Source: the human T2T-CHM13v2.0 reference genome, Homo sapiens. Taken from it: 64,000 nt of DNA. Position 1 is the first letter of the stretch. Each line of letters opens with the position of its first letter. Shown here piece by piece: positions 1 to 64,000 of the stretch. The notes under the pieces are model-generated. The model worked only from the letters and a program-made list of their open reading frames with translations. It searched no databases and was not told where the DNA came from. The translations under genes were made by a program, and so were the position numbers. The stretch lies in assembly GCF_009914755.1 (NCBI RefSeq), contig NC_060941.1; one strand, given 5' to 3'.

Positions 1-545
1 TTTCTTTAGGTCTATATGTAATGTATTAAACAAACTATACTAATTTGCATTTTTACTTCATGCTTTTTAAAATTCAGGGATATCCTCACATTTTAATTTT
101 GTTTTAAAGTTGAAGTAGAAAAGTAAATAGGGCTTTAAGGAGAAAGGGTGAACTCTAGCTCATGATGGCATGTGTAGCAAAGATGTGGGTGGGTGGCATC
201 TCCCCAGCTTTAGGGGTAAGTTGAGGCAGACTGCAGCAGTAGTCAGGCCAGATGTAAGGGTTTGGCCCGAGCTAATCTCCAGTACTTCTTGTCAATTCCA
301 GCTGCTTCAGGAGATTGTTGCCAAATATTCAGCCAGCTGAACAGGGCATGCTGTCTCCCCTGTAGTGATCTCAGAGGCAGAGCCACTCCAAGAAGGGCAG
401 TTCTGTTTCTACCACAAAGATAAGAAGTTGTCTGATCAAAGCAATTCCTTATTTTCATTTCTTGCACATAAACAAAGAAGAAAATAATCCTTCATCCAAT
501 TATCCTCCGAGCAAATCAAGAATTTTCTATGGTGTTGGGGGCTTG

Positions 546-598
<53 letters not shown>

Positions 599-601
<3 letters not shown>

Positions 602-920
602 CGGGCGCGGTGGCTCACACCTGCTGGTAATTCCAGAACTTTGGGAGGCCAAGACAGGCAGATCACTTGTCATCAGGAGTTTGAGAACAGCCTGGCCAAC
701 ATGATGAAACCCCATCTCCAATAAAAATACAAAAATTTGCTGGGTGTGGTGACATGCGCCGGTAATCTCAGCTACTTCGGAGGCTGAAGCAGGAAATTCG
801 CTTGAACTCAGGAGGTGGAGGTTGCAGTGAGCCAGTACGGTGCTACTGCACTCCAGCCTGAGCGACATAGCGAGACTCCATCCCGAGCGACATAGCGAGA
901 CTCCATCCCAAAAAATAAAA
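599..920 (+). mobile_element. Alu preceded by a 50-nt poly(A) run (549-598)
   Basis: GGCCGGGCGCGGTGGCTCAC start and dimeric structure. Confidence 0.9.
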
Positions 921-2337
921 CAAAGCGATTTTTCTCTTCTCTTCCCATCCCCTGGCATTCCATATACAGAGCATTCCATTAAGTTCATACAGTATCAAGT
1001 ATCTAGCCACCCCCTTCCCACTGGACATGTAGGTGATTCTCCCCCCGCCTTTTTTTTTTTTTTTTTTTGCTATTATAGATAAAATTGCAGCAAACACCTT
1101 CATGTATATAGCATTTTGCGTCTGTTAAAGTCAGTCTTTGGCTGAATCAAAGGGTGCTTTTTTTGTCTTCCAAAGCTTCTGCTTCTGTGTGCCAGTGGTT
1201 TGCAAAGATGGAATGACTGACAGTCAGTCTCACAGAAGTTATAATTCCCTGTATGTTTCTGTTGGACAGACTTAGTCATCAACTTAGAAATTCACTTTTA
1301 AAAAAAGCATCACACACAGCAGCAGTTTTCCTATTTTAAGTGAGATAATTTTGAGAAAACTAAGTGGGAGGTAGTCCATGAGATATTCTGTACCACTGAT
1401 GAGACAAGGAAGCTTAAACTACTGGCTCATCAGGCATCAGTGACAGCATCTGTTCTTTGGATATGACATTTTATAATAAGGAGTGGAGCAGGTGCTGGAG
1501 GATTAGTATACAATAAATACATCTTCTCTAAGAACTTTAAAGACGGGAAGTTTTTCTCCGCCTAGAGAATAATCTGAAATCAGAAGAGATGGATTTCTGA
1601 GAAAGATTTCTCCTAGCCCTGTTCCTATCTGGAGAAAACCAGCTGGTGGGTCTAAGAGTAAGAGGAGCAACCATGCCAGGGAGCACCCTGACTCTGGGGC
1701 AAATGTGAGCATTAGAGGTAGGCACATCCTGGCTCATAATCACCCTGTCAGACACAGAGTGCCCTCCACTCAAAACACTCAAGCAGAGAGTAGCCATCCA
1801 GGGTGTTTCAAAAGGAAGTTCCTTTATCCTGGGAGGCTGAGCCGGATTACATCTCTTCCAACTCTAAGATTGTCTTCCCTCGCCCAGAACAAACAGGATG
1901 AAGTACAACTCTCAACTGTCTCCAAGAGTTGTTTTCTCTTCCAAGCACCATACATTCATTCAACAAAACATTTATTCAGTGAGCACCTATGTGTCAAGCA
2001 CTGTGCCAGGGTAGAGCATAAGTGTACAACACAAAATAAAATCTCCAAAGGAAATGGATTTAAACTTTTTAACAAAAGGAATTTGGGTCAGGCATCAGAG
2101 GAAACTTACTGACCGTGAGGGGCGTTAGACACAGGCATGGGAGACTGAGGGAGCTTGTGCAATCTCCTCCGCTGGAGGTCTATAAAGATAGTCTAGGGCT
2201 GGAACAATCCCACCTAGAGGCAGGGGGAAGGACCAAATGACCTCACAACATCTCTGGGTCTGCTTCGTCATCCACAAGGCAATTCCCCTGAGGCCAGCGG
2301 CAACTCCCTCTTCCCCCTACCCATCAGAGGCACTTAC

Positions 2338-2429
2338 CACTGAGCTCTTCTCAAGTAGGCTTTTATGTAAGTGTCATCAAGCTTCACTGCATTTGTGCAG
2401 TCTTCTATTGCATCATCTAGTTTCCTAAG
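2338..2429 (-). CDS. DNAJC7: DNAJC7 coding exon 9 ([34 protein letters not shown]); gene continues left of the window
   Basis: 92 nt, ...cctgaag acceptor and TG|GTAAGT donor; in frame with exon 8. Confidence 0.93.
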
Positions 2430-3250
2430 CTTCAGGAGAGAGAGAGCAATCATACTTCACACCTTTGGTGACTGAGGGAGCCCAGAAGCTGTGAGCATGG
2501 CTTCAAAACTCTAAGAGGATCAGTCATGCTGGCCCCTTAAATGTCATATTAAGTTCTAGTTCTTTGTCACCAGGGCTATGGACAGCAACTTCAAAATTGA
2601 TTTCTCTTGTATATGATACAAGCCAGGCACATCTGTCTTCAAGGATAAACTACCTTTACCATTCCATGTTAGTGCCCAATGAAAACATGAAAATAGTAAG
2701 GCTGGTTCCTGCCCTCCTTTTTTCCAGAGGTCACCTGCAGGGATCAGAAATCACTCTGATTTTTAACTGCTAGAATTCTGCAAGGGCAAGGAGTCTACTT
2801 TTTGTTTCTGATGTTGGGTAGGGCCACAAAAGCACTCAGGCCATTTTCAACCATGCATGGTGACCATCAATTACACTGGAGAAAAACAAGCTTGCCTCAT
2901 ACTCTTCCTCCAAATCACTCCTAAAAAATAAATGATCACTTGCATAAGCAAAACAACAAAAAAGCAACAGTAGGTGCTTAAGATTATCCCACAGACCCTA
3001 GCCATTCTCTTACTGGAGGAAAGGGACCTTAATGAACAGGTGAGAATATCCTTGCAAATTGTCCAACTGCCCTCAAATTCCATAGAGATGACAAAAGCTT
3101 GCCTCTTGGAAGGGAGTTCCTAACAAACTATTAACCATAACAACTTTCCCTCTTTCATCTTGCTTACCCTCACTAGGCAGATTTCCCAAGACCCTTTGAT
3201 GTCCCTTAAAAATATTTCTATAGGCCCCAAGATCTAGATCAAGAGCTTAC

Positions 3251-3415
3251 CTTGGAATTAACCGTACCCCGATTACAGTAGAGTTTAGCATTTGTTTTTA
3301 TATTGTTGGGGTCTATCCCCAGGGCTTCTGTGTACAGTTCATATGCTAGTTTGTAATTTCCTTCCTTAAATGCTTTATTCCCATCTTCTTTCTTTGCTTT
3401 GAGTGCTTTGGCATT
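3251..3415 (-). CDS. DNAJC7: DNAJC7 exon 8 ([55 protein letters not shown])
   Basis: 165 nt, AG/GT flanked, TPR repeat sequence. Confidence 0.95.
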
Positions 3416-3922
3416 CTACAGAAAAAAGCAAGGGGAGGATCGGTTCATATCCACAAAGCCTCAGACCATTGCACAGAGAGGCCAGACTCTATTTTCAAGT
3501 TCTTTGCTTCCAGCAGTTCAGCATCACAGAGCCCCGCCAACCCCCAATCTGGGCTATCTGTTGCTCATTTGAGCTTCCTACAGAGTGGACAGGAAAAGAG
3601 TTACCAAAAATACCAATGAGACCTATGTTACTGGGTCTGCCTTCACTTCTCAGGACAAGTATTACTATCTATCTTCACTGAGGGGAAAAACAAAACAAAA
3701 AAACCCTCTTAGATATTAAAGGCATCCGACCCTATATGATCACATCTACCTTTAGGTAAATACAAGTAGTCCTGAAACCATTTCTAATAAAGACCAAGCA
3801 TCCTTGCAAAGCAGGAGGAAAAGCTATCACATTCCTTGTGATTCTAAAACCTTCCACTCTAGCCATCTTAAAGGTCCCAAAAGGAAGCTCTTTCCCAGTT
3901 AGGTCTGGTGACTAGAACTTAC

Positions 3923-4076
3923 TCTGCAGGCAATGCAGGCCTTCTCGTGGTCAGGAGCCATCCTGAGAGCCTGTACGAAAAACTGAACTGCCTTCTCAAT
4001 ACAATCTTCGTAATAAAGGCAAAGACCTCGTACATACAGAGCATCTGCATTGGTGGAATCCATTCGTAGAATGTCA
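3923..4076 (-). CDS. DNAJC7: DNAJC7 exon 7 ([51 protein letters not shown])
   Basis: 154 nt, AG/GT flanked, matches ORF 3899..4099. Confidence 0.95.
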
Positions 4077-4295
4077 CTGCAATAGTCAGAAAAGGGCACA
4101 TTGAGCTGTGCTTTAGAATGTCCCCACCATTACTACCATTTGTGGCCAGTTTTCCTCCTTGACCATGTGTCTAGCATTCAAAATATCCAAAGGTAGACAG
4201 ATTCCCAAGAACTGTTCCCAAACTTTCCCCAAATAAACCACCTATAATTATCTTTAATACACATCTTGTGTCTTACAATCCTTATTAAACTAGAA

Positions 4296-4508
4296 CAGGG
4301 TTTGGCAAACTACAGCCCACAGGGCCAAATCCTTTCTGCCACTGGTTTTTGTAAATAAAACACTATTCAAACAGCCACACCCATTGGTTCATCTATTATC
4401 TAGGGCAACCTTTGCACTGCAATGGCAGAGTTGAGTTAGTTGCAACAGAGACCCTGTGGCCTGCAAAGGCTAAAATCTGGCCCTTTGCAGAAAGTGTGCC
4501 AACCAGTG
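4296..4508 (+). mobile_element. MER58A-like hAT-Charlie MITE
   Basis: CAGGGTTTGGCAAACTACAGCCC...TGCAACAGAGACC...TGGCCCTTTGCAGAAA consensus features. Confidence 0.75.
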
Positions 4509-4782
4509 GAGTAGAAGGAAAAGGACTACCTTAAACAAACAAACAAAACCACAAAAACACAATCTGTTCTTTCATATATAGCTCAAGTACCTGCTATACT
4601 ACTATACTCCTGTATACCCTACGGGTTTTCAAAGCTGGTCTAATCTTTGACTTTAAGTCCCAAGAGGGTCTGATCAGCCCTAGCTGGCCTACTCTGGGGA
4701 CCATATCCTGTGGTGAAGCTGCCGGACACCATCAGTCCAATGGTATCTGGCATTTTAATGTCCAGCTAGCCTGACTGCATAC

Positions 4783-4901
4783 CTAGCCACAGACTGTGCT
4801 TCTGGATAACGACCCAGCATTGCTAAACATTCTGCCTTGAGGATTTTGAAGCGATGGCAGGCAGGGGCAAATTCTAGGGCACGGTCCATGCAGAAAACAA
4901 C
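4783..4901 (-). CDS. DNAJC7: DNAJC7 exon 6 ([39 protein letters not shown])
   Basis: 119 nt, AG/GT flanked, phases consistent with neighbouring exons. Confidence 0.95.
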
Positions 4902-5149
4902 CTGTAGGGAAGAAGAAAACAAATAAGGCTCTTCATCAGGGACTCCAGAAACATCTTCACTTTAGTTTAGTCACAGGTAACAGACTCAAAACTCAATGAG
5001 GTCTTTGGGTCCACTTCTAAGTAATATCAAAGTTTAAAAACATACCTAATTCATTAAATAAAAGCACTGAAATGAGGACAGCAAAGGCTCCAGATGATAA
5101 TGAGGACAGTAAACATTTACTGGGTACTTTCATATATGAACCCATTTAA

Positions 5150-9065
<3,916 letters not shown>

Positions 9066-9389
9066 GATTATCCAAACCTAATATTTAATTCCAGCGGGCT
9101 TTCCCTTTATTAAGAAGTACACTATTAGACCAGTGCTTTACATCAACAATAGAAACAAACTCAAGTGGCACACTCATTTTACCTTTTATCATAGGGCCAA
9201 ATATAATTAAGAAAATAAGTACCTTAGCACAAAACATTTTTAAGAGGAAAAGTCAGAAGCCTAATTTAAGTGATAATTTACTATTCTAGAGCTTTTGTGC
9301 CATACTACTCCTCTTAATTATCACACACACACACGAATGGGAATTTTGCGACAAAGAGCAGATGAGATTATCTCATGGTTGTACTGTAC

Positions 9390-9464
9390 CTTCCGAAAAT
9401 CTCGCTTCTCAAAATCTGTTTCTGCTATTTTCTCATATTCCATGACTGCATTAGCATTCTTGAA
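9390..9464 (-). CDS. DNAJC7: DNAJC7 exon 5 ([25 protein letters not shown])
   Basis: 75 nt, cag|TTC acceptor, AAG|GTACAG donor. Confidence 0.95.
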
Positions 9465-9608
9465 CTGCACCAGAAAATCAGACATAGGAAAGTTTTAATG
9501 AAGCTGTAGATTAAACAACCACAAAAAAATTAACAAGGCCTTGATGAATTTGAATTCAGTAAATATACCACACTGCCTCTTTTGATAGAGATAGGGTCGA
9601 ATGCATAC

Positions 9609-9722
9609 CTCCTGTTGTGAATGGCCATTTTTATGATCCAGTTCTAGGGCTCTCTGGCAACTGCGACAGGCTGCCATGGCATTCCCTAGAGAGAGGTGGT
9701 ACTCGACCTCTCATAGAAGTCC
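9609..9722 (-). pseudogene. Degenerate duplicate of DNAJC7 exon 4 ([37 protein letters not shown]) with intact AG/GT
   Basis: 100/114 nt identical to 10831-10944 by hand alignment, no indels, CGA>TGA at codon 4; homology continues 48 nt into the downstream intron. Confidence 0.92.
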
Positions 9723-9962
9723 CTAGGAGATTTTCTTTCAAGAAAATCAGAACCACAGACATTTCACAAATCAAATTGATGAAGATACAGTCAAGACTTC
9801 TTAACAGAAGGGCTAGACCCAATCTTCACCCTCAGTTTGAACTTCAAGTCAGGAACACAAGTGTTATGCTTGATATACATGAAATAAAGGCAATGCATTG
9901 CCAGGGATTGAGCATATGTTTTGAGATTCTCACTGAAATGCATCTAGGGTAAACTGTATATA

Positions 9963-10260
9963 CAGTCATACACTCTGGTCAACAATGAACTGTATATATG
10001 GCAGTGCTCCTGTAAAATTGTAATACCGTATTTTTACTGTACCTTTTCTGTTTAGATACACAAATACCACTGTGTTATAGCTGCCTACAATATTCAGGAC
10101 AGTAACACGCTATACAGGTTTTAGTCCAGAAGCCACTGCCATATAGCCTAGGTGTGTAGCAGGCTATGCCACCCAGGTTTGTGTAAGTATACTTTATGAT
10201 TCTGCACAATGACAAAATCACCTAACAAAATGTATGCCTGTCATTAAGCGACACATACTA
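9963..10260. mobile_element. Tigger3a/MER7-like Tc1-mariner MITE between exon 4 and its duplicate
   Basis: TA-flanked CAGTCAT... end; CCATATAGCCTAGGTGTGTAGCAGGCTAT core. Confidence 0.7.
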
Positions 10261-10830
10261 TATATGGAGATGGAACTAAAACATGTTTTAGCTGCTACCA
10301 ATTTAATCAAGGCTTGAATTTACTCAAATTCTTTTTTATTTTTTTGAGACAGGTTCTTGCTCTGTTGCCCGGGCTATAGTGCAGTGGTGCGATCACGGCT
10401 CAGCCTCAACCTCCTGAGCACAAGCAATCCTCCCACCTGAGCCTCCTGAGTGGCTGGGAGCACAGGTAGGTGCATGGCACCAGGCCTGGCTAATGTAAAA
10501 AATTTTTTTGTGGAGACAGGGTCTCACTAAGTCCCAAACTCTTAAATTCTTTAACCTCACTCAAATCAGTCCCTGGAAGCATTTGCCTATTCCCCAGCTA
10601 TCTCAGAAACACTTCAATTTTCACAGATTTTTAAAAGCTGTCAATCATATTCAAAACTCATTTTACAGATTAGGAAGCTGAGGCTTAGAGAGGCTATGAA
10701 ACTCGCCTAAAGTCACCCAGGTGTGCTGATGGCAGAAGTGAGACTAGACCTCAGTTCCGACTTTCAAGTAGCCACTCCTCCCAAATATACCATACTGCCT
10801 CTTTTGACAGAAACAGGATCAGACCCGTAC

Positions 10831-10944
10831 CTCTTGTTGTGCCTGAGCATTTTTATGATCCAGTTCTAGGGCTCTCTGGAAGCTGCGACATGCTGCCATG
10901 GCATTCCCCAGAGAGAGGTGGCACTTGCCCTCTCGTAGATGTCC
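10831..10944 (-). CDS. DNAJC7: DNAJC7 exon 4 ([38 protein letters not shown])
   Basis: 114 nt, phase 0/0, strong polypyrimidine tract, GAG|GTACGG donor. Confidence 0.95.
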
Positions 10945-11116
10945 CTAAAAGAACACCAAGAGGGAAGAAAAGAAGCATGATTGGCCAAGTGGAAAGAAAT
11001 CAACAGCAGCAACAGACACCCACACAAAACCAACACAGAGGCCAGGCGCGGTGACTCACACCTGTAATCCCAGCACTTTGGGAAGCTGAGGCGGGCAGAT
11101 CACTCACTTGGGGTCA

Positions 11117-11350
<234 letters not shown>

Positions 11351-11356
11351 CTACAG

Positions 11357-11572
11357 CAGTAGTTCTCAACCTGGGCAATGTGCCCTCCAGGGGACATTTA
11401 GCAATGTTAAGAGACATTTTTGGTTGTTACAACTGGGCAGAGGGGGTGCTACTCATACTCAGTGATTAAAAGTCAGAGATGCTGCTAAACAACCCACAGT
11501 GCACAGTAAAGTCCCCCACAACAAAGAATAATCTGGTCCCAAATGTCAGTAGTGTCAAGGTTGAGAAATACG
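11357..11572 (+). mobile_element. MER20 hAT-Charlie element
   Basis: CAGTAGTTCTCAACC...GGGACATTT...GGTTGAGAAA consensus features. Confidence 0.85.
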
Positions 11573-11634
11573 GGGCTAGAGAAACTCAACTGTAGCAACC
11601 CAGCCTTCCCCAAACAGCCCCATTACATACATAC

Positions 11635-11759
11635 CCGGACAAAACTGTCATCCAACCTCACTGACTGTTGTGCATCTCCAAGAGCTTCCCGGAACCTTCC
11701 AAGCATCATCAAGGTGGCTGCTCGATTACCATAATAGCTAGCATTTTTAGGACACATAT
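11635..11759 (-). CDS. DNAJC7: DNAJC7 exon 3 ([41 protein letters not shown])
   Basis: 125 nt, AG/GT flanked, matches ORF 11623..11889. Confidence 0.95.
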
Positions 11760-12343
11760 CTATAGGAAAGGCAGAAGAACGTAAAACAAAGTTTAGAACA
11801 GGTCCCTGCTTTGAAAACTTAGAGGGGGCTGGGCGCAGTGGCTCATGCCCATAATCCCAGTACTTTGGGAGGCCAAGAGGGGAGACCACTTGAGGTCAGG
11901 AGTTCAAGACCAGCCTAGTCAACATGGCACAACCCCATCTCTACTAAAATACAAAAAAAAAAAAAAAATAGCTGGGCGTGGTGGTGGGCCCCTGTAATTC
12001 CAGCTACTCAGGAGGCTGAAGCATAAGAATTGCTTGAATCTGGGAAGTGGAGGTTGCAGTGACCCAAGAGCACATCACTGCACTCCAGCCTGGGCGACAG
12101 AGGAAGACCCTGTCTCAAAAAACAAACAAACAAATAAACAAAAACTTAGAGGGCATCTCCCTCCAAACAATGTTAAGGGAATCTATCTGTAACGCTCATA
12201 AACTCTTTTTTCTTCATGGATACAGGGTCTCACTCTGTTGCACAGGCTACAGTGCTGTGGTGCTATCTCGGCTCACTGTAACCTCTGCCTCCTGGGTTCA
12301 AGTGATTCTTGTGCCTTAGCCTCCCAAGCAGCCAAGCAGCTAG

Positions 12344-12565
<222 letters not shown>

Positions 12566-13422
12566 TGAGATGGGGTTTTGCCGCGTTGGCCAGGCTGGTC
12601 TTGAACTCCTGGCCTCAAGTGATCCATCTGCCTCAGCCTCCAAAAGCGTTGGGATTACAGGAGTGAGCTATTGCACCCAGCCCTGACACACTCTCTTTAG
12701 AATGCCACAGCCAGCACAGTGGCTCACACCTATAATCTCAGCACTTTGGGAGGCCGAGGTGGGCAGATCACTTGGGGCCAGGAGTTTTGAGACCAGCCTG
12801 GCCAACATGGCAAAACGCTGTCTCTGCTAAAATACAAATAAATTAGCCAAGCATGGTGGCACACACCTGCAATCCCAGCTACTCAGGTGGCTAAGGCATG
12901 AAAATCGCTTGAAACTAGGAGGTGAAGGTTGCAATAAGCCAAGATTGTGCCACTACACTCCAGCCTGGGTGACAGTGACACTGTCTCAACAATAAATAAA
13001 TAGGCTGCATCCAAATTTCTGACTGCTTGTGCAAATGGACAGCAGCAAGGATACAATCAGTTTTAAAACAAAACAAGGTATGGCTTTGAAGTGTAGTGAT
13101 TATCTTTTGAGGAGAGAGGCAGCTTATTAATCTTAATGAACTGTTTTGTATAATGAGACATTAAAATGAAATGTGCATGTTGAGCTGGGGTAAGCAAATT
13201 AGGTGAGAAGAATGCTGACACGGGATTAAAGTATGCTGGCAAATTAAGCATGGAGATAACTAAGACTTCTTTTATGTACAAAGGCCATTTTCTAAGGTAG
13301 TAAATGAATTGACAATGACTGAAATGTATTTAGGTGGGTTTTGCCATAACATTCAGTATTTCTGGAATTGCCTTTAATTTATCAAAAGAAAAACTACCCA
13401 CCCCAGTTAGAAGAAGTTATCA

Positions 13423-13560
<138 letters not shown>

Positions 13561-13621
13561 TTAAAAAAAAAGAAAAGAAAAAGAAAAAAGTTATCATTCA
13601 TGAGTTTGTTTTTTTTTTTGA

Positions 13622-13813
<192 letters not shown>

Positions 13814-14059
13814 TGAAATGAAATGTGCATGTTGAGTTGGGGTAAGCAAATTAGGGGAGAAGAACTCCTGACCTCAGGTGATCCGCCCGCCTCGGCCTCC
13901 CAAAATGCTGGGATTACAGGCATGAGTCACCACGCCTGGCCTTCATGAGATCATTAAGCCTGAAGGAGTTCATACAGTAACAGTTATCAACCCATTGGGC
14001 AAAAGGCTACTTCTCAGAGAGAAGCTACTTTTCTCAATTTTTTTTAATTTAATTTTTGA

Positions 14060-14242
<183 letters not shown>

Positions 14243-14363
14243 TAGCCAGGCTGGTCTCAAACTCCTGACTTTAGGTGATCTGCCTGCCTTGGCCTTCCAA
14301 AGTGCTGGGATTATAGGCGTGAGCCACTGAGCCTGGCCTATTTTTTTTATCTTTTTGAGATGA

Positions 14364-14570
<207 letters not shown>

Positions 14571-14663
14571 TAAAGTGATCCGCCTGCTTTGGCCTCCCAA
14601 AGTGCTGGGATTACAGGCATGAGCCACTGAGCCTGGCCTATTTTTTTTATCTTTTTGAGATGA

Positions 14664-14870
<207 letters not shown>

Positions 14871-15000
14871 TAAAGTGATCCTCCTGCTTTGGCCTCCCAA
14901 AGTGCTGGGATTACAGGCGTGAGCCACCAGGACTGGCAGCTACTTTTAATAATATTTGGCAAGTAAATGTTTTCTAGCGTAAGTATCAGTTCTTTCTCAC

Positions 15001-15089
15001 CTATGGCTTTTGTATAATAATTATAAGCTTCATTGTAATCTTTCTTGGCATAGTATGCATTTCCTTGTTCCTTGAAAGTCTCTGCTTCC
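15001..15089 (-). CDS. DNAJC7: DNAJC7 exon 2 ([29 protein letters not shown])
   Basis: 89 nt, first TPR with carboxylate-clamp K/N residues; G|GTGAGA donor. Confidence 0.95.
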
Positions 15090-18000
15090 CTGAAAATGAA
15101 AGAGAAAGAGAATCATGTTACTTTACAAAGGGAATAACCTCTGTAATCTTACAGGAGGAATCTTTGGTCTAGAGCCCGCAGCACACTGAGCTGAAAGTTA
15201 GTGTGATACTTGAAGGATTTATAGATTTGTTGAATAGGCCAATGGACCAAAAGGAGGTGCTAATGAAAGAATCCAAGTTCTTCAGATGCTCCTTTTTGTC
15301 ACTTAGATACATTCAAACTAAATCAAGAAAACCCCTCTTATGTTCCTGCCTCACCTCACTATTTCTGCCTGTAGTCATCCTCCCCGCAGGACAAATTTAG
15401 ACATTCCCTCATGGCAAGGAATTTTTCTATCTCCTTCCACAGTGTCACAACTGCTGCCTCTTTTGCAAACTTACAGGAAAAATGGTTACTCCATTCAGGG
15501 CAACTTATTTCTCAATGTGAAATAGGTCACATCCTCAAGAGTTTTAATAATTTCACCTCCTGAAAAGTGGCTCATGCATTTGTCACTGGAAGAACAAGCA
15601 GAGCAAAGGCAGGTGGCAAAAGAGTTAAAAGCATAGCATGTTGGTGTTTAAGACAGGAACAGAGCTGAGTGACAGCAGAGACTAAGACCGTGGATGACAG
15701 GGACATATGAGGTACAGGATGCCAGTGCCATACTATAAGGAGCACCCATCCACTGGTGTTCCCTCTTCCCATCACAACAATGTAGGTACTTGCTGCCCTC
15801 TTTGTACTCCCTCCAGTACCTTATATATTCAGCAACTGGGTGATAGCAGTATTTTTTCCCTACCTCTAAGATCTATTTTTTGAAACTGTGCCATTAGACA
15901 AAGTATACTTTCCTAAACTTTGTCCTAAAGGAACAATGTTATATAATTGGGAATTAGATTCCCGAGCAAGTACCTAGAATCAAATCAGACATGACCAACA
16001 GTGTTTTAAAAGAACTAGTAACCTCTATCAAGATACTCAAAATCATTCCACTGCTCAAGTGATAAAGATAATTCTTTACTGAAATGATTACTGCAACATT
16101 AACTAAGTACCTGATCATTTTTGTTATGAGAAACATCTTTCTTTTCCTGTTGTTCACATGCAAAAAAGAACCTAGTTCGGGGTTGTCTGAAGTTGAGGCA
16201 AAAGTCCTAGTTCTTAAACCTTGGTGATGGTACAGCAATTTACAGCTTGAGTCTACGGATATCTGCATTAGGGAGATTTGTGATTTACTTAAGTATTTTA
16301 AACTACAAACTGGTAAAGTCGCCCTCCTTTTATTGAGGTGATCCTCCCTCTCCATTCTTCTCCATCACTGTCCTGGCAAGCCCTACTAATATGAAAAGGC
16401 TGCTAGAAGGAGAAGGCAAATGGGAATGACCTATAAATGCTGACAGCTGTGAAATGTGATGGATATAAATCTGCTTGAGTAACTGTCTATACCAACTATC
16501 ACAATGCTGAAAAGAGGCCTTCTGCTATGAAAAATCTTCAAGAAAGATCCCCCAATTGCAAGATTTAAAGAACCAACTGAAATCTTGCTACATGGTATTC
16601 ACCATCCTGTAACTCTAAATTAAGCAAAGTGCTTATAAAAACTCTCAGGAGCCTATCCTTTAAGAGCAGACATGCCAAGGGATTTGAACAAAGGACTTCC
16701 CCAAAACTGGATTTCGATTAGTCAAACTGCTGTGAAGAAATGGAGTAGCAAATTCCAAAGTAAGACATTAGGCCCAAACTCCATCAGAGAAGATCTAGCC
16801 TCTTCTTCAGTTGGCTAGTGGCTAAGAATATACAAATCTTTGAGGAAAACGAAGACATCTAGGTACCTGGGGAGACACTGTGTCAGCAGTATAAAGCTTG
16901 TTAGTCGAAAGTGAAATAATGTACAGGGCTGCTGAAAGGTGCCCCTAGTCTCCTCCTTCCTAAGACACTACCCCTATGGAGGTCGGGGAGTTCAGGACTG
17001 GCTTCTAGAAAAAATGCAAAGGATGATTTTGGTGGACAGTTACTAATAACTACTGAGGCCAGGTACTTTCCATACAGTATCCTCTATAAAACACAGTCCG
17101 GTGAACTTCATTATTCCCATTTTTCAAAAGAGGAAATAAGGCCTGGGGGTTAAATAACTTGCCTGAGGTCAGGATGTTACCCATGTTTGTCAGAATACAA
17201 AGCTTGTGCACTTTCTACTATGCCAAGCTTTCTCTCTAATGCTTGCCTCCGCTTACTGCTAACTATTTTGAAAATTAATCTGTACTACGAGGAGTAAGAC
17301 ATGGACAATATATGTAAGACATGGACAATACATATAAATTTGTTTAAACTAAGACACACAGTACACCCCACATGTAATATTCAACCCCAGAACCAAAATC
17401 GGTATTTAAATAAGCTAAATGACATTCCTAACAATTAGTCATAGAGGAAGCAGGGCTCCTTTCTCTTTAAGATGCAAGACCTAGTGAACTGGACTTTGCC
17501 TCCCCAAAGAAATGCATTTCATTTTAGTAAATGGTGAGTAGATTCCATTCTAGAGCAAACAAAGCAAGTAATGTAGAGTCAGCCCACAGCAAAAAGAACA
17601 AGAAGAATTGTGTTGTGACAAGTTGCCATGTTTTTAACCTCACACTGCACAGCATCAGGCCAGAATTAGCTATTCCCACACAACTGCCTCATGAAAAGGA
17701 CTTATTTTCATAGAAACGTGGCTGATTAACAGCTGCCTAAACAATGGGCACTTAGTGCTTTTAGACTGAACGCTTATTTTTTGCCTTCAGGTCCAATGCC
17801 CAAAGTGGACTGGAGTCCCTCCTTCATTTTGAACCTCCCCACCAAATACACAACAAGCTTTAACCAGTGGGCCTGACCCTGCGAGACCAGTCGAGGAAAG
17901 AGTGGATCTTTGGAATCCAGCATGGCAGCAGCAAGAACTGAACAAGGCTGCATCAGGAACAATTCCAGTGTCAAATCCATTCAAGTCCTGCCCTGGAAGT

Positions 18001-18465
18001 CTGAGAAAGGGCTGAAGCTTGTTCAAGTTGCCTTTACAGCAAAGGGACTGAAGGATGAGATGTCAAAGGCGTGGGACTGGAAAAAAAGGAGAAGAGCTGG
18101 TTAACACTGGAATTGAAGGCAATCTGGTGGTGGCATCTGTCACTCACTCACTGCCAGGGTCAATTCATCTGATAGCCAAGTGAGGTTGTAACATGCACCT
18201 ACTGAAACACACCAGTACTGAGAAAAGAAGACTTAGGATTAATTGGCTTCACCTAGACCAATTAAAAAAAAAAAGGATTCCCAATGCACTAAATTAAATT
18301 ACAGATTATTTTCTGTGGCTACAAAATTAAATTCAGATTAAACTCTTAAATATAATACCACAGCAAAATATAGACTTGGCCATAACTGACCTGATGGTAC
18401 TATTAACAACTACAATATATTTCTAGTGTTATTTCAGATTTTCGAAGCATTTCCAATGAAGATTT

Positions 18466-30419
<11,954 letters not shown>

Positions 30420-30984
30420 CTATTTACAGTATAAAGAACCACTGAACTCTTTCCAAATACAAGTAAATCTCTACAATTAATTTAAGCTCCGTCTGCACTG
30501 GGAGGAATTTTGTTTCCCATTGTGCAGCTCTTTAATGATGTATAAGGGTTGATGATGCTTAGCTTTAAATATCTAGGAAGAAGTAGGAACAACATGAAAG
30601 CTCAAAATTAAGAACAGAGACTGGACTCTGGTGTCCTGGCTTCTCTGATATCCCAGGGGCCTATTACACTTTGTCAGGCCCCTCAGCTCCCAGCAGATCA
30701 GGAACTTGAGATCTGGCTGTGGTAACCACCCTCAAGCTTGATAACTATTCATTGCGTCCGAGTACTTCTTATATTTCGAACTCATTAGATAGTAAAAATC
30801 TCAGAATCCTGATTTCAGATCTCATGAACTAATTCTACATCACCGCCTCAAATTACCCAGCCTGAAGACACAACGGGCTTGGTATGAAGATATAAAGTAT
30901 GTTGCAAAGAGACTGAGGGCACTGTAGATATCTTGAACAAAAGGGTCAGACTAACCCGCAGCTGATAAGGAAAGGGCTCCAAAC

Positions 30985-30997
30985 TTCTAGAACCTTC
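30985..30997. promoter_or_regulatory. Perfect three-unit heat-shock element TTCtaGAAccTTC in DNAJC7 intron 1
   Basis: Matches the HSF1 consensus; about 0.9 kb from exon 1 of a co-chaperone gene. Confidence 0.5.
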
Positions 30998-31509
30998 TTG
31001 TCAATTCTGCTTTAGGATTAGAACAAGTATGACTACCCACAACTCTGTTCCAACCCCACTTCCAATAATCTGGCCTAACTGTTGCCAGAATCTAGAGCGT
31101 TCTCGAAAACCACTCACTCAGCAGCTCCCTTGGCTAGTCCGACTGGCAATCTCGAACCACTGCGGCTGCTTCGGAGTGCCAACAGCGCCCAAGCAGTTGC
31201 CCTCTTCCTTGGTGCTTAACTTAAGAAAGAACAGTGCTGGGAAGGATAAAGATCACCCAGGAAGGACAGGGGAAGAGGAGTCTGACGTAGAGAACACGAG
31301 ATAAGCCCCTCGCTCTTCCTTTTTTTCTCTGTCATCTTTGACTTCTGGGATAACCGGGGGCAACCAGGTCAATTATGGAGACACACAATCACTTCGAACC
31401 CAGACTAGTGATCGCTGGGGTATAATTACAAGGGAAAACGGGGTGAGGAGAGCAAAGGTTTTGGAGACGGAAAGTGCAGACAGGCAACAATGCACAGAAG
31501 TTAACAAGA

Positions 31510-32270
31510 GAACGCGGGGGTCGGGGGCGATGTAAGGAAGTCGTCATCGACGCCGCGCCGCTTCCCCCACCTCGCACCAGACCTCTGAAATTGCCCTCGG
31601 AGACTCGGCCTCTCCTATAAGGACGATCGTCCTCTCAGCTGGAGAACAAGGCCATGCCTCAGCTCCTACGCCAGGCGGAAGCGGGAGAGGAAGGCCGACC
31701 CCCAAGAGCGCCCCTTCAGGGGGTCCATCCGGCCTTGATCTCAGATGGGGGGGTGTTTGCGGAGGGCGGGGCATCGCCTCAACAGCTGGGGGCTGCATCA
31801 TGGCAGGAACGAGTTTCCCTGAGCCACGGAGCTGCAGGTCGCCTCCTCTACTACCCTGCTACCCGGTTACCTCTTCGCCTCTTGGTCGTCGAGCAGCTCC
31901 GGCTCGGTCGCCGCCATTACCACATCGCACTCCGCGGCAGCCGCCATCTTACCGCCGGGACCAGAGAGCTGGGTGGGAGGCCGGCGGTGAAGAGCACTTC
32001 CGGTTGGAGCATAGAGCAGCTCCGCGGCGCCTCGCCCAGAAGGGCTCCCTCGGGCTCGTCTACCAGAGAGAGGCTCCGCTTGGGGCCAGAGCGGCCTCCC
32101 GCCCCCGGATGTCCACGGTGGTCTCCGCGCCGGGGCGGGAGCCCAGGGGCTGTGCCGGTGCGTAGGCGGCGCCACTTTACCCGTGGGTGGGAAGGCGGGG
32201 TGTACCGGTGGTAGCCTCTCTAGGGCTTGGCTGCTTTCAGTATTCCAAGAGCCTCATTGCCATAGCAACT
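31510..32270. promoter_or_regulatory. CpG-island promoter of DNAJC7 with YY1 (GCCGCCATCTT 31940-31950), ETS/GABP (CACTTCCGGT 31995-32004) and RFX X-box-like (ATTGCCATAGCAAC 32256-32269) motifs
   Basis: High CpG/GC content around exon 1; motifs read directly from the sequence. Confidence 0.8.
31871..31947 (-). CDS. DNAJC7: DNAJC7 exon 1 coding part ([26 protein letters not shown]); Hsp70/Hsp90 TPR co-chaperone (Tpr2)
   Basis: AAGATGG Kozak context, 77 nt, AG|GTAACC donor, within a CpG island. Confidence 0.95.
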
Positions 32271-34439
32271 TCCAATCCTAGAGAGTCTTCCTGAAAGGCT
32301 CCGTGGAGTCTGGGTTGCGTGGGGACCAGGTGACCCAAGACTCTGTAGGGAAGGAGTCCCCACTGCTACCTTTCCGACCTTGGAGTGTGTCCACAGCTTC
32401 TTCCCGGGAAAGTCAAGAGACACTTTGAGCTCAGTTCCCCCAGCTTTCATCGTTCTCTGGAAGCCCTGCCCAATCAAGCCAGGGGAACGCAGGGCGTCTT
32501 CACCCTGCGCCTTTCATCCACTCCGGATCTCCAAACACCAACTGGTTCATCACCCTAATGACGCTGACCCTTTTACAAGGCTCCTTTCATGTCAGCCGCC
32601 TGGGAGTGCCATCTCAGCATTAAGCCTAGGAAAGCTGACACATGGCGCCCCAGACCCTGCCCTGGAGTTTATAAGGAAGCTCGCGGGGTGAGGTCCTTGC
32701 TCTTGTGTCCCCAGTACTCCCACCTCTTATATAAACTCTCTACTCATCACGCTTGCCTTGCCGAATGCGGTCTGGATTGAGAATTCATAGGGGACAAGGG
32801 CACAGTTTAACTGTCTTTGTTGTTATTCCCTCACCCAAACGACTATTTGTGGAGCTGAATTAAATTGGAGCTTTCTGGGGTTAAATTGGAGGAGTATGAG
32901 GAGTAGCTTTACAATGTAAAGCTAAGAGTAAAATAAGAAGAGGGCAAAGGAATTTTAAAAGGATTTACCTGTTTGTTCCAGGAAAACAGCATGTGCCAAT
33001 GCTCATACTCTGCCTATCCCAGTGTGGAGGGAGCTGAAACCACAGCGACCACTGAGTAGGGAGGGATAGGACAAGCTCACTAGGTTGGAAAGGAGGGGTC
33101 ATTCGTTGAGCCAATCACTCAGCCCTTTCCAAAACGCCTACTCTGTGCTAGGTTGTGAGGGCACAAGACTTACAGACCACCTGCCCTGCCTGCCAGTGGC
33201 TCATAGTCCAGTCTAATGCTAGCCAACCTGTCTCACCATCTTCCCACTTTATGTTCTATCTAAGGCAACTCATTTATTCCCACAGCTTTACTTCCATCTG
33301 TTGATGACTCTCAACTTTTCATATCTCCAACCTAGACCTTTCTTCAGCTTCCACAGCTGTATATCCAACTATCTACTGGATATCTCTTGTATGTTTCACA
33401 AATCCCCAAGGCTTACCATATTTAAATTTAACTTTTTCATTGTCTACCCACACCTCAACAACAGAAAAAACAAATGTTGGATGTAATTATTATCTTTCCT
33501 AAATTCCGTATCTTGTTAAATGGATTAAACCATTCTCACTCTTGGCTTCCAATTTGTTGCCAAGTTTTGTTGATTCTCCTACCAAATATTTCCCAAATCT
33601 ATCTCCACCTTTCCATCCCGATTCAGGCGCTCATCATTTTTTTAAATCTTGGAATAGGCTGGGTGTGGTGGCATGCATCTGTAGTCCCAGCTATTTGGGA
33701 GGCTGAGGCAGGAGGATCACTTGAGCCCAGGAGTTAGAGGCTGCAGTGAGCTATGATCACACCAATGTACTCCAGCATGGAGAAAAGAGCAAGACCCTGT
33801 CTCAAAAACGGCAACAACAACAACAACAAAACAACAGAAAAAAAAACTTGGAATACATCAATAGTCTCCTAATCGGTCTCTAATTTCATCTCTGTTCAGT
33901 CTTCCCTCTTCTGCCAGAGTGACCTTCCTCAGGGACTGATCATGTCTCTTCATTGGCAATGGCTTTCCATTGCCGTCAATTTGATCTCTTTGGCCTACCA
34001 CACAAAGCCTTTGATTATCTGTTTCTTTTTTTAAATAATTTAATTTGAGTACCAATATTTAGGTCCTTTCTACCACCAATATTGAACCCAAGTTCTCATA
34101 GTTTCAGAAAATGCCATGACTTGTAGCCGTTTCCTCCACCCTAGAACACCCTTTCCCCCAGGCCCTTCAGTGTCTGCTGACTCAACGTTAAATGCCCTTT
34201 TGCTGTGCTCCACAGCACCTCAGTAGTTGTTAGACATCTAGCTTCTCTAGACCGTGAGTTCTGATGGGCAGCCACCATGTCTAACTCGTCCACTTTCTCT
34301 CAGTATATGGCCCTGCACCAGGCACAGACAGATGATGCTCAGAAAACATTTGACGAATAAATGATTGAGTAAACGAAGAGTTACTGTACTCTGATCGCCT
34401 TTACAGAGAGAACATCTGGGCCTCAGAGACACCAGAACA

Positions 34440-34800
34440 CCCAGCGGCCCGCGTCCAGGGAGTCTAGAACCTTGGGCTCCCGCGCACACCCAGGCCAGGT
34501 CCTGGCCGTCATTCTCCCGCCGGCCTCTGGGGGAGCTGCGCGGTCCGCGCTCTCTCTCCGCTGCCGGAATTCGTCTTGCCTGACGGAAGCTGGGGAGCGG
34601 GCAGGCGGCGGGGGCGGGGCCTGGAGGAGCCTACACCGACTCTGGAGGAAGACTGGAGCCTTTGCGGCGGCGCTGCCCCTCCCCTGGTCCCCGCGAGCTC
34701 GGAGGGCCCGGCTGGTGCTGCGGGGGCCCCGGGAGGTACGGACCTGGGAGGCGAGGCTCGTCCGGCGCTAGGATCGGCCTCCGCCTCCGGGCCGCTTTAG
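34440..34800 (+). promoter_or_regulatory. NKIRAS2: CpG-island promoter and non-coding first exon of NKIRAS2 (donor GAG|GTACGG after 34735; GC box 34611-34620)
   Basis: CpG-rich, GGGGCGGGGC box, donor site upstream of the first coding exon; TSS cannot be determined from sequence. Confidence 0.75.
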
Positions 34801-35165
34801 GTGGCTGGTCTCTGCCTCTCATTCCCTCTGGGGGCTCCCCCGTGAGAAAATCTGTGGCGGAGGCACCTCTGGCCCACTCTTATGGTGTCCTTTATTGTGG
34901 GGCTCGCTATATGGAGAGGGGGTCTGTGTCAGGAGCTTCCCCTGGAGAGGTTTCTGTTAGGGACCGTCTTTGGGAGTGATCTATCTCTGCTCTCTGGGGG
35001 GGATCTTTGTCTGGAGCTTTTGGGGGGCTTGTGTTTGGAAGTTTGCCTTCGGGGAGATATCTGTCTGGGACCTCTTAGGGTTTCTGTATCTGAGCTTTCT
35101 CTTTTGTGTCTGTCAGTCCAAGGGCAGCAAAAAGTATGTCCTTTCTGAAGCCTTTTTTTCCGTAG

Positions 35166-35446
<281 letters not shown>

Positions 35447-36108
35447 TAGTAGAGATGAGGTTTCACTATGTTGGCCAGTCTGGTCTCGAACTCCTGACTT
35501 TGTGATCTGCCCACCTCGGCCTCCCGAAGTGCTGAGATTACAGGCGTGAGCCACCGTGCCCTGCCCCAGATTATCCTTTTTATTTGCTCAGTCCCCCCAG
35601 GGAGCAGATGGCTTCAGACAGCCACACAAAACACTGTTCCTGCTTAATTCTCCATGGGGTCATGGTTAAAGAGAGGAAGCTGGGCTGAGCTCCCTTTACT
35701 AATTGGTCCTCTACATCTTGCGCACAGAAGGGAACCTGGCCCAGTGGCCAGTGACTCTCCTCTCCCTTTATGGCAGCATTTCCAAGCACCTGCCCTGTGA
35801 CAGATACTGGCTAGGTACTGGGGATAACAAAGACGAATAAAATAACAGCTTACCATCCAGTAGTAGACATGGAGACATCCGTTTCCTCTGACTAGCATTG
35901 GGATGGTGCTGAAACCCTGGAACTATACATTCAGTTTAGAACTATACATTCAGTTTAGAACTCTCAGTTATGGACGTTCTGCCTTCTGTTTTTTTGGTTT
36001 TTGTTTTTGTCCACCAGAAAACATCTGCTAGTAACTGCCTTCTGTGTTGATGCTTTCTTTCCTCACCTTACCCAGCGTGCTTCTGTTCTTCAAGGTTGAA
36101 AACTAAGC

Positions 36109-36202
36109 ATGGGGAAGAGCTGCAAGGTGGTCGTGTGTGGCCAGGCGTCTGTGGGCAAAACTTCAATCCTGGAGCAGCTTCTGTATGGGAACCATGTAGT
36201 GG
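36109..36202 (+). CDS. NKIRAS2: NKIRAS2 (kappaB-Ras2) first coding exon ([31 protein letters not shown]; P-loop)
   Basis: G1 motif GQASVGKT; G|GTGAGT donor; 94 nt. Confidence 0.95.
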
Positions 36203-36579
36203 GTGAGTGTTGTTGGAGGGGGAGGAACAGTGGAAGAAGTTGAAAAATAAGGAATAGGACTTGATCACAACACACACAGGCTAAAAGCTGCTCCTGGTGG
36301 TTTTCCCCCCTGGAAGAATAAAACTTACATTGTAACAGATCAACTCTACAACACTGAACAAATCCGGAGGGAGAAAGCCCTATGTCCAAGATAGGAAAGA
36401 GAAGCTGTCATGTCACACTTGTGCTTAGCATGGAATTAGCATAAAATTAATGTCCATTGGCCGGGTGCGGTGGATCACGCCTGTAATCCGAGCACTTTGG
36501 GAGGCTGAGGCGGGTGGATCACCTCAGGTCGGGAGTTCGAGACCAGCCTAACGAACTTGGAGAAACCCTGTCTCTACTA

Positions 36580-36755
<176 letters not shown>

Positions 36756-36929
36756 TTAATGTTCGTTCCCCTAAACCCAAATCATTTCAGTCCTGCCAGG
36801 CTGTCAATTCTCTGGCCTCCTCAGCCCCCTACATTCCTTTCTCCCCATTTGGTCAGCCTTAAGATGCTCTCATCACTCACATTTCCCATCTCTCTCTCCA
36901 CTTCAGACAGTTTTCTCATTTTATACCAG

Positions 36930-37171
36930 GTTCGGAGATGATCGAGACGCAGGAGGACATCTACGTGGGCTCCATTGAGACAGACCGGGGGGTGCGAGAG
37001 CAGGTGCGTTTCTATGACACCCGGGGGCTCCGAGATGGGGCCGAACTGCCCCGACACTGCTTCTCTTGCACTGATGGCTACGTCCTGGTCTATAGCACAG
37101 ATAGCAGAGAGTCTTTTCAGCGTGTGGAGCTGCTCAAGAAGGAGATTGACAAATCCAAGGACAAGAAGGAG
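36930..37171 (+). CDS. NKIRAS2: NKIRAS2 second coding exon ([11 protein letters not shown]...YDTRGL...KKE)
   Basis: 242 nt, G3 motif DTRG followed by Leu at the Ras Q61 position; in phase with neighbours. Confidence 0.95.
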
Positions 37172-37491
37172 GTGTGTGGCATAGGCTTCTGGTGGGAGCC
37201 TCAGTGGTCAGAGAGTTTGGGCGGAGGGCTGGTTTGGGAAGCCTGGCATGGCTCCATTCTTCACTCCAAGGTGAGTTAGGAGCCAGAGGTGGGGTGGAGG
37301 CCACTGAGGGTATCTTTACCCTCAGGATTGGCTGCATGTTGAGTCTGCTCAACCAAAGAGGCCTCTTTGTGGTTTAAGGGGTCCCTGACCTAATGTATGA
37401 AGCCCCCATTTAGTTGTTGAAGGGGTCACTGACCTAATGTATGAAGCCCCCACTTAGTTGTATGAAGTCCCCACATAGTTGTCCTTCCTGA

Positions 37492-37632
<141 letters not shown>

Positions 37633-38184
37633 TAGGTGGTCCTCCTGCCTCAGCCCCCTGCTAAGACTACAGGTGCATGCCACCACACCTGGCTAAGTTT
37701 TGTATTTTTAGTAGAGATGGGGTTTTGTCATGTTGCTCAGGCTGGTCTCAAACTCCTGGACTCAAGCAGTCCACCTGCCTCAGCCTCCCAAAGTGTTGGG
37801 ATTACAGGCGTAAGCCACTGCATCTGGCCACGAAGGCCCTTCTGTTCTCCAGAATCCCACAGTAAGCTGCAGGGTTCTGGGAGTGCTTCCTCACCTGTTG
37901 TTGAGCCAGAAACTGACTGCTAATAATGAGCATGTATGGGCAATACAGAGCTGGTGATAGAACTCCTAAAAGGAGGGCTAGATGGAGGCCAGAATTTGAA
38001 CAGAGGAAAGAGAAAAAAAGCAACCATCTCCTTCCCCACAATGAGTGGTATGGAATCTAGAAAGAGATGAGATATCAGCCATTGAGCTTTCCTCTCATAG
38101 AACTCCTAGGTGGTTGCCAGCCCCCATGTCCATTCCTGGTTCTATGGTACATTCACAGGCCTATGCTCTGTCCCTCTTCCCCAG

Positions 38185-38424
38185 GTCACCATCGTGGTCC
38201 TTGGCAACAAGTGTGACTTACAGGAGCAGCGGCGTGTAGACCCAGATGTGGCTCAGCACTGGGCCAAGTCAGAGAAGGTGAAGCTGTGGGAGGTGTCAGT
38301 GGCGGACCGGCGCTCCCTCCTGGAGCCCTTTGTCTACTTGGCCAGCAAGATGACGCAACCCCAGAGCAAGTCTGCCTTCCCCCTCAGCCGGAAGAACAAG
38401 GGCAGCGGCTCCTTGGATGGCTGA
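38185..38424 (+). CDS. NKIRAS2: NKIRAS2 last coding exon ([11 protein letters not shown]...GSGSLDG*); total 191 aa, no CAAX box
   Basis: G4 motif NKCD, TGA at 38422-38424. Confidence 0.95.
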
Positions 38425-39193
38425 AGAGCTGCCGTTCCTCTTTCACGATCCCAGCCCCATTTCAGTGTCTGGGGCTCTGGTAGATGTGTTGAGGGCAAAG
38501 TAGAGGACAAGCTGTCTTTCCCAGTCAGCCAGGGAGCTCCCCGCCAGGCCACGCCCCAGCCACTTTGCTCCCTCTCACCTCTGGGAAGTGCAAATACTCT
38601 TGGTTGACATCCCCTTCCTCAGCCCTCCCAGCCTACTCCCCATCCCAGCTTTTAGAGGATCTGCTCCACTGTCTCCTGGGGCAGTTGTGGGTCACTGTCC
38701 CTTCCAGCTGCCCCAGACAGGAAGCAGAGTCACCACGCAGCAGTGTCCCTTCTTGGGTCTGAGTTCCTATTATAGGTAGGGGCCCCACCCTCTGGGCTTC
38801 CCATCAGCGACACACACACACTTATGGCACCAGCCTGGACTCCAGAAAAAGGGTGTCCAGGTATTGTGTGTATGCATTTAGTTGTGCACACACAAATATG
38901 CTCCTATACTGGCATTAGGCGTCTCCTCATCCCTCACCCTGACCTTTCTCCTGTCCTTTTCTTGGCTGGAAGAAGTTGGCCTCCTGGGAGTGTAGTTTTC
39001 TGTTTTAAATCCCCCACCCCTGGCTGGGCTCAGTGGCTCACCCCTGTAATCCCAGCACTTTGGGAGGCCAAGGCGGGTCGATTACTTGAGGTCAGGAGTT
39101 CACGACCAGCCTGGCCAACATTGTGAAACCCCATCTCTGCCAAAAATACAAAAGTTAGCCGGGCGTAGTGGCACATGCCTGTAATCCCAGCTA

Positions 39194-39331
<138 letters not shown>

Positions 39332-40121
39332 CTACCAATTGTTTTACTTCCTCTTCCTGCTCAGGGAGCAGATGGGCCTCACTGGTTGAGATGGAATAGA
39401 ATAACTGGGCTATGAGTCACCAGCCCACTTTGTGACCCAGCAAGACCTTTCCCCTCTCTGGGCATCAGTTTCTCATCTGTAAGATGACCAGAGTTGCTTA
39501 GATGATCTCCTAGATCCTTTCCAGTTCTCTTGATTTCGTAAAGCCAATGGCTTCTCCCTCTTTAAGGTGCTATGCCAACCAGCCCTGGAGGCTGGGATCT
39601 GCCGCTCCCTCCAGCCACCAGGGGGCAGGAGTGCACTACCTGCTGTCAGTCACCAGAGTGGCCGCTCAGTGCCCAGCCCGCCAGCCTCGCTCTTGGAGGC
39701 TGCTCTTTATCCTGCCTGTGGTTTTCAGCTCAGAGCTGGACTTCTATTTATAAGTTACCTGTATTTATATTTATATGCCCGCTCTCATGGTGAAGGCTGG
39801 ACAAGGTGCTCCTCTGGCCCCTCCTTCTTACCTCAGATGCCTGAACAGAACAAGGCAAACCCGTAGCAGCCTCTCAGGAGCTGACAGGTCCTCTTTCGGG
39901 GCTCAGGAGGGTGGGCACACACCCAGCGGCCTGCAGAGTAAGCTTATTACCCACAACTGTGCCCGCTTTGTGCTTCTAAGGTGCACACCTAGCCTAGGTG
40001 AGACACTGCAGCCAGGCAACCACCGACACACGCCCCTTCTCAAAGCCAGAGGTGAGTGGGGCAGGTGCCCGGGGCTGGGTGAGTGGAATTAGGACACACA
40101 CAGGCTTGGGCTTCAAGTTCA

Positions 40122-40127
40122 TTTATT
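40122..40127 (-). terminator. AATAAA poly(A) signal, probably ZNF385C
   Basis: TTTATT on the plus strand; GU-rich (TGTGTGTG) element downstream on the minus strand. Confidence 0.75.
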
Positions 40128-40145
40128 GATGCATTGGTTGGACAC

Positions 40146-40151
40146 AATAAA
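40146..40151 (+). terminator. AATAAA poly(A) signal, probably NKIRAS2
   Basis: Hexamer 1.7 kb after the stop codon, followed by a pyrimidine/T-rich tract. Confidence 0.75.
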
Positions 40152-41424
40152 ACCACAATTGTTATCAAAAAGTTTCCCTCCCCTCCCCCTTTTTCTGGTT
40201 CTCCCATTGGAAATGTCTTTAAAAAACAAAAAAAAGATACAGGGGGATACTGGCAGGGTCCCATATTGTGGGGTGGGGAGGGGGCAGTGCTGCAGTGGAA
40301 AGGAGTTTGTGACATTGACATTGACAGCATGAAAATGGGTCTTGCCAGTGCATGTGAGACTGCCTCCCAACACTCAGCTTCACAGTGGCAGGGGCTGGTT
40401 GGGAGAAGGGAAAGCTGAATTTAGTGCTAGGACCAGTTTGGAGTGGGAAGCTGTAGGGGAAAGCTCTTCCTTTGGGAGCTCTGCGGGGGGTTCGGTGTTA
40501 GCTGAGTCCATAGTCTGAGGGAGACCCACACCCGCCCTCCAAGAGTTGGGGTTCAGGAAGTCAGAGAAAGGCTAAGAAGAAGAGCTTCTGAGGGATGAGT
40601 TACTCCCTCAATATTAAGACTGGGCTTATCAGCAAGTATCACTTGAACCAGGGAGGCAGAGGCTGCATGCAGTGAGCCAAGATTGCACCACTGCACTCTA
40701 ACCTGGGCAACAGAATGATACTCTCAAACAGAAAAAAAGACTGGGCCCATGAATGCCCAGAAGACAAGATTAAAACAAAACCCTGGGCCCAACCAGAACA
40801 TCACCTCCTCTCTTAGTCCCACCCCTTCAGAGCAGATGAAGCCCCCAAAAGCTTTCAGAACCAGCCCCACTACCTCCTTGGCTCTGCCCCACCTTAGCAC
40901 TGCTGATCGAAGGACTTTTGGGTCCCCCTTTCTCCTCCATGGTCCTCTGTCACACTCCCATGGTCACCTTGTCCTGACAGCCTTGAGCCTGCTGCAGCTA
41001 GAGACCCCATCCCTATCTCCAGTGAAGCCCCAAAGCCTAGGAATAGAGGTCAGAGAGTCGTCCCCTGGCTAGGAGAGGATGGCTTGTAGAAGCTAAGATT
41101 CCTAGAGTCTGGCCATGTGGGTCTTGGGTGGAGGAAAGTGAGAGCACCACATGGCTGGGGCTGAGATTTTGCATAGATCTTTGGGGTCTGTCAGGGTGGG
41201 AAATGCAGGCAAGCCTAGGATTAACCCTGGAAGGCCTGCGAAAGGAGGGTGGGGACAGTCCTTGGAAGGCAGCTGCCCTTAAAACTAGCCCAGCTCTTTC
41301 TGGATCGGGCAGGACCCCTGAAGCTGTTCACAGTCCCTGTGGCATGTAGGAAACCAAGGTGTCTCAGGACAGGAGGAGACAAGGAGTGGCTATTGGGAAA
41401 TCAGCTCTGGCCTCCCCATGAGGG

Positions 41425-41661
41425 CTAATAAGGGGCAAGGACGATAGGTCCTGTGGCAGGGCGGACAGCTCCTGCTGGGGTGCGAAACAGAGCTGGGCCC
41501 AGGATGGGAGCCGGGAAGAGGGTAGTGGCTGCTGTAGGGGCAGGGCGGAGGGCCAGGGGCCCTGGCAGAGCACAGATGGCAGTGGCTGCGGTGGGGAGCG
41601 GGCTGGGCAGGAAGCGGGCTGCCAACGTCTTGGTGAGTTGCTTCTGCAAGGCCAGTTTAGA
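41425..41661 (-). CDS. ZNF385C: ZNF385C last coding exon ([17 protein letters not shown]...GPIVLAPY*)
   Basis: ZNF385-family C-terminus ending ...PY; tag acceptor; TAG stop. Confidence 0.9.
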
Positions 41662-42145
41662 CTACACGGAAAAGAAAGGAATGGACACAGTCTCCACCCC
41701 AGAAAACCCCACCCCCTCCCTGGGGCCCATCCTCAAGCTTTTTGCTGCAGGGAAAGCGTGCCTTTTAGAGTTCCAAACCTAAATCCTCCTCCCTTCCCAC
41801 CCCCAAACATTCATTCCGAAGGGCTTTCTCCACCACCTGTCTTCCTGTCCAGAGGGAGGAAAGTCTCAGCATGGGAGAAGGGAGGAGGATTTACGGGATA
41901 GAGATGGTCTCTAGGAGATGCACGCCCACCCCTCACTCTTGCCCCTAAGATGACTATCCCAACCCACCTCCCCGGAAATTCCTCTGCGCAGATCCCAGTT
42001 CCCAGGCCTAGCTCTGTCACTGCCCAGCAGCCTCATTGCAGGGTGGCCTCTTTTCCTGCCCCACCGCAGCCCCCCCATCTGGCCCTCCCAGCCCACCCTC
42101 TCCCCTCCTGACCCAGTCCCAGCTCTGTTGCCTGGAGACAGATAC

Positions 42146-42256
42146 CTTGAGGATACTCACAGCCAGCGCTGCGTGCTTCTGCAGCTTGCTGTGCTGGCTG
42201 GAGGGCTTGGGGGTCTTCCCGGCCAGGCGGTCTTTGTGCCTCCTGCTGCTCATGTG
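42146..42256 (-). CDS. ZNF385C: ZNF385C exon ([18 protein letters not shown]...AALAVSILK)
   Basis: Completes a matrin-type zinc finger (HxxxxxH); an alternative in-frame donor lies at 42161. Confidence 0.85.
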
Positions 42257-42577
42257 CTAATGGACAGACAGACAGACTGGGAACAAGATGACAAAGCCCA
42301 AGGACCCCAAGACCATCATCCTCGACTCTTCCCCTTCCTCTATCCACAGCTCATACATCCAAAGCACACAGACTGGGTCCTCACCCTGGGGTAGGCCCTG
42401 GGAAGGGGAGGTGAGTCTTGGCCTTTGCCCTTAATTGGCCCACTGGCCTGCTGGCCTCGCTTCTCCAGCCTGCTCTGCTGTGCCCTGCCTGCTCTCTTCA
42501 GGGTCCCTCCCTCTGCTGCCCTGCCCCCCAACCCCCTCCCCTGGCTCCAACCCCAGTCACAGCCTCACTTCTCCCAC

Positions 42578-42774
42578 CTGCTTCAGTTGGGTCTCTGAAT
42601 TGACCTGGAGCTGACAGAGAGCACAGTGGAAGGCAGGGCTGGGCCCCTGCCGGCCGCCCCGGCCCCCTGTGACTCTCTTGGCTTTGTGTCCGGCACCTCC
42701 CCTGGACACCGGGCGGCCCCGGCTCCTCCGGGGAGCCCCTCGCTGACCTTCCATCATCCACCGGTGCTTGGCTC
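42578..42774 (-). CDS. ZNF385C: ZNF385C exon (AKHRWMMEG...[18 protein letters not shown])
   Basis: 197 nt, matrin/U1-type zinc finger CxxC, AG/GT flanked. Confidence 0.92.
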
Positions 42775-43310
42775 CTGGAGAGGGAAGAAGGCAGTCTCTC
42801 AGCAGCAGGAAGGGGTTGCAGGGGCCACAGAGACCCCCTCCACACTCATGCAATTTGGCTCTCCCTGTAAGCCTCACGGCTGCTCTGTGCACACATCGCC
42901 CTCCAGCCACACGTGGTTTCCCCTCCCAGCTTCTGTCCTTTCATGCCAGCCCCTCCTATGAAAGGCCTTTCTGCACTACAAATAGCTGCCTTCCCCTTTG
43001 CTTTGATCTCAGTCCTTTCCTTCTGGGTGTAATCTAAGGAGAGAGGCAGATGTCTCCTGTCTCCTGTGGAGTGACCCTTCAGAGATTTAGCGACCTTCAG
43101 TTCTTGCTGCCTCAGACTTCTCTTCCCAATTCTCCTTCCCCAAGGAGTAATGGGAGGACCCAGAAACGTCCGTTCAGTAACACACAAGCACAAAGCCTCC
43201 GCCATCCAACCCTTGAGCGAAGCACCCAGGAACTCAAGCCTGCCCTCATCTGGCGAGGCTTAGCTTCTGTCCCACCCTTTCCCTGGGCTCCAGCTCCTGG
43301 GACTACTGAC

Positions 43311-43601
43311 CTGTGTTGTGAGCCTGAAGCTGGGAGGCCGAGTTCACTGTCACCTTACACGTGGGGCAGTAGAGGTGCCCCTTCTCACTCCTGCCTTCCC
43401 CACTCATGCTGCTTCCCACGGCAGCTGCCGCTGGCTCAGGCCCCGGTGCCTCTCTCCCAGGCTCTGGGGAGCAAGGTGGGCAGGAGGAAGAAGAGGATGA
43501 GGAGGCAGCATCCAAGAGCTCTGAGTGGGCTGGCTCCCTGCATGTAGGGTCTGGAGTTGGTGGTGGCTGGAGTGGAGGCCCAAGAGGAGGGGCTGCAGGA
43601 A
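43311..43601 (-). CDS. ZNF385C: ZNF385C exon (VPAAPPLG...[21 protein letters not shown]); NAGNAG acceptor at 43601/43604
   Basis: 291 nt, phase 1/1, zinc finger CxxC...H. Confidence 0.9.
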
Positions 43602-44099
43602 CTGCTGCAGAGATGGAAGAGTGTGAGACCCAAGATGACGCTGCAGACCACGATCTTCAGCTCTGACCATGGAGGTGGCCTGGAGGGCCCCTGGTGGATG
43701 ACCAGCACTGAATTCCAGGCCCCACTTTTCTACCAACTCACTGGGCAGACTTGGGCCTCAGTTTCCCCATCTGAAATCATTAAGTTGGACACAGTGGTCT
43801 CAGAAAGCCCTCACAGCCCTCATATCCTTATTTGCTAACTTAAACAGAGATCACCAAAAAAGATGTACTAGAATGTTCAGAGAACACTATTCATAATATC
43901 ATAAAACTGAAACTACCCACATGTCCACCAACAGGAGAGCAGATTTTTAAAAAACAATGGTGCGGGCTGGATACGGTGGCTCATGTCTGTAATCCGAGCA
44001 CTTTGGGAGGCCGAGGCAGGTGGATCACCTAAGGTCAGGAGTTCGAGACTGGCCTGGCCAACATGGTGAAACCCTATCTCTACTAAAAATACAGAATTA

Positions 44100-44339
<240 letters not shown>

Positions 44340-44342
44340 TCA

Positions 44343-44585
<243 letters not shown>

Positions 44586-44798
44586 TTAAAAAAAAATAGT
44601 GGTATGATCCACGGTGGAGTACTACACAGCAATGAAAGAGAACAAACTACAGCTACACGCAAAAACATGGATGAATCTTACAGATATAATGAATGTTGAT
44701 GAATGTTTGTGAGAGATGAATAAAAACTAGATACCGGCCAGGCAGGGTGGCTCACGCCTGTAATCCCAGCACTTTGGGAGGCCGAGGTGGGTGGATCA

Positions 44799-45083
<285 letters not shown>

Positions 45084-45157
45084 CTATGTTTCACCAAAAA
45101 TAGGTAAAGCTGATCTATGCTGAGAAAAGTCAGGATCGTATTTACCATCAGAGGGGT

Positions 45158-45905
45158 TGTAGTTAGTTGAATAGTGTCTCCCCCAAAATTCACATCTATC
45201 TGGAACCTCAGAATGTGACCTTATTTGGAAACAGGGTCTTTGAAGATAAAATTAGTTAAGATGAGGTCATGCTGGGTTCGGGTGGGATTGATCTAGTGAC
45301 TGGTACCCTTATAAAAAGAGCTTGTGGAAACACAGGGACACACAAGGGAGAATGTGGAGATGGAGGTGGAGATTGGAGTGATGCGTCTATAAGCCAAGGA
45401 GTGCCAAGGAATACTGGCAGCCACCAAAGGCCAGAAGAGAAGCATGGGACACTTTCTCCTCTAAGCCCCCAAGAAGGAACCAATGCTGTCAACGCCTTGA
45501 TTTCAGACTTCTGGCCTCCAGAGCTGTGTGAAAATAAATTTTTGTTGTTTTCAGTCACCCAGGTTGTAGTCTCTTTTTTTGGGGGTGGGGGTGGGCAGGG
45601 GAGGTTAGAGACAAGGTTTTGCTCTGTCACCCATAGCTCACTGCAGCCTCGACCTCCTGGGCTTAAGCAGATCCTCCTGCTTCAGCCTCCTGAGTAGCTG
45701 GGACTACAGGTGTGCATCATCATGCCTGGCAAATAAATTTTTTGTAGAGACAGGGTCACACCATGTTTCCCAGACTGGTCTCAAACTCCAGGCTTAAAGC
45801 AATCCTCCCGCCTCAGCCTCCCAAAGTGTTAACCATCACAACATGTGAGCCACCATTCCTAACTTCACAAATGAAGTCATTTGTGAAGGCAGCCCTTGGA
45901 AATGA
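45158..45905 (+). mobile_element. MLT1 (ERVL-MaLR) LTR interrupted by an Alu, embedded in an old L1M fragment (about 43840-46040)
   Basis: GAATGTGACCTTATTTGGAAA...GACTTCTGGCCTCCAGA...AATAAATTTTTGTTGTTT MLT1 hallmarks. Confidence 0.8.
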
Positions 45906-46146
45906 ATACTTCAAGGTAATGACCAGGAGGAGGTGCAAGACAAGCTTCTGAGGTGCTGGTAACGTGTTTCCTGATCTGGGTGTGTTCAGCTTAGGAAAAT
46001 TCATGGCGTGGTACACTTGTGTGCCTTTGCCTGTCTGTATGGAATACTCCAACACAAGCAAAAAGAATAAGCAGAAATCTCTCAACCCCTTGTCGGAAAC
46101 CAGATTTGGAGTGGAGACGTGGGAAAGAGAAGAGCTCAGGACTGAC

Positions 46147-46312
46147 CTTTACTCTGTGGCTCTCCAGGGGCTCCACTGGCCAGCGTTGGGATTGGGGACA
46201 CTACAGCCCCATCCTGGGCCTGGGTGTGTGGCCTCTGCTTGCTCTTGGCAGCCTCGACAGCCTTGAGTTTTCTGGCGTGTTTGTGGCCTTTATAATGTGC
46301 CTCGGCCTGGTT
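46147..46312 (-). CDS. ZNF385C: ZNF385C exon ([23 protein letters not shown]...EPQSK)
   Basis: 166 nt, second half of a matrin zinc finger. Confidence 0.92.
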
Positions 46313-46543
46313 CTGGGGAGGGGAGGGCAAGAGGTCACCATTCACTGGCTGAGTCCACATGCCCCATCTGTGAACTGGAGCCCAGCAGGGGGACAGGTCA
46401 AAGGGAGGCAGGGCTCAGGTCACACAAAGGGCAAGTCCTTGTCCTTGTCATCATCATCACCATAGCACATGTGGCTCTGAGGTTTGCAGAATGTGTTCTC
46501 GCACATGAACTCCAAGGCAGGCTGCCTCTGGCTTCAGATCTGA

Positions 46544-46908
<365 letters not shown>

Positions 46909-47310
46909 TAACATCTCTCTGAGCCTGAGTCTCCTCACCCATAAACCCTGTGATGATAATACTGACCTCATGGGGTTGTCAGAATTACATGGGAACATGA
47001 ATTACAAGGGCCGAGTACATAGAGTAGGTGCTCAATGAATGTTAGTTATCAAGTGTATCAATGCACAAATGGAGAAAGCAGAGCAATCCCCACACTTTGG
47101 GGTGTATGTACCCCAGAACATTCATCCCTTTGTTCATTTGTTCAACAAGTCATTACTGAGCATTTGCTATTTGCCAGGCACTGTGCCCGGGGTCCGGCAG
47201 GAAGAAGAATGGTTCCTCCCTCAGAACGAATTCTCTCCTCCATCTTTTTTTTTTTTTGAGACGGAATCTCGCTTTGTCACCCAGGCTGGAGTGCAACGGG
47301 AGCAATCTAG

Positions 47311-47430
<120 letters not shown>

Positions 47431-48015
47431 TAGTAGAGATGGGGTTTCACCATGTTGGCCAGGCTGGTCTCTAACTCCTGACCTCAAGTGATCCACCCAC
47501 CTTGGCCTCCCAAAGTGCTGGGATTACAGGCATGAGCCACCACGCCCAGCCTCTCCTCCATCTCTTGCAGGACTCATGGAACCAGAAGGCCTGAAGGGAA
47601 TCCTCAAATCTGGTCTGTCAGTGTCCTCCCTCCAAGGGTCCTCACTTGCTGCTCCCCGGCCCACCTCCTTGAAACATGGGAAAGACAGGCCCCCATGGCC
47701 CCTCCCTGGATGCTATACCACAGCAGTTCTGCTGGCATCCAACCGAAACCCCAGATTGCCTAACAGGAGGTAGACCTTCCCTGGGAGGCCAGAATGAGGT
47801 TCCTCCTCTACCTAGTGGTAAGATGTAGTAGAAAGGGGTAGGCTGTAGTAGAAAGTCATAGACCTTGGGGTCAGCCAGGCCTGGATTCATATCCCAGCTT
47901 TGCTACTTACCAGCTGTGTGGTCTTAGGCAAGTCACTTAACCTCTCTAAGGCTCACTTTCCTCATCTGAAAATCGGGGATTATAATAGCGCCTCTAGGCC
48001 AGGCGCGGTGGCTCA

Positions 48016-48321
<306 letters not shown>

Positions 48322-48752
48322 TCACAGATGTATCATGAAAACTATTATTTAAGGGGATGGGCATGATCACATTCTGTAAACTCTCAGGTGCCTTAAGAGC
48401 TCAGCTCCAGACCAGGAGCTGATGAGATGGGCCACTGGGACCTGGAGTGGAGGAAGGGCAGTCTTCTCTCTTGCAGAAGGATCCAGAACACAGGAGAGAG
48501 GCCTGGGGGGAAGGAAATGGAATCCCACTGGGCTACAGCTGGGCAGAAGGGGAAGGGGCAGAAGAATCTAGAGAGAGGAGAGGATGCGATGGTTAAAGGA
48601 CCAAGAGTGCCTCTTCTGCAGCCAGGGTGGAAAATACAGACCACAGCCCCTTTGCCACTGATATTCCTCCCAGAAGGACTCTGAAAGCCCAGCCTCCAGC
48701 CCTCTCCCTGCCCAGCCCCCTCCCCAGACCTGCTTTCACTACTTTGTCTCAC

Positions 48753-48863
48753 CGCTGAGTTGAACCTCAGGTGACAGATGTTACAGGAAATGAACAGCTT
48801 CTTCTTCAGAGGGGAGGGGACACCAAACGTGTGGCTGATGACAGCTTTCTGGACCGGGTCCAT
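48753..48863 (-). CDS. ZNF385C: ZNF385C exon ([37 protein letters not shown])
   Basis: 111 nt, ZNF385-family signature [14 protein letters not shown]. Confidence 0.95.
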
Positions 48864-49146
48864 CTGTGAAGGGAGTGGGAGGGCATAATAACTCTGGGGT
48901 TGGCTTGGGAAGCAGGGGTCGGGGGCAGCACAAAATGCCCAAAACTAAAGATGACTGAAGAGGGCCTTGGTCAGCTTCTAGGAAGAACTTTTCCATCCTG
49001 TGGATGTTGGAAAGAGAAACAGCTGGGCCAGGCGCGGTGGCTCACACCTGTAATCCCAGCACTTTGGGAGGCCGAGGCAGGCAGATCACCTCAGGTTGGG
49101 AGTTCAAGACCAGCCTGACCAACATGGAGAAACCCCATCTCTACTA

Positions 49147-49311
<165 letters not shown>

Positions 49312-49636
49312 TCAAAAAAAAAAAAAAGAAAAGAAAAAGAAAAAGAAAAGGAAAGAAAGAAGAAGAAACAGCTGCCTGGGTGCAGTGGCTCACGCCTGTA
49401 ATCCCATCACTTTGGGAGGCCAAGATGGGTGAATCACCTGAGGTCAGGAGTTCAAGACCAGCCTGGCCAAGAGAAACTCCTTCTCTACTAAAAATACAAA
49501 AATTAGCCAGGTGTGGTGGCACGTGCCTGTAGTCTCAGCTACTCAGGAGGCTGAGGCAGGAGGCTTGAACCTCAGAGGCAGAGGTTGCAGTGAGCTGAGA
49601 TTGCGCCACTGCACTCCAGCCTGGGCAACAGAGTGA

Positions 49637-50365
<729 letters not shown>

Positions 50366-50871
50366 TGAGCCACCGTGCCCAGCCATGACGACCTCTCTTG
50401 AGAGAGTGAGAGCCACAGCCAGGGGAGGTGGGGGGCCAGTAGGGGGCAGGGAGCAGCAAGTGGAGGCCTAAGGTTCCCCAAGGAGTAGGATCGTTTCTTT
50501 GGAATATTAATTTGGATTTTTTTTCTTTTCCTTATTATTTTTTTGAGATGGAGTCTCCCTCTTGTCGCCCAGGCTGGAGTGCAATGGCGGAGCCAAAATC
50601 TTGCAACCTCCGCTTCCTGGGCTCAAGCGATTCTCCTGCCTCAGCCTCCCAAGTAGCTGGGACTACAGGTGCCCACTACCATGCTCGGCTAATTTTTGTA
50701 TTTTTAGTAGAGATGGGGTTTCACCATCTCTGTTGGCCAGGCTAGTCTCAAACTCCTGACCTCAGATGATCAGCCCACCTCAGCCTCCCAAAGTGCTGGG
50801 ATGACAGGCATGAGCCACTGCACCTAGCTTCTTTTCCTTATTTTAAATCATTTTTTTCTTCTATAGAATTA

Positions 50872-51060
<189 letters not shown>

Positions 51061-51907
51061 TTATATAAAAATAAAATAAAATAAAAAAGGAACTTTCCAA
51101 ACCTTCCCAAGAAAAGAAAACAGAGCTTAGAGAGAAGAACATGGGTGCAGAAACTTCCCTGAGAACAGAAAGTGGTTCAAATTTTCACAGCACCCAGGGC
51201 CAGCAAGGGGCTCAGGGGACAGGACCTCAGAGGAGAATGGCCTGCAGGGGCCCCCTGCAATTGGAACCATGCCATTCAACAGTGAGCCTGTCAGCAAGCG
51301 ACAGCAAGGACTCAAGACCAGAGGACCACCCCCCAAATGCCTCAGACTCCTTAGGACCTCTGTCTAACTCTGGAGGGTGGGAGGGAAGGGATTCCTAAGT
51401 GTGACTGAGGTGGAGTTTGCCACCATCTGCTCAGGATGGGGCATGCCACACCCATGATTTCACTTGAGTTTTCAAAATTTAAAAAAACAGAGATGGTTGC
51501 TGATCCCTCATATAGTGAATTAAAATTCATATACTTGTTATGCACACGTGTACAAGGAAATGTACAGACTAGGACACACACACAGCACAGAAGCTTCAGG
51601 CAGTTACAAATGCTCAGACAAGCAGAACAATTCACACTCATGCACACAAAGGGCACATGACCACAGGTAAACTCACAATCACCCAAGCCACACAAAAACA
51701 CGCATGCTCAGAGGGCAGATACACGCCAAACACACAAAAGACACAAGGACACAATAAACCCTCAGATTGTGCAGGCACATACCTTAATTACATAAAATTA
51801 CCCATGCACAAAGAGTTGTTTACAAACACACGTTGGACACCAACACACAAACTCACATCCACATATAACATACAAAACCTATAGAAACTACAACAAAAAG
51901 GCACAGG

Positions 51908-51910
<3 letters not shown>

Positions 51911-51942
<32 letters not shown>
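51911..51942. repeat. (CA)16 microsatellite at the end of a CA-rich low-complexity tract (51540-51960)
   Basis: Seen directly in the sequence. Confidence 0.9.
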
Positions 51943-51947
<5 letters not shown>

Positions 51948-52259
51948 TCCACAGGAGCGCCTACACAGAAGCTTAAGTGGAATGCACAGACTACAGGCCC
52001 TTGCAGGCCCAGCAGCTATGATGGTGGGGGTGGGGAAAGGGCTGACACCATCTTGTTCCCCAGCCTAAGAGAGAGCGGGTCCCTCTCTTAGGATCCCAAA
52101 TAGGGGTCCCTATTTGGGGAGCACCTATCCCCTCTGGGGGATGTTGGAGAAAAAGCTCCTGGTTAGACCCAGCTGCTGAGAGCTGGACCCTCTGAACCCA
52201 CCTTCTGTGCCCACCCACAAGCTTGTGTGCATGCCCCCACCCGCCAGCCCAGCCCATAC

Positions 52260-52408
52260 CGTGCTGAAGTTGGGGAAGAGACTGAGCGGGGCAGCGCCAT
52301 TGAAGTGGAAGGCGAGCAAGTGCTTGAAGTCCAGCGGGGGCTGCAGAGGCCGGGTGGGCAGGGGCAGGGAGGCCAGCAGGGGGCTGGGGGCGCCGGAGGC
52401 CGGGCCTG
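52260..52408 (-). CDS. ZNF385C: ZNF385C exon ([12 protein letters not shown]...[10 protein letters not shown]); NAGNAG acceptor at 52408/52405; upstream exon(s) not seen in the window
   Basis: LSLFPNFST family motif, ACG|GTATGG donor. Confidence 0.88.
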
Positions 52409-52773
52409 CTGCAGGAGGAAGAAGGGCAGGGTCTGAAATGGGCTCTGTCCTACCCCCGTGGCCAGAACAAGAGGCGGGTGGGCTTCTTGGGTGTGGAGCT
52501 GGGCAGAAACCTGTGTCTCTCTTCACAGAGTGGCACCAGCCAGACCCATAGTGATTATAGCCCCCTTCTCTGTGCCCTTCCTCCCCACAGCTGGGGAAGC
52601 AGAGGCAGGGAGTCCACAGTTGAGGCTCCCAGCCCAGAGGGATGACCCTCCTGCCCCTACTGAGGCAGCATACTGAACCCCAGGGCAGCCCAGCCAAGAG
52701 AGGGACAGAGGGGTCTGGGCAGGCCCTGACACACACACCACCATGGAGACTGCATGATGTGCTGGGATTCCAT

Positions 52774-52779
52774 TTTATT
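52774..52779 (-). terminator. AATAAA, probable C17orf113 poly(A) signal
   Basis: TTTATT on the plus strand followed on the minus strand by GU-rich GGTGGTGTGTGTG; about 1.45 kb after the C17orf113 stop. Confidence 0.65.
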
Positions 52780-53410
52780 GCAAATTAAACTCAAACCCAG
52801 GGGTATTAGGAAAAGGCTAGCCCTCGCCCCTCTCACTCTCTAACTATCCTCCCTCCCTCCAGATCCCCAGGATTTCATGGCCAGGGCTGACAGGAGGGAA
52901 TGGGAAACCCATGGGCTCTGAAGGGATGTGCTCCCCAGCTCTGATGAGGCCTAAACTGCTTCCCCCAGGAGGTAAATAAGCCAACATTCCTGGGTTGGGC
53001 CTCGACGCCAGTCCTTGGAGGTGGCAGGTACAGCACTGTGGTTTTGCAGTCTTTGGTCTTAAAGGTCTGAGGCAAGGGCAGGGGAGGGGTAGGAACTTGG
53101 AGAGCAACTGGACTTTGAGGAAGAAAATATCAGAAAAAAAAAAAAATCCAGCCCATCTGGGGCTTTTTTCGACCCTGTCATTGCAAAACCAAAAGTAGTC
53201 CTTTTAGATGTTTGTGTGGTAACACTATGAAAGATAGCATAGATTTATTTCACATTTGTAGGTTTTTATGTCTATATACACAGTTATACACAGAAAAGGC
53301 CTGAGGCTGCCTATTGGTGAGGAGGGAAGGAAGGGAACCACTATCTCTCTGGAACCATTGGCCCTTGAACCACCAGCTTGTGTACAGAGAGGACACTGTG
53401 CTGTGTGTCA

Positions 53411-53863
<453 letters not shown>

Positions 53864-54226
53864 CTAGTCTTCCTTCCCCAAGCCAAAAACTCCCATCTTT
53901 GGGGGGACCCAAACTTGCCCCGAGTCCAGAAGGGAAAAGGGTGAGCTACTCCTCATCTAACTGTGTAAAGGCCAGGAATGATTTAGGGTACCCCAGATCC
54001 TAGCATCTCTGCCCACCCGCCCAGGCCCCTCTTGAGCCAGTCCCTTCCTCCACAGCCCACAGGGTGGGGGGGTTGGTGGGAAGCTCCAGAAGGGCGGGTG
54101 GATGGCCTCAGGCCCCTGGGAGGCTGCAGTCAGCAGATCATCTTGGGTGCAGCATGGTCAAGTCTAGGTTGGCCCTTACAGTGCCCAGGGCCCCAGGCTG
54201 GATGGGCCGAGGGAAGGAGGCCACCC

Positions 54227-55831
<1,605 letters not shown>

Positions 55832-56586
55832 CTAATCCTGGCTTTGCCACTTACTGGCTGTGCTACCTTCGGCCAGTCACTTCACCTCTCCGAGCCTCAG
55901 TTTTCTCATCTCTACAGCTCCTGGCCTGTCTAAGAATATCCTCCCACCCCGGCCTCCCACCACACCCGGTCTAGTTTTCTCAGCTCTTATACCTGCTGTC
56001 AGCTAATACCAGCCCGAAATCTTCTCAAAGCTTGTTGTGAATTATAAACATCAACTTTTGTTGTGGTAAAAGCACTTTATGAATCATAAAGAGCTCTAGG
56101 AAAGCTAGTTTTTTCACTGTGTTTTTCTATAGCATCATCCTAGTCTGCCCTATTCCTGGGGGTCTCCCTCCACTGTCCAGCTCAGTGATTAACTGATAGG
56201 CACACTCACTCCTAACTCCCAACCAGTCACCCTGGGTCCCAGCTGTGTGCTGTTTCTCTATTTGTCATCTCTGTAGGATGAGATCCAACTCCCCCACCTC
56301 CAACCCAGCCCATAGGACTTACACAGTTAGTACCTAGGACAGAGCTGCAATTTGCATGCTTCCAGGGGCCATGTGAGTGATATTGAGCTTGGAGAGGGCC
56401 AGGGATAAGCCAGAGGGAACACCCTGCTCTCCAACTCCAGCACATCCTGCTCTGAGAGCATGGGGACCTTGCTTTTCAACACAAGTCACAAATCTAGATT
56501 TTTATATGTAATCTCCTGAGTTTTTTAAAAGTTGAAACACATTCGAGTTTTTCAAAAACATTATGAAAACCAATTAAACAGGCTCA

Positions 56587-57057
<471 letters not shown>

Positions 57058-57217
57058 TTAAATACATCTGTGGGTCAATCAAGCCTCCAGGCCACCAGTT
57101 TGCAACGTCTGATTTAGGCAGTGAGAAGAGTGCCCCTGTGCCCGCTAAGAGGCCTGGTCTGGCCTCTTCACTGTTGTATCCCTGCAGCTGGCCCAGGACC
57201 AGGGACATAGGCTCTCA

Positions 57218-58027
<810 letters not shown>

Positions 58028-58626
58028 CTAACAGGGCCCATCCATCTAAGCCTGGAGAGTTTATTCCTGCTCTGCCGGTGGGAGACTGGAGATGAAAGAG
58101 ACAGGCAGAGGTGTTAGGGGTCTGTCATGGTAGGGGTGGTTTAGGGTGGAGTGGTAGGCTTCATGCTGCCCACAGAGTCCTCCCAGCTGAGGGGTGGAGG
58201 GACTCACTGGGGCAGGGGCTCTGGGCAGTGGGTGGAGTCATGCAAAGGGCCCTAGAGCATTATCCAAAGCAGGGGAGGTATGGGGACCCCAGCCCCCTCC
58301 CAGGGTCTCTTTCCACCCAGGACAAGGCACTAATTCGCTTTGACTGATGAAGCATCTCAGAACTGGAAAGGCTGGCATCACCTAGGCAACTGTATTTTAT
58401 AAAGGGGAAACTGAGTCTGGAGACAGGTAGTGGTTCTCAGGGCCCATGAGGAGTTCATAGTGAACCAGGACTAAAACTCAGAACTCTCAACTCCTAGCCC
58501 AAAAGATGACTGTGCCCTTCAGCCCACAGTCATCTATTTCATCAGAAGGAAATCAGGCCAGGCATGGTGGCTCACTCCTATAATCCCAGCACTTTGGGAG
58601 GTGGCTCACTTAAGCCCAGGAGTTCA

Positions 58627-58914
<288 letters not shown>

Positions 58915-58917
58915 TCA

Positions 58918-59134
<217 letters not shown>

Positions 59135-59325
59135 TCAAAAAAAAAAAAAAGAAAGAAAAGAAATCAGCAGAAAGCTGATTCTTTCCAAGACACAGGAAGA
59201 TTTGCTTTCTCTAAAGCTCCATTCCTTACACACACAGGTGAACACACACTCACACTCATACCCATTGGTACTGTGGTTCTGGGATGGGTAGCCCAGACCT
59301 GGGGCCTCAGACTGAAGGCAGCTAG

Positions 59326-59643
<318 letters not shown>

Positions 59644-60755
59644 TAGCCACGATGGTCTCGATCTCCTGACCTTGTGATCCGTCCGCCTCGGCCTCCCAAA
59701 GTGCTGGGATTACAGGCGTGAGCCACCGCGCCCAGCCAATTTTTTATATTTTTAGTAGAGACGGGGTTTCACCGTGTTAGCCAGGATGGTCTCGATCTCC
59801 TGACCTTGTGATCCGCCCGTCTCGGCCTCCCAAAGTGCTGGGATTACAGGCGTGCGCCACCGCGCCTGGCCTTAACTCTACCTTTTAATTATCTCTCCAA
59901 CCTGTGTCCTCGTCTTCATGCCTAAATGTAACTACCATTTCTGGAATGTGAACTGAGGCCCTGTGCTAAGTGCTTTACAACGATCCAGGGTCAGACCCAG
60001 ATGACTCTCTGTGGCTGAGATATTATCCTTTTGGAGAGGACAAAACTGAGGTCTGTGACTTTAACTGGCTTGCTCCAGGATTCATAAGCAATAAGTAGCT
60101 GAGGCTCAATCAGAGTGACCTCCTGACCCCAAAGGCTGTACTGAGACCCTGGTCTGTACCGTCTCTCTCCCTCCAGCTGCCTAGCCTTGGCCCAGTTCAG
60201 GCCCTCACGGTATCACCTGGATCACTGCAGCTGCCTCGGTCTCTGCATGGTCATTTCCCCCAGACTCATCCCTCACCCAACAGCCAGAGACAGCAAGCTC
60301 ACACATAGATCCAACTGTGTCACTCCCTAGTTTCCACCTCTTTACTGATATCCCACTGCCTAAGTCTACACACCTAACCACAAGCCAGCAAGGCCCTCCC
60401 CAGCCTCTGAATACTTCTGTTAATAGAGCCTCCCGCCATTCCTGTCTGCCCAATCAATCCTGAAGGCTTGCATTCCCAGTAGACACCAAGCTGTTACTTT
60501 GTCCCTGCCTTCATCCTCTGAGCCTAGAATTCCCTCTCCCTCCTCTTTCCTTACTAATTCCCACTCATTGCCTGAGAGCAGCTCAGATATCCCTTCTGCC
60601 ATGCTGATCCCCACAACCTGGGCTGGTAGCCATCCTCTAGTTCCCCACAGCTCCCTATGCGTGAGTCTTCATGACACAATATGGTGAATACAGGGATTCT
60701 GTACATATCTCTGCACTGAGTTCCTAGAAGCCAAGACCATGTTTGTTCATTTTCA

Positions 60756-60971
<216 letters not shown>

Positions 60972-61401
60972 TTAGCTGGGCATGGTGGTGTATGCCTGTA
61001 GTCCCAGCTACTCAGGAGGCTGAGGTGGGAAGATCACTTGAGCCCAGGAGTTCAAGGCTATAGTGAGCTATGATCATGCCACTGCACTCCAGCCTGGGAA
61101 AAATTGTGAGAACCTGTCTCAAAATAAATAAATAGATAAAATTTTAAACTAAAAATAAAAATATGAGAGGCCAAGGCAGGAGGATCACTTGAGCTCAGGA
61201 GTTCAAGACTAGCCTGGGCAACACAGCAATACCCAGTCTCCAAAAGATAAATAAATAACATTTAAAGATAAAATAAAAATAGAAAACCATGCCAACACAT
61301 TAAAAAAGAAATGAATGGATTCATTTTGGCCACATGAAAGAACTCTTGTTTCTGAGACTGTCAATTAGATGATATTTTTTTTCCTTTTTTTTTTTTTTTA
61401 A

Positions 61402-61786
<385 letters not shown>

Positions 61787-62228
61787 TGATCCGCCCGCTT
61801 CAGCCTCCCAAAGTGCTGGGATTACAGGTGTGAGCCACTGCGCCTGGCCCCGGCTAATTTTTTTGAATTTTTAGTAGAGACGGGGTTTCACCGTGTTGAC
61901 CAGGCTGATCTCGAACTCCCGACCTCAGATGATCCGCCCATCTCAGCCTCCCAAAGTGCTGGGATTACAGGCGCCTGGCCCAATTAGACGATCTGAAGCT
62001 CTGAGACTGCAGTAACTGTCTTGTCCACTTGACAGGTATACCAGTGCCCTGTGTGGAACCAGCACATAGTAGGTGGGTAAAACAAGGGCAGATGAGGAGA
62101 GTTCCAGGGCCGGCTGGTTTGGTGCAAGGAAAGGCTGCCAGATGCAATTGTAACTTCTTGGCCCTCTTCCTTGGGACTTTTTTTTTTTCGAGACAGAGTC
62201 TTGCTCTGTTGCCCAGTCTGGAGTGTAG

Positions 62229-62351
<123 letters not shown>

Positions 62352-64000
62352 TAGTAGAGACAGGGTTTCACCGTGTTGGTCAGGCTGGTCTCAAACTCCT
62401 GACCTCGTGATCTGCCCGCCTCAGCCTCCCAAAGTGCTGGGATTATAGGTGTGAGCCACCGTGCCTGGCCCTTGGGACTCTTGAGTGGCACTTGGTGATG
62501 CTCACCACACCCTCCTTGGAATCCTCTTTTCTCTTGGCTTCTAGGATCCCATGTTCCTTGGTTTTCCTTCCTCTGTCCATCACTCCTTGGCCTCTGGAGG
62601 TCATCTCCTCCCCCCCTTCCCAACTTCAAATTGTCTAACATTTCAGAACCATCTCTGCAGACCACTGGGAAATACACAAACCCAGCCTGGGCACCACACC
62701 ACTCCATCCAGCTGCCTCCCCGGCCTGTTCCTAGACAGAACTGTTGATCTATCCTTATAAATATGCCATTCTTGGCTGGATGTGGTGGCTCACACCTGTA
62801 ATCCTAGCATTTTTGGGAGGCTGAGGTGGGAGGACTGCTTGAGCCCATGAGTTTGAGACCAGCCTGGGCAACATAGGGAGAACCTGTCTTTACCAAAAAA
62901 AAAAAAAAAAAATTAGCCGGTCATGGTGGCATATGCCTATAGTCCCAGCTACTCGGGAAGCTGAGGCAGGAGGATCACTTGAGCCCGAGTTTGAGACTGC
63001 AGTGAACTGTGATCACATCACTGTACTCCAGCCACCCTGGGTGACACAGCGAGACCCTGTCTCTAAAAACAAAAACAAAAGCAAATATGCCCCTCTCCCA
63101 ATCATCCCTGTCTCAGGAAATGAAATCCATCCTTCTTCCTAGGTGCCCTGTCCAGAAACCTGCCCTTCAATCCCTGTTCTCTTCTACATCCAGAACCTGC
63201 TCCATCCATAGGTCTTGTTGATTCTTCCTCCAAAATCCACTTCTAACTTGTCCCTTCTCTCCACACCACTGCCTGGCGGCCTTGTCCAGGCCACCTTTAT
63301 CTTTTGCCTGGACGAGTGCAGTTGCTTCCTGACTGCACACTGGGTTTCCATTCTTAACCTCTCTTAACCAGAGGGGGGCTTTTAAAAATATACCACTTTA
63401 GTGAGCCGAGATCATGCCACCGCACTCCAGCCTGGGAGACAGAGCAAGACTCCATCTCAAAAAAAAAAAACAAAAATACTGCTTTAGACCCCTCCACAAC
63501 CACCCACTCCTCTAAGGCCAGTGCCAGAATTCCTTTGAGGTCTGCCAAATGCCCAGGGCTACTGACCTCTCTGGTGGCCACTTGTGTCTCCCTTCCTTCC
63601 TAGTAACACCACCCTTCTCTCTGGGTTCCTCCAGAGTGCCAGGTTCCCATCCCCCGGGTCCTTTGCCCGTGCTGTCCCTTCTTCCAGAATATTCCCAGCT
63701 GCCCTCCCAATGCTTTACCTGGCCTGTTTCATTTCCCCTTTGGCCTTAGCTTAACCATCCATTCCCAGGAAGTCCCTTCTTTTCTGTCATTGCTCCCTGT
63801 TTGTTCTCTCCATTCCATGCTCCACAGATTACAAATCTCTGCTTCTATCTGTGTAGTTCTCTTGCTTCATCCTCTCTCCACCCCCCTTCTCATGCACGTT
63901 CCCTGAGGGCAGGAAAGGTAACTAACTTCTTCATGTCTGAATCCCAGAGATGGGTACAGTGCCTGACACCCAGCAAGTGCACCACACAGTTGGGCAGTGA

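What the first reader, a model, noticed from the sequence alone, without database searches (positions are those of the whole stretch)
9561..9751. Hidden tandem duplicate of DNAJC7 exon 4: candidate poison or mutually exclusive exon
Seen: 9609-9722 is a gap-free 114-nt copy of exon 4 (10831-10944) with 14 mismatches, located 144 nt upstream of exon 5. It keeps an AG acceptor (tctcctag), a branch-point-like TTCTGAT about 25 nt upstream, and a GAG|GTATGC donor. Homology runs 48 nt into the downstream intron (9561-9608 vs 10783-10830, 38/48), so this is a DNA-level duplication rather than a retrocopy. Codon 4 is CGA>TGA. The nearby alternative AG (9735-9736) would add AAA ATC TCC TAG, which also ends in a stop. 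Established: an early stop codon triggers NMD, and heterozygous truncating DNAJC7 variants are linked to ALS. Inference: including the copy, with or instead of exon 4, would lower DNAJC7 dosage. It could therefore be a regulatory switch, a site for deep-intronic disease variants, or an antisense-oligonucleotide target. In species that keep CGA it could be a real alternative TPR exon. Caveat: its pyrimidine tract is weaker than exon 4's, and nine codons change amino acid, consistent with neutral decay.
Basis: partly seen in the sequence, partly recalled or inferred. Interest (0 to 1): 0.85.

Follow-up and report, generated by a model that had tools for sequence, protein, structure and literature searches.

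The report
Decayed intronic copy of DNAJC7 exon 4
Intron 4 of the human DNAJC7 gene holds an old, stop-bearing 170-base copy of exon 4 that looks like a neutrally decaying relic, not a working poison or alternative exon, though part of it could still be spliced by accident.

Summary
Window 9609-9722 (- strand) is a gap-free copy of DNAJC7 exon 4 with 14 of 114 mismatches. It has 38 of 48 matches in the downstream intron, a TGA at codon 4, an AG acceptor and a GT donor.

The homology is only 170 nt (9561-9730 vs 10783-10952, E 4e-46). It stops 8 nt upstream of the exon, so exon 4's pyrimidine tract and branch point were not copied.

- The copy's acceptor scores below 506 of 506 real acceptors and below 59% of random intronic AGs in the same gene. 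Its donor is ordinary, at the 36th percentile.
- Polarised with two DNAJC7 retrocopies, the copy's lineage carries 9 non-synonymous and 2 synonymous changes (omega about 1.3). Exon 4's lineage carries 0 and 3.
- None of 8 RefSeq transcripts and neither retrocopy contains it.
- No feature that would enforce mutual exclusion was found.

One new point: an internal AG at 9686-9687 is a good acceptor (23rd percentile). With the donor it defines a 77-nt frameshifting cryptic exon, one of 17 comparable pairs in the gene's introns.

Verdict: a vestigial exon duplicate. Poison-exon function is unsupported but not excluded, because no RNA data or other species' genomes were available.

The parts
9561..9730 (-). 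The whole duplicated segment (170 nt): 8 nt of upstream intron, the 114-nt exon-4-like body and 48 nt of downstream intron
   Evidence: blastn 9561-9730 vs 10783-10952: 84.7% identity, no gaps, E 4e-46, and no further homology on either side. Genome-wide E 6e-46.
10783..10952 (-). Source segment: live DNAJC7 exon 4 (10831-10944) with the flanks that were copied
   Evidence: The RefSeq exon is present in 8 of 8 transcripts. It encodes about one TPR unit (Pfam TPR_1 positions 4-34 of 34, E 0.002, below the curated cut-off).
9609..9722 (-). Exon-4-like body, 114 nt, 14 mismatches to exon 4
   Evidence: Its translation is [37 protein letters not shown].
9711..9713 (-). In-frame TGA at codon 4, where exon 4 has CGA (a transition at a CpG)
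   Evidence: context CTACGAGAG vs CTATGAGAG.
9723..9724 (-).
   Evidence: PWM score -6.62 bits, below 506 of 506 real acceptors (lowest real score -3.85). It has 9 pyrimidines among the 18 bases at -20..-3; only 6 of 506 real sites have 9 or fewer.
9735..9736 (-). Upstream alternative AG, 12 nt before the outer AG
   Evidence: PWM score -2.70 bits, 0.4th percentile. It would add KIS*.
9746..9752 (-). Branch-point-like TTCTGAT, with its A at 9747
   Evidence: Read directly. The fit to the yUnAy motif is recalled knowledge, not a tool score.
9686..9687 (-). Internal AG behind a CT-rich run (CCACCTCTCTCTAG). It is the best acceptor within 400 nt upstream of the donor
   Evidence: PWM score 8.48 bits, 23rd percentile of real acceptors, above exon 4's own 7.76. 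Exon 4 has GG here. Both retrocopies have the A.
9609..9685 (-). Candidate 77-nt cryptic exon (internal AG to the inherited donor). It shifts the frame, and its own frame hits a stop at codon 14
   Evidence: [13 protein letters not shown].... It is one of 17 AG..GT pairs of 50-250 nt, in 28,120 nt of DNAJC7 introns, with both sites at least as good.
9603..9608 (-). Donor intron bases GTATGC, after exonic GAG
   Evidence: PWM score 7.21 bits, 36th percentile of 490 real donors; exon 4's donor scores 8.20 (48th). Only 40 of 1633 intronic GTs score as high.
9561..9608 (-). Copied piece of intron 4, 38 of 48 matches. Nine of the 10 mismatches fall in its first 23 nt
10650..10769 (-). Interspersed repeat on the exon-4 side. 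It starts 13 nt after the end of the duplicated block and has no counterpart next to the copy
   Evidence: 39 dispersed genome matches besides the query's own place (40 matches listed, 40 of 50 candidates scored), nearly all confined to query positions 111-187 and one starting at 91. nhmmer finds other copies aligning from query positions 62-68 to about 176.

Best explanation
This is the relic of a small DNA-level duplication inside DNAJC7. A 170-bp piece was copied about 1 kb downstream into the same intron, in the same orientation. The piece held exon 4, 8 bp of its upstream intron and 48 bp of its downstream intron.

The copy brought its AG, its donor and its exon body. It did not bring exon 4's pyrimidine tract or branch point, so it most likely was never efficiently recognised as an exon.

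Since then it has drifted at about the neutral rate. It picked up a CpG-transition stop at codon 4 and eight other amino-acid changes, and it does no regulated job today. At most it is spliced in as rare noise. That would most plausibly run from the internal AG at 9686-9687 to the inherited donor at 9609, giving a 77-nt frameshifting insert that NMD would remove.

Shown by the calls: the anatomy, the splice-site scores, the pattern of substitutions and the absence from annotation. Inferred: the age (roughly 50-100 million years) and the lack of function.
For: 1. Homology is limited to 170 nt and ends 8 nt upstream of the exon.
2. The outer acceptor scores -6.62 bits. That is below 506 of 506 real acceptors, and 1246 of 2122 random intronic AGs of the same gene score at least as high. 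Its tract has 9 of 18 pyrimidines; 6 of 506 real sites have so few.
3. The 14 exonic differences were polarised with two retrocopies.
   - Three (positions 36, 63, 111), all synonymous, fall on exon 4's lineage.
   - Eleven fall on the copy's lineage: 9 non-synonymous including the stop, and 2 synonymous.
   - This gives omega of 1.31. Omega of 0.2 or less is rejected at p=0.007, and omega of 0.3 at p=0.037. Fisher's test of copy against exon 4 gives p=0.027.
4. The divergences fit one frozen and one free lineage. The exon part has JC distance 0.134, about half the 0.244 of the intron part, where both copies are free.
5. Residues G6 and F22 of the exon-4 peptide align with G and Y of consensus TPR proteins. 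In the copy they are V and C. The Pfam TPR_1 E-value rises from 0.002 to 0.14.
6. No exon at 9609-9722 occurs in any of 8 RefSeq DNAJC7 transcripts, 5 mRNA and 3 non-coding.
7. Both DNAJC7 processed pseudogenes in the genome carry exon 4 joined to its neighbours with no 114-nt insert.
8. No report of a DNAJC7 poison or cryptic exon turned up in three full-text searches. All four papers holding DNAJC7, 'nonsense-mediated decay' and 'exon inclusion' were checked by find. Three mention DNAJC7 in their text or a table only as an ALS gene, and one only in its reference list.
Against: - No RNA-seq, no NMD-inhibition data and no other species' genome could be consulted, so neither inclusion nor cross-species conservation was measured.
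- The donor is as good as many real ones (36th percentile; only 40 of 1633 intronic GTs match it). The internal acceptor at 9686-9687 sits at the 23rd percentile, above exon 4's own. Several constitutive DNAJC7 exons score lower: exon 5 at the 1st and 8th percentiles, exon 7 at the 4th and 17th.
- The body is 88% identical to a constitutive exon and may keep that exon's splicing enhancers. This was not tested.
- Mismatches are uneven. Fourteen of 26 lie in 40 nt around the donor (permutation p=0.007 for that window size, 0.035 and 0.07 for two others). The centre of the exon and the last 25 nt of the copied intron are therefore better kept than average, and drift alone explains that only moderately well.
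- The retrocopies are not true outgroups, so the polarisation is a parsimony argument.
- The PWM is a simple position-independent model trained on 33 genes, most of them from 20 exon-dense stretches of chr17. This may favour C-rich tracts.
- RefSeq rarely lists low-abundance NMD isoforms.
Confidence: 0.75

Rival explanations
1. It is a genuine regulated poison exon. The cell includes the copy, as the 114-nt, 126-nt or 77-nt form, under some conditions to send DNAJC7 mRNA to nonsense-mediated decay and so tune chaperone dosage.
For: All three forms carry an in-frame stop far upstream of the last exon junction. The donor is at the 36th percentile and the internal acceptor at the 23rd. The body derives from a constitutive exon. 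Unannotated poison exons do exist in human introns (PMC11632617, abstract read). DNAJC7 is dosage-sensitive in ALS (PMC11623670, abstract and passages).
Against: The substitution pattern and amount fit neutral drift. The poison exons described in PMC11632617 lie in conserved intronic regions (abstract). The outer acceptor is below all 506 real sites. Sixteen other AG..GT pairs in the same introns are at least as good. No RefSeq model contains it (0 of 8). No paper was found.
Confidence: 0.07
2. It is a latent pseudoexon. It is silent in the reference sequence but needs only a small change near one of its acceptors to become a spliced, NMD-triggering exon. That would make it a place to look for deep-intronic loss-of-function variants in DNAJC7.
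For: A good donor and an exon-derived body are already in place, and only acceptor recognition looks limiting. Deep-intronic single-nucleotide variants are the commonest cause of pathogenic pseudoexons, and 15.7% of catalogued pseudoexons show some splicing in non-mutant cells (PMC8819188, abstract read). Loss of one DNAJC7 copy is linked to ALS (PMC11623670).
Against: No such variant was seen in any paper read. The same could be said of the 16 other comparable pairs in these introns. This is a property that might be used, not a demonstrated function.
Confidence: 0.1
3. It is or was a real alternative or mutually exclusive TPR-coding exon. It would be functional in species that keep CGA, and inactivated only recently in the human line.
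For: It has the same length (114 nt), the same phase (0) and the same strand as exon 4. Exon 4 encodes about one TPR unit, so a second copy could add or swap a repeat. The stop is a single CpG transition.
Against: Eight further amino-acid changes include two TPR signature positions (G6V and F22C). Omega is about 1.3 over the copy's whole history. The native pyrimidine tract was never copied. Nothing enforces exclusion: the spacer is 1,108 nt, the length is divisible by 3, and the two 48-nt intron blocks have different best partners. Shuffled blocks reached the observed energy in 22 of 30 and 2 of 30 trials.
Confidence: 0.05
4. It acts as a splicing decoy. The inherited donor binds U1 snRNP 144 nt upstream of weakly defined exon 5 and influences recognition of exon 5 or retention of intron 4, without itself being spliced.
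For: Exon 5 has the weakest sites of the nine DNAJC7 exons scored: acceptor 2.03 bits (1st percentile) and donor 3.98 bits (8th percentile). The copy's donor is much stronger.
Against: This is purely positional. There are no binding, conservation or expression data, and 40 intronic GTs in the gene score as well.
Confidence: 0.03

Closest known systems
Unannotated tandem exon duplicates found in introns by similarity to a neighbouring exon (Letunic, Copley & Bork 2002, as cited in PMC9013439; Ivanov & Pervouchine 2022, PMC9013439)
   Same: It is an intronic sequence on the same strand, homologous to the adjacent annotated exon, of the same length and frame, with AG and GT kept. Such cases are common: more than 2,000 unannotated candidates in 2002, and 116,320 exon-target pairs in human genes in 2022 (passages read).
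   Different: This one carries a stop, lacks a usable outer acceptor and shows neutral coding decay. It is therefore a dead member of the class, not a candidate new exon. DNAJC7 does not occur in the main text of that paper (0 occurrences). Its online tables could not be seen.
Mutually exclusive exon pairs derived from tandem exon duplication (Hatje et al. 2017, PMC5740500; Martinez-Gomez et al. 2021 and 2022, PMC8373072 and PMC9741552)
   Same: The origin is the same, duplication of one exon, and length and phase are equal.
   Different: Functional pairs keep both reading frames open and are mostly ancient and highly expressed (PMC9741552, start of the abstract in the listing). Here the second copy has a stop and omega of about 1.3. 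Hatje et al. discarded every candidate with an in-frame stop (passages), so their screen could not have listed this one.
SCN8A stop-bearing duplicated exon, named in PMC5740500 as a neonatal-specific MXE with an in-frame stop (Zubovic et al. 2012), and poison exon 20N of SCN1A (PMC11981616, start of the abstract in the listing)
   Same: In each case inclusion of an extra exon brings in a premature stop and lowers the functional product. For SCN8A that exon is a duplicate of its neighbour.
   Different: Those exons are used and developmentally regulated. For the DNAJC7 copy there is no evidence of use, and its splice signals and sequence decay argue against regulation.
Pathogenic pseudoexons (catalogue of more than 400 events; Keegan et al. 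2022, PMC8819188)
   Same: It is an exon-like intronic tract with one good splice site waiting for the other.
   Different: No activating variant is known here. The catalogue itself is in supplementary files that were closed.

Membership tests
Vestigial (dead) duplicated exon | Significant nucleotide homology to a neighbouring exon of the same gene, on the same strand | tested here: met
   100 of 114 identical, gap-free; E 4e-46. It is the only exon of 27 merged exons in the window with a non-repeat copy.
Vestigial (dead) duplicated exon | Homology extends into intron, showing DNA-level duplication and not a retrocopy | tested here: met
   8 nt upstream and 48 nt downstream (38 of 48). By contrast, the two true retrocopies match only spliced mRNA.
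Vestigial (dead) duplicated exon | Disabled coding capacity and neutral substitution pattern | tested here: met
   TGA at codon 4; 9 non-synonymous to 2 synonymous changes on the copy's lineage; omega 1.31. The retrocopies served as polarisers, not as true outgroups.
Vestigial (dead) duplicated exon | Not part of mature transcripts | tested here: inconclusive
   0 of 8 RefSeq transcripts and 0 of 2 retrocopies contain it. RNA-seq was not available.
Poison exon (NMD-coupled cassette) | Inclusion introduces a premature stop upstream of later exon junctions | tested here: met
   Stops occur in the 114-, 126- and 77-nt forms. Nine coding exons follow.
Poison exon (NMD-coupled cassette) | Splice sites competent for recognition | tested here: inconclusive
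   The outer acceptor is below 506 of 506 real sites. The internal acceptor is at the 23rd percentile and the donor at the 36th. The model is a PWM only; MaxEnt and SpliceAI were not available.
Poison exon (NMD-coupled cassette) | Observed inclusion that rises when NMD is blocked | not testable with these tools
   There is no read data. Nothing was found in three literature searches.
Poison exon (NMD-coupled cassette) | Sequence conservation above the intronic background | not testable with these tools
   No other vertebrate genome was available. The paralogue comparison gives about 10-12% change per lineage, as in the copied intron piece, which points to no constraint.
Mutually exclusive exon pair | Both exons keep the reading frame open | tested here: not met
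   Stop at codon 4 of the copy.
Mutually exclusive exon pair | A mechanism enforcing exclusion: very short spacer, frameshift on double inclusion, or competing RNA structures | tested here: not met
   The spacer is 1,108 nt and 114 is divisible by 3. The two intron blocks share no docking partner, and the energies are within reach of shuffles (22 of 30 and 2 of 30).
Mutually exclusive exon pair | Transcripts with one or the other exon | tested here: not met
   8 of 8 RefSeq transcripts use 10831-10944 and none uses the copy. RNA-seq was not available.

The most novel reading that the evidence does not exclude
The inherited donor at 9609 and the internal acceptor at 9686-9687 define a 77-nt cryptic exon. 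On this reading it is included at a low but real level, or conditionally, for example in neurons or under stress. Each inclusion would destroy a DNAJC7 transcript by NMD. The site would then be both a hiding place for deep-intronic ALS variants and a target for a splice-blocking oligonucleotide that could raise DNAJC7 output from the remaining good allele.
Probability: 0.07. Interest if true: 0.6.

Novelty: new member of a known kind. Interest (0 to 1): 0.25.

Why it matters
As it stands, this is one more decayed exon duplicate of a kind counted in the thousands in human introns, so by itself it changes little.

It matters slightly more than average for two reasons. DNAJC7 is dosage-sensitive: heterozygous loss-of-function variants are associated with ALS (PMC11623670). 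The copy also keeps a good donor, an exon-derived body and a decent internal acceptor, so it is a defined stretch of about 200 bp worth including when intronic DNAJC7 variants or aberrant junctions are screened.

It also gives a clean small example of why some exon duplications never become alternative exons. The breakpoint fell 8 nt from the acceptor and left the pyrimidine tract behind.

Tried and rejected
1. Wider duplication. Sensitive blastn of 9300-10200 against 10201-11700 found nothing beyond the 170 nt. The idea of a long tandem unit was dropped.

2. Retrocopy origin. This was rejected because intron sequence is shared.

3. Retrocopies as fossils of an mRNA that included the copy. Both carry exon 4 only, so they give no support. 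With n=2 this is weak evidence.

4. Dating by an interspersed repeat.
   - The stretch after the homology on the exon-4 side is a dispersed repeat.
   - From memory it is a MIR whose head may lie inside the duplicated 48 nt, which would place the duplication after the repeat's insertion.
   - No other copy aligned that far, so this stays unshown and is not used.

5. Competing RNA structures as in known MXE clusters. A duplexfold scan of both 48-nt intron blocks against 9300-11900 found different best partners, with energies that shuffles reach. The controls were mononucleotide shuffles, 30 each; a dinucleotide shuffler written in that script was not used.

6. Target-site duplication or poly(A) at the copy's ends. 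I looked by eye and saw nothing convincing. This was not computed.

7. Cross-species test.
   - No vertebrate genomes are reachable.
   - The word search for proteins needs a query of 0.55-1.75 times the target length. No single exon or stop-free piece is long enough to reach the 494-aa protein (length recalled).

8. Literature.
   - Searches found no DNAJC7 poison, cryptic, pseudo- or duplicated exon in print.
   - Supplementary tables were closed or outside the library, and any of them could list this copy. This applies to Ivanov & Pervouchine's Zenodo tables, Hatje's candidate list, Keegan's catalogue and Margasyuk's exon list.

9. Broader splice-site training set. This was not obtained (see below).

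Full report
**Observation.**
- On the gene's (minus) strand, window 9609-9722 aligns without gaps to DNAJC7 exon 4 (10831-10944), with 14 mismatches in 114 nt.
- The next 48 intron bases (9561-9608 vs 10783-10830) match at 38 of 48.
- The copy begins after tctcctAG and ends GAG|GTATGC, 144 nt before exon 5. It has TTCTGAT with its A 25 nt upstream, and it reads TGA at codon 4 where exon 4 reads CGA.
- The alternative AG at 9736/9735 would add KIS*.
- A sensitive blastn gives one 170-nt gap-free alignment, 9561-9730 vs 10783-10952, at 84.7% identity and E 4e-46, with nothing else on either side.
- In the whole reference genome the query stretch (window 9500-9800) matches four places: itself, exon 4 and two other loci.

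**What the other two loci are.** L003 (chr6) and L004 (chr1) align in one piece to DNAJC7 exons 2-9 joined, at about 88% identity. They are processed pseudogenes. Over this stretch they are closer to exon 4 (89% and 88%) than to the copy (85% and 85%), and they have no 114-nt insert. They serve two purposes. They are two old snapshots of the spliced mRNA, neither of which included the copy. They are also rough polarisers for the differences between exon 4 and the copy.

**Anatomy of the duplication.**
- Only 8 nt of the upstream intron were copied. Exon 4's own tract (cttcttttcttccctcttggtgttcttttag) has no counterpart upstream of the copy, where the sequence reads ttcttgaaagaaaatctcctag.
- The copy sits 1,052 nt downstream of the source segment, inside the same intron. 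The intervening sequence is unrelated.
- On the exon-4 side an interspersed repeat begins 13 nt after the homology ends. I recall it as a MIR, but no tool named it.
- Of the 27 merged exons annotated in the window, exon 4 is the only one with a non-repeat copy. The three other exons with hits owe them to embedded high-copy repeats.

**Splice signals: method.** I built position weight matrices from 490 GT donors and 506 AG acceptors of RefSeq Select transcripts, leaving DNAJC7's own sites out. The sites came from twenty exon-dense 10-kb stretches of chr17 plus this window.

**Splice signals: results.**

| Site | Score (bits) | Percentile among real sites |
|---|---|---|
| Copy donor (9609) | 7.21 | 36th |
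| Exon 4 donor | 8.20 | 48th |
| Copy outer acceptor (9724/9723) | -6.62 | below 506 of 506 (lowest real -3.85) |
| Alternative AG (9736/9735) | -2.70 | 0.4th |
| Internal AG (9687/9686) | 8.48 | 23rd |
| Exon 4 acceptor | 7.76 | 19th |

- Only 40 of 1633 intronic GTs in the gene score as high as the copy's donor.
- 1246 of 2122 intronic AGs of the same gene score at least as high as the outer acceptor.
- The outer acceptor's tract has 9 pyrimidines in 18 bases. Only 6 of 506 real sites have 9 or fewer.

**A stronger internal acceptor.** With the inherited donor it defines a 77-nt exon (9609-9685). That exon shifts the frame, and in its own frame it stops at codon 14. It is one of 17 AG..GT pairs of 50-250 nt, in 28,120 intronic nt of DNAJC7, whose two sites are both at least as good. 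Two of the others use the donor of an annotated alternative exon, and most of the rest lie in masked repeats. The 77-nt exon is thus a credible cryptic exon, but not an exceptional one.

**Caveats on the model.** It treats positions as independent. Its training genes are exon-dense and probably C-rich in their tracts.

**Selection.**
- At 3 of the 14 exonic differences (positions 36, 63 and 111, all synonymous third positions), the copy agrees with both retrocopies against exon 4. These changes are best placed on the live exon's lineage.
- The other 11 are best placed on the copy's lineage: 9 change the amino acid or make the stop, and 2 are silent.
- With 88.3 non-synonymous and 25.7 synonymous sites, omega for the copy's lineage is 1.31. 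Values of 0.2 or less are rejected at p=0.007, and 0.3 at p=0.037. The contrast with exon 4's lineage (0 to 3) gives Fisher p=0.027.
- The Jukes-Cantor distance is 0.134 in the exon part and 0.244 in the copied intron part. That is what one frozen and one free lineage in the exon, and two free lineages in the intron, would give.
- Exon 4 encodes about one TPR unit (Pfam TPR_1 positions 4-34 of 34, E 0.002, below the curated cut-off). It aligns with consensus TPR proteins in the PDB.
- Two residues aligned with consensus G and Y are V and C in the copy. That these are TPR signature positions is recalled knowledge.
- All of this says that the copy has not been kept as coding sequence.

**Age.** About 10-12% change per free lineage is similar to the two retrocopies' roughly 12% distance from the mRNA. 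With recalled mammalian and primate neutral rates of about 1-2.2e-9 per site per year, this suggests roughly 50-100 million years. This is an inference and needs other genomes.

**Mutual exclusion.**
- The spacer between exon 4 and the copy is 1,108 nt, and 114 is divisible by 3. Neither steric hindrance nor a frameshift would prevent double inclusion.
- A duplex scan of the two 48-nt intron blocks against 9300-11900 found different best partners. Shuffled blocks reached the observed energy in 22 of 30 and 2 of 30 trials.
- No RefSeq transcript uses the copy (0 of 8).

**Literature.**
- DNAJC7 loss of function and haploinsufficiency in ALS is stated in PMC11623670 (abstract and passages). The original exome paper is not held.
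- Unannotated exon duplicates in introns are a known and large class: more than 2,000 candidates in 2002 and 116,320 exon-target pairs in human in 2022 (PMC9013439, sections and passages).
- The large human MXE screen removed every candidate with an in-frame stop. It cites SCN8A as a stop-bearing MXE (PMC5740500, passages).
- Conserved cryptic poison exons exist in human introns (PMC11632617, abstract).
- Deep-intronic variants activate latent pseudoexons (PMC8819188, abstract).
- Searches for DNAJC7 with poison, cryptic, pseudo- or duplicated exon terms found nothing on this element. The four papers holding DNAJC7, 'nonsense-mediated decay' and 'exon inclusion' either mention it only as an ALS gene or hold it only in a cited title. 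Supplementary tables were closed and may list it.

**Verdict.**
- This is a real, unannotated, old DNA-level duplicate of exon 4 that lost, or never had, a usable 3' splice region and has decayed neutrally.
- The poison-exon and mutually-exclusive-exon readings are not supported by anything testable here. The mutually-exclusive reading fails two defining features.
- What remains open is whether the inherited donor and the internal acceptor give low-level NMD-bound splicing, or could be activated by a variant. Only RNA data, other genomes and a minigene can settle that.
- Interest is low to moderate. It is a new member of a known kind.

Noticed in passing
L003 (chr6:~140,522,000) and L004 (chr1:~63,236,500): Two processed pseudogenes of DNAJC7, about 88% identical to exons 2-9 joined. 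Neither contains the intronic copy.
   Followed up: partly
window 10909 (exon 4 position 36) vs 9687: The live exon has G where the copy and both retrocopies have A. The A state makes a CT-rich internal AG. The live exon therefore seems to have lost an internal cryptic acceptor by a synonymous change. Orthologues are needed to confirm.
   Followed up: partly
window 9390-9464 (DNAJC7 exon 5): Exon 5 has the weakest splice sites of the nine DNAJC7 exons scored: acceptor 2.03 bits (1st percentile) and donor 3.98 bits (8th percentile). A much stronger unused donor lies 144 nt upstream of it.
   Followed up: no
window ~11001-11038, - strand: A GT-rich tract lies just upstream of exon 4's pyrimidine tract. 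It was also the best duplex partner of the copy's intron block (2 of 30 shuffles as good). Its meaning is unknown.
   Followed up: no
window 10650-10769: A dispersed repeat with 39 matches elsewhere in the genome (40 of 50 candidates scored, so a lower bound) starts 13 nt after the end of the duplicated block. From memory it is a MIR. Whether its head lies inside the duplicated 48 nt was not shown.
   Followed up: partly
window 9586-9625 vs 10808-10847: Mismatches between the two copies cluster around the donor: 14 of 26 in 40 nt, permutation p 0.007 for this window size and 0.035 and 0.07 for others. The exon centre and the last 25 copied intron bases are much better kept. Gene conversion or local constraint cannot be told apart here.
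   Followed up: partly
window ~39019-39323, ~53487-53810, ~40630-40740: High-copy repeats, about 300 nt with dozens of copies in the window, are embedded in the last exon of NKIRAS2 and in an exon of C17orf113. A shorter piece lies in the last exon of ZNF385C.
   Followed up: no
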